A stretch of 64,000 nt of DNA, from positions 108,684 through 172,683 of the forward strand of contig JAKBSJ010000002.1 of assembly GCA_021844945.1 (NCBI GenBank), written 5' to 3'. This stretch comes from Thermoplasmata archaeon. GTDB lineage: Archaea; Thermoplasmatota; Thermoplasmata; Lutacidiplasmatales; UBA184. The position numbers and the translations under genes are program-made. Of this stretch, positions 1-64,000 are shown piece by piece; position 1 is the stretch's first letter; the number at the start of each line of letters is the position of its first letter. The notes beneath the pieces are model-generated. The model searched no databases. It was not told the origin of the DNA and saw nothing but the letters and a program-made list of their open reading frames with translations.

Positions 1-345
1 CCGGGACGTCTCGCTCGTATCCGACGGGCGATCTCCCGCCGCGATACTCGAACGCTGTTCCCACTGATCATGGAAGAGTGCGACAGTTTCCGCTCGGTGT
101 GCGAGACCACGGTCCCTTCGCTGGACTACCTGACCGCGTCTTCCCGGGCCGTTCTCGCCGAGGTACGGTCGATGAACGACGCGGCCGGGTTGCCCATTGC
201 GGCCTACACGCACGACGCGGGGGCGCACGTGCACGTCTTCGCGCTCGCCGGCGAGGCGGCCGCGATCCGTCGGCGATTGCGCCGGATCCCCGGGGTCCGG
301 CGCACGCTGGAGCTCTCCGCGGGCACGGCGGCGCACCCGATCTAG
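1..345 (+). CDS. Diphosphomevalonate decarboxylase-family (GHMP) protein, 3' part; gene begins before the window
   Basis: Frame is open from base 1: PGRLARIRRAISRRDTRTLFPLIMEECDSF...PSLDYLT...AAYTHDAGAHVHVF. This matches the C-terminal E-x-D-S...Y-L and AYTxDAG motifs of MVD homologues. Confidence 0.7.
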   Translation, partial: PGRLARIRRAISRRDTRTLFPLIMEECDSFRSVCETTVPSLDYLTASSRAVLAEVRSMNDAAGLPIAAYTHDAGAHVHVFALAGEAAAIRRRLRRIPGVRRTLELSAGTAAHPI

Positions 346-696
346 CCGGATTCCCCACCCTGCGTGCTCACAGACGGTGAGCGTTCGCCGTGCGTCCGGG
401 ACTAGTCCCCCGCCGCGATGCGATCGCTCGAGGGATCGATGTTCTCCCTACCGCACCTTTTGAGCCAGATGGCCGAGAGCCGAGTTCGCCGAACCATACC
501 GCACGCGCCGATCGGCCCCGTCCTCGTATCGGAGGAGGGGACTCGGCCGGCCAAAATACCGCGACCTGCCGATGGGGACCCGTCGCGACCTGCGCAAACG
601 CTCTCGTGACGAAGCGTTTCGCGACCCCTCGACCGGAGTGGCTTAGTCCCGATCGCTCGTCCCCCGCACCGGAGGGGTGGAGGGTGTCGTCGCGAT

Positions 697-730
697 GTTT
701 TAGAGTGCTAAAACGACGATGGATTAAATA
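697..730 (+). promoter_or_regulatory. Palindromic operator plus TATA box of the ABC exporter operon
   Basis: GTTTTAG-AGTG-CTAAAAC (697-714) is followed by TTAAATA (724-730), about 25 nt upstream of ATG 755. Confidence 0.55.
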
Positions 731-754
731 GGGCACCCGGCTCCAACGCGGCCC

Positions 755-1738
755 ATGTCGTCCGTACCCGCCATCGAGGCACGAGGGATCACCCGGGTCT
801 TCCAGTCCCGGAAGGGATTCTTCTATCAGGACGTCACCCGCACCGAGGCGCTGCGGGGCGTCGACCTCACGATCGAAACCGGGGAGATCTTTGGGCTCCT
901 GGGTCCGAACGGGGCGGGGAAGACCACCCTCACGAAGATCCTCACCACATTGCTCCTGCCGACCTCGGGAACCGCGCGGGTCCTAGGGCTGGATGTTACG
1001 AAGGACACCGAGCGACTCCGAGCCCGCATCGGGCTCGTCCTCGGTGGGGAACGAGGGCTCTACAACCGGATCAGCGCCCGCGAGAACCTGCGCTACTTCG
1101 CGGACCTCTACGGGGTTCCGCTCGCCGAGCGGGAAAAACGGGTCAACGAGGTCCTCGAGTGGGTCGGGCTCACTTGGGCCGCCGACCGGAGGACCGAAGA
1201 GTACTCGCGCGGGATGAAGCAAAAGCTCCACATCGCCCGCGGGATCCTGCACCGGCCCGAGGTCCTCTTCCTAGACGAGCCGACGATCGGTCTCGACCCG
1301 AAGTCCGCGCGGGAGACCCGCAAGCTGATCCGCTCCCTCTTGGGCGAAGGCGTGACGATCTTCCTGACGACGCACTACATGTTCGAGGCGGAGGAGCTGT
1401 GCCACCGGATCGGTGTGCTCTCGCGCGGTCGGCTCGCGGCGGTCGACACGGTCGCGGGCCTGCGCGACCTCGTCGGCGGGGACCGGACGATCGAGGCGGA
1501 GGACTACGGGTTCGAAGACTCTGAGCTCGCGGCGGTCCGCCACCTGCCCGGCGTCTCGAAGGTCGTTAGCGAGGAGTACGGACCGGTGACACGCCTCACG
1601 ATCCGGGTCCGCACCGGGGACCTCACCATCGATACGGTGCGCCAGAACCTCATCGGCCACGGCGGGCTACAGGTACGGGAGCGACGCACGAGCCTCGAGG
1701 ACGTCTACCTCGACCTGGTCGAGGAGGAAGCGCGGTAG
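755..1738 (+). CDS. ABC exporter ATP-binding protein (DrrA-like)
   Basis: Walker A GPNGAGKT, signature YSRGMKQK, Walker B LFLDEPT, switch His TTHY. Confidence 0.95.
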   Translation: MSSVPAIEARGITRVFQSRKGFFYQDVTRTEALRGVDLTIETGEIFGLLGPNGAGKTTLTKILTTLLLPTSGTARVLGLDVTKDTERLRARIGLVLGGERGLYNRISARENLRYFADLYGVPLAEREKRVNEVLEWVGLTWAADRRTEEYSRGMKQKLHIARGILHRPEVLFLDEPTIGLDPKSARETRKLIRSLLGEGVTIFLTTHYMFEAEELCHRIGVLSRGRLAAVDTVAGLRDLVGGDRTIEAEDYGFEDSELAAVRHLPGVSKVVSEEYGPVTRLTIRVRTGDLTIDTVRQNLIGHGGLQVRERRTSLEDVYLDLVEEEAR

Positions 1739-1741
1739 TCC

Positions 1742-2554
1742 ATGGCGACCGTGTCGGTTCCGAGAGCGCACTGGAGCGGCCGCCGCTCGACGCTGGCGTC
1801 GATCCGGCTCGCCGTCCTTACGTTCTTGGCCGATCCGCAGTGGTTGATCCCCTCGATGATCGCTCCGATCGTCTTCGGTTTCGTCTCCTTCGAGCTCTTC
1901 CTCGGAACGCCGGACCTCGTCGTCTACGTCATCCTCGGCGCCGGGATGATGAGCATGTGGGGCCAGACGCTCTACGGGAGCGGGTGGGCGACCGGGCAGG
2001 ATCGCAACATCGGCACCCTCGAACCAACGCTCAGCGCACCGACGCCGTACGTCTTCGTCGTGCTGGGCCGGATCCTGTGGAACGTCGTGTCGGGGCTCAT
2101 CGGGATCGTGCTCGTCTTCGTGGTCGTAGTCGTGGCCACGGGAACCGTACCGAGCATCGATAACCCCGTCGCGTTCGTCGTGCTGTTCGTGTTCACGATG
2201 CTCACGCTCGCGGCGGTCGGCACGGTCTTCGCCGCGGCGTACGTCTACACCCGCTACGCCGGGTTCGTACAGAACGTCGGCGAGTTCGCCTTCTACATCG
2301 GGACCGGTTGCATGTTCCCGATCGTCATCCTGCCGTTCTGGACGAACCCGATCGCCTTGCTCTTCCCGCCGAGCTGGGCGCTGGACGCGCTGCGCTATGC
2401 TTCGATACCGGGCTACGTCGGGTTCAGCTGGGGGCTCGGCTGGGACATTGTGGGCGGGGTCGCGACGACCGCGATCTACCTGTTGATCGCCGGGATCGTC
2501 TTCAAGCGCGTCGAGCGCCACGTGCTCGAGGTCGGCAACCTCCAGGAGTACTAG
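1742..2554 (+). CDS. ABC-2 type permease
   Basis: About 6 hydrophobic TM segments; DRNIGTLE motif; follows the ABC ATPase in the operon. Confidence 0.9.
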   Translation: MATVSVPRAHWSGRRSTLASIRLAVLTFLADPQWLIPSMIAPIVFGFVSFELFLGTPDLVVYVILGAGMMSMWGQTLYGSGWATGQDRNIGTLEPTLSAPTPYVFVVLGRILWNVVSGLIGIVLVFVVVVVATGTVPSIDNPVAFVVLFVFTMLTLAAVGTVFAAAYVYTRYAGFVQNVGEFAFYIGTGCMFPIVILPFWTNPIALLFPPSWALDALRYASIPGYVGFSWGLGWDIVGGVATTAIYLLIAGIVFKRVERHVLEVGNLQEY

Positions 2555-3409
2555 ATGGGGGCTCTGCCGACCGCGCAACCGGCGAGGGTCCCGTACCGCT
2601 CGAAGTTCTGGCGGACGCTCTGGACGAACGCGATCGTCGCGCCGAAAACGACCCTGGGGTTCATGCGCATCGACTTCATCCTCGGGGAGATCTTCATCAT
2701 CCCCCTCACGCAGATGGTCTTTTTCGTCTTCGTCGTCGCGTTCTCCTACGCGGGCTCCCCGTCGAGCGTGATCGCCTCCGAGATTGCCTTCGTCGCGATC
2801 GGGAACGCCGTCGCGACCGTCGCGTACTCGAGCATCTTCTCGGTTTGCCAGACCACGGACAGCGAGAAGCAGCTCGGCACGATGGAGCACCTGCTCGCCT
2901 CTCCCGCCAACCGCACCGCGCTCTACTTCGGCCGGGGCTTCCTCCCGATCCTGATCAGCGTCGCATCCGTGGCGATGGGCCTCGCCTACGCCGTCCTCTT
3001 CTTCGGCGTCACGATCTCGGGGGCCTCGGTGCCGTTCGTCGCCGTGTCCGTGGTCCTGACCGCCTTCTCGATGGTCGGGTTCGGCCTCTTGCTGGGAGGG
3101 GTCGCCCTCTACCTGCGGACGTCGATCATCTTGGGGAACATCTTCCTGTTCATCGGGCTCTTGCTCTCGGGGGTGAACTTCCCGCTCAGCTCCCTACCGT
3201 ACCCCGTGCAGGTCGTGAGCTACGGGCTTCCCCTCACGTGGGGAGTCGCGGCGATCCGTTCGGCGATCGACGGGGCGAGCCTCGCCGGCATGGAACTCCT
3301 CTGGTTGGGTCTCGCGCTGAGCGGATTGGCCGCCTACGGCCTATCGATCGCGCTCTGGGGTACGTTCGAGCACCGGGCGAAGTCGACCGGCAGCATCGCG
3401 CGCTTCTGA
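2555..3409 (+). CDS. ABC-2 type permease
   Basis: About 6 TM segments; EKQLGTME and SGVNFP motifs; abuts the previous gene. Confidence 0.9.
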   Translation: MGALPTAQPARVPYRSKFWRTLWTNAIVAPKTTLGFMRIDFILGEIFIIPLTQMVFFVFVVAFSYAGSPSSVIASEIAFVAIGNAVATVAYSSIFSVCQTTDSEKQLGTMEHLLASPANRTALYFGRGFLPILISVASVAMGLAYAVLFFGVTISGASVPFVAVSVVLTAFSMVGFGLLLGGVALYLRTSIILGNIFLFIGLLLSGVNFPLSSLPYPVQVVSYGLPLTWGVAAIRSAIDGASLAGMELLWLGLALSGLAAYGLSIALWGTFEHRAKSTGSIARF

Positions 3410-3430
3410 GCGGGGACGGCGGTCGCCGCC

Positions 3431-4273
3431 CTACGTGACGTGGCGGTCGAAGTCGGTCGCCGGCAGCTCGAGCCCCATCGATTTCACGAGGGGTGTGATC
3501 TCCTCGATGTAGCGGGTCCGGGCCTCTTCGTTCGTCCAGCGCTTCAATCCGTACTCGATCGCTCGGCGGCTCGTGGCCGAGTTCGAGTGGCCGAACATGT
3601 CGAGCGCGCGCGGGTACCACTTGTAGACCGCCTTCTGCGCCTCCTCCCGAGTGCCGGGATACCCGGGAGTCCCCTGGGCGATCCGCTTGAGCACGTGGTA
3701 CCCGAAGTTGAGGTGGAGCTGCTCCTCGCTCAGCATCAGCGGCATCGCGCGGGCGAGCGGCCCGTAGCTGCACTCCTGGAACGCGCGGAGCTGGTAGACG
3801 CCGACTCGGTCCACGAAGCAGGTGAACGCGCCGACGTCGCTCCAGCGATCAAACTTCATGTTGAAGGCGTCGAGTTTGTGGTGACCCTCGGGTCTCGAAA
3901 GGAGATCGTCGATCAGCTTCTGCCCCTCCTCCCCGAAGTCGCGAAGGATGCGGCACGCCTGCAGTCCGTGGCGGGCCTCGTCGGCCACGATGCGAGCCTC
4001 GACCCACCGGTCCTCGAGCGTCGGAGCTTTGTCGAGCCACGGGCGGTGCTGCTGGATGGAGGCGAACTCGGTGTCGGCCTGTACCACCATGAGCTTGACG
4101 ATGAGCTCGCGCATATCGGGTGGGACCTCGGTCGGGGTCTCGTACTTGCGCACCCCGGCCGACTGGCCCCAGAGGATCTCTCGGACCGGCTCGACGGTGC
4201 CCCCCTGCCGGATGGTGGTGGGCATGCTCGGTGCCGGATTCCCGTCCGGCACCGAGATCGGAGGGGTCCCCAC
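3431..4273 (-). CDS. Di-iron aromatic ring-CoA epoxidase subunit (PaaA/PaaC/BoxB family, BoxB-like)
   Basis: QADTEFAS, DEARHG, VDRVG-x-YQL, GPLARAM and EEQLH give two ExxH di-iron motifs. They resemble BoxB QGDTEPAS/EEGRH/TDRDGKFQL/DPLART/EEAHH. Confidence 0.8.
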   Translation of the reverse strand: MGTPPISVPDGNPAPSMPTTIRQGGTVEPVREILWGQSAGVRKYETPTEVPPDMRELIVKLMVVQADTEFASIQQHRPWLDKAPTLEDRWVEARIVADEARHGLQACRILRDFGEEGQKLIDDLLSRPEGHHKLDAFNMKFDRWSDVGAFTCFVDRVGVYQLRAFQECSYGPLARAMPLMLSEEQLHLNFGYHVLKRIAQGTPGYPGTREEAQKAVYKWYPRALDMFGHSNSATSRRAIEYGLKRWTNEEARTRYIEEITPLVKSMGLELPATDFDRHVT

Positions 4274-4297
4274 GGTCGTCCTCCCGGGAATAGGCGC

Positions 4298-5080
4298 TCA
4301 GCGGCCCTTAAAGGTCGCCGGGCGCTTCTCAACGAAGGCGGCGATCCCTTCCTTCGCGTCCTCGGTGATGAACAGGCGGTTTTGCAGCTCCCGTTCCAAG
4401 GCGAGCCCGGCGGTGAGCGGCATCTCGATTCCCTCGACGACGGACCGCTTGATGAGGCTGATCGCGCGGCTCGGACCGTGGGCGAGCTTGGTCGCGAACG
4501 CGTGGACCTCCTTCGCAAAGGTCTCCTTCGGAAAGACGTAGTTCACGAGCCCAATCCCCAGAGCCTCATCGGGGGTCAAGAGGCGACCGGTGACCATGAG
4601 GTCGAGGGCGCGCGAGGTGCCGACCAACCGGGGAAGCCGCTGGGTCCCACCGGTACCGGGAAGGACGCCCAGGGTCACCTCGGGAAGGCCGATCTTCCCG
4701 GAGTCCTTCGCCATAATCCGCAGGTCGCAGGCGAGCGCGATCTCAAGCCCGCCACCCACGGTGTGGCCCGGCAGCGCCGCGATCACGATCTTGGGCGTCT
4801 GGCCGAACTTGTTGAGCGTCTCCTGGCAGTGGAGGCAGAACATCGCCTTGTAGTCGGGCTGGGAGCGCTTCAGCATCTCGATGTCCGCGCCCGCGCTGAA
4901 GAACCCGGGGAGCCCGCTCGTGACCACGAGCACCTTCGCGGCCTCATCGAACCGCAGCTCTTCGATCGCCACGTCGAGCTCGCCCATCATCTCGAGATCG
5001 TAGGTGTTGGCCTTGGGCTTCGAGATCTCGATATAGCCGACTCCGTCGTCGATCCGGGTTCGAATGTACCTGCCCTGCAT
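4298..5080 (-). CDS. Enoyl-CoA hydratase/crotonase family protein (BoxC-like single domain)
   Basis: FSAGADI, GGGLEIALACDLRI and PEVTLGVLPGTGGTQRLPRLVG motifs; co-oriented upstream of the epoxidase gene. Confidence 0.9.
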   Translation of the reverse strand: MQGRYIRTRIDDGVGYIEISKPKANTYDLEMMGELDVAIEELRFDEAAKVLVVTSGLPGFFSAGADIEMLKRSQPDYKAMFCLHCQETLNKFGQTPKIVIAALPGHTVGGGLEIALACDLRIMAKDSGKIGLPEVTLGVLPGTGGTQRLPRLVGTSRALDLMVTGRLLTPDEALGIGLVNYVFPKETFAKEVHAFATKLAHGPSRAISLIKRSVVEGIEMPLTAGLALERELQNRLFITEDAKEGIAAFVEKRPATFKGR

Positions 5081-5120
5081 GGATCGTCTCCGATTCGGCG
5101 CTTCGCACGCGCCCGGGCGC

Positions 5121-5840
5121 TTAATCCTGGCGGTGGGCGATGTCGGGACGCCGGCGTTCTTCCACGCGGCCGTCGGGGTGGCCGATGAGGACGCGCTCGG
5201 CCATGCCGGCGAAGATCCCCGTCTCGACCACCCCCGTGTGGGAGCGGAGCGCCTCGTGGGTGGCTCGAGGGTCGGAGAGCGGTTGGCGCGGCATCAGGTC
5301 TAGGACCTCGTTCCCGTTGTCCGTCCGGAATGGGAGCCCGGAAGCGTCCCCACGTAGGCGGACGGTCCACCCTTCGGTCGCGAGCTCGTTCGCCACGACC
5401 GGCCGGGCGAAGGGGACAACCTCGATCGGGATCGGATGTCGGGTCCCCAGATGTTCCACGAGCTTCCCCTCGTCGACGATGATCACGAGCCGGTGCGAGA
5501 GCTGCGCCAGGAGCTTTTCCCGGAAGAGCGCTCCGCCGCCTCCCTTCGTGAGGTCGAGCGCGGTACTGACCTCGTCCGCGCCGTCGATCATGAGGTCGAA
5601 GCGGTCGTTCTCCCGAAGCGCGCGGACGGGAAGGCCCAAGCTTGCCGCGAGCTCCTCGGTCGCCCGAGAACTCGCGACGAGGGTGAGGCCGGGACCCTGC
5701 GGGAACCGTCTCGCGAGCGCCCGCACGGCCTCCGCAGCCGTCGAGCCGGTTCCCAGCGCGATCCGGCGCTCGTTCTCAGCGATGCCCATCACCGCCGACC
5801 GGGCCGCGGCTCCTTTCGCCGCCTCCACGTCCTGAGCCAT
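5121..5840 (-). CDS. rpiA: Ribose-5-phosphate isomerase A
   Basis: LGTGSTA, DGADEV, KGGGGALFREK and TDNGN motifs. Start placed at ATG 5840, downstream of a TATA-like CTATAG. Confidence 0.95.
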   Translation of the reverse strand: MAQDVEAAKGAAARSAVMGIAENERRIALGTGSTAAEAVRALARRFPQGPGLTLVASSRATEELAASLGLPVRALRENDRFDLMIDGADEVSTALDLTKGGGGALFREKLLAQLSHRLVIIVDEGKLVEHLGTRHPIPIEVVPFARPVVANELATEGWTVRLRGDASGLPFRTDNGNEVLDLMPRQPLSDPRATHEALRSHTGVVETGIFAGMAERVLIGHPDGRVEERRRPDIAHRQD

Positions 5841-6080
5841 CCGACGCGTCATGCTTCGTTGGCCTATAGAAGGCCCCCTCGTTCTCTCCTCCTCGGGCTC
5901 GGAGCTCCGAGCGCACGGATCGGATCGTAGGCACTGCATTCGGGGGGGATTTCCCTTCGGGTCGACGACCTGTACCGTTCTCGTAACCAATCTTTCGATC
6001 TTTGACGGTGTCGTGCTCCGTCCGTAGAACGACGTCTAGGCCGCGTAGAGGGTGCCGTCCGCTACGCGCGATGGCCCGGG

Positions 6081-7364
6081 CTATGGAACTGAGAGTTCTA
6101 GGGCGGCAACTGGAGGGGCCCGGTTCCCTCCTTCATCCGTCGTAGCATACGCTTGCTCCCCGAACTCACTGACATCCAATCCGCGTTCCTCTTCGGCCGG
6201 AGGTGCTCGGAGCGGCATGAAGCGATTGATGACCCGCAGTAAGACGTAGGATCCCACGAAAGCAAAAGATGCGACGGCCGCCACCCCGACGAGTTGGACT
6301 AGGAACTGGTGCACGTTCCCGTAGACTAAACCGTTCGGTCCCGCCGCATTAATGGCCGTCGCTGCGAAGAGTCCGGTCGCGACGGTTCCGAGCATCCCGC
6401 CGACGCCGTGGGCGGCGAAGACGTCGAGCGAGTCATCCAGTCGCGTCCGCGCCCGCCAGCTCGCCACGTAGTTACAGGCGATCCCCGCCGCGAGTCCGAT
6501 AAGTATCGCCGCGTAAGGAGGAACGTAACCCGAGGCGGGCGTGACAGCCGCCAGACCGCAGACCGCTCCCACGGCCATTCCTACCGCAGATGGCCGGCCC
6601 TTGTTGATCCAATCGAGCAACATCCAAGCGACCCCTCCGGCCGCTGCCGCGAGGTTGGTGTTGACGATCGCGTAGACCGCGACCGAGTTCGCCGCGAGCG
6701 CGCTACCGCCGTTGAAGCCGAACCAGCCGAACCAAAGCAAGGCGGTCCCGAGGATCACGTACGGGACATTGTTCGGACGGGTCTCCTTTCCGAAATCCAT
6801 ACCGCGCCCAATCACGAGCGCGGCGGCCACGGCCGAAACGCCGGCGGAGGTGTGAACAACCAGGCCACCGGCGAAGTCGATCACTCCGAGCTGGTGAAGC
6901 CAACCACCGGGGTTCCAAACCCACATGGCGATCGGGCAATAGACGAGGGTGGTCCAGAGCACGATGAAGACCAAGAGCGGTTTGAGGCGCGCGCGGCCCG
7001 CGAATGCCCCTATGATGAGGGCGGGAGTAATGGCGGCGAATTTCAATTGGAATGCGAAGTAGAGTAACTCGGGGATCGTAGCGGAGTAGAGCGCATTTGC
7101 GCCCGCCCCTATGTTGTTCAGCCCGAGGTTCTGGAAGTTGCCTATGAAGCCATCAATCGAAGGGGTCCCAAAGGCCAATGAGTACCCCCAGAGGGCCCAG
7201 ACAAGACTGACGATCGAGAAAATCATCAGACACTCGACGATCGTCGCGATGAGGTTCTTCCGACCGACCAGCCCGCCGTAGAAGAACCCCAGGGCTGGGG
7301 TCATGATCATGACGAGCGCGGTGGCGGTCGCAACCCAAGCGATATCACCCGAATTCAGGGCCAC
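6081..7364 (-). CDS. amt: Ammonium transporter
   Basis: DFAGGLVVH, LWFGWFGFNGGS and DDSLDVFAAHG motifs; about 11 TM segments. Start may be GTG 7364 or 7373. Confidence 0.97.
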   Translation of the reverse strand: MALNSGDIAWVATATALVMIMTPALGFFYGGLVGRKNLIATIVECLMIFSIVSLVWALWGYSLAFGTPSIDGFIGNFQNLGLNNIGAGANALYSATIPELLYFAFQLKFAAITPALIIGAFAGRARLKPLLVFIVLWTTLVYCPIAMWVWNPGGWLHQLGVIDFAGGLVVHTSAGVSAVAAALVIGRGMDFGKETRPNNVPYVILGTALLWFGWFGFNGGSALAANSVAVYAIVNTNLAAAAGGVAWMLLDWINKGRPSAVGMAVGAVCGLAAVTPASGYVPPYAAILIGLAAGIACNYVASWRARTRLDDSLDVFAAHGVGGMLGTVATGLFAATAINAAGPNGLVYGNVHQFLVQLVGVAAVASFAFVGSYVLLRVINRFMPLRAPPAEEERGLDVSEFGEQAYATTDEGGNRAPPVAALELSVP

Positions 7365-7793
7365 GCTCCACACCTTGCCCGCGTCGCCACGCCAAGCAAG
7401 CGGGGTCGATCCGGGTCTTCTCCCGGGTGCGGCCCTCGCGGAAGACCTGGCGGCGCTCGTTCAGAAGTCGCGCTGGAGCGACCGAAGAAATCGCCCTCAA
7501 CGGAGGGTTCGCCACCGTTCCCGAGGGGGGGCGGTCCGCGTTCAACGCGGGTGGGTGAAGGCCCCTAAGATATTCAACCTGTGGCTCCCGGCTCGGCTCC
7601 TCTCGTTCGGGTCGGGGCCCCGAGCGGTTCAGGGTGGCGTGCGGCCACCTCACGCGAATGGGACCGGAGGGAAGATCACCCTTCCTGTGGGCCAACCGGA
7701 CCCGTAGCTCCATCCGCTGGCAAGGAGGTCCCGTGGAGCCCGGCTCCGGGCGACCTACACAAACCGTATGCCCCCCAAGCCTTCGGGAGTTCG

Positions 7794-8495
7794 ATGCCCA
7801 ACTCTCCAACGAAAGCCGCCGTCGTGCTATCGATTGGTGGCTCCATCTTCCGTACAGGAGAGGATGACGTACCGTACCTTGAACGCCTCGCGGACCTGAT
7901 GCGACGCCTTGGGCGACGCCGACCTCTCGCCATCACGGTGGGCGGGGGGCGGACCGCCCGGGAGTACATCGGTATCGGCCGCGAACTCGGGTTGACCGAG
8001 ATCGAGTTGGACGAGATCGGGATCGACGTGACGCGCTTGCACGCGCGCCTCCTTGCGGGTCGGATCGGGCCTCCCACGCCGAGCCACCCTCCGACGACCC
8101 TGGCCGAGGCGGTGCTCGAGCTTCGTCACGGTTCGCCGGTCGTGCTCGGCGGCACCGAGCCCGGGCACACCACCGACGGGGTGGCTGCCCTGCTCGCCGT
8201 GCGGTTGCGCGCGGAGCGGTTCGTCAATGCGACGAACGTGGACGCCTTATACGACCACGATCCGAAGGTCGACCCCCAGGCGCACCCGATCCGCCGGATC
8301 TCTTGGCCCAAGTTCCGAGAGCTCGTGCGCGAGCGGTCGGGCGGTCAGGCGGGTCAACAGTTCCTGTTCGACCGTTTGGGCGCCGATCAGCTCGCGCGCG
8401 TCCGCACCCCAACCGCCATCGTCTTCGGGCGGGATCTCCCCAACCTGGAGAAAGCCCTCCTGGGTCGTCCGTTCCTCGGCACCGAGATCTACTAG
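7794..8495 (+). CDS. pyrH: UMP kinase (archaeal type)
   Basis: SIGGS, VGGGRTAR, GGTEPGHTTDGVA, ATNVDALYDHDPK and GTEI motifs. Confidence 0.92.
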   Translation: MPNSPTKAAVVLSIGGSIFRTGEDDVPYLERLADLMRRLGRRRPLAITVGGGRTAREYIGIGRELGLTEIELDEIGIDVTRLHARLLAGRIGPPTPSHPPTTLAEAVLELRHGSPVVLGGTEPGHTTDGVAALLAVRLRAERFVNATNVDALYDHDPKVDPQAHPIRRISWPKFRELVRERSGGQAGQQFLFDRLGADQLARVRTPTAIVFGRDLPNLEKALLGRPFLGTEIY

Positions 8496-8532
8496 GCCAA
8501 CGCCAAGAAGGGAGGGTTGCGTGGGCCGGCCG

Positions 8533-9162
8533 ATGTTGCGGATCGTCTTTCTCGGCCCTCCCGGGGCCGGCAAGGGAACCCAGGCAGCGGAGCTCGCCCG
8601 AGACTTCCGTATCGCGCACCTGTCGACCGGCGATATGCTGCGGAGCGCCGTTTCGGAACGGACCCCGCTCGGCCAGGAGGCGGACGCCTACATGCGGGCG
8701 GGCAAGCTCGTTCCCGACGATCTCGTCCTGCGGATCCTCCAAGCACGTCTGGGCGCTCCGGACGCGCGCGACGGGTTCATCCTCGACGGGTACCCGCGCA
8801 ACCTCGCCCAAGCGAAGGAGCTCGAACGCCTTACGCCGATCGACCGGGTCGTGTGGTTCGATCTCCCGGAGGACGTGCTCGTCGAGCGACTCAGCCAGCG
8901 CCGGGTATGCCCCCTATGCCACACGGTCTACAACCTAGCGACGCACCCGCCGAAAGTGGAGGGCCACTGCGACAAGGACGGAGCCGAGCTGATCCAGCGC
9001 TCCGACGACCAGCCCGCGGCGATCACGACCCGCCTGAGGGTCTACGCCCAACTGACCGAACCGCTGCTCGCCTACTATCGGCAGAAGGGAAACTTCCGTT
9101 CCGTCGATGCCACTGGGACCCCGGCCGAGGTCGCGAAGCGCATCCGGGCCGCCCTCGCCTGA
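8533..9162 (+). CDS. adk: Adenylate kinase with Zn-lid
   Basis: GPPGAGKGTQA, HLSTGDMLR and FILDGYPR motifs; lid CPLC...CDKD. Start may be GTG 8521. Confidence 0.95.
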   Translation: MLRIVFLGPPGAGKGTQAAELARDFRIAHLSTGDMLRSAVSERTPLGQEADAYMRAGKLVPDDLVLRILQARLGAPDARDGFILDGYPRNLAQAKELERLTPIDRVVWFDLPEDVLVERLSQRRVCPLCHTVYNLATHPPKVEGHCDKDGAELIQRSDDQPAAITTRLRVYAQLTEPLLAYYRQKGNFRSVDATGTPAEVAKRIRAALA

Positions 9163-9219
9163 AGGACGGCTCGGCTCCCTCGCTACGTTTATAGCGGGCC
9201 CGCTCGTCTCGCCGAACGT

Positions 9220-9326
9220 CCCGGCTTAGCTCAGTGGTAGAGCGGGGGACTGTAGGTGAGACTGCCGGACCTCCGGCGGCCCCCGTGGACATCCTCAGGT
9301 CGCCTGTTCGAGTCAGGCAGCCGGGA
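9220..9326 (+). tRNA. tRNA-Tyr(GUA) with 35-nt intron at 37/38 (9256-9290)
   Basis: Acceptor CCCGGCT/AGCCGGG; anticodon GTA at 9252-9254; stem GGGGA/TCCTC; T-loop TTCGAGT; TTTATA box at 9188. Confidence 0.93.
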
Positions 9327-9582
9327 CTCTCCGAGCGAACCGCACGCTACTTCGAGGCGACGAGGTGCCTTCCCCGGAGATTGGGATCCGCCAGCTCTTC
9401 GCGGGATGAGAGCTCCCGACCGCAAGAGCCGTAGACGAACGGTTCCCCCGCGGCACCTCAGGGTTCTGATCCGGTCGCACCGCGAGGTAGATCGTTTTGT
9501 GACGGCGGTCGAGCCTTCTTCGAAGGGTCATCGCCTGCCACTTAGATCGAGGTGGCTCCCAGACCCCTTGGGGCAAAGGGAA

Positions 9583-10070
9583 CTACGGGGAATCGGAAAC
9601 GGTCCCTCGAACGATTACTTCGGGTTCGTGGACGATGGGGAAGTTCACGGAGGCCGCGATGAAGCATTTCCGGTGGGCCTCGTCGTGGAGCGCACGCGCC
9701 CGAGCCGCGTCCCCTTGGGCGATGACGGCCCGGGGGCGCAGGCGGACCTCCTCGAGTCTTCCGCCTCCGCTAGGGTCCTCACGCATCCTTCCCTCGGCGC
9801 GATCCTCGTACTCGACCCCCCGAATCTGGTTCACGGCGCAGAGGTGAAGGTACCAGAGCATGTGGCAGGAGGAGAGGGAGACGACCAGGAGTTCCTCGGG
9901 GTTCCAGCGAGAGCTGTCCCCCCGGAACCCGGGGTCGGAGGAACCCAACAGCGTCGGCTTCCCCTCCGAGGGTACCGCGAACGCTCGATCGTAGGCGTCG
10001 TAGTGTTCCGTGCCGGATCCACGGTCCCGGTCCATTCCATCCGGGCTCGATAGGTGCGAACACGCTCCAT
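9583..10070 (-). pseudogene. OsmC/Ohr-family peroxiredoxin with a single-base frameshift (true pseudogene or assembly error)
   Basis: N-terminus MERVRTYRARMEWTG is in one frame and RGSGT...WNPEELLVVSLSSCHMLWYL...AHRKCFIAASV in another. One A appears missing near 10025. Confidence 0.75.
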
Positions 10071-10193
10071 CGCCCTCAAAGATAACCTCCTCTCTTAGCC
10101 AAGGCATGAGGGTCGCCGAGAGGCTGACTTGCGGTCGAGGCTTCCCACGGAGCCTGGTTCTGAGAGACGAACGCGCGCGGACGGGCATCCTGC

Positions 10194-10209
10194 GGGAGTG
10201 CGGTTGTCG
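10194..10209 (+). repeat. att-like direct repeat, distal copy
   Basis: GGGAGTGCGGTTGTCG is identical to 11712-11727 (tRNA-Gly 3' end and flank). Confidence 0.8.
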
Positions 10210-10379
10210 AGCATCGCAAGAAAGTTCCGATGCCTGCGCTCAGTCCAGTGTAAGGAGGCGGGAGCGCTAACGGCGCTGGCCAGGCCGGGTCCTCTCCATA
10301 GACCTGAAGTTAAGGCCCGAGGCTAGTCCGGCTCCACAGCTCGCAAGTTCTTATCAGGGGGCACTTCTTCTAGAGCGTC

Positions 10380-10658
10380 GTGGCAGCCTCGCGTCCGACC
10401 CATGGCATCGACGTCACCTTGGGGACCACAGAGGTCGTGATGTGCCTGCTTCAGGAGGCCGGCAATCCAGTAAGCCGAAACTGGCTCCTCGAACGGCTAA
10501 AACAAGCTGGTCACACGACCAGTCGTGTCCGATTGAATCGGGCCCTTCAATTCTGTTTCGATCTTGGACTCGCAGTCGAAGGATCGAGAGGTATTCAATG
10601 GACCCACACCACCAGCCCGAGCCTCCTCCACGCGCTCTCCAAAGGCAAGCGGCTCTGA
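10380..10658 (+). CDS. Small winged-helix protein, putative antitoxin
   Basis: 92 aa; helix-helix-helix-wing pattern (VSRNWLLERL...RLNRALQFCFDLGLAVEG...IQW); TTCTTATC promoter about 25 nt upstream. Confidence 0.6.
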   Translation: MAASRPTHGIDVTLGTTEVVMCLLQEAGNPVSRNWLLERLKQAGHTTSRVRLNRALQFCFDLGLAVEGSRGIQWTHTTSPSLLHALSKGKRL

Positions 10659-10667
10659 GGCTTTGGC

Positions 10668-11015
10668 ATGCCTTTTCGGCCCGACGAGATCGTCCTCCAT
10701 CACGACGTCCAAGCATCCTTTGAGGCGTGGGAATCCCTGGCCTCGCGCCGACGCCAGCCCGCTCAGGCCGTCTGGAAGAGTCTGCAAGCGTGCATCGCAC
10801 GGCTTCGGGAGGACGCCCAATGGGGTGAAGTGATTCGTCGAGAATCGATTCCTCCCTACTTTCACGAACACTATGGTGTCGGCAACTTCTACTGCATCGA
10901 CCTCGCAGCGTACCACAGATGCTTCTACACGATCGCGAATCGCTCGGTGATCCTGCTCGACCTCGTGGATCACCCCACGTACGACAAGTGGTTCCCTGGT
11001 CGCCGTCGAAAGTAG
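10668..11015 (+). CDS. RelE-like putative toxin
   Basis: 115 aa; GEVI...IP...YGVGNFYCIDL...HRCFYTI...ILLDLVDHPTYDKWF resembles archaeal RelE-fold proteins. Confidence 0.55.
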   Translation: MPFRPDEIVLHHDVQASFEAWESLASRRRQPAQAVWKSLQACIARLREDAQWGEVIRRESIPPYFHEHYGVGNFYCIDLAAYHRCFYTIANRSVILLDLVDHPTYDKWFPGRRRK

Positions 11016-11066
11016 TCCGGCGACTGAGAAGCACACCGACCCACATGCAGTCGCCGGCAAAGCGGT

Positions 11067-11690
11067 CTAGGCGGTGTTCTTTCCCCGGCGGATCCCCGAG
11101 GCACCCTCGGCAGGGACTGCCTGGTCTGGGCGGTCCCCGGATTTGAACAGGCTCCAGATCCGCGCCGTGTCGCGGAAGTTCTGGGCCCGGTCGGCAAGCC
11201 TGGCCACCTCCTCCCTGGTGAGGATATCGGAGGCACCATTCGTCGGCTTCCACCGTTCGAACTTAATCCGTAGCCAGGAAGGGAACTTCGGCCCGTCACG
11301 GGCGAGGCGCCAGCGCCAGAACGTAGCAAGGCACTGCGCCACGGTGACACGGGAACCTCGAGCGTACTCCTTCGGTGCGAAGAGTTCACTGAACCGGACG
11401 GGCGTGTCGCGGTTCGGCGCGAGGAAGTCTCCTCCGATACGGGCGGCGGCGACAGGGAGCCAGGCGAGGTAGGTGCGTGTGCGCAGATCGCTAACCTCTG
11501 GACGCCGCGCCCGAACGAACTCGAGGATCGCGTCTCGTTCTGCCCTCCCCACGGGGAAGACCAGCACCCACGGGACCGTCGGACCGGAGTTGCTCAATGC
11601 GGTGCTCGATGTAGCCCCGTACGAGGTGAGGGTCGGCAAACGGGCCCTCTGTCGCCGTCTTCTTCTGGGGCTTCGCTCCGAGAGAAGGGC
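11067..11690 (-). pseudogene. Truncated, frameshifted tyrosine recombinase (integrase)
   Basis: DILTREEVARLADRAQNFRDTARIWSLFKSGDRP corresponds to the LT-E-EV...RD-A...SG-R box. It stops right after the first catalytic Arg, with no HxxR or Tyr. It lies next to tRNA-Gly. Confidence 0.75.
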
Positions 11691-11716
11691 ATAGCGGGAC
11701 ATGAACTTAAGGGGAG

Positions 11717-11788
11717 TGCGGTTGTCGGGATTTGAACCCGAGTAGGTAGCTTGGGAAGCTACCGTCCTAACCACTAGACCACAACCGC
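11717..11788 (-). tRNA. tRNA-Gly(CCC)
   Basis: GCGGTTG...GTAGC TT CCC AA GCTAC...GGGTTCAAATCCC...CAACCGC A folds as a cloverleaf. Confidence 0.95.
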
Positions 11789-11850
11789 GCGGAGCCCCCG
11801 GAGAAGATTCCCGAGATTAGCCTTTGGACGCGGGGCCACGTCGCTCTCCG

Positions 11851-12339
11851 TCAGAAGAGGAGACCCACCGATTCGGAGGGGATCGTCGGAGACCCGGCGA
11901 CGACGTCGGCATTGGAGATCAGTCGTTCGGCGGACTGCGAAACGAGCCCGGACTGCAGGAGCACCTTGCGGGCCCGAGCCGGATCGCTCGACGAGAGGGC
12001 CACGAGGGCCCGCCCTCCGTCCCTCGTAACGAGGATCGCGACGCTCGAGATGTTGACCTTGGCGCGCGCGAGCGCCTCGAGCACTTTGAGGAAGCTTCCG
12101 GCGCGGTCCTCGAGGCGAACCGCGATCATCTCTCGCTTCTCGACCGTGTAGCCGCGCAGAGCGAGGAGCCCCTCGGCGCGCTCGGGATCGCTCACGATCA
12201 TCCGGATGCGGCCCCGGGTCGGCGTCGAGTCCACGCTGATGGCCGCGAGGTTGATGCGCTCCTTCGCGAGAAGACGTGCGACCCCCGCCAGCATGCCGGG
12301 TCGGTTCGGCAACGAGAGCGAGATCTCGTGGAGGGTCAT
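11851..12339 (-). CDS. Tandem ACT-domain protein
   Basis: Two ACT repeats: NRPGMLAGVARLLAKERINL and EDRAGSFLKVLEALARAKVNI. Confidence 0.85.
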   Translation of the reverse strand: MTLHEISLSLPNRPGMLAGVARLLAKERINLAAISVDSTPTRGRIRMIVSDPERAEGLLALRGYTVEKREMIAVRLEDRAGSFLKVLEALARAKVNISSVAILVTRDGGRALVALSSSDPARARKVLLQSGLVSQSAERLISNADVVAGSPTIPSESVGLLF

Positions 12340-12455
12340 CGACGGTGGCGCACTCCCTCGATCCCAGAAAATGGTGACGGCGAGGTGCGGCGGGTTTCCT
12401 TTGCCGCCGTGCGTATTTATAGCCGGCCTCGGGTCGAAACGCTGCTCGGGGTCAG

Positions 12456-13409
12456 GTGACCGAGCAGGCATGCCCCATGCGGGGCCGTAATACTGTCGGA
12501 GCGGTGCGGCATCGGCGTCGGAACTCTCGGTCCCGCCGCGGCGTCGCATCGATCATCGGGGCGCTTCTGGCCCTTCTCATCTTCCTGGTCGCCTTCGGTC
12601 TCGTGCTCACCGAGGCCGTTCCCGTGTGGATGGCTCAGGACGAAGGGGCACTCTCCCGCGGCGTAACGGGCGCGCTCACGGACCTTCAGGCCACGCTCAC
12701 CGTTCAAGCCTCGACCGGAGCTCCGCGCACGGCGTTCACGCCACTTCCGCTCGCATCCGGCTCGGTGCCGGTCCTCGCGGTTCCCACGGTGGGGTCCGCC
12801 GAGTTTCTTTCGGGCACCCCGACCGGGTTCCTCAACATCAGTTGGACGAACGCGACGACGGGGATGCCACAGTTCGACAATGTGTCGCTCGGCGCCCTCG
12901 AGGTCCAGCTCCCGAACCGGTACACCGCCCCGCAGTCGCTTACGATGGAGGACGGAGCGGTTCTCACCTCTCAAGGGACCGGCCCCACGATGATGGCCTA
13001 CCCCCCCGCGTTCTCGATCCTACCGGGTCCGCATGGACCTTCGGTCACGCTCACCGCCGTTTCGATGGTGGGGGTCTCGGAAAGCGTCAGCGGACCCGGC
13101 ACCCAAGAGATTGTGGATACGCTGGTAAGCTCCGCCACCTTCCGCGCTACCGCGAACGCTTCGATCGGACCAGCAGGCCCGTTCACCTTCGTGATCGGCA
13201 ATGAGTACTCGTGCGCATGGGGCGGCTATCTCGCTGCGACGGCCGCCGGCGCGGGGCTCTCTCCATCCGAGTACACGCTGACCGGGCCCACGAGCTGTAC
13301 CGGATCGCAACCGTCGTTCGCCATCGTCTCGTTCTCGATCCAGGCCATCGCGTCGATGAACCTCATCGTCAGCGACGTCTCAGTCTCATTCGCGGCCGGC
13401 GCGGGGTGA
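12456..13409 (+). CDS. Archaeal type IV pilin-like protein (class III signal peptide)
   Basis: Basic leader RRNSRSRRG followed by hydrophobic VASIIGALLALLIFLVAFGLV; beta-rich body; first gene of the pilus operon. Confidence 0.75.
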   Translation: MTEQACPMRGRNTVGAVRHRRRNSRSRRGVASIIGALLALLIFLVAFGLVLTEAVPVWMAQDEGALSRGVTGALTDLQATLTVQASTGAPRTAFTPLPLASGSVPVLAVPTVGSAEFLSGTPTGFLNISWTNATTGMPQFDNVSLGALEVQLPNRYTAPQSLTMEDGAVLTSQGTGPTMMAYPPAFSILPGPHGPSVTLTAVSMVGVSESVSGPGTQEIVDTLVSSATFRATANASIGPAGPFTFVIGNEYSCAWGGYLAATAAGAGLSPSEYTLTGPTSCTGSQPSFAIVSFSIQAIASMNLIVSDVSVSFAAGAG

Positions 13410-13419
13410 GTGAGCTCTC

Positions 13420-14964
13420 ATGGAAAGCGCGCTGGATCCGACCCGGGCGTCCGCCCGCTCGCCGGTGGCGATCGTCGATACCCCGGATCGATCCACCTAC
13501 CCGTACCGCCGCGAGGTGACGCCTCCTTTCGCGCACGTCGAGGTCACCCTCGATCCGGGTTCAGCCTCTCTGCGCTACGAGGTGCACGAACCCGTGCTCA
13601 CGGAGGAAGAACGGGAGGCGAGCGACGCGCTCGACCGCGCGCTGCCCCGGATCCTGCCTCCTCTCCCGGGACCTGCCACTCCCGAGCGGCGCACGGACCA
13701 CTTGAGGCATACGGTGAACGAGTTCCTGGCCGCGCGCTATCCCGGGCTATCGTCGGCGTCCCGAGAGCGGATCCTGTACTTCCGACGACGCGACGCGATC
13801 GGCTACGGGCCTATTGACGCGATCCTCCGCGACCCCGAGATCGAGGACGTGTCGTGCGACGGGGTCGGGTCCGCGGTCTTCGTCTATCACGCGCGTTTCG
13901 AGTCGATACGCACGAACGTCGTCTTCCCGGATGAGGGCGCCCTCAACGGTTACGTGGTCCGACTCGCGCAGCGATGCGCTCGATCCGTGAGCGTCGCGCG
14001 ACCGCTTCTGGACGCCTCGACCCCCGAAGGTCACCGCGTCCAGCTCACCTACGGTCGTTCGGTCAGCGGCCGCGGCTCGACCTTCACCCTGCGGCGCTTC
14101 CGCGACCGGCCCTTCACCCCGATCGACCTCGTCCGCAACGGGAGCTGGAGCGCCGAGATGGTCGCGTACCTGTGGTTGGCGGCCGAGCACCGCGACTCGA
14201 TGATCGTGGTGGGAGGGCCGGGTGCCGGGAAGACCAGCACGCTCAACGCGATCGCCCTGTTCGTAGCGGCATCGGCGAAGATCGTCTCGATCGAGGATAC
14301 GCGGGAGATCAACCTCCCTCACGCCAACTGGGTACCGTTGACGACGCGCACCGGCGCCTCCATGGCCGGGATCGGGACGGACCGAGCCCAAGACATCGAT
14401 CTCTTCGACCTCCTCACCGCCGCGCTTCGGCAGCGTCCGAGCCACATCGTCGTCGGAGAGGTACGGGGCCGCGAGGCCTACACAATGTTCCAGGCGATGA
14501 ATACCGGCCACGCCACGTATGCGACGATGCACGCGGATTCCCTCCGGGCTCTGGTCCAGCGCTTGGAGAGCCCGCCGATCCAAGTCCCTCGCGCACTGCT
14601 GTCCGCGCTTCGGGAGGTGTTGATCGAGACGTTGACCCGCACCCCATCCGGACCCGCCCGTCGCATCCGGGAGCTGGTCGAGGTGCGGGGAGTCGATGCC
14701 GACACCGGCGAGGTCGTGAGCACGCCGGTATTCACGTGGGACGAAGCGGCCGACACTTTCCACTACCTCGGGCACTCCTACCTTTTCGAGCGGATCGCGA
14801 CGTCGACCGGTCGCTCGGCCGGTGCGGTCGACGAGGAGTTCCGGCGCCGCGCCGCGGCGATCCAGGCTCTCGCCGACTCCGGGCGCCCGATCGGTCCGAC
14901 CGCCATGTGGCAGTGGATCCGCGAGAACGGCCGCTGGGCGAGCGGACCTGCGGAGGTCCTGTGA
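13420..14964 (+). CDS. Type II/IV secretion (PilB/FlaI-like) ATPase 1
   Basis: DPEIEDVSCDG, Walker A GGPGAGKT, SIEDTRE, LRQRP, GEVRGRE and TGH...TMHA motifs. Confidence 0.93.
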   Translation: MESALDPTRASARSPVAIVDTPDRSTYPYRREVTPPFAHVEVTLDPGSASLRYEVHEPVLTEEEREASDALDRALPRILPPLPGPATPERRTDHLRHTVNEFLAARYPGLSSASRERILYFRRRDAIGYGPIDAILRDPEIEDVSCDGVGSAVFVYHARFESIRTNVVFPDEGALNGYVVRLAQRCARSVSVARPLLDASTPEGHRVQLTYGRSVSGRGSTFTLRRFRDRPFTPIDLVRNGSWSAEMVAYLWLAAEHRDSMIVVGGPGAGKTSTLNAIALFVAASAKIVSIEDTREINLPHANWVPLTTRTGASMAGIGTDRAQDIDLFDLLTAALRQRPSHIVVGEVRGREAYTMFQAMNTGHATYATMHADSLRALVQRLESPPIQVPRALLSALREVLIETLTRTPSGPARRIRELVEVRGVDADTGEVVSTPVFTWDEAADTFHYLGHSYLFERIATSTGRSAGAVDEEFRRRAAAIQALADSGRPIGPTAMWQWIRENGRWASGPAEVL

Positions 14965-15872
14965 CGGACGGATCGGTGCCGACCCTCGCTCCCGAAGGGG
15001 ACCGGCCGAGGCTCACTCGATTCGATCGCTGGGCCTGGAAGGCGTTCGGAAGGCGGGTCGGGGCGACGGGCGCATCGGACGATGCGCTGGCGCGGGCGCA
15101 CTGGCTTCGAACGCCGGACGAGTTCCGGGCCTACACGCTCCTTCTGACCGTGGTGATCGCGCTCGCCGCGGGCGTCGCATCCGCGGTGGTCGCGACCCTG
15201 GACCTCCGATCGATGGGGATGCTCGTCGTGGCGAGCGTCGCCCTGGCCGCCGCCGGGGTCGCCGGCGGTCTCGGCTACGTGGTCGTCTCCGACCTCCCGA
15301 ACTCCCGAGCGTTGGCTCGGCGGCAGGGGATCGACCGACACCTGCCGCGAGCCCTCGGGTTCGTCGCGGCCATGAGCTGCGCCGACGTTCCCCTCGACGA
15401 GATCTTCCGCGAACTCTCCCATCAGCCGATCTACGGCGAGGTCGCGAGCGAAGCCGCGTGGATCGTCCGAGACACCGACCTCTTGGGCCGGGATGTCCTT
15501 TCGGCCGTTCGCGACGCGACCCGCCGCAGCCCGTCGCCGGGGTGGGAGGAGTTCCTCCAGGGGCTCGTGACGACCTCCGAGAGCGGAGGCGATCTGCGCT
15601 CGTACTTCCTCGCGCAGGCCGATCGCTACGAACGCGACGGTACGGTGCGCGTCCAGGGTCAGCTCGAGCGGCTTGGGACCTACGCCGAGGCCTACGTGAC
15701 GGTCGCGGTCGCGTTCCCGCTCTTCCTGCTCGTGATCCTAACGGTCTTCACGCTCATCGAAGGAGCGGCGAACCACCTGTTGACCTTCGTATGGCTTACC
15801 GCGCTCGGCATCGTACCGGCGGCCGAGCTCGCCTTCGGGCTTCTGTTCCGACGCCTCGGAGAGGACACATGA
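14961..15872 (+). CDS. PilC/TadC (T2SS F-family) platform protein 1
   Basis: GTG overlaps the upstream stop; TM helices; LPRALGFVAAMS...YGEVASE...SPS...EFLQG...SGGDL. Confidence 0.85.
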   Translation: MTDGSVPTLAPEGDRPRLTRFDRWAWKAFGRRVGATGASDDALARAHWLRTPDEFRAYTLLLTVVIALAAGVASAVVATLDLRSMGMLVVASVALAAAGVAGGLGYVVVSDLPNSRALARRQGIDRHLPRALGFVAAMSCADVPLDEIFRELSHQPIYGEVASEAAWIVRDTDLLGRDVLSAVRDATRRSPSPGWEEFLQGLVTTSESGGDLRSYFLAQADRYERDGTVRVQGQLERLGTYAEAYVTVAVAFPLFLLVILTVFTLIEGAANHLLTFVWLTALGIVPAAELAFGLLFRRLGEDT

Positions 15873-16828
15873 GTGGCTCCGGGGATCGTCCCGCGTCGCC
15901 CCGCCTCGAGCGGCCCCCCACCCCCTTCTCCGAGGAACGGGCCCAACGCCGCGACCGCCGGACGCTCCGGGGCTCGATCGTCGCGGCCCTGGCCCTGTGG
16001 GTCGTTGCCGGATTGAACGCCGCGGGCACGGTCACCCTCGAGATCCGTCCCGGCGAAGGCGCCGGATGGAACCCCGCGCTCGACTTCGTGGTCCTCGGTC
16101 TCATCGCCCTGCTCCTGCCGTACGGGATCGTTCGCGCCCGCCACATCCGTGCGGTGGAAGGGATCGAGCGGCGCCTCCCCGACTTCCTGGGGGACGTCGC
16201 GGAGTCGGGCTCCCAGGGGCTCACGCTCACCGATGCGATACGGACGGCCGCGCGGGGGCAGTACGGACCCCTCACCCCAGAGATCCGGCGCATGGCCACC
16301 GAGCTCAACTGGGGCGTCCCCGCCGAAGAGGTGCTCGCCGGCTTGGAGCAGCGCCTATCAACCCCGCTCGTGAAGGAGGCGTTCGCTGTCGTGGGCCGCG
16401 CCCAGGCGACCGGCGGCCGCTACCCCGAGGTCCTTCGCCGGGTCGCGCACGACCTCCGCTCGACCCAACTCATGCGGGAGCGCCGACGCGACATGATGCG
16501 CACCTACGTCATCGTGGTCGCTCTCGCCTACGCGGTCTTCCTCCTGACGGTCTACGTCCTCGCCGCGGTCTACCTCCCCGAACTCTTGGCCGCCGGCGGC
16601 TCGTCGGGTTTCGGGTCGACGGGTTACCTCGTCGGGACGGCGGTCGTCGCGAGCCTGTTCCTGGCTCTGTTCGTGGCGGTGATCGCCCACGGCCTAGGTG
16701 ACGGGCTCGTTGCCGGCTTCCTGTACCGCGGTCGGTTCGCGGAGGGGTTGACGCTCTCCGCCGGACTTCTGATGGTCGGTTGGGTGGTCCTGCGCTTCGT
16801 GGTCGCTCCGATCGCCGGAGGAGCGTAG
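15869..16828 (+). CDS. PilC/TadC (T2SS F-family) platform protein 2
   Basis: ATG overlaps the upstream stop; IERRLPDFLGDVAES...YGPLTPEIRRM...WG motif; TM helices. Confidence 0.85.
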   Translation: MSGSGDRPASPRLERPPTPFSEERAQRRDRRTLRGSIVAALALWVVAGLNAAGTVTLEIRPGEGAGWNPALDFVVLGLIALLLPYGIVRARHIRAVEGIERRLPDFLGDVAESGSQGLTLTDAIRTAARGQYGPLTPEIRRMATELNWGVPAEEVLAGLEQRLSTPLVKEAFAVVGRAQATGGRYPEVLRRVAHDLRSTQLMRERRRDMMRTYVIVVALAYAVFLLTVYVLAAVYLPELLAAGGSSGFGSTGYLVGTAVVASLFLALFVAVIAHGLGDGLVAGFLYRGRFAEGLTLSAGLLMVGWVVLRFVVAPIAGGA

Positions 16829-16831
16829 ACC

Positions 16832-18352
16832 GTGACCGCGCTCCCGGCTCTCGATTCCCGGATCCGCGGGACCGCCGAGGTTCGTCCCGGAGAAGATTCG
16901 GGTGAACTCTCCTACCGGATCGTCGAGCCCGCGCTCTCTACGGAAGAACGCCGAGGCCTCGGCGAGATCCGTCGGCGGCTCTTCGCGACGGAGCTGATCC
17001 GACCGGAGGGTCCGACGGAGGCGGAGGCGCGACTCACCGAGCGGATCGAGGTCCTCGCGCGAGCGGATCCCCGTCTCCAGGACCCGGACCGCCGGGCCCG
17101 GCTGACGTACTACCTGGTCCGGGACCTGGTGGGCTTCGGACCAATCGACGTACCGATGCGCGACCCCGACATCGAGGACATCTCGTGCGACGGGGTGGGA
17201 GTCCCTCTGTTCGTTCACCACCGCCGCTGGGGCTCGCTCGCCACCAACCTCTCCTTTCCCGACCCGACCGAGCTCGATCGCTTCGTAGGGAGCCTCGCGC
17301 AGCGCTCGGGCCGCCATCTATCGGTGGCCGAGCCTCTCGTGGAGGGGACGCTTCCCGGGGGTGCCCGGCTCGAGGCCAGCCTCGGACCGCAGATCACGAC
17401 GCGCGGGTCTACGTTCACCATTCGCCGGTTCCGGGAACGAGCGTTCACGCCCGCCGATCTCGTCCGCTCCGGCACGATCGACGCCGGAACGATGGCCTAC
17501 CTGTGGCTCGCGGTCGAGTCGGGCCAATCGTTCGTCGTCCTCGGAGGAACGGCCAGCGGCAAGACGACCACGCTGAACGCGCTCCTCCACTTCGTCCCGG
17601 CCGAGCGCAAGATCGTTTCGATCGAGGACACACGGGAGCTCCACCTTCCCCACGAGAACTGGGTCCCGCTCGTGACCCGCGGCCCCGCGCCCCGGGCCGG
17701 AGAGGCCGAGAGTCCGGAGGTCGGGGCCATCGACATGTACGACCTGCTCAGCGCCGCGCTGCGCCAGCGCCCACAGTACCTGGTCGTGGGCGAGGTTCGA
17801 GGGCGAGAAGCCTACACCGTGTTCCAGGCGATGGCGACCGGTCGGACCTGCTGCGCGACCTTCCATGCCGAGAGCCTCCGGGCGATGGTCCAGAGAATGG
17901 AGAACCCGCCGATCTCGCTCCCTCGGGCGCTGCTGGCGGCCCTGCCCATCGTCCTCGTCCAAGCCCAGGTGCGCGTGGACGATATGCCGGCCCGCCGCAT
18001 TCGCTCGGTCATCGAGATCGAAGGGCTGGACCCTGAAACCGAGGAGGTCGTCGCGAGCACGGTCTACCGTTGGGATGCGGACGGCGACCGGTTCGAGACC
18101 AGCGGCCAGTCCCGAGTGCTCGAGCAACTCGCCCGCGAGCGAGGGGTGGGGACCGACGCGATCCAGCGAGAGCTCGATCGTCGGCGGTCGCTCCTCGAGC
18201 GATGGGCCGGCGCGACCGACCGGGACCCGCTGGCGCCCGATCCCTTCCTGCGCGACGCCGCGGCGTACGCCCGGGATCCGGAGGGCGCGCTCTCCGCGGC
18301 CCTCCGCAGGGAAGAGGTGCCGCCCCCGGCCGGCCGTGGCGGTACGCCGTGA
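16832..18352 (+). CDS. Type II/IV secretion ATPase 2
   Basis: DPDIEDISCDG, Walker A GGTASGKT, SIEDTRE, LRQRPQY and GEVRGRE motifs. Confidence 0.93.
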   Translation: MTALPALDSRIRGTAEVRPGEDSGELSYRIVEPALSTEERRGLGEIRRRLFATELIRPEGPTEAEARLTERIEVLARADPRLQDPDRRARLTYYLVRDLVGFGPIDVPMRDPDIEDISCDGVGVPLFVHHRRWGSLATNLSFPDPTELDRFVGSLAQRSGRHLSVAEPLVEGTLPGGARLEASLGPQITTRGSTFTIRRFRERAFTPADLVRSGTIDAGTMAYLWLAVESGQSFVVLGGTASGKTTTLNALLHFVPAERKIVSIEDTRELHLPHENWVPLVTRGPAPRAGEAESPEVGAIDMYDLLSAALRQRPQYLVVGEVRGREAYTVFQAMATGRTCCATFHAESLRAMVQRMENPPISLPRALLAALPIVLVQAQVRVDDMPARRIRSVIEIEGLDPETEEVVASTVYRWDADGDRFETSGQSRVLEQLARERGVGTDAIQRELDRRRSLLERWAGATDRDPLAPDPFLRDAAAYARDPEGALSAALRREEVPPPAGRGGTP

Positions 18353-19308
18353 CCGGGCTCGCTCGTTCTCCTCCCTTCGCGCGCTTTCGCCTCCCGGGAG
18401 CCCACGGAGCGATCGAGCTCTACCGAGAGGATGGGCTCGCTGGCCTTGGTCGTCGCGCGGGACGGAGATCGCTGGACGTCATCGTCACATCTCCCCCGTA
18501 CAACCTGGGCCAGCCGTACACGGCCTACCGGGACCGCAAACCCCGGGGAGAGTACCTCGGCTGGATCCGCGAACTCGCCGGCGCCGTCGACGGGTCGCTC
18601 TCTCCCCGGGGTTCGTTCTTCCTGAACGTCGGCAGCCCTCCCCGAGACCCGTGGCTCGCCTGGGATGTGGCCCGAGAGGTCGGGAAGGCCCTCGTCCTTC
18701 AGAACGTGCTGCATTGGGTGAAGTCGATCGCCATCGAACGACGGTTCGTCGGCCATGGGGCCGGGCTCGATCGGGATGTCGCCGTGGGACACTACCGCCC
18801 GCTGGGCTCCTCACGCTACGTCCACGGCGCCCACGAGTACATCTTTCACTTCACGCGGGACGGGAACGTCCCTATCGACCGCCTCGCCCTGGGGGTCGCC
18901 TATCAGGATCCGTCGAACGAGCGTCGTTGGGGGTCCGGGCGCGGCCGATTAAGGTGCCGGGGGAACACCTGGTTCCTCCCGTATGCCACGATCCAGCGAC
19001 GGAGCCGGGACCGCCCGCACCCGGCCTCGTTCCCGCCCGAGCTCGCGGAATGGTGCGTTCGGCTTCACGGCCGCGCGAGGGTGCGGCGGTGGGCCGATCC
19101 GTTCGTCGGGATCGGTTCGAGCGCGGTAGCGGCGGTCCGGATCGGACGAGCGTTCCTAGGATTCGATATCGACGGGACGTATCTCGCCGTAGCGCGCGAC
19201 CGGGTACGGGCCGCGCTCGAACGCGGAGGGGAAGGGTTCAGTTCTTCCCGCGACCCGGGTCGTTCTCTTCGGGCGGCGGGCTCCACTCGCGTATCGGACG
19301 CTTCTTGA
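18349..19308 (+). CDS. Orphan beta-class DNA methyltransferase (N4-mC/N6-mA)
   Basis: Catalytic TSPPY is N-terminal, followed by HPASFP and the C-terminal SAM motif DPFVGIGS. GTG overlaps the ATPase-2 stop. Confidence 0.88.
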   Translation: MTGLARSPPFARFRLPGAHGAIELYREDGLAGLGRRAGRRSLDVIVTSPPYNLGQPYTAYRDRKPRGEYLGWIRELAGAVDGSLSPRGSFFLNVGSPPRDPWLAWDVAREVGKALVLQNVLHWVKSIAIERRFVGHGAGLDRDVAVGHYRPLGSSRYVHGAHEYIFHFTRDGNVPIDRLALGVAYQDPSNERRWGSGRGRLRCRGNTWFLPYATIQRRSRDRPHPASFPPELAEWCVRLHGRARVRRWADPFVGIGSSAVAAVRIGRAFLGFDIDGTYLAVARDRVRAALERGGEGFSSSRDPGRSLRAAGSTRVSDAS

Positions 19309-19672
19309 CCCCACCGGCGCGAGCGAGCAGGCTCTTCGTTCCTTGCTTCGCGCTGTGGGTCACGCTCGAGATGGCGCCTCGGGCCGCCACCGCCGCGCCG
19401 CGGGTCTTGGATCCGATCGTGAACCCCGCGTCGCTGAGCGTCGATGGCAGCCCTCGCAGCTCGTCCTCGACGTCCATCCGAAGGTGGTTCATTTCGCGGC
19501 GGATGTCGGCCGCGGAGCGCTCGGCCTCCGCGCCCGTCTCGTCGCTCAAGCGGCCGATCCTGCGGTCCAATCGCTCGATCTCGAGCGAGAAGTCGTGGCC
19601 GATTCCCTTGACAGCTTCCTTGATCTGATTGAGGTGAATGCGCAGCTGAGATTGCTCGCGGTTGTCGGGCAT
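19238..19672 (-). CDS. Hypothetical helical (coiled-coil/amphipathic) protein
   Basis: 144-aa ORF with protein-like charged helical periodicity and a TTTATC promoter-like element upstream. Confidence 0.55.
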   Translation of the reverse strand: MPDNREQSQLRIHLNQIKEAVKGIGHDFSLEIERLDRRIGRLSDETGAEAERSAADIRREMNHLRMDVEDELRGLPSTLSDAGFTIGSKTRGAAVAARGAISSVTHSAKQGTKSLLARAGGVKKRPIREWSPPPEENDPGRGKN

Positions 19673-19758
19673 ATCGACTCGTTGTGCTAGGTTCGAGGCC
19701 ACGGATAAAGATTGAGCCGGCTCCGAAACGGATCCGAGGATGCCCAAGAGCTCGGCGA

Positions 19759-21456
19759 TCATCCCCCCATGCGACGGTCGGCGCGCCGGTGGCGGCCGGC
19801 TCCCCCGGGCGATGGGGGCAACGTCGCGGGAACCACTGGAGAGGCGGGGCGGTGCACGACCTCGGTGTCGCGGGTCCAGCGCACCAAGAGCTCGATGCCC
19901 AATCGGGAAGGGTCCGTCACCACGAGCTCGCCTCCGATCGCCCGCGCGATCGCCCGAGCCGCCGTCTCGTACTCGGGGTGCGACGACTTCAGGAGAACCA
20001 TCGAGAAGCGTAACGGTCGTACCTTCGCAAGCTCCCGCGCGCGAGCGAGCGCTTGGCTCATCGCCGACTCTCGTTGGCCGGCTCGGACCGTGCCGTCCGC
20101 ATCGGTGTAGGCCTCGGGAAGCCCATCGGTGATGAGGAAGAACTCTCGCCGGCTGACGGACCGCGCACTCGCGAAGAGGTGGTTCGCGGTCCGGAGGGCC
20201 TCCGCCGTGTTCGTGAAGGCGCCGGGGGAGCAGCTCCAGAGCTCCACGAGGTCCATCACCTGCACGACGTTATCGAACGCGAGGACGTCAATCGCCGCGG
20301 TCGGGTACTTGCGACGCACCGCGACGTAGAGCGCGAGCAGGGCCTTCTTGGCGGCCTCGAGCTTGCCGCCCTCCGCCATGCTGCCCGAGCGGTCGAGGGC
20401 GAGCACGACCTGGACGGTCTCGCTCGTGGCCTCGCGGTAGATGTAGCTCGTGGATTCGTCCAAGTGCTTCTGCCCTACGAGCCGGGCCGCGAGCAACGAA
20501 CTCGGGACGTCGAGGCGGGCAATCTCGTCCGGTTGGCGGAGGCGCGCCTTCTCGTAGATCCCCGTGGCGGCGCCGCCTCGCAGGGCGAAACGGACCTCGG
20601 CCGGGGCCAGGTGCTCCTCCTCCGCGAGCAAGAGCCGGGCGAACCGCTCGACCAGAGCGTAGGTGACCTCGAGGCCGTGCGCGGTGGGCGCCACCATCCC
20701 GCGCTCCCGTAGCTCTCGGTCGATCCGACGGTCCTCGGCCTCTCGGACCTTTCGCTCGACCTCCGCCGAGTTGCGTGCGAGGGCGGCTTGTCTCTCCTCT
20801 TCGAGCTTTCGGCGCTGGGTCTCGGCATCGCGCCGCTTCTGCTCGGCGTGCTTCCGAAGGTCGCTCTCGCTCGCCCGGATCTGTTCGCCCACGCGCTGGG
20901 AGAGTTCCGTCTCTTGCTCCGGCGAGAGCCGGGCGAGCGCCTCCCCGAGCGCCGAGGGTCCCAGGGTCCGACCGTCCAGGGAGAGGGAAACGAGCGGCAC
21001 GCGTCGTCCGGTGTCGGGCTCGGGAGCCGCACCGGTCCGCCGTCGGCCGAAGAGACGCCCGAACACCCGAACGAACCAGGCGCGCAGGCGCTGCCACAGT
21101 GAGGGTCGGGGGGGCTGGTTCCAGGAAGCGGACGGAATCAGGAGGGCCGCGGTGACCTCGGGGGCGAGCTCGGGCAAGGCGAAGGCCGCGCGTCCCCGGG
21201 CCCGGCTCGCGCGCAACTTCTCTTCGAGTTCGGCGAACTCACGGTCGATCTCTTCCTTCGAACGACGCTCGGCGATCGAGAGCTCCTCCAACCGCCGGTC
21301 GTACCCCTCGCTCGACCGCGCGATGTTGCGTTCCGCCTGCCGGCGGATCCGCTCGCGGAGGGTGTTGAGCCGTCGCTCGAGCTCGGCGTCCTCGTGGGAG
21401 CGTTCCCGTATCAGGGCGTACGCGCCTTGGGGGCCGCTCTCGGCAAGGGCCCGCAC
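19759..21456 (-). CDS. VWA-domain protein with N-terminal coiled coil; start uncertain
   Basis: MIDAS motifs DRSGSM, FTNTAEAL and LITDG; lies downstream of an AAA+ ATPase. Confidence 0.85.
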   Translation of the reverse strand: MRALAESGPQGAYALIRERSHEDAELERRLNTLRERIRRQAERNIARSSEGYDRRLEELSIAERRSKEEIDREFAELEEKLRASRARGRAAFALPELAPEVTAALLIPSASWNQPPRPSLWQRLRAWFVRVFGRLFGRRRTGAAPEPDTGRRVPLVSLSLDGRTLGPSALGEALARLSPEQETELSQRVGEQIRASESDLRKHAEQKRRDAETQRRKLEEERQAALARNSAEVERKVREAEDRRIDRELRERGMVAPTAHGLEVTYALVERFARLLLAEEEHLAPAEVRFALRGGAATGIYEKARLRQPDEIARLDVPSSLLAARLVGQKHLDESTSYIYREATSETVQVVLALDRSGSMAEGGKLEAAKKALLALYVAVRRKYPTAAIDVLAFDNVVQVMDLVELWSCSPGAFTNTAEALRTANHLFASARSVSRREFFLITDGLPEAYTDADGTVRAGQRESAMSQALARARELAKVRPLRFSMVLLKSSHPEYETAARAIARAIGGELVVTDPSRLGIELLVRWTRDTEVVHRPASPVVPATLPPSPGGAGRHRRADRRMGG

Positions 21457-21544
21457 GAGAGCGGCCGGATCCAGCGTATCGAGGAGGTCCGTGGAGCGGA
21501 CATCGTCCGGGTACTCCGCACAATTGGGCAGGTGGATCTCGGCG

Positions 21545-23083
21545 CTAGAGGCTGGCGTCGTCGTCCGTGTCCTCCGGGCAGGAGAAGAGCGAGAACTTCT
21601 CGAGCAGGCGGAACTCCTCGAGCGCCGCTGTGCGGTTCCCGAGGTCCGTCGGTGGGTGCTCGGTCGAATCGACCCACGCCGAGAACGCGCGGAACTGCGG
21701 GAACAGCTGGCCCTCGGTGCGCAGTTGGTCGACGAGCTTCGGATCGGTCGCGAGCCGCCGCCCCTCCCCGATCAGGCTCTGCGCGTTCGCGTCGTTCTCC
21801 TTGAGGGGCCCGCGGAAGTAGCGGCACCAATAGACCCCCGCGCTGCGCTTCAATGCCGGGTCGATGTACTGTCCGACGAACTCGGCGACGCGCTTCTCGT
21901 TCTGCTGGAACGACTCGCCGCTGCGGGCCCGGATACGCCCGCGCATCGCGTGGATGAGACCGGATCGCAGGTCGTCCGAGCTCGGAACGATGCGACCCTC
22001 GAGGAGTGCGATGGCGCTGGTGCGCGCAGCGACGTCGATGAGCGTTCGGTTCGAGCCGACCTCCCCGATGTCGGGGTTGTCGTCCGAGTTCCTCAGGCGC
22101 CAGGCCTCGACCACGCGGATTCCCGCGTCCGTGAGGATCTCGGGGACGTATCCCGAAGGGCGGTCCCCTCCTCCGACGGCGACGATGCGCCGGTTGTCCG
22201 CGTGGTGGCGGTTGTAGCCGATGTGCAGGCTCGAGAGGCGGTCGGAGAGCGGGTCGTTGATGTTGTCGAGATCCGAGAGGTTTGACGTGCAGACGGCGAG
22301 GAACTCGGCCGGGAAGCTCTCGCGGGTCTTGGCCGGAGTGACGGTGCCCTCCTGCAGCGCCTGGAGCAGGACGTTCTGCGTGCCGAGCGGAAGCTTCCCG
22401 ATCTCGTCGACGAGTAGCATGCCGCGATTCGCTTGAAGCAGCTTCCCGGGCTCGAGGACGAGCGGGCTCATGGGGTCGCCGATCTCTTCCAGACGTCGGA
22501 GGTTGATGTTGCCCGTGAGGTGGTCGGGGAAGACCTCGGAACTTCCCTGCAGGCGCGCAAAGCCAAAGCCCTCGTGCAGCTGGACGAGCTCCGCGGGCAC
22601 CGTCGCGGCGTCCACGGACCCCGGATCGAAGCGGGTCGCGTCGTGGTCCGGTGCGAACCGGCGACGGCAGATCGGACAGGGCGGGAAACGGTCCGAGGTC
22701 TCCGGGTCGACGAGGCTCAACGGATGGTCGAGGACCGGGCATCCCTGGACGGTCCAGGCATCTTTCGGGAACAGTTCCCAGAGGTCCTTCGCGAGGCTCG
22801 TCTTGCCCGCCCCGGAAGGGCCGAAGAAGAGAACGTGGGCCCCGGAGAGCAGGGCGGCGGTCAGGTCCTCATAGGTCCGAGCCGGAAGGACCGTTCGCGG
22901 GAAGAGTGCGGCGAGCGCCTCGGCCCGAGAGGTCCCGGCCTTCTGCGAGGCGCTGAGCCGCTCGAGGATGCGCGCGCGGAGGCGTTCGGCCGGGCTCCGC
23001 GCGATCTCGCCCGCCGCCTTCAGGTCCCGGGCGCTCGCTCGGGATCCGATGGGCATCGACGACACGCGTGAGGCCGCAGCCAT
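21545..23083 (-). CDS. MoxR/Mg-chelatase-like AAA+ ATPase
   Basis: Walker A GPSGAGKT, Walker B LLVDEIG, GKLLQANRG and TSN motifs; Cys-rich insert CPVLDHP...CPIC. Confidence 0.88.
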   Translation of the reverse strand: MAAASRVSSMPIGSRASARDLKAAGEIARSPAERLRARILERLSASQKAGTSRAEALAALFPRTVLPARTYEDLTAALLSGAHVLFFGPSGAGKTSLAKDLWELFPKDAWTVQGCPVLDHPLSLVDPETSDRFPPCPICRRRFAPDHDATRFDPGSVDAATVPAELVQLHEGFGFARLQGSSEVFPDHLTGNINLRRLEEIGDPMSPLVLEPGKLLQANRGMLLVDEIGKLPLGTQNVLLQALQEGTVTPAKTRESFPAEFLAVCTSNLSDLDNINDPLSDRLSSLHIGYNRHHADNRRIVAVGGGDRPSGYVPEILTDAGIRVVEAWRLRNSDDNPDIGEVGSNRTLIDVAARTSAIALLEGRIVPSSDDLRSGLIHAMRGRIRARSGESFQQNEKRVAEFVGQYIDPALKRSAGVYWCRYFRGPLKENDANAQSLIGEGRRLATDPKLVDQLRTEGQLFPQFRAFSAWVDSTEHPPTDLGNRTAALEEFRLLEKFSLFSCPEDTDDDASL

Positions 23084-23236
23084 GCGCCGCGGAGTTGGGA
23101 TGCGGTTATCTCGTTTGCCGAGGAACGCCCGGGTGGTCCGTTGGACCGTCGCTCACCGAAGGGGTACCGGCCGAAGCCGGGGACCCGCCCGTCGCCAGTA
23201 TTAAGTAGCGCACCCCGCTCGGCCGGCCCCTCGAAA

Positions 23237-23950
23237 ATGCCCGAGAAAGAGTCGTCCTCTCGCAAAGCCGCGGCCGCGCGGACGGTCAAGGACAAGTGGA
23301 GGTCCAAGGTCTGGTACCGCGTACAGGCGCCGGGCCTGTTCCAGCACGCGATCCTCGGGGAGACGCCGGCGAGCGAGCCTGACCAGCTCGTCGGGCGCAC
23401 GCTGGAGACGACGCTCGAGGAGGTTTCGGGCGGAACCGATCTCGCGAAGGCCCACGTCAAGCTCCGCTTCCAAATCACCCAAGTAGGCGCCGATCAGGTC
23501 GCTCAGACTCGGTTCATCGGACACGATCTCACGAACGACTACGTGCGACGCCTTGCCCGTCGCAAGCGGTCGAAGATCGACCTCTCGGTCGAGGTCACGA
23601 CCCGCGATGCGGTCAAGATGGTGCTCAAGCCGGTCGCCGTCGGGGAGCAGCGCCTGCAGTCCCGCCTGCGCGCCGAGCTGCGCCACAAGATCCAGGAGAT
23701 CCTGGTCGAGGAGGCGGCCCAGCGCTCGGCGGTCGAGCTCGTCCGAGAAGTGCTGGGGGGCGAACTCACGAAACTCCTCGCCCACGGCGTTAAGCCGCTC
23801 TATCCCCTCAAGAAGATCGAAATCCGGCGGTCCGACGTGCTCGGGCAGATCGCGGAGGAGCTCCCGCCCTCGGAGGCGCCAGAGGTCGGCACCCCCTCGG
23901 ACGGTGGCGCGCTAGCCATGTCCCCAGATGCCCCGGCCCCGGCGGCATAG
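23237..23950 (+). CDS. rps3ae: 30S ribosomal protein S3Ae
   Basis: KDKWRSKVWY-x-VQAP, GRTLETTL, KLRFQI, DYVRRLARRKRSKID and YPLKKIEIRRS motifs. Confidence 0.95.
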   Translation: MPEKESSSRKAAAARTVKDKWRSKVWYRVQAPGLFQHAILGETPASEPDQLVGRTLETTLEEVSGGTDLAKAHVKLRFQITQVGADQVAQTRFIGHDLTNDYVRRLARRKRSKIDLSVEVTTRDAVKMVLKPVAVGEQRLQSRLRAELRHKIQEILVEEAAQRSAVELVREVLGGELTKLLAHGVKPLYPLKKIEIRRSDVLGQIAEELPPSEAPEVGTPSDGGALAMSPDAPAPAA

Positions 23951-23996
23951 AGACGGGTCGGTGGGCACGATGGCCCGGTCGATCCGTGGGTTTCCT

Positions 23997-24099
23997 GTCG
24001 GAGTGGCTCAGCCTGGTAGAGCACGGGACTCATAGCGCGCTGCGGCCGCGCTCCGCGGGAGAGATCCTGGGGCCGGGGGTTCAAATCCCCCCTCCGACA
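23997..24099 (+). tRNA. tRNA-Met(CAU), elongator type, with 29-nt intron (24035-24063)
   Basis: Acceptor GTCGGAG/CTCCGAC; anticodon CAT at 24031-24033; stem CGGGA/TCCTG; T-arm GGGGG TTCAAAT CCCCC. Confidence 0.9.
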
Positions 24100-24221
24100 C
24101 ATTGGAATCGCGTCGTAGCCCCCGGCGCTCTGGTCTAATATCGAAGTGGGATTCGTTCGACCGCGGCACCGAACCGGGGTGATCAGGTGGATCCGATGGC
24201 AGGGGCTAGGATGCCTGGCTC

Positions 24222-25940
24222 GTGACTCGGACCCGTCGAAGTGACAGGCGGGCCCACGACACCCGCGTCGGCGGTCGGATCTTCTCGCTCGTAGCTATCG
24301 CTGCTGTAGCGCTCACCATCACGAGCGCGATGCTGGCGGTATCCTTTACCGGGACGACCGCATACCACGCGGGCCGACTGCCCGAACTCCGAGCTCATCC
24401 ACCGATTCCGGGGTCGCCGCGAGTGTTTCCCGTCACGTTCAACGCGACGGGCTTGCCGGCCGACTCGACCTGGAGCGTTACACTGGGCAACACGACGGAG
24501 ACCGGCGCGGGGGGAGGCGAAGTCGTGTTCGACGAACCAAACGGCTCGTACTCCTACGAGCTGGCCAGTCCGTCCGGATTTCGGTTGATCTTTCCGGCGG
24601 GCGAGGGAACGGTCCACGTAGACGGGGTGCCGAATTCGGTGATCGGCCCGAGCATCGGCGCGGGGAGGGGTCCGTATGCCGTCGCGTACGACCCGGCCAA
24701 TGGCTACCTCTATGTCACGAACGTCTTCGGCGACAACCTGACGGTGATCGATGCGATAGACCACCGAGTGGTGGTCCCGAGCATCGGGGTCGGGAACGGC
24801 CCGACGGCCGTCGCGTACGACCCGGCAAACGGCTTCCTCTACGTGTCCAACTGGGGCAGTGACAACGTGACGGTGGTCGACGCCGCCACGGACCGGGTGG
24901 TGATCCCGGGCATTGGGGTCGGGAGTGGGCCGGACGACGTTGCGTACGACCCGGCAAACGGGTACCTGTACGTAGCGAACGAGGGCAGCGATACGGTGAC
25001 GGTGATTGACGGCGCGACCGATTCCGTAGCGGCCCTGTCGATCGGTGTCGGTGTCGAGCCGGATTCCGTTACCTACGATGCGGCGAACCACTACCTCTAC
25101 GTCACGAACCTCGCCAGCGACAATGTGACCGTCATCGACGGGACCACCGACACGGTTGTCGTCCCGAGCATCGGCACCGGGAGCAGCCCGTATGCTGCCG
25201 CGTACGACCGGACGAACGGCCACCTCTTTATCGTGAACTACGGCAGTGACAACCTCACCGTGTTGAACGGGACGGGCAACTCGATAGCGGACCCGAGCGT
25301 TGGCGTAGGGAACGGCCCCATCGACGTTGCCTACGACCCGGTGAACGGGTACCTCTACGTCACGAACTATGGTGATCCCATCGATGGGTACCCGGGCGAC
25401 AATGTGACCGTGATCGATGGCACGACGGACCGGGTGGTTGTCCCGGGCATCGTGGTGGGGGTCGGTCCCGCGGAGGCGGCGTACGACGCAGCGAACGGGT
25501 GCCTCTACGTTACGAACCAAGTGAGCGACAACGTGACGGTGATCAATGCAAACGGCCGTCTAGTAAGCTCCTGGGAGGTGGCCTACACGATGACCTTCAC
25601 GGAAACGGGCCTCCCCACTGGAACGCCGTGGTCCGTACAAGCGACGGCGGACGCGGGTCCGAGCTGGTCCGCGAACTCGACGGGAACCACAGCGAGCCTG
25701 GCGCTCCCGGCCGGGACGTATACCTACACGATCTCGGCGGCGGGCTATCGGACGGTGACGGAGTCGGGTCAGATCGTGCCCGGGAACTCCGGTCATACGG
25801 TGGCCGTGGTTCTAACGCCCATGAGCTCTCCTCCCTTCCCCTGGATCGGGGGGATTGTCGGCGCGGCGGTCGTGGTCATGGTCAGCGCTGCGGTCGTCGT
25901 GCTACTCCGCCGGGAACGTAGCCCGCCGAGAAGCGCCTAG
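24222..25940 (+). CDS. YVTN/YncE 7-bladed beta-propeller surface protein
   Basis: N-terminal signal/TM, seven AYDPANGYLYVTN repeats, two FxxTGLP..T.WSV domains and a C-terminal TM anchor. Confidence 0.9.
   Translation: MTRTRRSDRRAHDTRVGGRIFSLVAIAAVALTITSAMLAVSFTGTTAYHAGRLPELRAHPPIPGSPRVFPVTFNATGLPADSTWSVTLGNTTETGAGGGEVVFDEPNGSYSYELASPSGFRLIFPAGEGTVHVDGVPNSVIGPSIGAGRGPYAVAYDPANGYLYVTNVFGDNLTVIDAIDHRVVVPSIGVGNGPTAVAYDPANGFLYVSNWGSDNVTVVDAATDRVVIPGIGVGSGPDDVAYDPANGYLYVANEGSDTVTVIDGATDSVAALSIGVGVEPDSVTYDAANHYLYVTNLASDNVTVIDGTTDTVVVPSIGTGSSPYAAAYDRTNGHLFIVNYGSDNLTVLNGTGNSIADPSVGVGNGPIDVAYDPVNGYLYVTNYGDPIDGYPGDNVTVIDGTTDRVVVPGIVVGVGPAEAAYDAANGCLYVTNQVSDNVTVINANGRLVSSWEVAYTMTFTETGLPTGTPWSVQATADAGPSWSANSTGTTASLALPAGTYTYTISAAGYRTVTESGQIVPGNSGHTVAVVLTPMSSPPFPWIGGIVGAAVVVMVSAAVVVLLRRERSPPRSA
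24680..25550 (+). repeat. Intragenic tandem repeat of 129 bp (43 aa), 7 copies
   Basis: TACGA (YD) anchors at 24687, 24816, 24945, 25074, 25203, 25332 and 25482. Confidence 0.85.
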
Positions 25941-25970
25941 ACAACGACGCAGGTCCGAGACGAACCCAGA

Positions 25971-26120
25971 GTCGAAAATGGGCGGGTCAGCAGTCCCTGG
26001 CACGGATCGGTCTTTGATCTCAAAACCGGGAAGGTTCTCACCCCTCCCGCGCGGAACGACGTCCCTGTCTTCGCCGTCCAGAAAGAAGGGGACATTGTGA
26101 TTCTCACCGGTCGAAAGTGA
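25971..26120 (+). pseudogene. C-terminal fragment of a Rieske [2Fe-2S] ferredoxin
   Basis: VENGRVSSPWHGSVFDLKTGKVLTPPA...VFAV. CPWH is mutated to SPWH; the first CxH motif and a start codon are absent. Confidence 0.65.
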
Positions 26121-26168
26121 CTCCCGCAACCGAGGATCGCTCCATGTCCCTTTGAACCGGTGGCAATC

Positions 26169-26552
26169 ATGACCGTCCAGGCCAAACGGGTCTACGAACC
26201 ACCCTCGTCGTCCGACGGACGGCGATACCTCATCGACCGGCTCTGGCCGCGGGGAGTCAAGAAGGCGGATCTCTCCCTCTCGGAGTGGCTCAAGGACCTC
26301 GCCCCTTCGCCCGAATTGCGCACCTGGTTCGGACACGATCCCCTCAAGTACCCGGTCTTCCGCCAGCGATACCGGGCGGAGCTGGCCCAACATCCGGAGC
26401 TCCTGGATCGATTGGCCCGGGAGTCGCGATCGGGAACGGTCACCCTCCTCTTTGCCGCCCACGACAGCGAGCACTGCAACGCCTCGGTTCTGCGGGAACT
26501 CCTGATCGAGCGGTCTCGAGGGAGATCGAAGGCGGAACGATCCCAAGAGTAG
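26169..26552 (+). CDS. DUF488/YeaO family protein
   Basis: KRVYE...DGRRYLIDRLWPRGVKK...LAPSPELRTWFGHD motif. Confidence 0.9.
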   Translation: MTVQAKRVYEPPSSSDGRRYLIDRLWPRGVKKADLSLSEWLKDLAPSPELRTWFGHDPLKYPVFRQRYRAELAQHPELLDRLARESRSGTVTLLFAAHDSEHCNASVLRELLIERSRGRSKAERSQE

Positions 26553-26571
26553 GCACACCGAAGGAAGCCGT

Positions 26572-28419
26572 ATGCACATCGTGACCCTGGTGAAGATCGT
26601 CCCCGACCTCGAGCAGATCGCGTTCGACCCGACCACGAGGGCGATGCGACGCCCCGACACCGACCTTTATCTGAACCCCTTCGACGCACGTGCGGCCATC
26701 GTCGCCCCGACCCTCGTGCGAGCCGGGGACACTTCCGCGATCGTCTCCATGGGCCCGCCCGCTGCCCGGGGCCCCCTCGTCGGAGGGCTGGCAATGGGTT
26801 CCGATAGGGCCGTTCTCGTGAGCGACCGGGCTCTCGCGGGATCGGACACGTTCGTCACCTCGAAGGTCCTCGCGGCGGCCTTACGGCCGATGGCTCCGGA
26901 TGTGATCCTCACCGGCCGCTGGTCGACCGATTCGTCGACGGGCCAGGTCCCTTCCCAGCTTGCGGAGTTGATGGGTCTCTCGATGGTCAACGGGGCCCGT
27001 CGTATCGAACGAAGAGGTTCGAACGGCCTCGAGGTGCTCGGAGAGACGGAGGAGGGATGGGGGCGCTACGAGGTAACGACCCCCTGCCTTGTGACGGTCG
27101 GCGAGAAGATTGTCAAGATGAGGTTCCCCCCGCCCGAGGCCCGTATGGAAGCGGAGAGCAAACCCCTCGACGTCTGGGGGATCGGAGACCTTGGACTTAC
27201 GCCGGAGGACGTTGGATTCGCAGGCTCGCCCACCGTGGTGAAGGCACTCCGAAACGCCGAACCAGATAGGGCGAAGCTGGTCTTCGACTTCGGCCCGATG
27301 CCCGAAAGGATCCGGGCGGCGGGCGCGAAGATTCGCGACCTCCTCGCTCGGTCCCGAACGCTCCCTCGCCCTTGCCGCGCTCCTCCGAGGTCCCTATCCC
27401 CAACGGGCGAGGTGCTGGTCTTCGTCGCAGGGCCCGAAGGCGGGATTGACCCCGAGTCCCTTCCCCTCCTGTCGGAAGTGCTCCGTTTGCCCGAGCCGCT
27501 CCACTCATCGGCCGTGGGGTTCGGCCCGCTCACGGAGGAAGACCGACACCGCCTGGCTCGAGCTGGGGCCTCCTCCGCATACTGGGCTACAGCGAACCGA
27601 GGGTGGAGATCGCCGGAGGCGCTCGTTCCGATGGTCGGGGACCTTCTCGGCGAGCGCATGCAGGGACCCGGGGCGCTCTTTTCGAGCACGACGTGGGCCC
27701 GAGAGCTCGCCGGCCGCATCTCCACTCGGATGGGACTCGGGCTCACCGGCGATGCCGTGAGCCTGTCCTGGGACCCTGCCTCGGGTCTGGTCCTTGGGAA
27801 GCCGTCGTTTGGAGGGGGTCTCATCGCCGAGGTGGTTTCCAAGCACCGTCCCTCCCTTGCCACCATACGGCCCGGCTCCTTTGAATTGGGTCGTTTCGAA
27901 CGGGATGCGGCCGACGTTCGCTGGATGCCGGTGCCGCTGAAGGAGACCCCGCGCCGTCTGCGGAGGATCGAATCCGGTGTGGAACGCGACCCGCGCTATG
28001 GGGACTTGAACTCGGCCCGCACCGTGGTGGGTATCGGGATGGGCATCGGAGGAGCGGACCACGTGTCCGAGGTCCTCGATACGATTCGCCCCCTCGGCGC
28101 GGCGCTCGGGGCGAGCCGAAAAGTGGTCGATTCCGGCTGGGTCCCGCCCCAGCTCCAGATCGGTCTTACGGGGAAGTCCATCGCGCCCGACCTGTACATA
28201 GGATTGGGCATCAGCGGCCAGATGAACCATCTCGTCGGGGTCAAGCGCGCGCGGGTGACCGTCGGCATCAACCCGAAAGCGTCCGAGCCGGTCTTCTCCC
28301 GGGTCGACGTCGGTGTGGTCGGAGATTGGCGGGAGGTCCTTGGACCGCTCGTAAAAGCTCTGTGCGCTCCGGAGGCCGAGGGTCCGAGAGGCCCATTCTC
28401 GCTCGAGCGCTTTACCTAG
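26572..28419 (+). CDS. Fused electron transfer flavoprotein beta-alpha (FixAB-like)
   Basis: Beta part: NPFD, SMGP, AGSDT, D-STGQVP. Alpha part: GASRKVVDSGW, QIGLTGKSIAPDLYIGLGISGQMNH. Confidence 0.92.
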   Translation: MHIVTLVKIVPDLEQIAFDPTTRAMRRPDTDLYLNPFDARAAIVAPTLVRAGDTSAIVSMGPPAARGPLVGGLAMGSDRAVLVSDRALAGSDTFVTSKVLAAALRPMAPDVILTGRWSTDSSTGQVPSQLAELMGLSMVNGARRIERRGSNGLEVLGETEEGWGRYEVTTPCLVTVGEKIVKMRFPPPEARMEAESKPLDVWGIGDLGLTPEDVGFAGSPTVVKALRNAEPDRAKLVFDFGPMPERIRAAGAKIRDLLARSRTLPRPCRAPPRSLSPTGEVLVFVAGPEGGIDPESLPLLSEVLRLPEPLHSSAVGFGPLTEEDRHRLARAGASSAYWATANRGWRSPEALVPMVGDLLGERMQGPGALFSSTTWARELAGRISTRMGLGLTGDAVSLSWDPASGLVLGKPSFGGGLIAEVVSKHRPSLATIRPGSFELGRFERDAADVRWMPVPLKETPRRLRRIESGVERDPRYGDLNSARTVVGIGMGIGGADHVSEVLDTIRPLGAALGASRKVVDSGWVPPQLQIGLTGKSIAPDLYIGLGISGQMNHLVGVKRARVTVGINPKASEPVFSRVDVGVVGDWREVLGPLVKALCAPEAEGPRGPFSLERFT

Positions 28420-28441
28420 CGCGGTCACGTTGGAAGGAACG

Positions 28442-28834
28442 ATGAGAACCAAGTCAGAGAGCCCCTCGGAGATCTGGACGCGGGAGAAGCTGAAGACGAT
28501 CGCGCGAGATCACTTCGGAGGCCGGAACGCGGCGCTCGAGAACCTCGTTCGCGGGTTGGTCGAGCGCCACCGGAAGATCTGGATGTCTCAGCCGACGGGA
28601 TCCTATCGCCCGACGGCTTCGATGTACGCGCTCGCGCTTCAATGGCAGGTGGATGCGTTGGGCCCCAAGTGCGCCGTCTGCGACGGGAAGATTGCCCTTC
28701 CCGAGACGCCCGCAGAACATTTCGCGACGGGATCCCAACTCACCCTGGCCCCCCGCGTCCTTCCATCCAACGGGGGACGGAATGTTCCCCAGAACCTGGT
28801 CCTCTGCCATAGCGGTTGCATGCCCGGATTGTGA
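28442..28834 (+). CDS. HNH-like Zn-binding protein, likely nuclease-inactive
   Basis: CAVC...LTLAPRVLPSNGGRNVPQNLVLCHSGC follows the HNH pattern, but the catalytic DH is replaced by AP. Confidence 0.55.
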   Translation: MRTKSESPSEIWTREKLKTIARDHFGGRNAALENLVRGLVERHRKIWMSQPTGSYRPTASMYALALQWQVDALGPKCAVCDGKIALPETPAEHFATGSQLTLAPRVLPSNGGRNVPQNLVLCHSGCMPGL

Positions 28835-28846
28835 AGGGGCGCCCTC

Positions 28847-29122
28847 ATGGATGTCAAAGTACAGATCGAGAAGTGCACGGGCTGCCGTCACTGCTTCGAC
28901 GTATGTCCGGTGAACGTGTTCGTGATGCATCCGCGCAGCGAGTTCCCTCAGGTAGTGGACGACCCCGAGGTCGCGGCGAAGTTCCAGTTCCGCGAAGAGA
29001 AATCCGTCGCAGAGAACGGGTCCGACTGCATCCTCTGCAACGCGTGCCTGACCGAGTGCGAAGGGAGCTGCATCACGATCTGGGACGACGAGGGGAAGAC
29101 TTACCAGTCCACGTACAAGTGA
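28847..29122 (+). CDS. 2x[4Fe-4S] ferredoxin
   Basis: CTGCRHCFDVCP and CILCNACLTEC motifs. Confidence 0.92.
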   Translation: MDVKVQIEKCTGCRHCFDVCPVNVFVMHPRSEFPQVVDDPEVAAKFQFREEKSVAENGSDCILCNACLTECEGSCITIWDDEGKTYQSTYK

Positions 29123-29192
29123 CCCAAGGAACCCGGACGAGAGGGGAGTGGGCCGTTCTGCGCCCGGAACCCCGATCGCACCGCGTCCACCT

Positions 29193-30029
29193 ATGACCGG
29201 GAGTCCCGCCCCTCATTCGGAGGGCAAACCTCAATCACGAACCCCCGGCGATGCCGCAGCGGCCCGCGCGTTGGGGAACCTACCTCCGAGGGCGGCCCAG
29301 CCCCATCGGCGGGTGGTGATCCTTACGTCGAACTTCGAGGCGGGCCCCTCCATCCATGTCCTCACCTTCGCCCTCCCGCCCGACGACCCAATGGAGTTCG
29401 TGCCCGGCCAGTACGTGACGTTCTACCTGGTCCGAGAGGGAAAGTCCGTGACCCGCTCGTACTCGATTTATTCCTCCGCCCACCTCCACGATCGTTTCTC
29501 GCTCCTCGTCAAACGCGTCCCCCACGGGTTCGCATCCAATCTCCTCTGTGACCTGACCCCGTCCGCGGGAGCCACGGAGACGATCCTGGCTCCGCTGGGG
29601 AAGTTCCTCTACCGCGACCCGGAGGACCGCCGCGTGCTCATGGTCGCCACCGGAGTGGGCCTTGCCCCCTTCGTTCCGATGCTCGAGCGCCTTCACGAGA
29701 GAAGCCCCTCGACCGACGCATGGCTCATCTGGGGCAATCGGTACGTCGGCGATATGGTCGGGCGCGGCGAGCTTGAGGCGCTGGCCGCCTCGTGGCCCCG
29801 CTTCCATTTCGTGCCGGTCCTCTCCCGACCTCCCAAGGACGGGAGTTGGACGGGAGCGGTGGGCCACGTCCAAGACGCAGTGCGAGCCGGCTTCCCCGAC
29901 CTCGCTCGCGCCGACGTGTATCTCTGCGGGGCCACCCCGATGGTCAACGAAATGCAGGATCTAGCGATAGAACTCCGGTGCCCCAAGGAGCACGTCTTCG
30001 TCGACCGTTGGGGAGAGCACACGGAGTAA
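29193..30029 (+). CDS. FAD-binding ferredoxin-NAD(P) reductase-family oxidoreductase
   Basis: FVPGQY, RSYSIYS, GFASN, ATGVGLAP and YLCG motifs. Confidence 0.9.
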   Translation: MTGSPAPHSEGKPQSRTPGDAAAARALGNLPPRAAQPHRRVVILTSNFEAGPSIHVLTFALPPDDPMEFVPGQYVTFYLVREGKSVTRSYSIYSSAHLHDRFSLLVKRVPHGFASNLLCDLTPSAGATETILAPLGKFLYRDPEDRRVLMVATGVGLAPFVPMLERLHERSPSTDAWLIWGNRYVGDMVGRGELEALAASWPRFHFVPVLSRPPKDGSWTGAVGHVQDAVRAGFPDLARADVYLCGATPMVNEMQDLAIELRCPKEHVFVDRWGEHTE

Positions 30030-30140
30030 GCTCGGGACACCTTCCGCGGACCTAAAGGGCATCTTGAGAGAGTTCTCACCCACGCTAAGCCCGGTGCCAT
30101 CGGCCCGCGCGCTGACGTGGGTCCCCGATGCTGTTACCGG

Positions 30141-30335
30141 CTAGTCCGGCGGGCTGCTCCTCAGGCGGGATAGGCGGGGATCGTCCAACTGGAACTCTGC
30201 GCCGCATCGCTGGCAATACACGTAACAGTGAACATCACCGCTGACGGGAGGGCTCAGCGTTCCTCGGCACACCGGACACTGGGAGGGGGGAGGGTCCGGG
30301 CGTCTCGCGCCGGAATCATCCGTGGGGGGGAGCAT
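30141..30335 (-). CDS. Small CPxC Zn-finger microprotein
   Basis: 64 aa containing CPVCRG...YCQRCGAEF. Confidence 0.5.
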   Translation of the reverse strand: MLPPTDDSGARRPDPPPSQCPVCRGTLSPPVSGDVHCYVYCQRCGAEFQLDDPRLSRLRSSPPD

Positions 30336-30565
30336 TGTGCGTACCCGTCCCCTACACGCGACGGGCTTCCCTTGAGCCCTTCGATGGGACTCTGGGAAAG
30401 CCCGATGGCACACCTTGATGGGAGGTCCGCCGGTCGAGACGCGTTCACCGCGATGGTCGTGGGCCCCGGGTGGCGTTTGGGGCGCCGCCGGGTCGGAAGG
30501 CCCGAGGGGAACGCGGCCGGGCAACGTTCACGCAGGGCCCTTCGACCCCGGTGCTCCTAGGTCGG

Positions 30566-30961
30566 CTAGCTTGTCGTCGCGGCCGGTCGCTTCCAGATGA
30601 TCGCAAGGATCCCGCCCACGAGGGCGAGGATCGCGCCGATGTAGAAGCCTCCGCCTCCGATGAAGCTGAGGAGCGCGCAGACCAGCACGACGACGCCCGC
30701 GGTCTGCGAGGTCTCGGGGTGGTTCTTCATCCGCAGGGCGAACACCAATATCAGAATGCCGAGGAGGACAGCCACCGCCGCAAGGGCCGCGGAAACGACC
30801 GCGCCGACACCGAAGGCAATCGAGATGTGGAACGAAGAGAAAGCGGTCGCTATCACGATGTAAAGGATCGCGATGATGATGCTCAGAAAGAGCACCAAAA
30901 TTCCACCGATCAGCGACAGGAGATACGCGGTCCGAGGGTATTTCTCAGCGCCCGATGCCAT
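30566..30961 (-). CDS. Small 4-TM membrane protein
   Basis: Four hydrophobic helices; GGGFYIGAILALVGGIL; AT-rich promoter upstream. Confidence 0.8.
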   Translation of the reverse strand: MASGAEKYPRTAYLLSLIGGILVLFLSIIIAILYIVIATAFSSFHISIAFGVGAVVSAALAAVAVLLGILILVFALRMKNHPETSQTAGVVVLVCALLSFIGGGGFYIGAILALVGGILAIIWKRPAATTS

Positions 30962-31040
30962 AGGAATTCAAGAAGGACATGTTCTATTTGAAACGCATAG
31001 GTGACGGGCCGGGCTCGCACGCCGCCGGGTCCGTCGACGC

Positions 31041-31622
31041 CTACGCTCCGGCCCGGATCTCCGGCTCGGTCGAGCGGTAGAGCCCGGTCTCGGTGCGGAC
31101 GTGGGAGCGAAGAGCCACGCGACGAAAGCCGAGGTCTTCAATCGTGCGACGAAGGCGTCCGCCTCGGGAGAAGTCCTTGTAAACGAGCCATCCGCCGGGA
31201 CGCAGCACTCGACGGATCTCTCCTACGGCCGTCGGCTGCTGAACGAACTCTCCGTGGTGGCGCTCGACGTGATGGAGCGACATGAGGGCGAAGACCCCGT
31301 CGAAAGATTGATCCTTGAACGGGAGCTTCAACGCATCGACCTCACTGAGAAGGACCGGGGACGGGATCGTCCCGAACCGAGCGCTGAGGAACTCGCGGGC
31401 GGATCGCACCTGCTCCGGATCGACGTCGGTTCCTACGTAGAGAGCCGGACGGAAGCGCTCGGTACCGAGCGCGACGAGGCCGCCACCGCCCATGCCCAGC
31501 TCCAAGAGACGGGGACGGTCGGGGAGCGTGAGGGAACCGGACACTTCGCGCAGCACGCGATCCGCTCGGGTGACGGTCCTTCGATTGATGAGCCAACGGG
31601 AGAGCCCGCTCATCCGCGCCAT
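31041..31622 (-). CDS. Class I SAM-dependent methyltransferase
   Basis: LELGMGGG, DALKLPFKDQSFD and EIRRVLRPGG motifs. Confidence 0.85.
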   Translation of the reverse strand: MARMSGLSRWLINRRTVTRADRVLREVSGSLTLPDRPRLLELGMGGGGLVALGTERFRPALYVGTDVDPEQVRSAREFLSARFGTIPSPVLLSEVDALKLPFKDQSFDGVFALMSLHHVERHHGEFVQQPTAVGEIRRVLRPGGWLVYKDFSRGGRLRRTIEDLGFRRVALRSHVRTETGLYRSTEPEIRAGA

Positions 31623-31845
31623 CGTTCGAGCGAGGGGAAGCTCCCCGGGATAAAGACGCCGACCACCGCTTATGTCGGGGGCGGCTCGATCGTCGAGATG
31701 GGCCGATCTGCGATCGATCGAACGCGGGCCGGGCATTCCCTCGGCCGGGAGGTCACGTTCCTTTCTCGCTGTGGGATCAACGGCTTTTGAGCACCGGCTT
31801 CGCCGGCCGGCGATTATGAATAGAGCCAGTCCCCTTCGCCCGACG

Positions 31846-32124
31846 ATGAGCCCGGCGGTCGAAGTTCGGCTCGATGGATGGCTCCGCCAGTTCGGCGCCC
31901 CTTCGCGAGAGTCGGTGGACGCCGATTCGATCGACCACCTTATCGATGCGCTCGAAGAGCGCTATCCTCGCCTCAAGTTCAAGCTGCGCGACGAGACGGG
32001 CCACCTTCGCCGCTACGTGCGCGTTTTCCTGGATGGAAAGGACGTGAGCGCGACGACGGGGGTCTCGACCCCGCTGTCCGACGTCCGCGTGGTGGACATC
32101 CTCCACTCGATTGCCGGAGGGTAG
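31846..32124 (+). CDS. MoaD/ThiS/SAMP ubiquitin-like protein
   Basis: Beta-grasp pattern (LEERYPRL...LRRYVRVFLDG) ending in IAGG. Confidence 0.88.
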   Translation: MSPAVEVRLDGWLRQFGAPSRESVDADSIDHLIDALEERYPRLKFKLRDETGHLRRYVRVFLDGKDVSATTGVSTPLSDVRVVDILHSIAGG

Positions 32125-32133
32125 GAAGAGAGC

Positions 32134-33264
32134 ATGACCTACCGACCGAGCCGGATCCAGATCCTCCTCGGCACCCGCAAGGGGACCTACGTCGTCGAGG
32201 GGAACGCGCGCCGTACCTCGTGGAAAGTGGGGCGGCCCGCGCACGTCGGGGAAGAGGTGTACCACGTCATCGCCGACCCCCGTCATCCGGGGAGCCTGTA
32301 CGCTGCAGTCAACAACGGGTTCTGGGGACCCGCGGTCCACCGATCCCGAGACGGGGGCCGCACGTGGAAGGAGGTCGCGACTCCACTGCTGCCGCGCACG
32401 AGGAACCGGCCGAACCCGATGGAGGCGTCCGCGCCGGCGCCCAAACCCGTCGCCAACCTCTGGCACATCGAACCCGGCCACCCTAGCGAGCCGAAGACGC
32501 TCTACCTCGGCGCCGACCCGCACCTCTTGTTCCGTAGCCCCGACCTCGGCGCGAGTTGGGACCCCATCGACAGCATCAACGAGCACCCCGCACGGAAGGA
32601 CTGGGCTCCCGGAGCCGGCGGAGCCTGCCTGCATACGATCCTCGTCGACCCCCGCGACCCGAAGCGAATGTACATCGGCCTGTCGGCGGTGGGAACGTTC
32701 CGCACCGAGAACGGGGGCGATAGTTGGGTGCCCACGAACCGCGGGGTCCTCGCTCCGTTCCTTCCGGACAAGCATCCCGAAACCGGACAGTGCGTGCATC
32801 ACGTCGCGCCCGACGCGCGGGACTCGGACACGTTCTATCGCCAGGATCACGGCGGGATGTACGTGTCCCACGACCGGATGGACCACTGGATCCGGATCGG
32901 CCGCCCGCTCGGGGACGATTTCGGATTTGCGGTTGCGAGCCCGCCGGCGGCGCCCGGGAGGGCGTATTTCGTTCGGTTGAACGGCCGCGACCGAACGACC
33001 GGGACCGGTTACTTCCAGGTCCAAGAGTGGAACGACGATCGGAAGAGGTGGCGAGCGCTCGTCCGGCCGAACGCCTTCCCCGGCACCTTCGGGGTTCATC
33101 GTGAAGGGATCTCCACCGACAACCTCGACCCGCCCGGCATCTACGTCGGAACGACCACAGGTCAGCTCTTCGTGAGCCCGAATGCCGGGAAGTCGTGGCA
33201 GCAGATCCCGTTCGCTTTCCCGGGGATTCACTCGGTCGCCGTGGCGAACCCGGCATCTCGTTAG
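32134..33264 (+). CDS. BNR/Asp-box beta-propeller (sialidase/Ycf48-like) protein
   Basis: Asp-boxes SRDGGRTW, SPDLGASW, TENGGDSW and SPNAGKSW; WAPGAGGACLHTI and GQCVHHV motifs. Confidence 0.85.
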   Translation: MTYRPSRIQILLGTRKGTYVVEGNARRTSWKVGRPAHVGEEVYHVIADPRHPGSLYAAVNNGFWGPAVHRSRDGGRTWKEVATPLLPRTRNRPNPMEASAPAPKPVANLWHIEPGHPSEPKTLYLGADPHLLFRSPDLGASWDPIDSINEHPARKDWAPGAGGACLHTILVDPRDPKRMYIGLSAVGTFRTENGGDSWVPTNRGVLAPFLPDKHPETGQCVHHVAPDARDSDTFYRQDHGGMYVSHDRMDHWIRIGRPLGDDFGFAVASPPAAPGRAYFVRLNGRDRTTGTGYFQVQEWNDDRKRWRALVRPNAFPGTFGVHREGISTDNLDPPGIYVGTTTGQLFVSPNAGKSWQQIPFAFPGIHSVAVANPASR

Positions 33265-33306
33265 CGCGGGCCGCGAAGCTAAATCGCCGCCCGTAATGCG
33301 GCGACG

Positions 33307-34404
33307 ATGTCGGCGCCCCAAGTCTCGGCCGCCACACGCTCGAAGGTCGCCCGTTCCGTCCTATCCCGAAACCTCCGTTTGCGTCCCGGCGAGCGCATCA
33401 TCGTGGAGGCGTGGACGCACACGCTCCCCTGGGCCGTCGCGTTCGCACGCGAAGCGCGCCGCATGGGGGCGTACCCGATCGTCCCCTACGAGGACGAGGA
33501 AGCGTTCTGGGACCTGGTGGACGACGGCAAGCTCGACGTGCTCGGCGCCAAGGCTCGGCACGAGTGGGCGGCCCTAGCGCAAACGAACGCATACATTCAT
33601 TTCTGGGGCCCGGGCGACCGGGTGCGGCTGGACCGGATGCCGAGCGAGGAGCGGGATCGCGCGTTCGCGTTCAACATGGGATGGTACGAAGCGGCCCGCA
33701 AGGCCGGGCTTCGAGGGGCTCGGATGGAACTGGGGCGGCCGTATTCCACGCTCGCGCGCGCCTACGGCGTCGACCTCGGGAAGTGGACGGACCAGCTGGT
33801 GCAGGCCACGCTCGTGGATCCGAACGATCTCCAACGCGCGGCAACGCCGATCGTCCGCGCGCTCGAGCGCGGCCGTAGGCTCCGGATCCGGAGCCCTAGG
33901 GGTACCGATCTCACCTTGGGTCTTGCGCACCGGCCCGCTACCACGTCCATCGGACGCCCGAAGGTAGGCGACCCGCGCCGACCGTTCGACTTCCTGACGA
34001 ACTTGCCGGCCGGATTGATTCGCGTTGCACTGGATGAGTCCGTGGCGGAGGGCACGATCGTCGCCAATCGGGATTGCTACTACGATTCCGGCAGGGCCGC
34101 CGGCGGAGTCTTCCGGTTCCGGTCGGGAAAGCTCGTCTCGGCGGAGTTCGATCGGGGGCAGCCGTTCTTCGATCGACCGTACCGGACGGGCGGCAAAGGG
34201 CGCGACCGGCCCGGGCTGCTCGGCATCGGGCTCAACCCGAAGCTCAAGGACACCCCCCAGGTCGAGGACCTCGAGCGAGGCGCGGTGATGGTCTCCGTCG
34301 GGACCAACACCTTCTTCGGGGGCAAGAACGCATCGTCGTTCTTCGGGTTCGCCATCGACGCCGGAGCGACCGTGGAGATCGACGGGCGGACGATCCACCT
34401 ATAG
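33307..34404 (+). CDS. M29 aminopeptidase-like protein, metal ligands apparently lost
   Basis: NLRLRPGERII, GTDLTL, NLPAG, GIGLNP and GGKNAS match the M29 architecture. Confidence 0.75.
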   Translation: MSAPQVSAATRSKVARSVLSRNLRLRPGERIIVEAWTHTLPWAVAFAREARRMGAYPIVPYEDEEAFWDLVDDGKLDVLGAKARHEWAALAQTNAYIHFWGPGDRVRLDRMPSEERDRAFAFNMGWYEAARKAGLRGARMELGRPYSTLARAYGVDLGKWTDQLVQATLVDPNDLQRAATPIVRALERGRRLRIRSPRGTDLTLGLAHRPATTSIGRPKVGDPRRPFDFLTNLPAGLIRVALDESVAEGTIVANRDCYYDSGRAAGGVFRFRSGKLVSAEFDRGQPFFDRPYRTGGKGRDRPGLLGIGLNPKLKDTPQVEDLERGAVMVSVGTNTFFGGKNASSFFGFAIDAGATVEIDGRTIHL

Positions 34405-34519
34405 CTTCCAAGCTCGGGACTCCCGCCCGGCGCGGCGGAACGCTCGATCGACGGGTCGATGACGGGCGGCTCGGGCGTGCGGCCCCGGGGATCGAGGCGC
34501 GAGAGCCGATACGTTCCCG

Positions 34520-35233
34520 TCACCCGCGAGGAACCCTGCCCGCCCCGGGGGACGGAGCGGCGGACCTGTTCCGCGCGCGGGCCCGGTCCGCCGGCCGCTC
34601 CCCCGAAGGAAGGAAACCGAAGAGGCGGACGGTGGGATCGAACTCTCGCGGAAACGCGACCAGCCGATGCGCTCCCACCGCCATCGTGCTCTCGGGAACC
34701 GGGGCGAAGCGGATCTCCTCGAACCCGGACTCCCGAAACCAGGTGCGGATCGAAGGCGTGAGATCCGGTTCGAACCGACCCCGGGTCCAGAGGACGAACG
34801 CACCGGGCGCGGCGAGTTCGGGGAGGTGAGAGATCGTGTTGCGGATATCGGCGTCGGAGATGTTCCCGTAGACACCACACACCAAGATCAGGTCGGCCGG
34901 GATCGCGCCCTCGTACGCGTGCGCGTGGCCGGCGTTCGCCTCTACGACCTCGACCCCCGAGAGATCGTCGTGGGCCGCCCGCTCTCGGGCTCCTCGGGCC
35001 AGGGTGGGATCGGTCTCGACCAGGCGGGCCGCAACATCGGCCCGTCGTGGATGGGCCGCTAGGACCCCGAGGAGGTCCCGGCCATCCCCCGCGCACATGC
35101 TGATGGCGCGGAGGAGACCGGGAGGCCGTCGATCGATCTCCTCCCGGAGCAGGGATCGAACGAGCTCGAGCCGTTTCGAGAGCGGGGAGCCCGGCTCGTA
35201 CTGTCGGTGCCAATCGACCCACTCGCCGGTCAT
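34520..35233 (-). CDS. Class I SAM-dependent methyltransferase
   Basis: SMCAGDGRDLLGVL, LVETDP, CGVYGNI and VLWTRGR motifs. Confidence 0.75.
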   Translation of the reverse strand: MTGEWVDWHRQYEPGSPLSKRLELVRSLLREEIDRRPPGLLRAISMCAGDGRDLLGVLAAHPRRADVAARLVETDPTLARGARERAAHDDLSGVEVVEANAGHAHAYEGAIPADLILVCGVYGNISDADIRNTISHLPELAAPGAFVLWTRGRFEPDLTPSIRTWFRESGFEEIRFAPVPESTMAVGAHRLVAFPREFDPTVRLFGFLPSGERPADRARARNRSAAPSPGAGRVPRG

Positions 35234-35306
35234 GGGGACCTTGCGGGTCCCACCCGGCCCGTTCTCATATCACAGTTCGGGAGGCGGTCCGGGATAGGGG
35301 ATGCCG

Positions 35307-36038
35307 CTACGGCCAGTCCTGGGCGGCGAGGGAGAGCTCCGCGAAGCGGTCGCAATCCTCGCAGCCCGGGCTGCGCTTGGGGGGGCGCGGAGCGTCATAG
35401 ATCTCGCGAGCGCGCCGCATGAGAGGAGGAAGGAGGTCCGGGTCCAACGGAACGTCTTCGAGGGTCGCGCGGAAGCCCATCACGAACCCTTCCTCGGTGC
35501 GAGCGCTCTCGAACAGGCCGGGGGACCCGTCGGTGATGGGCTCGGTGTACACGAGCGCGAGCCGGTCGACCGGACCCAAGCCCCGGGACTCGGCGATCCG
35601 GGCGTACCCGTTCAGCTGCACCTCGTAGATCGGCCGCAGTTCGTCCTGCGCCGCGGTGTGCTTCGCGGTCTTGTAATCGACGATCACCTTGCGGCCGTCG
35701 GCGCGTACGAGGATCCCGTCGGGCGCCCCCGTGAGGCGGATGCCGGTCGCATCGTCGTCGATGTAGAACTTCGGGGGAGCGGGGGGAGGGATGTACGAGG
35801 TGAAGGGCCCCAGCGGGGCCAGCCACAACGGCGGCGCCCCGTGCCGGTCGAACGACGCATGGACGATCTTCTTCGAGTAAGAGTCGAGCGACGAGAAGAT
35901 CCCTGGGAAGGGCCCGCCAAACGGGAGGTCGTAATGACGGTCGAGCCAGAAGCAGCGCGGGCAGAACTCGGGCATCGCGAGCTGTCCGAGGTCCTTCGCG
36001 GAGATCCGGAATCGAGGGGTCGCGTCGCGCTCGGCCAC
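35307..36038 (-). CDS. PD-(D/E)XK nuclease (Cas4/RecB-like), stand-alone
   Basis: CPRC, GAPD, IVDYKT, QLNGY and a C-terminal CEDC. Confidence 0.8.
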   Translation of the reverse strand: MAERDATPRFRISAKDLGQLAMPEFCPRCFWLDRHYDLPFGGPFPGIFSSLDSYSKKIVHASFDRHGAPPLWLAPLGPFTSYIPPPAPPKFYIDDDATGIRLTGAPDGILVRADGRKVIVDYKTAKHTAAQDELRPIYEVQLNGYARIAESRGLGPVDRLALVYTEPITDGSPGLFESARTEEGFVMGFRATLEDVPLDPDLLPPLMRRAREIYDAPRPPKRSPGCEDCDRFAELSLAAQDWP

Positions 36039-36094
36039 GGCGACCCCAACGCGGAGGGAAAGTGAACGTTTTCGGTCGCGGTCTGGTTCGGATT

Positions 36095-37072
36095 CTACAG
36101 GCCGAAGCGTAGCCACTTCTCGAGCCCGTCGCAGGCGAGAGCGATCGCGATCCCCAGGCCCACGATGGCCAGCAGCGGGAAGAGGAACATCCACCAGTAG
36201 ATCGGTCCCCCCGGAACGAGGAACGCGTCGCACGCGCTGAATCCGAGCTGGAATCCCCATTCGGGGAACAGGGTCGTCGGAAGGGGCGAGAACGGCGGGA
36301 GCCCGGGAACGTGATACCCGACCCCGGGGCCCGGGTACGGGCTCGCGCAGTTGAAGAACCACGGGTACACGCTGAGGAAGAAGAAGACCGCCGCGACATC
36401 CACCGGGAGCTGCGCGAGGACCGGGCCCAGCGAGTTCGGCAGGAGGTGACGGAAGAGGAGGCGGCGATTGGTCGCACCGTTCGCCCGCGAGGCCTCCACG
36501 TACGGCCGCTGGGCCAGGACCCGCACGCGCTCCCGGACCGTCCGCGCGCTTGGCGGCCACAACAACAGACCGAAGAGGACGACAAACAGCCATAACGAAC
36601 GATCCGCGGGGACTGCAAGCACGACCCCCGCGAAAATCACGGCGACGAGGATGACGGCCGGGATCGCACCGAGCGAATCGCCGAGGAACGTGACGGCGTG
36701 ATCGATCGCGCTCCCCTCGTGGAGGCCGGCGATCGCGCCGATGAGGGCGCCGAGCGCCCCGTCGATGGCCAGGATCCCGAAGACGATCGCGAGGTCCCAC
36801 GGCGTCGCCTGCCAGATCGCGTCGAGCAGGTTGACGCCGAACCCCGGGAGGATCCCGAACGGATACGTCCAGGACGGCCCGATCGGCGGCAACGGGGTTT
36901 GCCAGGCAAAGTTCTCGGAGAGGGCGCCGAGCGAGCCGCGGAACACGACGAGCGCGCTGAGGGCGACGGCGACGTAGAAGGCGAGCATGCCGATCCCGAC
37001 CCACAGCTGCGTCCCGAACGGGTGCCGACGGTAGACGTCCATGCGGCGGGGCGGCGAGATGTTCTCCGTCAT
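36095..37072 (-). CDS. Peptide ABC transporter permease (DppC/OppC)
   Basis: EAA loop YVEASRANGA...FRHLLPNSL; PEWG motif; TM helices. Confidence 0.88.
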   Translation of the reverse strand: MTENISPPRRMDVYRRHPFGTQLWVGIGMLAFYVAVALSALVVFRGSLGALSENFAWQTPLPPIGPSWTYPFGILPGFGVNLLDAIWQATPWDLAIVFGILAIDGALGALIGAIAGLHEGSAIDHAVTFLGDSLGAIPAVILVAVIFAGVVLAVPADRSLWLFVVLFGLLLWPPSARTVRERVRVLAQRPYVEASRANGATNRRLLFRHLLPNSLGPVLAQLPVDVAAVFFFLSVYPWFFNCASPYPGPGVGYHVPGLPPFSPLPTTLFPEWGFQLGFSACDAFLVPGGPIYWWMFLFPLLAIVGLGIAIALACDGLEKWLRFGL

Positions 37073-38184
37073 CGTGAGGTTACGCCCCGTGGGTCCGACC
37101 TCGCCGCCAGGAGATCGACGGCCAGGGTCCAGGCGAGCACCACGACCGCGAGCACGAAGACCATCCCTTCGATCCCGGCAAGGTTCTCACTCCCCTTCGG
37201 TGCGGTCAGGACCGTCAGCGTGAGGTAGCCCACCCCCGGGTCTACGAACACCGACTCGACGACGAACTGCGTCGCGAGATAGGCGGGGACCGTCAGCGCG
37301 AACAGGAGAAGGAACGTGGGGCGCACCTGAGCGGCGGTATGCCGCCATAGGAGGGTGGGTTCGGATATTCCCCGAGAGCGAGCGGCGGTGATCGACGTTT
37401 CCTGGCTCGTGGAGGCGACGACGTTGCGGGCGTGCCGCATGAAGATCGCCACGTAGACGAGCGCGACGACGATCGCCTGCATCAGCGTCTTCGCGAGGGT
37501 GATCGCCTCGAACGGCCAGTCCTCGTGGAGGATCCCATCGATCATCGGGAGGCCGGTGGGGTGCGTGATCCAGCCACCGGTGATCCACGAGGGGAAGATG
37601 CCGTTCGGGTACCACGAGGGCGAGGGAATGATCCCGTCGCCGGGGATGTCGTGGAAGACGTGGTAGAACACGAAGAAGAGCGCGAACTCAACCAGCAGGC
37701 CGATGAGGAAGGCGGGGACGAGCCCGAGGCCCAGCGTGGTGATCCGGCTCGGCGTGTCGTACTCCGGGCGCTTCGTCCATCCCGAGGAGAGGCCGATCAC
37801 GTACGCGAGCGCGGCCGCGATCGGCAGGGCGAACAGCGCGATTTGGAGGGAGTTCGGGAGGAAGTCGCGGTACAGCTGGAACCACGAGTAGCCGTCGTAG
37901 GTGAGCGTGCCGCTCGCGACCCCCCAGTGACCGGTGAAGATGTTCGCGACCATCCCCCAGAACCCGGTGAGGAAGGTCGTCACGGTGAGCGGGGGAGCGC
38001 CGTAGCGGGTGAGGTCGCTCGGAACTTGGATCGACAGGTACGCGACGAGCAGCACGAACACGAGCTGCGCGGGGATCAGAAGGCTGCGCGTCAGCGCGAA
38101 GCGCGAGAACGGAGAGAACCCGGCCCGGGGCCGTGCGTGCTTCCTCGACGGATCCGTGGGACGAGGATTACTGGATGTGCCCAT
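37069..38184 (-). CDS. Peptide ABC transporter permease (DppB/OppB)
   Basis: ITAARSRGISE loop; VVESVFVDPGVGYL; TM helices. Confidence 0.88.
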   Translation of the reverse strand: MGTSSNPRPTDPSRKHARPRAGFSPFSRFALTRSLLIPAQLVFVLLVAYLSIQVPSDLTRYGAPPLTVTTFLTGFWGMVANIFTGHWGVASGTLTYDGYSWFQLYRDFLPNSLQIALFALPIAAALAYVIGLSSGWTKRPEYDTPSRITTLGLGLVPAFLIGLLVEFALFFVFYHVFHDIPGDGIIPSPSWYPNGIFPSWITGGWITHPTGLPMIDGILHEDWPFEAITLAKTLMQAIVVALVYVAIFMRHARNVVASTSQETSITAARSRGISEPTLLWRHTAAQVRPTFLLLFALTVPAYLATQFVVESVFVDPGVGYLTLTVLTAPKGSENLAGIEGMVFVLAVVVLAWTLAVDLLAARSDPRGVTSR

Positions 38185-38303
38185 CGTGCTCTCGCCGCGC
38201 GCGAACCCGGGCGAGCCCGGGGGGTCCTCTCGGGGAAGGGGTGCGCTCAGGTCGTCTCCGCGTTTCTACCCCGCTGCGAGCTCGCACGGCGTCCCCACGG
38301 CAT

Positions 38304-38885
38304 CTACGGGGCGGTTCGGGGCCGCAGGAGCTTCGCGTACTTCGCCCGGAACTTCGACATCTTCGGCGCGATGACCAGTTGGCAGTATCCTCGCTCGGGG
38401 TTCCGGAGGAAGTACTCCCGATGGTACTCCTCCGCGGGATAGAACTTCTCGAACGGCACTACCTGGGTGACGATGGGCCGTCGCCAGACCTTCTCCCGCT
38501 CGAGCGAAGCGATGACCTCCTCCGCCTCCCGGTGCTGACGTTCGTCGTGGAAGAAGATCGCGGAGCGGTACTGCGTCCCCACGTCGTTGCCCTGGCGGTT
38601 CATCGTCGTGGGATCGTGGGTGGCGAAGAAGACCGTCAGCAGGTCGCGGTAGGAGATCTCCTTGGGATCGAAGATGATCTCGACGGTCTCCGCATGTCCC
38701 GTCGCGCCGGTGCAGACGTCCTCGTACGACGGGTCGGGAACGGTACCGCCGGAATACCCGGGAAGCACCTGACGAACTCCCTTCAGCTCGGAGAAGACCG
38801 CCTCCGAGCACCAGAAGCACCCGGCGGCGAAGGTCGCCACCTCCTCGCCCGGTGCCGGAGATCGCGGAGGGGGGAGCGCGGGCAT
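38304..38885 (-). CDS. msrA: Peptide methionine sulfoxide reductase A
   Basis: GCFWC, GYSGG, TGHAE, RQGNDVGTQYRS and AEEYH motifs. Confidence 0.96.
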   Translation of the reverse strand: MPALPPPRSPAPGEEVATFAAGCFWCSEAVFSELKGVRQVLPGYSGGTVPDPSYEDVCTGATGHAETVEIIFDPKEISYRDLLTVFFATHDPTTMNRQGNDVGTQYRSAIFFHDERQHREAEEVIASLEREKVWRRPIVTQVVPFEKFYPAEEYHREYFLRNPERGYCQLVIAPKMSKFRAKYAKLLRPRTAP

Positions 38886-38892
38886 GCTTTCC

Positions 38893-39531
38893 TCAGGCTG
38901 GCACGTACGAGGCTTCGGTCACTTTCGTTGAGCGCACCGGGACCCGGGTGCGCAGGGCCCCCACCAGGTCATCGACCACTCCCTCGGGGAACCGCCCGCG
39001 CAGGTCGATCGACACCGTGTGGTGTCGCTCCCGGTGCATCCGACGGACGATGATGTCCGCGTGGAGGTGGCCCATCGCGCCGAGCCGCATCGAGAACGAA
39101 CGGGCCGCACGCAACTGGGACCAAGCGTCGCTCTGGAGCGCGCGCAGGAAATGGCCCAGCGGCTCCTCCTCCCTCGCGCCCGACCGGTCCTCGGGGAGCG
39201 GGAGCCACCCTCCGGGCTGGGCTTCCCAGTGACGGATGCGAACGAAGCCGGCAGCGCTGAAGGCGTGCAGGACGCCCGCGGTGAATCGCAGCAGATCGGG
39301 GGATTCAACGACCTCGCGCTCGCGAAGTACCTTCTCGACCTTCCCGGCCAGGCCGGTGCTCGGCGGAGGCGACGTGGGTTTCAGGTCGACCTCGATGTGG
39401 ACGTGAGCGAAGGGACGCTGCTTGCGCCGTCGTTGCGCGCGAGGGCCGGAGATCGGCCAGTTGAGGATCGACGTCGGCCCCGTTATGTCCGGTGCCTGGA
39501 GTCCGCCCGCGGGAAACGCCGGAGGGGTCAT
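38893..39531 (-). CDS. Hypothetical protein
   Basis: Co-oriented ORF filling the gap between DUF885 and msrA, with protein-like alpha/beta composition. Confidence 0.6.
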   Translation of the reverse strand: MTPPAFPAGGLQAPDITGPTSILNWPISGPRAQRRRKQRPFAHVHIEVDLKPTSPPPSTGLAGKVEKVLREREVVESPDLLRFTAGVLHAFSAAGFVRIRHWEAQPGGWLPLPEDRSGAREEEPLGHFLRALQSDAWSQLRAARSFSMRLGAMGHLHADIIVRRMHRERHHTVSIDLRGRFPEGVVDDLVGALRTRVPVRSTKVTEASYVPA

Positions 39532-39590
39532 CGGCTCCGGACGAACGTGCTCGCCGCATGAACCTTTCCGGCCGATCCTTGGCTCGTCCC

Positions 39591-41216
39591 CTACGCCGCG
39601 GCCCGCGCCATCAGACGCTCCAGAAGGCCGAGCGGGGGACACCCGAAGTCCAAGAGCGTGTCGTGGAATCCCCGGAGGGAGCCGCCGAACTGCGTTCGGA
39701 GGACCTTCGCCCGCACGTCCAAGATCGCGAGCTTCCCGAGCGTGTAACAGAAGTACTCGGGGTTGTACGTCCCGCGGATCGCCTCGCGTTCGGCCGGGTG
39801 GTGCTCGAAGTGGGCTTCCTTCTCAATCAATTCCGTCGCCCGCGCCACGCTCCACCCCGCCGTGTGCAGTCCGATCGAGGAGAGCAGCCGGCAGTCCCTC
39901 AGCAGGGCGTCGTGCAGCTGGGCGACCTCAGCGTCCACGGCCGGCGCCCCGAACCCCTCCTCGATGACGAGCTGCTCGGAGTAGTGGGCCCATCCTTCGA
40001 CGAACGATGGCGATAGGTACACTTTGCGCGCGAGCGAGCCCTTCGCCCGGCGGAGGTGGAGGAACTGCAGGTAGTGGCCGGGGTAGACCTCGTGCGCGGT
40101 GATGTTCGCGAGCATCTCGCGGTTGAGGGAACGCAGCCACTCCTCCTGTTGCGCGGGGGTCCACGCGGGGTCCACTGGGGTCACGTAGTAGATCCCCTCG
40201 TCGCTCGACGTCTCGAACGGGCCGGGGGACTCCATGCTCGCTGTCGAGAGCGAGCGGCCCCACGCGGGGGTCTCCTCGACACGGACGCGAGCCCCTTCGG
40301 GAATCGTGGCGAGGGCGTGCTCCTCCACGAAGCGTCGCGCGCCCTCGACCAGCGATCGCGCCGTCGGAATCAGTTCGGCGGCGACCGGGTGGTCTACGTT
40401 GAGGTGCTCGAGCAGCTGAGGGATCGTCTTCCCGCTCTCCCGGGCGATCTGCTCGAGGCGGCGCTGGTTGCGTTCGAGGTCGGCCCGGCCGGCCTTCTCG
40501 ATCTCGGCGAACGGACGCTCGATCCCCTCGCGGACGTAGAGCAGTCGCTGGTAGAGCTCCGGACCGAGGGCGAATGCGTCGCTCGCCTTCGGGAGGCGGC
40601 GGGTTTGGAGGTCCTCGAGGAGCGTTTGGATGCCGGCTTCGGCCTGCGTGCGCGCGGCGGCAACTCGATCACCGAGCGCGGGGGATTCACGCCGTGCGAA
40701 GTCCTCGGCTTCGGCAAAGTGGCTCGGCAGCCCCTGCGCCATCGAAATCGCGAGGGAGACGAACGGCTTCGGAAGAACGGCGCGCAGACGCCGGCGGCCC
40801 CCCTCCAGATACGCCGGGATCGCCTCGAGCAGACGCACGATCCCTTCCACGCGCTTCGGGACCGGGGCGTACTCCCGCGCGATGTAGCTCGTCATCGAGA
40901 GCGAGGCGAGGTACACCATCGGGTTCCGGTCGAATTCCTGAACCTCCGCGAGGTCGAACCGGGGACCCGCGAGGAGAAGCTCGAGGAGGAGCCGGTCGAT
41001 CTGACGGTCCTCGGAGAGGTTCTCGGTCCCCACCTTCTTCAGACGGGCTTCGAAGTGGGCCGCCTCCGAGAGCCAGCGATCGGTCGCCGATCGATCCGAA
41101 AGCGGGAGACGTCCATCATACGCATGCAGCCCCAGACCGACCGCGGATGGAGGATACAGTTCGAACACATGGTCGACCACCTCGCGCTCGAGCGCGTCGA
41201 ACTCGTCGTTCGCCAT
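39591..41216 (-). CDS. DUF885 family protein (zincin-like)
   Basis: HEVYPGHYLQ, FVEGWAHYSE and YTLGKL motifs. Confidence 0.88.
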   Translation of the reverse strand: MANDEFDALEREVVDHVFELYPPSAVGLGLHAYDGRLPLSDRSATDRWLSEAAHFEARLKKVGTENLSEDRQIDRLLLELLLAGPRFDLAEVQEFDRNPMVYLASLSMTSYIAREYAPVPKRVEGIVRLLEAIPAYLEGGRRRLRAVLPKPFVSLAISMAQGLPSHFAEAEDFARRESPALGDRVAAARTQAEAGIQTLLEDLQTRRLPKASDAFALGPELYQRLLYVREGIERPFAEIEKAGRADLERNQRRLEQIARESGKTIPQLLEHLNVDHPVAAELIPTARSLVEGARRFVEEHALATIPEGARVRVEETPAWGRSLSTASMESPGPFETSSDEGIYYVTPVDPAWTPAQQEEWLRSLNREMLANITAHEVYPGHYLQFLHLRRAKGSLARKVYLSPSFVEGWAHYSEQLVIEEGFGAPAVDAEVAQLHDALLRDCRLLSSIGLHTAGWSVARATELIEKEAHFEHHPAEREAIRGTYNPEYFCYTLGKLAILDVRAKVLRTQFGGSLRGFHDTLLDFGCPPLGLLERLMARAAA

Positions 41217-41299
41217 GGAAGCCCGCGGGCCGCACTCCCCCAGTCAATAAAGTATCCTCGGCCCACGGTCTTTTCCGTCCGCGTCGCTCACGTCGAACG

Positions 41300-41764
41300 A
41301 TGGACGCGATCGCTCACCGCCTCCAAGAGCTCGGGATCGTTCTCCCCCCACCGCCGACACCTCGCGGGAGCTACACACCCGTCGTCCGGCACGGCCCGTA
41401 CGCATGGGTGGCCGGCCAGATCGTTCTCGAAGAGGGAAATGCGGTCAAGCCCGGGCTCGTCGATCGGGATGTACCGGTGGCCGATGCCCAGGCCGTGGCT
41501 CGACTCGCGACGCTCCAAGCCCTGAGCGCGCTCCATCACGTGCTGGGGGGTCTCGACTCGATCGTCCGGGTCGTTCGGGTATCCGTCTACGTCGCCTCCT
41601 CCCCCGGTTTCACCCGACCCCATGAGGTGGCCAACGGAGCGACCGATCTCCTGGTCGAGATCTTCGGAGAAGCGGGCCGGCCGGCGCGCGTCGCGATGGG
41701 GGTCGCCGCACTCCCCCTCAACGCACCGGTCGAGGTCGAGATCCAGGTCGCGATCGGCGAGTGA
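41300..41764 (+). CDS. RidA/YjgF family protein
   Basis: AGQI, VANGATDLLVEIFGEAGRPARVAMG and LPLNAPVEVE motifs. Confidence 0.9.
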   Translation: MDAIAHRLQELGIVLPPPPTPRGSYTPVVRHGPYAWVAGQIVLEEGNAVKPGLVDRDVPVADAQAVARLATLQALSALHHVLGGLDSIVRVVRVSVYVASSPGFTRPHEVANGATDLLVEIFGEAGRPARVAMGVAALPLNAPVEVEIQVAIGE

Positions 41765-41774
41765 AGAGCGGACC

Positions 41775-42434
41775 GTGCAACCGACGGGCTGGGCCGGGGT
41801 CTACCGCGAAGGCCGCGACCTCTACACCGCAAACTCCCGCCCCGGGGAGCGGGTCTACGGGGAGACGTTGCGCACGGCCGACGGACGGGAGTACCGTCAG
41901 TGGGATCCCTTCCGTTCGAAGCTTGCGGCGCTCCTCGTTCGGGGAGCTCGCGAACCGGGCCCGTGGGCCGGGGCTGGATCGGTTCTCTATCTCGGGGGAG
42001 CGCATGGAACCACGGTGAGCCATCTCTCGGATCTCCTCCCCGAGGCGCGGCTGTTCGTCGTCGAGAAGAGCCCCACATCGTTCGCACCGCTCCTCGCGCT
42101 CGCGCGACGGCGCTCGAACATCTATCCGATCCTGGACGACGCGCAACTGCCCGAGCGGTATTCGGCGGAGGTCGGCGCGGTCGATCTTGTGTACCAGGAT
42201 GTCGCGCAGCGGAACCAAGCGGCGATCTTTGCCGAGAACGTTCGCGTGGCCCTGGCCCCGGGCGGACGGGCGGTGCTGATGCTCAAGGTCCGCTCGGTTT
42301 CACAGCGGCGCTCCGCGGAAGCCATCGTCCGCGAGGCGCGCCGGACGCTCGAGGGGGCCTCGCTCTCGATCTCCGAGGAGATCGCGCTCTCCCCCTTCGC
42401 GCGCGAACACGTCGCGCTCGTCGTGCGCCGGTAG
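41775..42434 (+). CDS. flpA: Fibrillarin-like rRNA 2'-O-methyltransferase
   Basis: VYGE, WDPFRSKLAA, VLYLGGAHGTTVSHLSD and YQDVAQRNQ motifs. Confidence 0.93.
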   Translation: MQPTGWAGVYREGRDLYTANSRPGERVYGETLRTADGREYRQWDPFRSKLAALLVRGAREPGPWAGAGSVLYLGGAHGTTVSHLSDLLPEARLFVVEKSPTSFAPLLALARRRSNIYPILDDAQLPERYSAEVGAVDLVYQDVAQRNQAAIFAENVRVALAPGGRAVLMLKVRSVSQRRSAEAIVREARRTLEGASLSISEEIALSPFAREHVALVVRR

Positions 42435-42513
42435 AGATCCGGCGTCTTCCCTCACCTTCCACGGGCTCGCGTCGGCCCAAGTACCTCCCCCCGCTCGTTC
42501 GGCGGGGACGGGT

Positions 42514-42996
42514 ATGCAAGGGACATCGATCGGCATTGGGAACTGGTGGAATGCGACGAACCGGCCGGGGGGTAGGGTCGGAGCGGCGGCAGGGGATCGA
42601 CGCGCGCTCTGCATCATCCTGGCCGCGACCATCGGGGTGGCGATCGCCCTGGTCGTGGCGATCGCCCCGTTCGCGCCGACGATCGCGGCCCACATGCCGC
42701 CGGCGCGCGAGCTCCACGCGCTCGTGCCGTCGAGGGCGGCTCAGGGGACCTCGACGGCCGTGACGAACTTCACGAGCTCGATCTCGAGGCTCGTCGACCT
42801 GGTGGCCCTCGCCGGGGGCGGAGTCCTCGCCCTCGTATGGACCCGGGTCGCGCTCAGCTGGTTCTCCGGCGATATCTCGAAGAAGGTCCAAGCCAAGGAT
42901 CGCGCTCGGGACGCGCTGATCGGGACGCTGATCTTCACCGCGGCGATCACGGGTCTCGTTTGGGGACTCGCCCAGTGGGTCATTTCCGGCGTGTGA
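42514..42996 (+). CDS. VirB2/TrbC-like pilin
   Basis: Signal-like N-terminus and possible cleavage at SRAA|QG. Two TM helices are joined by the basic loop SGDISKKVQAKDRARDALIG. Confidence 0.7.
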   Translation: MQGTSIGIGNWWNATNRPGGRVGAAAGDRRALCIILAATIGVAIALVVAIAPFAPTIAAHMPPARELHALVPSRAAQGTSTAVTNFTSSISRLVDLVALAGGGVLALVWTRVALSWFSGDISKKVQAKDRARDALIGTLIFTAAITGLVWGLAQWVISGV

Positions 42997-43003
42997 GACG
43001 GCC

Positions 43004-44113
43004 GTGAGCGATCCGTGGGGCGAGCTGGTCCAGGCCCTGCTTGCCGGGGCGTTCGGGTTGTTCGCTCTCGCGATGAATACGGCGATCACCCCGACGTACA
43101 ACAATCTCTTTGTCCCGGCGATGTCCCCCGGGCAACTCTTCCCATCGCTCTCGGATCCGGGCGGAGGAGCCACGTTCCTCGCGGAAGCGGCAAAGTTCAG
43201 CTCCTACCTCCTCGTCAACATCGTCGATCCTGCCGTAGCGCTCGTCGCCGTCGGATTGGGCCTGTTGTACCTCTCGAAGGCCCTCTACCAACGAAGTGGA
43301 CCTTGGGCGGAAGCGCTGATCGTCCGGTTCATCGTCGCGGTGGTCGTCGCGAACTTCACAATCCTGTTCGCTACCGGGATCCTCGACCTCGGGGCGATCA
43401 CCTACCCGACGATCGCCGCTTGGGACGGCGGCGCGTGGCAGAACTGGACCAACCTGGCGGGGTGGGGCCAGGGAACGTTCATCTGGCAGAACGGGGCGCT
43501 CGCGTTCGTCCTCACGTTCGTCGAGTTCTCGCTCGTTCTCTTGTTGGCCATCCTGATCGGGCTGCGCGATGCCGGGCTCGCGGTCCTCCTCGTCGTGCTC
43601 CCGGTGTTCACCCTGCTATGGCCCATCCATCCGTTCTCCGCTCTTGCGCGTCGCGGTTGGATGCTCTTCATCGAGTTGGCCCTCCTCCCGTGCGTCTTGG
43701 TCGTCCCGCTCGAACTCGCGGTCCACTCGCCGAATCCGATCCTCCTCGTCGCGTTCCTCACGCTGGCGCTGTCGACCCCCTACCTGATCTCGATCAGCGG
43801 AGCGCAGCTCTCCCAACTCGGATTCCCGGCGGCCGGAGCGGCGCTTTCGGGCGCCGTGGAACGAGGCTTGCTCGGGGCATCCCGTACGACCTCGGGCCCG
43901 ATCAGCGGAACCTCCGTCGGGGGCACCGGCATCGCCGGCGCACTCACCCCGAGCGTGCGGGCGGCCAGCTCGGTAGCCCTTCCCGCCGCCGCTCCGGCCG
44001 CGATCGCCGGCGCCCTGGGCCAGGGAGCGAGCCACCTAGTGCAGCACGTTCGTACCCCCTCGGGCGAGTTCAAGCCCTCGTGGAAGCCGGTGCCGCCGGC
44101 GGGTGAGGAATGA
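43004..44113 (+). CDS. VirB6/TrbL-like polytopic membrane protein
   Basis: About 6-7 TM helices; R...LLVVLPV...WP...W pattern; Gly/Ala-rich C-terminal tail. Confidence 0.65.
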   Translation: MSDPWGELVQALLAGAFGLFALAMNTAITPTYNNLFVPAMSPGQLFPSLSDPGGGATFLAEAAKFSSYLLVNIVDPAVALVAVGLGLLYLSKALYQRSGPWAEALIVRFIVAVVVANFTILFATGILDLGAITYPTIAAWDGGAWQNWTNLAGWGQGTFIWQNGALAFVLTFVEFSLVLLLAILIGLRDAGLAVLLVVLPVFTLLWPIHPFSALARRGWMLFIELALLPCVLVVPLELAVHSPNPILLVAFLTLALSTPYLISISGAQLSQLGFPAAGAALSGAVERGLLGASRTTSGPISGTSVGGTGIAGALTPSVRAASSVALPAAAPAAIAGALGQGASHLVQHVRTPSGEFKPSWKPVPPAGEE

Positions 44114-44114
44114 G

Positions 44115-44891
44115 ATGGGGGCGGGAGCGACGTTCCCGGACGTCGCGCTGCCGGTCGCGATCGGCCGGCGGATGCGACTGGGCCCATTTCCTTCCGCTCG
44201 CGACGCTCTCCGATTTCTCGCGTATGCAACGGCCGGCGCGGTCGTCATTCCGTTCTTCGGAGCGGTCGCATGGCTCCCCTTCCTCGGTGCCGGGTTCCTC
44301 CTCACGGTGGTTCCGATCGACGGAACATCGCTCGACCTCGAGCTCGCGCGGCGGGTCTCGCACTGGCATCGCTCCACGATTCCCGTCGAGAGCCCTATGA
44401 CGCCGATCCGGCGATCGAGAGGTGCCGTGGTGGAAGTGGGGACGGGAGCGGAGGTCGCGGTCCTCCGTTGCCGTGGAAAGCCGATCGCCTTCCTTCCTCC
44501 GGAGCAGCTACGGCAGCGCTTCGACGCCTTCCGGGAGCTCCTGCGCTCCACCGACGGCGGCATCGTGCTCGCGACGGCCGGCGTCCCGGTCAATCCCACG
44601 CCGTTCCGGCCGGCGATCCCCCACGGAGAAGACGGAGAAGCGCGGGCGGCCCGCGCCTACTCGGAGATGGTCTGCCTTCTCTGCCGCCGGCGCTCCCAGC
44701 GCCGCATCTACGTGCTGCAATGGGACGCGACGGTCCTCGCCGGCGGGACATCGCGGCTCGAGCATCGGCTCGGCGAACTCGCGGCGCGTCTCGCGCATCT
44801 CGGGGTCGAGCCGGAGCGACTGGCCGGTAGGGAGCTGACGGGGGCCTTGCATCGGTTCGGGTTCGCCAACGCGCCGCGAGGCTCGCGGTGA
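44115..44891 (+). CDS. PrgI/VirB3-like membrane protein with C-terminal alpha/beta domain
   Basis: RMRLGPF-x-S-x-RD followed by two TM helices and IDG..LD; lies before the VirB4-like gene. Confidence 0.55.
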   Translation: MGAGATFPDVALPVAIGRRMRLGPFPSARDALRFLAYATAGAVVIPFFGAVAWLPFLGAGFLLTVVPIDGTSLDLELARRVSHWHRSTIPVESPMTPIRRSRGAVVEVGTGAEVAVLRCRGKPIAFLPPEQLRQRFDAFRELLRSTDGGIVLATAGVPVNPTPFRPAIPHGEDGEARAARAYSEMVCLLCRRRSQRRIYVLQWDATVLAGGTSRLEHRLGELAARLAHLGVEPERLAGRELTGALHRFGFANAPRGSR

Positions 44892-45250
44892 TCGCGGCTC
44901 CCTGGATCGCCCGTCTGGAAGCCGATCCGGTACGCATCTCGGTCGGCATGGCGATCGTTTGCGGCGCGGCGGCGCTGATCGAGCCGTCTTTCGCCGGTCT
45001 GACCTTCGCGCTGTTCGCGCTCGCCGTTGCGAGTTTCCTCCTCCGGTATCACCGAGCCGATCCCGCCCTGCGACGGTTCTCCGCGATTGCGGCCGCGGTC
45101 TATGCCGGCCTCGCGGTCGGAGTCGCGGGCTACTTCGGCCTCCCGGCGCCGTGGGAGATGGCGCGAGCCCTCTCGCTGGCCCTGTCGGCGACTCCCCTCG
45201 CGTTCTATGCGCGCGGAACCCGCGTTCGCACGCCGGAGGCGTCACCGTGA
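44888..45250 (+). CDS. Small 4-TM membrane protein of the T4SS-like operon
   Basis: 120 aa, hydrophobic; GTGA overlaps at both ends. Confidence 0.65.
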   Translation: MIAAPWIARLEADPVRISVGMAIVCGAAALIEPSFAGLTFALFALAVASFLLRYHRADPALRRFSAIAAAVYAGLAVGVAGYFGLPAPWEMARALSLALSATPLAFYARGTRVRTPEASP

Positions 45251-46934
45251 CGAATCCTTCGATCGTTGAGGACGCCGAGTGGCGAATCCGCGGAACCCGT
45301 GCGGTCGCGCCCCTCCTCCTTCGTCAGCTCCCGAACGAGGTACCGTTCGGATTCGTGGGGCGGCTCGCACCGACCTCGACTCCGATCGAGCTCTACCTGG
45401 AAGCGTTCCCCATCTCACCGGGACGCGCCCTCGAGATCTTGCACGGGGCTCGCGCGGTCGCCCGCGTCGAGCTGGTTCGGGGCGGCGCCGACGACGCCCG
45501 CGCGGCCGAGCTCGAGGCGGAGCAGGCCGGAGCCGAGGAGCTCGGTCGGCAGGTGGCGCGTCGCGAGCAGGAGCTCTGGCGTGTCGGTATTCGCTGGACC
45601 GCCTCAGGGAGTTCCGCGCCCCGGGCCCTAGAAGCACGCGTCGCGCTGGAGTCGCGGCTGGCCGCGCTCGGATTTCGCGCGCATGTGCCACGCCATGAGG
45701 TGGGGGCGGCGCTCGCTCCCCCGGACCTTACGGGTCCGGGCGCGCGCCCGCTCCGCTTCTTCCACACGTTGCCGACCGACGGGCTCGCCGCGTTCTATCC
45801 GTTCGTGGACGAGACCGTCCTCGAACCGGGGGGATTCTGATCGGCCTTCTGCTCGAGGACGCCGCGCCGGTTTTCATCGATCGCTGGGCGCATGCCAGCC
45901 ACTCGTGGGGTATCTTCGGCACGACCGGCAGCGGGAAGTCGTTCGCCGCGGCGTTGACCATCCTCCGGTCCCGATGGATGCGACCGGACCTCTCGGTGAC
46001 GATTCTCGACCCTCTCGGAGAGTTCGGGCACCTGGCCGAGACGTTGGGCGGGAACGTCATCCGACTGGGACCTCAAGGCGGCGATCGCCTCAACCCGCTC
46101 GATCCCGCGACGGCGGGCGGGGATCGTCGAGAAAAGGCGGGCCGCGTGGCCGCCATGCTCCGCGCGCTCTTCCCGTCCCTGCGGGACGAGGAAGGAGCGA
46201 CGCTTGACGCCGCGGTCAGCACCCTGTACGCCGACGGTCCGAAGGTCCCGGTCTTCTCCGATCTGCTGAACGCGATCGCCGATCGAACCCGAGGAACGGA
46301 CCGGCTCGGGACATTGCTCGAGATCTTCCGTTCGGGTTCTCTCCGGGCGGTCAACGGTCCCACGACCGTTGACCCGGAGGCCACGGTCGTCGCCGTGGAC
46401 TTCCGGGGAGTCCCCGAGGAACAGCTGGCGTTCCATCTTGCCTACGTCCTGGACTGGGCGTACGGCCGCCTGCAGCACGTGAAGGGCCCGAAGCTCCTCC
46501 TCGTCGATGAGGCGCATCTGCTCGCACGGCATCCCGCCACGGCCGAGTTCCTGGATCGCGTCGTCCGTCACGTGCGGCACTTCGATGCCGGTGTGCTGCT
46601 CCTCAGCCAGCATCCCAACGACTTCCTGGAGCATCTGACCGGCCGCTCGCTGCTCGGAAACCTGAGCGCGACGCTCCTCCTCCGGATCCCGCGGCCCGAC
46701 CCCGCCCTTTCCGCTTTCTTCTCGCTCACGCCGAGCGAGGTCGACTGGCTGCCGCGCACGCATCTGCCGAAGGAGGCGGGGTTCTCCGAGGGTTTGCTCC
46801 GGGTCGGAGAGTTTCACTTGCCGATCGCGGTGGTCGCGTCGACGCCCGAGTACGAGTTCCTAGCGGGGCAGCTCGGCTCGGCCACGACGTCGTCGAAGGA
46901 GACCCACGATGCACTTCGAGCATCAGATTTATGA
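45247..46934 (+). CDS. VirB4-like ATPase split by a single-base frameshift at G6 run 45828-45833
   Basis: The N-part ends AAFYPF...EPGG. The shifted frame continues ILIG...PVFIDRW...GTTGSGKS, RLNPLD, LLLVDEAH, VRHVRHF and SQHPNDF. Confidence 0.85.
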
Positions 46935-46957
46935 GTGGCTCATCGGCTCGAACGCCG

Positions 46958-47452
46958 ATGAGCGCGGCGGAAGAAGCGACCGCCGAGCACCCGCGTCGCA
47001 AGCGGACGCCGTGGAGCCTGAAGTCGATCGTGGTCGACGTGACCGGCCGGGAGATGTCCGAATTCCAGGACCGGCCGAGCCCTGCTGGCGGGGGATCGCC
47101 GGCCCATGCCCCACGGCTTCACGAACCTGTCGCGGAGATCGGGGATCTCGATCCGGTCGAGCGTATCACCCCGCCGCTTTCCCGTGCCAACGGCCGACGC
47201 TACCACGGCCACGCGGACGAGGACCATGCGGCGACCATGGAGCGGCACCGTCCCGCGAACGGGGGTTCCGGCTCGCCCGCGAACCGCCCGGAGCGGATTT
47301 ACCTCCACTACCTGCTCCTCCACCTCGACAAGCTGAGCCTTCCGGCGTTGTGGTACTTGCGGCGCCAGGTCAACGAGGAGATCGCCTACCGCTCGTCGTC
47401 CTCGGCGCCGACGGCCAGTCCTCCTCCGGCGAGCCCCCCGACACCTCCATGA
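46958..47452 (+). CDS. Hypothetical protein, largely disordered, with a C-terminal helical motif
   Basis: PERIYLHYLLLHLDKLSLPALWYLRRQVNEE; directly downstream of the virB4-like gene. Start may be 46931. Confidence 0.55.
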   Translation: MSAAEEATAEHPRRKRTPWSLKSIVVDVTGREMSEFQDRPSPAGGGSPAHAPRLHEPVAEIGDLDPVERITPPLSRANGRRYHGHADEDHAATMERHRPANGGSGSPANRPERIYLHYLLLHLDKLSLPALWYLRRQVNEEIAYRSSSSAPTASPPPASPPTPP

Positions 47453-48245
47453 GGCCACGACGAGCGGCTTCGGCCTGCAAGCGGGCGTAGGTCGCGTCAT
47501 CGCGTTCGACCCCGATTGCGCTCCGACCGAGGGCGAGGGCCGTCCACACGGTCGTCCCGGTGCCCGCAAAGGGATCGAGCACCGTATCGCCCTTCACGGA
47601 GAACATCCGCACGAGTCGTCGGGGGATCTCGGCAGGGAACGCACCGGTTCGACGTCCGTCGCGGACCTGCGCCGCCCCTCGGATGTCGCTCCAGATCTGG
47701 CTGAACCAATGGTCCCGCTCCGGCCTCGAGAAGCGGCTCGCGTAGCGCGCCGCGTCGTGCGGGGGGAACCGGCGAAGTCCGCCCCGTCGGAACAGGAGCA
47801 CGAACTCGCAGTCGATCGTGACGTAGGCGTTGGGAGGGAGGAATCCACTGCCGAGGAAGGCGTTCGGCTTGTTCGTCGGTTTCTTCCATAAGACGTACGG
47901 GAGCGGGACGAAGCCGCATCGGGTCGCTCGAGAGAGGACCTCGGAATGGTTCGGCCAGAGCCGGAACCCCCCGTCGATCGAGCGAAGGGCGTCCCCGACC
48001 ACGACCGCGAGCACCGCTCCCGGGGCGAGGACGCGAAACGCCTCCCGCCAGGCCCCTTCCAAGAGGTCGTGCATCGCGTCGTAGTCGGCCGCTCCTTGCG
48101 CGAGGAAGATCGCATCCCACTGCGGGATCATGGGATACGGCGGGCTCGTGACGATAAGCTGGACCGAACCGTCGGCGAGCGCCGAGAGCGCCCCCGCCGA
48201 CCCGTGGATGAGGGATAGGCTCGGTGTGCGATCGTGCGAGTCCAC
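47370..48245 (-). CDS. Orphan beta-class DNA methyltransferase
   Basis: VTSPPYP, WKKPTNKP, AFPAEIPRRLVRMFS and VLDPFAGTGTT motifs. Confidence 0.9.
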   Translation of the reverse strand: MDSHDRTPSLSLIHGSAGALSALADGSVQLIVTSPPYPMIPQWDAIFLAQGAADYDAMHDLLEGAWREAFRVLAPGAVLAVVVGDALRSIDGGFRLWPNHSEVLSRATRCGFVPLPYVLWKKPTNKPNAFLGSGFLPPNAYVTIDCEFVLLFRRGGLRRFPPHDAARYASRFSRPERDHWFSQIWSDIRGAAQVRDGRRTGAFPAEIPRRLVRMFSVKGDTVLDPFAGTGTTVWTALALGRSAIGVERDDATYARLQAEAARRGLMEVSGGSPEEDWPSAPRTTSGRRSPR

Positions 48246-48296
48246 GCCGCGGGGAGCGGGTGGGACCGTTTATACGCGATGCCGCTCCCGGGCAGC

Positions 48297-49604
48297 ATGC
48301 GGCTCGACAAGCCCGTCCTCCAGGTGGCTCTCGACTTCGAAAACCTTTCGCGGGCGCTCACCGCCGCCCGCGAAGCAGTCGAGGGCGGGGCCGACTGGAT
48401 TGAGGCGGGCACGCCCCTCGTGAAGAGCGAGGGCCTTGACGCCGTACGGGAGCTGAAGAAGGCGTTCCCAAACCATCGGATCGTCGCGGATCTCAAGGTC
48501 ATGGACACGGGAGCTTTCGAGGTCGAGATCGCGGCGAAGGCGGGCGCCGACCTGGTCACGGTTTTGGGAGCCGCGGACGACGATACAATTGCCGAGGCGG
48601 TCCGGGGCGGCGAGCTCTACGGCGCCGAAATCGTGGTCGATCTGCTCAACGTTCCCGATCCGATCGCGCGCGCGAAGCGTTCTGCGGAGCTTGGGGCGGC
48701 GGCCGTCTGCTGGCACGTGGGGATCGACATGCAGATGCAGGCTCGCACCCCCTTCGAGACCCTCGAAGCGCTCGCCCGGGAATGCCCGATCCCGGTCGCG
48801 GTCGCCGGAGGGCTCACCAGTGAGTCGGTCGCTCGAGCCACCCGCGCCGGCGCGCAGATCCTGATCGTGGGCGGTGCCATCACGAAAAGCCCCAACATCG
48901 TGGAAGCCACCCAGCGGATCCGAACGGCGATCGACACGCGAACGGAGGTCGCCTCGGAGCACTTCCGGCGATTCGCGGGCGCGGATGTGCGCGAAGCGTT
49001 CCGGAAGGTCTCGAGCCCGAACGTCACCGACGCGATGCAGCGGCAGGGGGCGATGCACGGGATCCTGCCGCACCTCAAAGACCCGCTCTCCCGGATGGTC
49101 GGACCGGCCGTGACGGTCGTGACGCGCGACGGGGACTGGGCGAAACCGGTCGAGGCGATCGATCACGCCGGCCCGGGGGACGTTATCGTCATCGACGCGG
49201 GCGGCGGGACGACCGCGGTCTGGGGGGAGCTCGCGAGTTGGAGCGCCCACGGACGAGGGGTCGCGGGCGTCGTGATCGACGGCGCGGCCCGGGACCTCGA
49301 TGCGGCGGTCGTCGACCTCGGTTTTCCGATCTTCAGCCGGAGCGTTAGCCCGAACGCGGGAGAGCCGAAGGGACATGGAGAGATCGGGGTAGAGGTCGTA
49401 GTCGGGGGGCAGAAGGTCCGGCCCGGCGACTGGATCGTCGGCGATCTGAGCGGGCTGGTGGTCGTCCCGCGGGAGCGAGCCCAGGAGATCGCGAACCGCG
49501 CGCTGGACGTCCTTGAGCACGAGAATCGCGTGCGCGAGGAGATCAAACGCGGCTCGACGCTGGGCAAGGTCCAGAAGCTCGAGCGCTGGGAACGGGTAGG
49601 GTAG
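48297..49604 (+). CDS. hxlA: 3-hexulose-6-phosphate synthase fused to an RraA/MenG domain
   Basis: LQVALD, EAGTPLVKSEG, ADLKVMDTG and HVGIDMQ, followed by the RraA part AVWGELAS...IDGAARD...GDWIVGD. Confidence 0.9.
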   Translation: MRLDKPVLQVALDFENLSRALTAAREAVEGGADWIEAGTPLVKSEGLDAVRELKKAFPNHRIVADLKVMDTGAFEVEIAAKAGADLVTVLGAADDDTIAEAVRGGELYGAEIVVDLLNVPDPIARAKRSAELGAAAVCWHVGIDMQMQARTPFETLEALARECPIPVAVAGGLTSESVARATRAGAQILIVGGAITKSPNIVEATQRIRTAIDTRTEVASEHFRRFAGADVREAFRKVSSPNVTDAMQRQGAMHGILPHLKDPLSRMVGPAVTVVTRDGDWAKPVEAIDHAGPGDVIVIDAGGGTTAVWGELASWSAHGRGVAGVVIDGAARDLDAAVVDLGFPIFSRSVSPNAGEPKGHGEIGVEVVVGGQKVRPGDWIVGDLSGLVVVPRERAQEIANRALDVLEHENRVREEIKRGSTLGKVQKLERWERVG

Positions 49605-49663
49605 ACCCGCCGCCGCAATCGCCTTAGGCTCGGGCCCTGCTCGGCGCCCCAAGCCGACCCGAT

Positions 49664-49738
49664 GCTCCCGTAGTCTAGTCCGGTCAAGGATCCGTGGCCT
49701 TCGACCACGAAACGCGGGTTCGAATCCCGCCGGGAGCA
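49664..49738 (+). tRNA. tRNA-Glu(UUC), with atypical C33
   Basis: Acceptor GCTCCCG/CGGGAGC; anticodon arm CGTGG CC TTC GA CCACG; T-arm GCGGG TTCGAAT CCCGC. Confidence 0.85.
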
Positions 49739-49947
49739 TCCCCATCCTCGAACGACTGGGCGGGTTCGACGTGTAGGTCGCTTGAGATCGCGGAGGCGAC
49801 CTCGGCAGAGATCCCTCTCCAAGTTCCTCCTCGAGGGGGACCCATCCTTCTCCCGCGCTACCGTCGTGCAGGTACGGGAGGCCTTCTTCCGTTGCCCGTG
49901 GAAACGACGCCGTAACATCTTAGGGCCCCGACTCCATCGCGGAGGGG

Positions 49948-52374
49948 ATGCCGAAGCTGCGCAGGGGCCGGGCCCGCCTGCTGGAATCCATCGCGTTCAT
50001 GGTGGTAGGATTCCTGATCTTCGGCACCATCGTTGTCGGGGGCGCGCCGGCCACGGCCGGCCTCCACGACGTGACGGCCCTCCCGTCGCCGGGGACCGCG
50101 GTCTCTGCGACCGCCCTTCCGTACGTTGCCTACACGCTGAATCTTCTCAACGGGAGCCTCCTCGACCAGAACGTGCCCACCCCCGGATGCGCGCTGCCCA
50201 CGCCGGCCCCGTACGTGGTCCACGTGCCCGAGGGGCCGTCGAGCGCTCTCGCCCTGCCGAACCTGCACCAACTCCTCGTGGCCTGCCCCACGGGCAACGT
50301 TCTCGTGATCAACGACACCACCGGAGCGCTTCTCGGCCGGGTGGTGGTGGGAGCGCGGCCGATCGCCCTCCTCGCTCAGGAAGGCGTGGGCTCGGACCGC
50401 GTCTACGTCGCTAACTCGGGCTCGAACAACGTCAGCATCGTTTCCATCGCGACCGACCGCGCCGTCGGAAACCTCTCGCTCCCCTCGGGATCCATGCCTT
50501 CCGGCCTCGCGCTCGGGCCGGACGGGACCCACCTTTACATCACCAACCGGGGGTCCGGTTCCGTCAGCGTCTTCAGCACGCTCACGCGGACGCTTACCGG
50601 ATCGATCTCCGTGGGTAGCGCGCCCCGAGGGATCGCCTTCGATCCGTTCAACGGCAGGATCTATGTCGCGAACACCGGCTCGGACAACGTAAGCGTGATC
50701 TCTCCGGTCACGAACTCGGTGGTGGCGACGGTCCCGGTCGGCGCGGATCCTACCGGGGTCGCCGTCTCGGGAACGAACGGCAACGTCTACGTGTCGAACG
50801 CGAACTCGAGCTCCGTCTCGGTCCTCTCCGCGACGAACGGATCCGTGATCGCGTCGGTGCCGGTCGGACCGACGCCCCTCGGCATCGCCTACTCCGCGTC
50901 CGACCAGGCCGTCTACGTGGCGAACGCGAACGGCGATTCGGTCTCCGTGATCGACGTCGGGACGGACTCCGTTACGCAGACACTCTCCGTCGGTGTCCGA
51001 CCGATCGGGATGGCGGCGGCCCCCACCGTGGTGTACTGCGTCAACTCAGGGTCCTACAACGTCAGCATGATCGCAACGGCCTCCCAAGCGGTCGTCGCGA
51101 GCCTGAGGGTTGCGACCTCCCCGCGGGGCATGGCGTATGACCCCTCGAACGGACGGCTCTTCGTTCCGCTCGGTGGCAACGGCAGCGTCGCCGTGATCGA
51201 CACCGCGACGAACCGGGTGATCACCACCCTGGCGACGGGGCTCGAACCGTCGCTGGCGACCTACGACCCGTACAACGGCCTCGTCTACGTCGACAACCAC
51301 GAAGCGAACACGATCTCGGTCATCAACGGGACGACCGACTCGGTGGTCGCGACGTTCCCGGTAGGCAACGGTCCGACCAGCATGGTCGTCGACCCGGTCT
51401 CCCAGCAGCTGTTCGTGGGCATCGGACACTCGGATCTCGTTCAGGTGATCAACACCTCGACGAACACGGTAGTCGCGTCGATCCCGGTGGGGAAGACTCC
51501 GTACGGCATGATCTACGTTCCGGTGGATGGGGGCCAGATCTTCGTGACGAACCAACGTTCCAAAGACCTCACGGTGATCGACCCCGCGACGGAGACGGTC
51601 GTCGGGAATTACTCGATCGCCGCGGAACCGACCTTCATGGCGTACGACGCGAGCAACGGGATCGTCTACATCTCCTCGTTCTCTACGGGGCGCGTCTTCG
51701 AGCTGGATGCGGCCACCGACGCGGTCGTCGGCAGCATTGCGGTCGGCGCTTCACCGATGGGAGTACTCGTGAACGGCCCGAGCGGCCTCGTCTATGTGGT
51801 TAACTATGGCTCGACGAACCTTACCGCGATCGATCCCTCGACGGCGACGGTCGTCGGCTCGGTACCGGTCGCCTCCGAGCCCATCGCGGCGGCCCTTCTC
51901 CCGAACGGGGAGACGTACGTGACCAACGCCGGGGCGAGCTCGATCTCCATCCTCGGGAACAACACGCTGACCGCGCTGCATCTCACCTCAGGATCGTCGA
52001 GGATCGCCCCCGGAGCCTCCACCGTCCTCCGGGCGACGGCGAGCTGCGCCTCTGGCCCGTGCCCCGGCAGCGTCCTCTACCGCTGGTCCCTTTCCAACAC
52101 GAACGATTCCTTGAACCGCACGGACGGCGCGTCCGTCACGATCTACGCTGGGGCGAGGGGCGGAACGACCAACGTCACGGTTCGGGCGGTGCTCGGCCCG
52201 GTGAACCTCACCGCCTCGCTCGCGATCCGGGTCGGCCCAGGACCGGGGTCCCCGACGCTCTTCGGGCTCCCACCGAACGCCGCCTACGCGGTCATCACGA
52301 GCGCCGTGATCGCGGCGGCGGCCGTCGTTGTGGCGGCCGTCTACGTCCTTCGCCGTACGCCGGGAGGGAAGTGA
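49948..52374 (+). CDS. YVTN/YncE double beta-propeller surface protein
   Basis: Signal peptide, about 14 YVxN-S-xx-VSVI repeats, an Ig-like domain and a C-terminal TM with basic tail. Confidence 0.9.
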   Translation: MPKLRRGRARLLESIAFMVVGFLIFGTIVVGGAPATAGLHDVTALPSPGTAVSATALPYVAYTLNLLNGSLLDQNVPTPGCALPTPAPYVVHVPEGPSSALALPNLHQLLVACPTGNVLVINDTTGALLGRVVVGARPIALLAQEGVGSDRVYVANSGSNNVSIVSIATDRAVGNLSLPSGSMPSGLALGPDGTHLYITNRGSGSVSVFSTLTRTLTGSISVGSAPRGIAFDPFNGRIYVANTGSDNVSVISPVTNSVVATVPVGADPTGVAVSGTNGNVYVSNANSSSVSVLSATNGSVIASVPVGPTPLGIAYSASDQAVYVANANGDSVSVIDVGTDSVTQTLSVGVRPIGMAAAPTVVYCVNSGSYNVSMIATASQAVVASLRVATSPRGMAYDPSNGRLFVPLGGNGSVAVIDTATNRVITTLATGLEPSLATYDPYNGLVYVDNHEANTISVINGTTDSVVATFPVGNGPTSMVVDPVSQQLFVGIGHSDLVQVINTSTNTVVASIPVGKTPYGMIYVPVDGGQIFVTNQRSKDLTVIDPATETVVGNYSIAAEPTFMAYDASNGIVYISSFSTGRVFELDAATDAVVGSIAVGASPMGVLVNGPSGLVYVVNYGSTNLTAIDPSTATVVGSVPVASEPIAAALLPNGETYVTNAGASSISILGNNTLTALHLTSGSSRIAPGASTVLRATASCASGPCPGSVLYRWSLSNTNDSLNRTDGASVTIYAGARGGTTNVTVRAVLGPVNLTASLAIRVGPGPGSPTLFGLPPNAAYAVITSAVIAAAAVVVAAVYVLRRTPGGK

Positions 52375-52502
52375 ATCCCTCCCCCGCGGATCCGCCGTGA
52401 CCGTGGGGGGTCGGGGAACGCGAAGAACGTCCCGGACGGAAGGGGCCGACCCGAGAGCCACGGCCTCGTTGGATGGGGCCGAACCGTATACCGCGACGCG
52501 GT

Positions 52503-54044
52503 TCAGGAGAGGAGGTCGCTCAGGAGCTTCGATCCTTCGGGGGAGCCGAGACCGGTGCACGGGTTCCAACCGGGCCCCGCCGAGTAGCCGTCGTTGTTCC
52601 CTCGGGTGATCTCGCGGAAACCCGAGGAAAGGGGCGGCGAGTAGAGAAGGGGGTTCACGTAGCCGATCGGCGCACCGAGCGCCTGGATGAATCGCGCGAA
52701 GAGAGCCGCCCATAAGGGAGCGGCGGCGCTGGTCCCGCCGATGATCGTAGACGCGCCGTCGACCACGATCGAGTACCCGGTGTCGGGATCGGCGTCGGCG
52801 GCCACATCCGGGACGCCCCGTCCAGCGAACCCGTTCGGAGCGGGAGGAACGTTCGCGTCGGCCTGATAGCTGGGACGCGGGAAATCCTCGCTCACTCCAC
52901 CTCCCGTGGCTCCCGCCCCCTCGGCAAGGTCGTTCCAGACCACCTCCGAGACGATCGTCGATCCCGAGAGCGTGAGACGGGTGCCACCGCAGCCGACGAC
53001 GTACGGACTCGACGCGGGAAAGTCCACGGCTCTCGCACCGCCGGGCTCCCCGTCGGACGCGCCCTGATCGCCCGAGGCCGCGAGGATGGTCACCCCCATC
53101 TCGGCCCCGTCGTCGGCGGCATCCTCGAGGGCGGTAAGTCCCTGGGGCGTCCACGACGGCTCCGCGCCGCCCCAACTGATCGAGAGGATCGAGGGATGAT
53201 GGATCGCGTCGTGGATCGCGGTGGTGAGGGCGTCGACGAACCCCCGCGCGCGGTTCGGGGCGAAGTACACGACGATTTCCGCGCCGGGCGCGAGAGCGCC
53301 AGCCATTTCGATATCAAGCTCGACCTCGGCGTCGGGACCGTTGGGGTTCCCGGTAGGGGCGTTCGACCCGCCTCCCACTCCTACGGCGGTGACCGAGGGG
53401 ATCGGGACACCGATCGAGGAGAAATACTGGGACAGATCCGCGTCCGAGTAGCCACCGCCGAACTCGAGAAGGCCGATGGTGACACCGCTCCCGTTCATGC
53501 TCGACGGGAAGCCGTACGCGGCACCGACCGTGGGGATCGCGTAGCTCGTCGCCGCGTTCGGTTTCGCGCTGCGGCGAAAGTGCGGCCGCAGCATCGGCCG
53601 CGTGTCGAGGCCGAAGACCCCCCGAACGATCCCCGTGAGCTCGGGCGGAATCTCGGGAGGGACGTCCGTCTCCCAATACGCGAGCCTTCCCCGTCCCCGG
53701 CGTCGCAGCCGCACCCCGAAGGCGCCCGAGAGCCGGGCCGCAGTCCCCGACGCGGTCACGACCCGGCGGGCCGGCTCTACCCGCTCGATGTAGAGCCCCG
53801 TCCGGTCCGCGAATCGTCGAACGGTCGCGATGTCCTCCTCGCGGGCCGAGTGGGCCGCGGCGAACTCCTCTCGGCTTCGGAACGCTCGTCGGCCGAGGGG
53901 CGTCCGACCCCGTTCGTCCATGGAAGGGAGCGAGCCCGGGGGCGAACCCCTGCGCAGCAGGATCGAGAGTTCGATCCGGTCGTTGGACGGCTCGGGGGAT
54001 CCGGTTGCCGGTGGAAGCGCGTTCCTGCGGAACCTTCGGGCCAC
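52503..54044 (-). CDS. S53 sedolisin/kumamolisin-like peptidase
   Basis: Prodomain; EVELDIE, SISWG, ASGDQG, RGVPDVAA and GGTSAAAP motifs. Confidence 0.92.
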   Translation of the reverse strand: MARRFRRNALPPATGSPEPSNDRIELSILLRRGSPPGSLPSMDERGRTPLGRRAFRSREEFAAAHSAREEDIATVRRFADRTGLYIERVEPARRVVTASGTAARLSGAFGVRLRRRGRGRLAYWETDVPPEIPPELTGIVRGVFGLDTRPMLRPHFRRSAKPNAATSYAIPTVGAAYGFPSSMNGSGVTIGLLEFGGGYSDADLSQYFSSIGVPIPSVTAVGVGGGSNAPTGNPNGPDAEVELDIEMAGALAPGAEIVVYFAPNRARGFVDALTTAIHDAIHHPSILSISWGGAEPSWTPQGLTALEDAADDGAEMGVTILAASGDQGASDGEPGGARAVDFPASSPYVVGCGGTRLTLSGSTIVSEVVWNDLAEGAGATGGGVSEDFPRPSYQADANVPPAPNGFAGRGVPDVAADADPDTGYSIVVDGASTIIGGTSAAAPLWAALFARFIQALGAPIGYVNPLLYSPPLSSGFREITRGNNDGYSAGPGWNPCTGLGSPEGSKLLSDLLS

Positions 54045-54104
54045 GGTCGGTAGCACTCTAGGATCGGGGGCCGAATACCTTCTCGGCCCGAGCACAGGGC
54101 CGGG

Positions 54105-55007
54105 TCAAGGCCCGTACTCGGACCGGTCCGCGATGTGCCGGGGTCGCTCGCCTCGGAAGTACCGCGCCAAGTTCTCCAACGCGATCTCGAGCACGTAGGA
54201 CGGTACCCCCGGGCCGAATCCGGCGGTGTGGGGCGTTGCGATGACGTTCGGGAGCGAGGCGAACGGGAACCGGTTCGTCAGCACCCCCGTCTCGAACCCC
54301 TCATGCCACCAGACGTCGATGCCTGCACGGAACTCCGGATGGGCGACGAGGTGCCGGTAGAGCGCTTCCTCGTCGACGGTCCCGGCGCGTCCGACGAGGA
54401 CGAGGATCGCGCCCGGCTTCATGGCGTCGAGCTCGGCCGTGCCGATCGTTGCGCGGGTGGATCGGGTCAACGGGCGCACGTCGAAGACCAAGTCCCCGAG
54501 CGCGATCGCCGTTCTCAGCTCGCTGGCCGGGAGCATTCGTTCGGCGCCGGGCGCCGCCCTACCGGTCCGGTTCACCCCGATCACGTGCGTGTGGAATCCC
54601 GCCAAGCGTTCCGAGAGGGCCCGGCCGATGGCTCCGTAACCGAGTATCACGGCGGTGCGCTCGAGCAGGAGCCTATGGTCCGGTGCGGGTCGCAATCGGC
54701 CCGCGGCCACCTGGGCCTGCGCGACGACGATGTGGCGGGCTGCCGCCAAAGCGAGGGCCATCGCGTGTTCGGCCACGAACGGTGCATACGCGCCGACGTT
54801 CCCCGCCACCGCGACCGAATCCGGAAAGTATTCGAGCGGAACTCCATCGAGCCCGGTGAATAGGGTCTGGACGAACTTCAGGCGAGGAAGCGCCCGGGGG
54901 TCCAGCCGACCGGATTCGGCGCGCTGAGGGCCGAGAAGGACCGCCTCCACCGAGCCCCACGTCGCAGGATCCCCGGTCGTGGCATACGCCCAAGGCACGC
55001 GCGGCAT
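54105..55007 (-). CDS. D-2-hydroxyacid dehydrogenase family protein; start uncertain
   Basis: VAEHA, GYGAIG, GRAGTVDEEAL, IDVWW and TPHTAG motifs. Confidence 0.88.
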   Translation of the reverse strand: MPRVPWAYATTGDPATWGSVEAVLLGPQRAESGRLDPRALPRLKFVQTLFTGLDGVPLEYFPDSVAVAGNVGAYAPFVAEHAMALALAAARHIVVAQAQVAAGRLRPAPDHRLLLERTAVILGYGAIGRALSERLAGFHTHVIGVNRTGRAAPGAERMLPASELRTAIALGDLVFDVRPLTRSTRATIGTAELDAMKPGAILVLVGRAGTVDEEALYRHLVAHPEFRAGIDVWWHEGFETGVLTNRFPFASLPNVIATPHTAGFGPGVPSYVLEIALENLARYFRGERPRHIADRSEYGP

Positions 55008-55145
55008 CTGCCGGTGGACGGCCTCGTCGACCTTCGGATCCGGACGGACCGCGACCAGCAGTAGCGGGGACGGGTCGTTCGTGGCGACGACAACCCCGAG
55101 GAGGGTCTTGACGTTCCCGCTCGGCTCGGATGCGAGGACCGCGGG

Positions 55146-55616
55146 TCAGGTCCGGCTCCGTCGCTTTCGGGGAGGCGCGGCGATGCGGGTCGGTGCTCGG
55201 CGCCGGTGGCCGGGACGACGGCGTACCGTTCCGAAGAACTCGAGCCAGACGTTGTCCGGGTCTCGAACGTAGACGACGCGCTGTGTGCCCTCGGTGAAAT
55301 CGAGCGCCAACGGGATGTGACGCCGGCGAAGGAAACGGAGCCATGCCTCCAGGTCGGGCGCGTAGAAACCGACATGGTCGAGCTCCGTACCCACGCGGAA
55401 CGGTTCGTAGTAAGGGTTGGATCGAGGGTAGTAGTTCAGTTCGAGCCGGTGCGCTTGGCCCGGATAGACGAGCTGGACGAAGATGCCGCCGTGCTCCATC
55501 TTTCCCCGGAAGCGCTCGCGGAAGCCGAGGGAGCGATAGAACCGTAACGACCGCGCGATGTCTCGGACCCGGATCCCGGTGTAGAGCAGGCGCGGGCCCT
55601 TGCGTCGACTCGGCAC
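55146..55616 (-). CDS. VOC/glyoxalase family protein
   Basis: GIRVRDIARSLRFY, LELNY, LDHVGF and YVRDPDNVWLE motifs. Confidence 0.88.
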   Translation of the reverse strand: MPSRRKGPRLLYTGIRVRDIARSLRFYRSLGFRERFRGKMEHGGIFVQLVYPGQAHRLELNYYPRSNPYYEPFRVGTELDHVGFYAPDLEAWLRFLRRRHIPLALDFTEGTQRVVYVRDPDNVWLEFFGTVRRRPGHRRRAPTRIAAPPRKRRSRT

Positions 55617-55719
55617 TTCACCGGGCAGGGCCCTAAGTCACTTAACGGTCTCTGGACACGCCCGATCTGCGGTGGCCAATGCTTTGCCTCCGCCCACGCC
55701 CCGGGTGGGGTCGTCTCTC

Positions 55720-56244
55720 TTAGCCCTGCTTCGCGGGAGCCGGAGCGACGGTGTACTCCTCGGTCCACTTGGTCGCGAGCTCGTCCCGTCGCGGCTTGTA
55801 GACTTGAGAGAAGAACCGGCTACGCGAGCCCAAGGTCTCCTCATCGAACCCTGCGATGATCTCCTGCGCCTCACGCCACGCCGAGCGGAAGTTGCGCTCG
55901 GTCCCGAAGCGCGCCGCGACCTGGCGGTCGAAATCCGCTTTCGTCTGGATCTCCCCTCCGATCGTGAACCGGGGTTCCGAACTCGCCGGATCGCGATAGG
56001 CCATCTCGTCGCCGAGATAGTACGTGGATTCCTGCTTCGCCTCGGGCCGAGCCTCGTGAGGACCTTGTTCGCCCGGACCCGAGCGAAATCCCCGCTTCGC
56101 CGCCGCGTAGAATATCGCTCGGTTCAATCCCCACGAGAACGCCGACTCATCGGGTAGGCCGAGCCGCTTGGCGCGGGCCGCTTGGAGGATCGCCATCACC
56201 GCGAATCGGCCGATACGAAGTGGCCGCTTCGCGCGCGCGCCCAT
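55720..56244 (-). CDS. Conserved hypothetical protein
   Basis: IGRFAVMAILQAARA...SWGLNRAIFYAAAKRG...VYKPRRD looks like a conserved archaeal family. No function recognised. Confidence 0.7.
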   Translation of the reverse strand: MGARAKRPLRIGRFAVMAILQAARAKRLGLPDESAFSWGLNRAIFYAAAKRGFRSGPGEQGPHEARPEAKQESTYYLGDEMAYRDPASSEPRFTIGGEIQTKADFDRQVAARFGTERNFRSAWREAQEIIAGFDEETLGSRSRFFSQVYKPRRDELATKWTEEYTVAPAPAKQG

Positions 56245-56367
56245 CCTCCCCAACCGCGCTCGAGAAGAGCGCTCGCCCGCATCAACTCTCTCATTTCCTA
56301 GCTCGCCGCCACCTTCGAGAGAATGGCCGGCGGCCGTTGGCATGGGACCCGGGCCGCGGGTGGAACG

Positions 56368-57171
56368 CTACGTTCGGTCCTCGACGAGGAGTCCGGAGAT
56401 TCTCCGGCGAACGCTCGCGTGCCGCTTCGCTTCCGCTAGATAGGCTCGTTGGTGGCGAGACCGCCAAGAGGTTCGATAGGTCCATCGACCCGGATAACGG
56501 ACCTCCCATAGAACGAGGGAATCCGCCGGCGCGAGCGGGAGGGTGAGCGGTCGACGCCCCGAGGCGGCATCCTGGAGTTCGTCGAGCGAGCGTCGTCCCT
56601 CCGCGCACTCGGTCATCCCGGCCACGAGCTTGCGGATCATGCCCCATACGAAGGACCGGGCGCGCACCTGGAGCCAAGCCCCGTCCGCGCCCGTGCGGAC
56701 GCGGAGGAGGTCGATCTCGCGGAACGCCGGCCCTTCCGCACGGATTCCGCGTCCGAACGTACGGGTGTCGACCTCGCGCGGGAGCCGGTTCGCGATCGCT
56801 CCCAACCGGCGATTGCTCGCAGGCGACCCGAGGAGCAGGTAGCGATACTCGCGCCACAGTGCCTGCCGTACACGAAACCCTTCCGAGACCGGTCGAGCGG
56901 CGCCGAAGTAAATGTCGGGAGCGAGTCCATTGAGCGCGCGCAACAGCGAGGAGGCGGGCAAATCCGAGCGTAGGACCAGCGCGTTCCTGCGCGCGCTCAC
57001 GCCGGCGTCGGTCCGACTCGCGACCTCGATCCCGGCCTCGTCCAGATCCCGAACGAGACGGTGACGCGCGACTCCATCCCGAACGACCCCTTCGACGGTA
57101 CGCCGCCCGGGTTGCCGCGCCCAACCGGCGAACCCCTCTCCGTCGTACCCGAAGCGGACCAGCCAGCGCAT
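56368..57171 (-). CDS. truA: tRNA pseudouridine(38-40) synthase
   Basis: YDGEGFAGWARQP, SRTDAGVSA, REYRY and SFVWGMIRKLV motifs. Confidence 0.9.
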   Translation of the reverse strand: MRWLVRFGYDGEGFAGWARQPGRRTVEGVVRDGVARHRLVRDLDEAGIEVASRTDAGVSARRNALVLRSDLPASSLLRALNGLAPDIYFGAARPVSEGFRVRQALWREYRYLLLGSPASNRRLGAIANRLPREVDTRTFGRGIRAEGPAFREIDLLRVRTGADGAWLQVRARSFVWGMIRKLVAGMTECAEGRRSLDELQDAASGRRPLTLPLAPADSLVLWEVRYPGRWTYRTSWRSRHQRAYLAEAKRHASVRRRISGLLVEDRT

Positions 57172-57186
57172 GGCTCCGACGCCGAC

Positions 57187-58551
57187 CTATGCCGGCGAGC
57201 TCGCCCCGCTCCGGGTCCCGGAGGAGACCTGCTCGTCCGCGACCTTCAGGGCCGCGTCGAGCGCTTCGAGGCCCCGGTCGAGCTCGTCCCGGCGGACGAT
57301 CAGGGGGGGCGCGATCACGAGGTGGGAAACCCAGCTGATGCAATAGACGCCCTGCTTCATCATCGCCTGGGCGACCATGTCCGCGACAAGCGGCTTCCCC
57401 GCGATTTTGTCGTCCTCGGTGTTGAACGGCTCCTTCGTCGCGCGATCGCGAACGAGCTCGACCGCCGCGAAGAGGCCCATGCCTCGAACGTCCCCTACGG
57501 CCGGGTGACGCCCCTGGATCTCTCGGAGCCGGGAAAGGAGGTACTCCCCGTCCTTCCGGGACTTGGCCATCAGGTCGAGCCGGCGATATTCGTCGATCGC
57601 CGCGACGGCCGGAGCGAGGGTCACCGGGTGGGCTTCGTAGGTGTGGCCATGAGGGAAGTACCGATCGAGGAAGACATCGTGGATCGCGGCGCTCGTGGCC
57701 GTAAGGCCGAGCGGGATCGCGGCCCCGGTAATCCCCTTCGCGGTCGTCAGGATGTCGGGGACGACGTTCCAATGCTGGACCGCGAACCACTCGCCGACGC
57801 GCCCCCAGGCGCTCATCACCTCGTCCGCGATCAACAGCACGTCGTTCCTCTTCGTGATCTTCCGGATCCTCGGGAGATACTCCGGTACCGGCACCAGCAC
57901 GCCGTTGGTGCCGACGACCGGCTCCACGATCATGGCGGCGACGTCGCCCTCCTTGCGGATCTGTTCGTCCACCACGTCCGCGCACGCGACATGGCACGAG
58001 GGGTAGGTGAGGCCGAAGGGACAGCGGTAGCAGTAGCAGTCCGGGGCGAAGACCGTTCCCGGGACCTTCTGGTGGCGTTCGATCACCCGGCGGCGGAGCT
58101 CTCCCGTCACACTGATCGATGCGGCGGTCGCGCCATGGTAGGAACGAAACCGCGAGATGATCTTGGATCGGTGGGTGACCGCTCGGGCGATCTTGAGGGC
58201 GGCCTCGTTCGCTTCCGTCCCGGAGGTGCTGAAGAAGAAGTGGTCCAGGCCCGGGGGAACGATCTCTCGAAGCTTCTGACTCAGCTCCGCGCGCGCCGGG
58301 GAAGCCATGCCCGGCGCCAGGTAGTCAAGCGTGCGCGCTTGCTCCGCGATCGCGGCGCTGATCCGAGGGTTCGCGTGACCCAGGTTCGTCGCGACGAGCT
58401 GGCTGGAAAAGTCAAGATACTCGCGCCCGTCGGCGTCCCAGAACTTGCAGCCCTCCGCCCGCGTGACCAGGAGCGGGTTCCAGCCCCCCTGTCGCCGCCA
58501 CGTGACGTAGTTCGTCTCGCGGACGACACGCCGCTGTTCCTCCGGGTCCAT
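57187..58551 (-). CDS. Class III PLP aminotransferase
   Basis: SGTEANEAALK, SYHGAT, LIADEVMSAWGR and DILTTAKG motifs. Confidence 0.93.
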   Translation of the reverse strand: MDPEEQRRVVRETNYVTWRRQGGWNPLLVTRAEGCKFWDADGREYLDFSSQLVATNLGHANPRISAAIAEQARTLDYLAPGMASPARAELSQKLREIVPPGLDHFFFSTSGTEANEAALKIARAVTHRSKIISRFRSYHGATAASISVTGELRRRVIERHQKVPGTVFAPDCYCYRCPFGLTYPSCHVACADVVDEQIRKEGDVAAMIVEPVVGTNGVLVPVPEYLPRIRKITKRNDVLLIADEVMSAWGRVGEWFAVQHWNVVPDILTTAKGITGAAIPLGLTATSAAIHDVFLDRYFPHGHTYEAHPVTLAPAVAAIDEYRRLDLMAKSRKDGEYLLSRLREIQGRHPAVGDVRGMGLFAAVELVRDRATKEPFNTEDDKIAGKPLVADMVAQAMMKQGVYCISWVSHLVIAPPLIVRRDELDRGLEALDAALKVADEQVSSGTRSGASSPA

Positions 58552-58767
58552 TGCCCCCCGAGGGAACCGCACCTGATAACGGCCTTGTCGGGCTCACACA
58601 CGGGGCTCGACGTGGTTCCCGCGATGCGAATTTCGCTGCGATCGATCCCGGCACCACCTATCGCAGGCCGCCGCGCCCGAACCCTCCTCTTTCGCGGCTC
58701 CGTTCGCGGAGTGGATCGATCCCTCGGGCGGTGTATTGAGGGGGCGGATGGACTTGTTGCGTGGCGG

Positions 58768-59421
58768 CTAGGAGGTCTGCTCCGACGTAGGAGCGGGGGA
58801 CCTCCGCCGCGGCTTGCGGGGGGCCGGAGGATCCGCGTCCGCCCCGGCTGCTGGGGACGCGTCCGGTGGGGGTGCCGCTACCGTCGCCGTGCGTTGCAAG
58901 AGGTCCCGGAATGTGTCGAAGTAGCGCAGGTACGGATCCGCGCGACGCATCAGCTCAAGTTCTCCGAGCGCAATCTCGTACTGGGCCTTCGCGGTAGCGT
59001 CGCCCGAGGCCGCGCGCAGCGCATAGACACACAGGACCTGGTAGTGCGGCAGGGCGAAAGCGTCGGGCCGAGGAGTGCTCATGTCCCCCTTGCGAGGGCG
59101 GTGGATACGTTCGATCGGGACCTTCTCGGCGACCGCCCTGCGGTGGGAGAAGCCGAAGTACTTCCCCGGACCGAGGATTCGGGTCGCCTCGCGAACGTTG
59201 CCTCCGAGCGCGAGCGTGATCCGATCGCACTCGTGCCAAAGCCAAAGACCGAAACCATAGTCCCCTTCCTGATACGCGGCCCAGGCACGCTCGTATAGGC
59301 GGCGCTCCTTTTCCTCCGGAGACCACTCGGGGAGGAGCTCCGCGCGCCAATCGGAGATGTAGATATCGACCCGCTGTGTGGGAGAGATCGTACGGAACTC
59401 CGGAACGTCGCGATCGACCAT
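58768..59421 (-). CDS. Hypothetical protein
   Basis: 217-aa ORF with aromatic-rich, protein-like composition, co-oriented with its neighbours. Confidence 0.6.
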   Translation of the reverse strand: MVDRDVPEFRTISPTQRVDIYISDWRAELLPEWSPEEKERRLYERAWAAYQEGDYGFGLWLWHECDRITLALGGNVREATRILGPGKYFGFSHRRAVAEKVPIERIHRPRKGDMSTPRPDAFALPHYQVLCVYALRAASGDATAKAQYEIALGELELMRRADPYLRYFDTFRDLLQRTATVAAPPPDASPAAGADADPPAPRKPRRRSPAPTSEQTS

Positions 59422-59466
59422 CGACCCGCCCTCGCCCTGGGAGGATAGACCGTTTTCGGCCTCGGG

Positions 59467-59637
59467 TCAGGAACGGACCTCGAGCGGCGGAACCCGGCTC
59501 GGCGGCCGATGAGCGCGAAGCGGATCGAGGGCTCCGGCGGTAGCCGGCGCCGCGCCGATGGGGATCCTTCGAACGATACGCGATATTTTCCCGAAGTCCT
59601 CCTCCGTCGCCCCAGGACCGCGAGACTTGGGAACCAT
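59467..59637 (-). CDS. Possible 56-aa small protein
   Basis: MVPKSRGPGATEEDFGKISRIVRRIPIG...; lies directly after a palindrome. Confidence 0.3.
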   Translation of the reverse strand: MVPKSRGPGATEEDFGKISRIVRRIPIGAAPATAGALDPLRAHRPPSRVPPLEVRS

Positions 59638-59653
59638 GTGAGGGGCCACGACG

Positions 59654-59676
59654 CCGCTTGAGGCCGCCTCAAGCGG
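59654..59676. promoter_or_regulatory. Perfect 11-1-11 palindrome (operator or hairpin)
   Basis: CCGCTTGAGGC-C-GCCTCAAGCGG. Confidence 0.45.
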
Positions 59677-59953
59677 GGCGTGGAGCGTTATCGCCACGTT
59701 CTTGAACGGCACCCGTCGGGCTATTTCGTGGATCCGGCCCCCCAGCCGAAAGGGACGACTCAGAACACCCGAGTGCCCCGCCGCAGGTTCGCTTCGGCCC
59801 AATCTACCGCGATCGGGTGTGCCCTCAGGGAGAGTTCCTTCGAACACTCGTCCCACTCCCGGCGTTCGAGGATTGCGTCAAGGTACGGCGGGCCCCGGAG
59901 AGCTTCGGAGCAGGGCACGCTCGGAAGATGCGCGGCTCGCAGGGCGGAGTTGC

Positions 59954-61516
59954 CTACTTCGGGTGGACGCGCACCCCGCCCACCCAGGTCTCCCGGACTC
60001 CCGAGCCTCCCACCTCCATGGCCCGTTCCAGGGATGGGGCTGCGCACCGGACGAAATCGGCAGGTCGACCCGGGGCGATCGTTCCCAGTGCTCGAAATCC
60101 GATCGCCCGAGCTCCTTCGATGGTGTACATCTTAAGGGCTACTTCCGGGGTAACGGCTTCGGCCGGGGCGGGGTTCGCCGAGCGACCACCGAGGTCGGTA
60201 CGGCGTCCCGCGACGCTCATTCCCCGCCAAGGGTCGAGAGCATCGAACGGAGCATCGCTCGATCCAGCGAGGCGACATCCCGCAGCCAACAGGCTCGCGA
60301 AGGGGTAGGCCCACCGGGCCCGATCGGGTCCCAGACGATGGGCAAGCCAGTGGTCGCTGGCGATGAAAATGGGTTGAACGACGAGCGCGGCTCCCGATGG
60401 GGCGATCTCGCGGCCGAGATCGGGAGGTACCAGTCCCGCGTGCTCGATCCGTCCGATAGGTCGATCCGGATTCGGACGGGCCTGCTGCAGGGCCCGGAAC
60501 GCTTCCGCGACCGCTCGATCCCCGAGCGCGTGAACGGCCGGAGTGAGCCCGATCCGATGCGCGCGGGCAAAGACGGGGACCAGGAAATCGCGGGGATGAA
60601 CGGGCATGCCGGACGTGGAGGGGTCATCCGAGTACGGCTCGGCGAGCCACGCCGTTCGCGTGCCGAACGCACCGTCCATGAAGGCCTTCACACCGGCCAC
60701 GCGCAGTCGTTCGGTCGGAGCCACGAGGCCGGCGACCGCGGAGTCCGATAGGTGGTCGAACCACTCTAGGTTCAGGTAGCATGCGACCCGCACCGGTAGC
60801 CCGGAGCCGATCGACGCCGCCGTCAGTGCCGAGAGTTCGGCCGGGTCGGAGTTCATGGTGCCGACCGCAGTGATCCCGAGCGCAGCGAGGCGGCGGAACT
60901 GACGGACAAGAGACGCTGGATCGGCGAGCACGACCTCGTGCGCCAGCTTCGTCGTCGGACCGAGGGCGGTCTCGAGAAGGCGGCCGTTCGGTTCTCCGTC
61001 CCGGTCACGACCGATCCGCCCCCCGACCGGGTCGGGAGTGGTCCGATCGATGCCCAGCTGTTGCATCGCCGCAGAGTTCACTACCGCGGCATGACCCGAC
61101 GCATGGTAGAGGATCACCGGACGGTCCCCGTCGACCGCGTCTAGGTCATTCCGTGTCGGCCAGTCGTTCTCCCCCGCGTTCGGGGTGCTCCAGCCCCGAC
61201 CCACGATGGGGCCGTTCGGATGGGCGGAGGACCACCGGCGCGTCCGCTCGATCAGCTCGGGGAGGGACGCTGCTCCGGTGAGCTCGACCCCGCTCTCCTG
61301 CACCGCCATCTCGGCGAGATGCAGATGGGCGTCGATCAGGCCGGGGACGACCAGATCTCCCCGGAGATCGTGGATCTCCGCCCCTTTCGGTCGGTCCCGC
61401 TCGATCTCGTCGTTCGATCCTACGGCGACGAACTCGCCTCGCTCAACGAGGATCGCTTCGGCGTACCCGGCACCGGTGAATACGTGGCCCCCGCGGAAGA
61501 GATGGGCATCGGACAT
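59954..61516 (-). CDS. YtcJ-like amidohydrolase
   Basis: PGLIDAHLH, KAFMDGAFGTRTA, HALGDRA, RIEH and SSDAP motifs. Confidence 0.9.
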   Translation of the reverse strand: MSDAHLFRGGHVFTGAGYAEAILVERGEFVAVGSNDEIERDRPKGAEIHDLRGDLVVPGLIDAHLHLAEMAVQESGVELTGAASLPELIERTRRWSSAHPNGPIVGRGWSTPNAGENDWPTRNDLDAVDGDRPVILYHASGHAAVVNSAAMQQLGIDRTTPDPVGGRIGRDRDGEPNGRLLETALGPTTKLAHEVVLADPASLVRQFRRLAALGITAVGTMNSDPAELSALTAASIGSGLPVRVACYLNLEWFDHLSDSAVAGLVAPTERLRVAGVKAFMDGAFGTRTAWLAEPYSDDPSTSGMPVHPRDFLVPVFARAHRIGLTPAVHALGDRAVAEAFRALQQARPNPDRPIGRIEHAGLVPPDLGREIAPSGAALVVQPIFIASDHWLAHRLGPDRARWAYPFASLLAAGCRLAGSSDAPFDALDPWRGMSVAGRRTDLGGRSANPAPAEAVTPEVALKMYTIEGARAIGFRALGTIAPGRPADFVRCAAPSLERAMEVGGSGVRETWVGGVRVHPK

Positions 61517-61579
61517 GCCGGGTGGGAGGATCGTAGGCCAGGGAGCCCTTGAGCCCGCGCCCGTCCGGAACGGGTCGGT

Positions 61580-63043
61580 CTAGACGTCGAGGTACGCGTA
61601 GAACTCGTATGGGTGCGGCCGTAGGTTCAGCTGGAGCTGCTCGTTCCGCTTGATCTCGGTGTACGTCTCGAGGAGCGAGGAGGCGAACGCCGGCTTCAGG
61701 AACTCGCAATCGGACTCGAAGCAATCGAGCGCTTCCCCGAGCGATCCGGGGAGCTCGCGGATCCCGAGTTCCCGGCGCTTCGCCGGCGCGAGCTTGTAGA
61801 TGTCCTGATCGACCGGCGCGGGAGGCTCCATCTTCTTCTTGATCCCGTCCAAGCCCGCGAGCGCCAGGGCCGCCTCGGTGAGGTAGATGTTGGCCGCGGA
61901 GTCGGGCGTGCGGTACTCGATGCGTTTCGCCTCCGGATGTCCGCGTTGATAGGCAGGGATCCGGACGTTCGCCGAGCGATTGCCGCGGCTCCAGGCGATG
62001 AACACGGGTGCCTCGTATCCGGGGACCAATCTCCGGTAGGAGTTCGTGATCGGGTTCGTGATCGCGCAGAGGGAACGCGCGTGTTCGAGGAGTCCCCCGA
62101 CGTAGTATCGGCAGGTCTGGCTCACCTCGGCGTAGGCGTCGTTCGCATCGTAGAAGGCGTTCGTGTCCTTCTGCCAGAGCGATTGGTTCGTGTGCATCCC
62201 GATGCCGTTGTCGCCGTAAACGGGTTTGGGCATCAGAACCGCGGTCTTCCCGTGCCGCCGGGCCACGTTCTTGATGACGTACCGTACGTCCTGGATGTGA
62301 TCGGCCGTTGGGACGAGCTCGTCGAAGCGGACGTTGAGCTCCCCTTGGCCCGCGGTGGAGACCTCGTGGTGGTGGGCATCCATCACGATGTGGAAATCGT
62401 CGGTGAGGGTGTTCGCCATCTCCGCCCTCAGGGCAATGTCGGTGTCGTGAGGACTGGAGCGGTGATACCCTTCCTTGAACCGTATCGGAGACTGGAGGGC
62501 CCCGGTCTGCCACGGAGCCTCGCCGTGGTTGATCAGGTACCCGGATCCACTCCAGGCATCGCGCACCCCCTGCATCGAGGGGACCAGCTCGACCGAGTCG
62601 AAGACGAAGAACTCGACTTCGGGCCCCCAATACGACTTGTCGTAGCCGGCGCTCGCAAGGACCCCCTCGGTCTTGCGAGCCACGAACCGCGGATCGTGGG
62701 CGTAACCTTCCTTGGTCCCACCGATGCGGACGTCGCAGATGAACCGGACCGTACCGCCCGCCTCCGGGTTCCACGGAATCCGCGCGAGGGTGCGCGCGTC
62801 CGGGACCAGGAGCATGTCCGAGTCGTAGATCTGGCGGAAGCCTCGGACCGAAGAACCGTCGAGCTTCGGGACGCCGGACGAGAACGACTCGGCGTCAAGG
62901 GTATGGAGCGGGACGTCAACCTGGTTGAAACCGCCCAAAACGTCGGTATAGAACAGCTCGACCCAGCGGATCCCTTCGGTCCGCAGCTCGTCCAGGATCT
63001 TCTGTGCGTCTGCGCGCTCGGCAGGCCCCTTGCTCGATGTCAA
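61580..63043 (-). CDS. glnA: Glutamine synthetase type I
   Basis: DGSSVRGF, HHHEVSTAGQGE, MPKPVYGDNGIGMH, RLVPGYEAP and RIEYRTPD motifs; TTG start with GGGGGAG RBS. Confidence 0.97.
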   Translation of the reverse strand: MTSSKGPAERADAQKILDELRTEGIRWVELFYTDVLGGFNQVDVPLHTLDAESFSSGVPKLDGSSVRGFRQIYDSDMLLVPDARTLARIPWNPEAGGTVRFICDVRIGGTKEGYAHDPRFVARKTEGVLASAGYDKSYWGPEVEFFVFDSVELVPSMQGVRDAWSGSGYLINHGEAPWQTGALQSPIRFKEGYHRSSPHDTDIALRAEMANTLTDDFHIVMDAHHHEVSTAGQGELNVRFDELVPTADHIQDVRYVIKNVARRHGKTAVLMPKPVYGDNGIGMHTNQSLWQKDTNAFYDANDAYAEVSQTCRYYVGGLLEHARSLCAITNPITNSYRRLVPGYEAPVFIAWSRGNRSANVRIPAYQRGHPEAKRIEYRTPDSAANIYLTEAALALAGLDGIKKKMEPPAPVDQDIYKLAPAKRRELGIRELPGSLGEALDCFESDCEFLKPAFASSLLETYTEIKRNEQLQLNLRPHPYEFYAYLDV

Positions 63044-63128
63044 TGATACTCCCCCAAGGTAGGGACCGGAATGGAGTACATCAACCCGCTCCCTTCAAAA
63101 CTGGATGTATGTCCAATTCGATGGTGAA

Positions 63129-63143
63129 TAGAATTATCTTCTA
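63129..63143. promoter_or_regulatory. Lrp-type binding site in the divergent glnA/lrp promoter region
   Basis: TAGAA-TTATC-TTCTA is a 5-5-5 palindrome in the AT-rich intergenic region. Confidence 0.5.
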
Positions 63144-63161
63144 ATCCTACATAGAGCGAAC

Positions 63162-63689
63162 ATGGGACGAACGTCCACGCTCGACGAGCTCGACCGCTCC
63201 ATCCTTGAGGAACTGAACATCGATGCTCGACGCAGTCACCGCGAGATTGCCCATCGGCTGAAGGTTTCCCCCACGACCATCAGCGCGCGGATCGATCGGC
63301 TGGAACGCCAAGGGGTGATCCGGGGGTACGTTCCCATCCTCGACGACGAGCAGCTCGGATGGGATCTTTGGGCCACGATTGGCATCCGGATCTCCAAGGG
63401 CCGGCTGCGGGAGGTTGAGGAACTCCTCGCTCGAGACCCTCATGCCTACGCCATCTACGACCTCACGGGGGAGTACGACGCCCTCTTGATCGGACGGTTC
63501 CGGGACCGTCGGGACCTCGATCGGTTCGTCAAACACGCCCTCCAGAACCCGCACGTCGAACGAACGAACACCCAAGTCGTGCTAAACCGGGTCAAGGATG
63601 ATCGGCGGGTCCCGGTGTCGCTCCGGAGTTCCTCCCGAGGAGACCTACCTCCGACCCGGGCTCCCGGGATGGCCCCCGTCAGCACCTAA
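63162..63689 (+). CDS. Lrp/AsnC family transcriptional regulator
   Basis: LDELDRSILEELNIDARRSHREIA HTH, RLERQGVIRGY and YDLTGEYD motifs. Confidence 0.93.
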   Translation: MGRTSTLDELDRSILEELNIDARRSHREIAHRLKVSPTTISARIDRLERQGVIRGYVPILDDEQLGWDLWATIGIRISKGRLREVEELLARDPHAYAIYDLTGEYDALLIGRFRDRRDLDRFVKHALQNPHVERTNTQVVLNRVKDDRRVPVSLRSSSRGDLPPTRAPGMAPVST

Positions 63690-63730
63690 TAAGGCCGGGT
63701 TCCCTGCGTATCCCTAGGGAGGGAGGTACC

Positions 63731-64000
63731 ATGGACTGGGGCTTGGAGAACCGAATCCGTCGAATGTTCCCCGTGGCGAGTGGAAACTCGGTGATGTTGG
63801 CCGTCGATCACGGCTACTTCATGGGGCCGACGCGACGCTTGGAGAACGCCAAGGCCACGATCGCCCCGCTACTTCCGCACGCCGACGCGCTCGCGCTGAC
63901 GCGAGGGATCCTGCGTTCGAGCGTGCCCCCGGCTTCCACCACCCCGATCGTGCTCCGCGTCTCGGGGGGCGCCACGATCCTGAAAGAAGACCTCTCCCAC
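63731..64000 (+). CDS. lsrF: LsrF-like class I aldolase/thiolase, 5' part; runs off the window
   Basis: MDWGLENRIRRMF...VMLAVDHGYFMGPT...LTRGILRSSV...IVLRVSGG; GGAGGT RBS. Confidence 0.8.
   Translation, partial: MDWGLENRIRRMFPVASGNSVMLAVDHGYFMGPTRRLENAKATIAPLLPHADALALTRGILRSSVPPASTTPIVLRVSGGATILKEDLSH

Follow-up and report, generated by a model that had tools for sequence, protein, structure and literature searches.

A minimal, chromosomally fixed type IV secretion-like operon with its VirB4 ATPase divided between two genes in a soil Thermoplasmata archaeon

Six open reading frames lie tightly packed on one strand at positions 42514-47452 of the window (the whole stretch of 64,000 nucleotides analysed here), and all of them show the high third-position GC of this genome's real genes. 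They are real genes, referred to as g1 to g6, and constitute a minimal type IV secretion system (T4SS)-like set. An earlier note on this DNA had listed a pilin and VirB6-like, VirB3-like and VirB4-like proteins, a parts list borne out by our profile and structure matches. The tight linkage and the two GTGA overlaps it described are also present (g3/g4 and g4/g5), and its placement of the DNA in Thermoplasmata agrees with the related genomes, which are Thermoplasmata or Ca. Lutacidiplasmatales. The locus and its flanks comprise the following features:

41772..42434, + strand: left flank, second fibrillarin paralogue (flpA2); Pfam Fibrillarin, 5.5e-59
42514..42996, + strand: g1, candidate VirB2/TrbC-type T4SS pilin, 160 aa (Pfam matches in orthologues, topology, conservation); g1 and g2 are 7 bases apart
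43004..44113, + strand: g2, putative VirB6/TrbL-type polytopic membrane protein, 369 aa (profile and structure matches)
44111-44113: g2 stop, one base ahead of the conserved g3 ATG (44115)
44103..44891, + strand: g3, membrane hairpin in the VirB3 position plus first part of the VirB4 N-terminal domain, 262 aa
44888-44891: g3/g4 junction, GTGA overlap
44888..45250, + strand: g4, small membrane protein, 120 aa, 3-4 hydrophobic segments
45247-45250: g4/g5 junction, GTGA overlap
45247..45840, + strand: g5, first piece, second part of the VirB4 N-terminal domain; early stop at 45838-45840
45828..45833, + strand: run of six G at which the g5 frame switches; compared with all intact orthologues, one base is missing here
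45828..46934, + strand: g5, second piece, VirB4 ATPase with Walker A (GTTGSGKS), Walker B (LLLVDEAH) and C-terminal domain
46931-46934: g5/g6 junction, ATGA overlap
46931..47452, + strand: g6, conserved soluble protein, 173 aa, with the motifs RRRxSWSLKxIVEDVxGRPI and PERIYLHYLLLHLDRLS
47370..48245, - strand: orphan N6/N4 DNA methyltransferase, convergent neighbour; Pfam N6_N4_Mtase, 1.9e-31
48234-49604, + strand: right flank, hps-rraA fusion; Pfam OMPdecase/HUMPS plus RraA-like
49663-49741, + strand: tRNA-Glu, 2.2 kb downstream of the operon

The g1 product has a hydrophobic N-terminal segment (residues 32-50), followed by a linker that is variable and rich in Pro/Ser/Thr; an N-F-S/T sequon is conserved, and two hydrophobic helices flank a basic loop. 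The pilin topology proposed earlier was thus recovered, besides the additional N-terminal segment; the sequence of the proposed cleavage site, between AA and Q, is not conserved among orthologues. Pfam T4SS_pilin (PF18895) matched 12 of 36 g1 orthologues (best E 9.3e-9) and TrbC (PF04956) 2 of 36 (1.7e-8), with either family found in 14 of 36, and the language-model look-alikes of g1 are T4SS_pilin clusters (score 0.90). The window's own copies of g1 and g2 had no direct match in the Pfam scan. A profile search with g2 returned 135 representatives at E<=1e-3, and among the 88 distant ones that were Pfam-scanned, 17 belonged to TrbL (10) or TrbL_4 (7) and no other family recurred; the top Atlas matches of g2 are all TrbL-type (score 0.93). 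Foldseek comparison of the AF2 model of g2 (pLDDT 83.9), a check suggested for the VirB6-like call, gave R388 TrwI/VirB6 in the top five rows (best E 3.5e-3), where E-values for the g2 and g3 models are 1e-3 to 1e-2 at best. In VIA, VirB6 (Z 10.8, 10.6 and 10.5) and DotA (10.0) took all the leading rows, ahead of the next at 7.8; helical bundles can, according to the tool's note, reach Z values of about 10 to 11 by chance. These data lend weak-to-moderate support to g1 being a VirB2-type pilin and g2 a VirB6-type protein.

The product of g3, whose conserved start is probably the ATG at 44115, had been called PrgI/VirB3-like. It does contain a membrane hairpin in the position of VirB3 (about residues 38-72), but it is larger and adds the first part of the VirB4 N-terminal domain. 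For its AF2 model (pLDDT 83.7), the top eight Foldseek rows are TrwK/VirB4, and VIA aligned residues 95-259 of the model with VirB4 residues 16-217 (Z 11.6, rmsd 3.4, 157 aligned; first unrelated row 6.4). The g3 profile aligns with residues 32-252 of a relative's fused 838-aa VirB4 (hhalign probability 82.7, E 9.6e-6), a single protein with which g3 and g5 are together colinear, and SCO6880_fam was matched by 3 of 9 g3 members. The first piece of g5 aligns with residues 1-199 of intact orthologues of 555-573 aa, and the profile of g5 orthologues matched VirB4 in PDB 4AG5 (E 5.8e-28). Among family models, g5 matched NCBIfam conju_CD1110 (E 7.4e-40, profile positions 204-684 of 752), VirB4_plasma (3.3e-28) and Pfam DUF87 (1.1e-10), and HerA only at 6e-4; its scores fall far under the model cut-offs (136.9 versus 325 bits). 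Jointly, g3 and g5 are one VirB4 ATPase in two genes. In the predicted g3-g5 complex, the first piece of g5 packs on the g3 domain (score 0.83 versus 0.00 for the best control), passing a threshold that 58 of 80 solved complexes and 2 of 110 mismatched pairs attained; at least 88% of contacts recurred between runs, with a partner pLDDT of at least 83. This pass may stem from likeness to the solved VirB4 domain. Between the two genes, g4 agrees in its hydrophobic segments with the earlier four-TM call and had no Pfam or NCBIfam match in family scans. Its sequence similarity is weak (tblastn matches in 6 of 40 loci) and its position is conserved, with an ORF of the same size in a 30% GC relative (L021).

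Downstream, g6 follows g5 in the genus and at one distant locus (L064). Noted earlier as a small ORF of no recognised family, it is conserved, and family and PDB-sequence searches returned no Pfam, NCBIfam or PDB-sequence match. The methylase adjoins the operon in 31 of the 32 genus loci that extend downstream. In G043, where an element with an integrase carries the homologous cluster, another member of this methylase family is found next to that cluster. The methylase adjoining our operon may be a leftover of the mobile element ancestral to the operon. The left flank was correctly assigned to the fibrillarin family, but the genome has two copies, and the one here is the second paralogue rather than the canonical gene next to Nop5, which adjoins the Nop-domain gene on contig C3. 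Directly upstream of g1, about 22 of 26 genus loci and three distant loci carry the gene of a large surface protein (with PKD, SprB and Ig-like domains in L062); here, as in at least three relatives, the operon occurs without it.

Of 37 family genomes, 34 have the ATPase; for the genus, one count gives 21 of 24 and a second 25 of 28. Three members of the genus, with genomes 91-93% complete, have neither the ATPase nor three of its neighbours, and the block is therefore not universal. The proposed synteny check placed flpA2 upstream in all 26 related loci reaching far enough; on the downstream side, 31 of 32 have the methylase and hps-rraA. The five-gene order is kept even in the 30% GC genome of another family (L021), where the genes match the low GC. 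In a quick tree, which followed up a suggested VirB4 phylogeny, the chromosomal ATPases group together as a single clade (SH-aLRT 99), to the exclusion of two extra copies from one relative. A scan of 53 window ORFs (19 + 34) returned no integrase, transposase, relaxase or coupling-protein family, and tRNA-Glu has no repeat of at least 14 bases elsewhere in the window. The chromosomal, non-mobile character claimed for the locus is thereby upheld by gene order, by the occurrence in family genomes, and by a window free of integrase and att site. The claimed absence of VirD4 holds for the neighbourhood, but at a distance of 132 kb the same contig encodes a TrwB/VirD4-family-like ATPase; the genome-wide check for relaxase and VirD4 found this ATPase and no match to PF12696 or PF03432 in the genome (86.7% complete). 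Related clusters are accompanied by a T4CP in G075, where the contig is small, and by integrase and methylase in G043.

Ced and Ted are domesticated T4SSs that move chromosomal DNA (PMC9905601). As Ted of Thermoproteales (TedA, TedB, TedC) is described there, it shares with the operon a chromosomal location, the lack of a relaxase, a leader-bearing VirB2-like pilin, a VirB6-like membrane protein and a genuine VirB4-type ATPase (PMC9905601). Compared by description, our operon differs from Ted in its phylum and habitat (soil Thermoplasmata), in holding all parts in one tight operon, in a VirB4 whose two genes flank one for a small membrane protein, and in the conserved g6 and methylase alongside; it has no HerA, ParA or Rad50 neighbours, whereas many Ted loci carry DNA-processing genes. 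Its soil-dwelling host is presumably mesophilic. Ced of Sulfolobales/Desulfurococcales (CedA, CedA1, CedA2, CedB, CedD) is likewise a domesticated conjugation-derived machine, with an ATPase that is, as proposed here, membrane-anchored by its own helices; Ced pilins are reportedly unprocessed. The VirB4 N-terminal domain is split over CedB and CedD (PMC11868833). Each of these has an ATPase domain and belongs to the HerA clade, whereas here g5 alone has an ATPase domain, of the VirB4 clade. We also considered the operon as a Ced orthologue and rejected this, the best model for g5 being conju_CD1110 at E 7.4e-40, with no CedB match at E up to 0.1; CedD matches g5 solely in the P-loop region (7e-11).

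The best sequence matches of g5 lie in the MPF-FATA conjugation systems of monoderm bacteria and archaeal plasmids or ICEs (PrgH/PrgI/PrgJ, CD1110-type VirB4), which likewise have a VirB3-like hairpin and VirB6-like and pilin-like parts, and mobile relatives with T4CP and integrase occur in the operon's own class. Unlike these systems, the operon lacks a T4CP, relaxase, VirB8-like protein and hydrolase and is chromosomally fixed. The Patescibacteria T4SS, in the account of PMC12102498, is also MPF-FATA-derived, lineage-wide, chromosomal and mostly relaxase-less, but it is bacterial and usually retains a T4CP and separate PrgI and VirB8 homologues; the portion of that account used here reports no such VirB3-VirB4 fusions or splits. 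Closer to home, the 2016 Cuniculiplasma genome paper (PMC5155288) lists, without further analysis, a chromosomal cluster of genes for VirB4 and membrane proteins, together with an ATPase of the VirD4 family encoded at another site in the genome. This thermoplasmatalean cluster, which we liken to ours by published description, belongs to the operon's own class, and the earlier statement that none had been described in Thermoplasmata was overstated. In genomes of family f20, ATPase matches are weak (E 1e-11 to 1e-19).

On balance, we lean towards the operon being a minimal, chromosomally fixed, monoderm/archaeal (MPF-FATA-like) T4SS-like apparatus whose most likely job is intercellular DNA passage. 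The data support a domesticated Ced/Ted-like apparatus of independent origin; its assembly, DNA as its substrate and the direction of transport are what we infer. In such an apparatus, g1 would be a VirB2-type pilin that inserts so that the basic loop faces the cytoplasm, and g2 a VirB6-type membrane channel or platform. A VirB4 motor of two polypeptides would be formed by g3, whose VirB3-like hairpin would anchor it in the membrane and which would give the first half of the VirB4 N-terminal domain, and by g5, giving the second half and the hexameric ATPase, with g4 and g6 as accessory parts specific to the lineage. The gene set would derive from a conjugative element and have then descended vertically in this soil Thermoplasmata family, probably passing DNA between cells of the same species like Ced/Ted in Thermoproteota.

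The lack of any DNA-processing gene in the operon (relaxase, HerA/NurA, Rad50, ParA) counts against DNA transfer, and given the PKD-domain surface protein encoded just upstream in most relatives, a role in adhesion or secretion fits as well. A co-opted T4SS that moves no DNA, acting as an adhesive pilus or in protein secretion for cell-cell contact or surface attachment, would agree with an operon that holds neither coupling protein nor relaxase, with the large secreted protein upstream of g1, and with the Patescibacteria precedent, a conserved MPF-FATA-derived and mostly relaxase-less T4SS thought to have other roles (PMC12102498). We nonetheless regard such a function as fairly unlikely: the nearest archaeal precedents sharing the minimal parts list, Ced and Ted, move DNA; an orphan DNA methylase accompanies both the operon and one of its mobile relatives; and the large surface protein is dispensable, given the operon-bearing genomes without it.

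Where the earlier note saw a single open VirB4-like gene, the frame of g5 switches at 45828-45833 and the second frame runs to 46934. The system of this genome may thus be dead, which would be compatible with the other, family-level readings. The break is present in the sequence and is the sole true split among 59 neighbouring genes compared with G005; just 2 more split genes were seen in 174 compared with G013, and frame errors are therefore infrequent in this assembly. A real frame change nevertheless appears doubtful, as the break sits within a six-G homopolymer and both pieces, which abut exactly between LEPGG and ILIGL when aligned with the orthologues, show full conservation apart from the break and retain their motifs. 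Frame breaks affect 8 of 40 related loci, all from one highly contiguous assembly class (8 of its 9 members; in g5 in 3 of these loci), and none of the 31 loci outside it, and the window's genome is likewise highly contiguous (5 contigs). Because all orthologues from short-read-like assemblies are intact, a sequencing error is likelier than a real lesion. The broken g5 would also suit a decaying integrated conjugative element that the host never adopted, as would the mobile homologous clusters of G043 (integrase) and G075 (T4CP), the nearby tRNA-Glu, an adjacent methylase of a type that mobile elements often carry, and the three genus genomes without the block. Such a remnant is highly improbable in view of a position and gene order constant over 26 to 32 species-level loci, the ATPase retained across the family, operon protein identities of 40-70%, similar to those of flanking genes, a base composition fitting the host in 68% and 30% GC genomes alike, genes intact in 31 of 31 loci from assemblies without frame breaks, and a window with neither integrase nor att repeat.

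If our favoured reading of the operon as a domesticated apparatus for intercellular DNA passage is true, these soil archaea may exchange DNA as some heat-loving archaea do.

The operon at 42514-47452 consists of six head-to-tail ORFs on the plus strand of contig C4 in a host genome of 1.26 Mb (G000; 5 contigs, 86.7% complete). GC content of the window is ~68%, and the third-position GC of all six ORFs is typical of real genes in this genome. The genes, here called g1 to g6, and their immediate surroundings are:

41772-42434, fibrillarin (flpA) paralogue
42514-42996 (+), g1, candidate VirB2/TrbC-type pilin
43004-44113 (+), g2, VirB6/TrbL-type polytopic membrane protein
44103-44891 (+), g3, hairpin and first part of a VirB4 N-terminal domain
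44888-45250 (+), g4, small ORF
45247-46934 (+), g5, VirB4-type ATPase, in two pieces
46931-47452 (+), g6, small ORF
47370-48245 (-), methylase
48234-49604 (+), hps-rraA fusion gene
49663-49741, tRNA-Glu

A gap of 7 bases separates g1 from g2, and the conserved ATG of g3 (44115) lies one base after the g2 stop. Two GTGA overlaps had been read from the sequence and are correct (g3/g4 and g4/g5), and an ATGA overlap joins g5 to g6. When searched directly, the window's own g1-g4 and g6 matched no Pfam family and gave two weak rows only in NCBIfam. Profile searches against PDB sequences returned chance-level rows for g1 and g2 (E above 1), no rows for g3 and a single row for g6 (E 0.22). Both g4 and g6, for which neither Pfam nor NCBIfam holds a family match, keep their position among relatives.

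The g5 orthologue profile matched the VirB4 C-terminal domain (4AG5) with an E of 5.8e-28, HerA-type helicases scoring far lower. In NCBIfam, an intact g5 orthologue matched conju_CD1110 (7.4e-40) over profile positions 204-684 of 752, which span the N-terminal domain and the ATPase, followed by VirB4_plasma, TraC and VirB4_CagE, with HerA at just 6e-4. All these scores fall under the curated cut-offs, and g5 is a distant VirB4 rather than a member of the matched equivalogs. It carries Walker A/B motifs and an N-terminal domain of its own, the first part of which is supplied by g3. In an AF2 model of g3 (pLDDT 83.7, 38 sequences), an alpha/beta domain comes after a helical hairpin; in Foldseek, the model's top eight rows were TrwK/VirB4 of plasmid R388 (best E 1.2e-3). 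VIA-align placed model residues 95-259 on VirB4 residues 16-217 (Z 11.6, rmsd 3.4 A, 157 aligned), with four more VirB4 rows at Z 7.3-9.3 and the first unrelated row at 6.4. Besides, a relative (G075) encodes an 838-aa protein that unites an N-terminal hairpin with a full VirB4, and to which the g3 profile aligns at residues 32-252 (prob 82.7, E 9.6e-6) and the g5 profile at residues 281-810 (prob 100, E 3.6e-51). We therefore concluded that g3 and g5 represent one VirB4 cut in two, with g4 in between.

When the g3 domain was co-folded with the first 196 residues of g5, each of three runs scored 0.83, whereas the best of three controls stayed at 0.00. Among solved complexes, 58 of 80 attain this mark, and among mismatched pairs 2 of 110. 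At least 88% of the contacts were common to the runs, and partner pLDDT was at least 83. In a model of this kind, such a result speaks for fit rather than binding, as halves of a split domain can pass by their likeness to the solved VirB4 structure. The g3 hairpin occupies the place that the VirB3 part has in VirB3-VirB4 fusions, and a six-frame search of the 86.7%-complete genome for Pfam PrgI found none. In three of nine members, the hairpin matched positions 33-81 of the NCBIfam family SCO6880_fam, and a further G075 protein matches this family in its VirB4 N-terminal region; these matches hint at a similar stand-alone protein of hairpin plus VirB4 N-domain in actinobacteria.

In the window, g5 itself is interrupted. 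Its first frame runs from the GTG at 45247 to a stop at 45838-45840 and a second frame continues to 46934, the switch falling within a run of six G (45828-45833). The two pieces meet exactly, at ...LEPGG | ILIGL..., on an alignment of intact orthologues of 555-573 aa. Since each orthologue reads through in one open frame, a conserved programmed frameshift can be excluded. Frame breaks are rare in this genome, as few split genes emerged from comparisons with two relatives. With G005 ORFs as queries, g5 was the sole true split among 59 with a good orthologue, two further flags proving to be an antisense shadow ORF spanning two genes (r48) and a pair of paralogues (r50). With G013 ORFs as queries, 2 of 174 were split, both at C2:113.4-115.9 kb. 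At this place (C2:113411-115901 of G000), a pair of conserved neighbouring genes in opposite orientation differ from their G013 orthologues by two frame changes apiece, either as assembly errors or as pseudogenes. Among related public loci, frame breaks occurred in 8 of 40. All eight belong to a single class of highly contiguous assemblies, which has 9 members, and none was seen in the 31 loci from the remaining assemblies; in three of the eight, g5 itself has breaks. The g5 break is thus probably a homopolymer sequencing error, a real recent lesion being the less likely alternative.

For g2, which has no direct Pfam match itself, sequence, structure and language-model look-alikes agree on a VirB6/TrbL-type polytopic membrane protein, and it is on this agreement that the assignment rests. 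The g2 profile recovered 135 representatives at E <=1e-3 among 1.84 billion proteins. Scanning 88 of its distant matches provided a transitive link, in that ten proved to be Pfam TrbL (best 1.2e-8) and seven TrbL_4 (best 1.4e-9), no other membrane family recurring and the rest being without family. A precomputed TrbL_3 label stands on 15 among the 120 close homologues listed; direct hmmscan of six so labelled did not recover TrbL_3 at E <=1, nor did a six-frame search of the 86.7%-complete genome. The AF2 model of g2 (pLDDT 83.9, 87 sequences) returned R388 TrwI/VirB6 in the top five Foldseek rows (best E 3.5e-3). In VIA, VirB6 reached Z 10.8, 10.6 and 10.5 over 221-223 residues, nearly the whole chain, and Legionella DotA 10.0, with the next row at 7.8, values that helical bundles can, by the tool's own warning, attain by chance.

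The first gene encodes a candidate VirB2/TrbC-type pilin whose topology fits: a hydrophobic N-terminal segment and a variable linker precede a conserved domain in which two hydrophobic helices enclose a loop rich in K/R. Pfam T4SS_pilin (PF18895) was found in 12 of 36 g1 orthologues (best 9.3e-9) and TrbC/VirB2 (PF04956) in 2 of 36 (1.7e-8), the window's own g1 falling below detection for both. In one alignment, 11 of 12 sequences have an N-F-S/T sequon just before the first helix of the conserved domain, its Asn nearly invariant across 36; with the basic loop in the cytoplasm, the sequon would point to the outside. The VirB2-like AA|Q cleavage site proposed in the earlier note is not conserved in sequence.

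The operon occupies a fixed chromosomal position. In tallies that include one or two unpublished genomes (G019, G128, G236), the ATPase was found in 21 of 24 genus genomes (25 of 28 in a second draw), in 34 of 37 genomes of the family and in 72 of 301 of the class (E <=1e-10), where two large families had none (0/39 and 0/35) and others 8/10, 3/3 and 2/5. Within the genus, the gene order is DUF885, RidA, flpA paralogue, g1-g6, methylase and hps-rraA; it was held in all ten loci of a first set, with methylase and hps-rraA in nine. Synteny with flpA, which the earlier note had proposed to check, extended to all 26 public loci reaching far enough upstream, and methylase and hps-rraA followed in 31 of 32. 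Protein identities of g1-g6 (~37-76%) are similar to those of the flanking genes. The fusion gene at 48234-49604 (+), which joins a hexulose-phosphate-synthase-like (OMPdecase/HUMPS) part to an RraA-like one, is much more conserved than its neighbours (78-88% identity across the genus). A 30% GC genome of another family keeps a large ORF, g1, g2, g3, g4 and g5 in order and at matching low GC, which argues for long residence. In a quick tree rooted at its midpoint, the chromosomal ATPases of the syntenic loci formed one clade (SH-aLRT 99) apart from two extra copies of G075 (98), long branches making the deep placements unsafe.

The flanking fibrillarin gene is indeed one, but it is not the canonical copy. 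Of two such genes in the genome, the one beside the operon (41772-42434) is a second paralogue without an adjoining Nop-domain gene, while the other (C3:121104-122197) lies next to one. Three genus genomes of 91-93% completeness (G002, G260, G277) have only the latter type and lack the ATPase, DUF885, the flpA paralogue and hps-rraA; a clean loss of the operon is unsupported there because the whole neighbourhood differs.

Clusters homologous to the operon do occur on mobile elements. In G075, two extra VirB4 copies lie on small contigs (L092 on G075:C43, L093 on G075:C152), one adjoining a VirD4-like protein of 1191 aa with TrwB_AAD_bind and TraG-D_C domains; the T4SS-like genes on these contigs comprise the fused 838-aa protein and the cluster that holds this coupling protein, and a 532-aa ORF at L093:137-1732 has no Pfam or NCBIfam match. 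The complete 39.5% GC genome of another family (G043) carries a cluster (L094, G043:C1:1005000-1024999) that looks like an integrated element; in its vicinity lie an HTH gene and the genes of a tyrosine recombinase and of an 852-aa protein that contains an N6_N4 methylase domain. In the window, no integrase, transposase, relaxase or coupling-protein family was found among the 53 ORFs scanned. The tRNA-Glu gene was rejected as an integration site because it has no repeat of at least 14 bases within the window. With its position conserved in 26 to 32 loci and its genes intact, the operon is unlikely to be the remnant of an integrative conjugative element (ICE).

The absence of a relaxase and VirD4 nearby, stated in the earlier note, holds for the window's ORFs; across the 86.7%-complete genome, searches for relaxase PF03432 and for PF12696 found none, and the genome's sole PF02534 match, on contig C2, was rejected as VirD4, being a HerA-like helicase. 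Archaeal relaxases are poorly known. The genome also holds, 132 kb from the operon, an 845-aa P-loop ATPase ORF (C4:19960-22494 (-); L100:7961-10495) that scores 32.4 bits against TrwB_AAD_bind (cut-off 20.5), mainly over the P-loop regions and with DUF87 nearly as good. It adjoins a DUF6015 gene and Pus10 and has no obvious membrane anchor. Similar ORFs (~870-900 aa) exist in other genus genomes, and 14 of 61 genomes exceeded the TrwB_AAD_bind cut-off. The ORF is a candidate, from its domain match, for a coupling ATPase encoded away from the operon.

The closest precedents are Ced and Ted, chromosomal T4SS derivatives that move cellular DNA (PMC9905601). Until now, domesticated conjugation machinery was on record solely for hyperthermophilic Thermoproteota, the authors of that work knowing no other case (PMC9905601). 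In Ced, the VirB4 N-terminal domain is shared out between two proteins (PMC11868833). Unlike Ced, the operon lacks a CedB-type ATPase (NCBIfam NF041017): an intact g5 orthologue gave no CedB match at E <=0.1, and a G075 paralogue reached just 2.4e-4 (19.9 bits vs a cut-off of 700). The likeness to Ted is one of parts list (PMC9905601). T4SS genes are not new to the class, since a 2016 genome paper on Cuniculiplasma lists VirB4 clustered with membrane proteins, along with an ATPase of the VirD4 family encoded separately (PMC5155288). The literature searched, supplements aside, analysed neither a domesticated, syntenic system in Thermoplasmata nor such a VirB4 split, and in the main text of the Lutacidiplasmatales genome paper the terms secretion, conjugat, pili and pilus are absent.

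The homologies of the parts and the fixed position of the operon are matters of observation. That the parts assemble, that DNA is their substrate and in which direction it would be transported is judged from analogy, because Ced and Ted move cellular DNA and Ced divides the VirB4 N-terminal domain. The operon might be a third case in which a conjugation machine was domesticated independently. It would be the first such case outside Thermoproteota and in non-thermophilic soil archaea, and would serve within-species exchange of chromosomal DNA family-wide. Its motor would be a VirB4 that evolution has split, g3 being the membrane-anchored adaptor and g5 the ATPase, and the co-inherited orphan methylase would mark the exchanged DNA as self. 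We consider this joint reading tentative, and somewhat doubtful in its entirety.

The main rival holds that the operon serves a role other than DNA transfer, namely adhesion or secretion. Support for this view comes from a large predicted surface protein (~750-1750 aa) with PKD domains, whose gene immediately precedes g1 in most relatives, and from a precedent in Patescibacteria (PMC12102498). The window, G013, G005 and L049 lack the surface protein. Loci that carry it include:

L015:3910-6171, large surface protein
L016, large surface protein
L021:39-2489, large surface protein
L062:7-5265, large surface protein with PKD, SprB and Ig-like domains
L064:125-5206, large surface protein

Some 25-29 kb upstream of the operon, at 13414-14961 and 16829-18349 (+), lie two PilB/FlaI-like ATPase genes of the T2SSE family (Pfam T2SSE 7.8e-33 and 5.3e-32), and the pair suggests a type IV filament locus. 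In Sulfolobales, type IV pili bring cells together for Ced-mediated exchange. The gene at 49948-52374 (+) probably encodes a glycosylated surface protein: its 808-aa product is made of NHL/YncE-type beta-propeller repeats, is rich in N-x-S/T sequons and has a hydrophobic segment at the C-terminus.

The natural split would show which part of the VirB4 N-terminal domain can function on its own as a subunit anchored in the membrane; it bears on VirB3-VirB4 assembly and parallels the division between CedB and CedD. If the reading as a DNA exchange machine is correct, such gene exchange would reach into mesophilic archaea through a minimal T4SS that abundant Thermoplasmata of acidic soils have kept by vertical descent, and the operon would offer a recombination mechanism for uncultured soil lineages.
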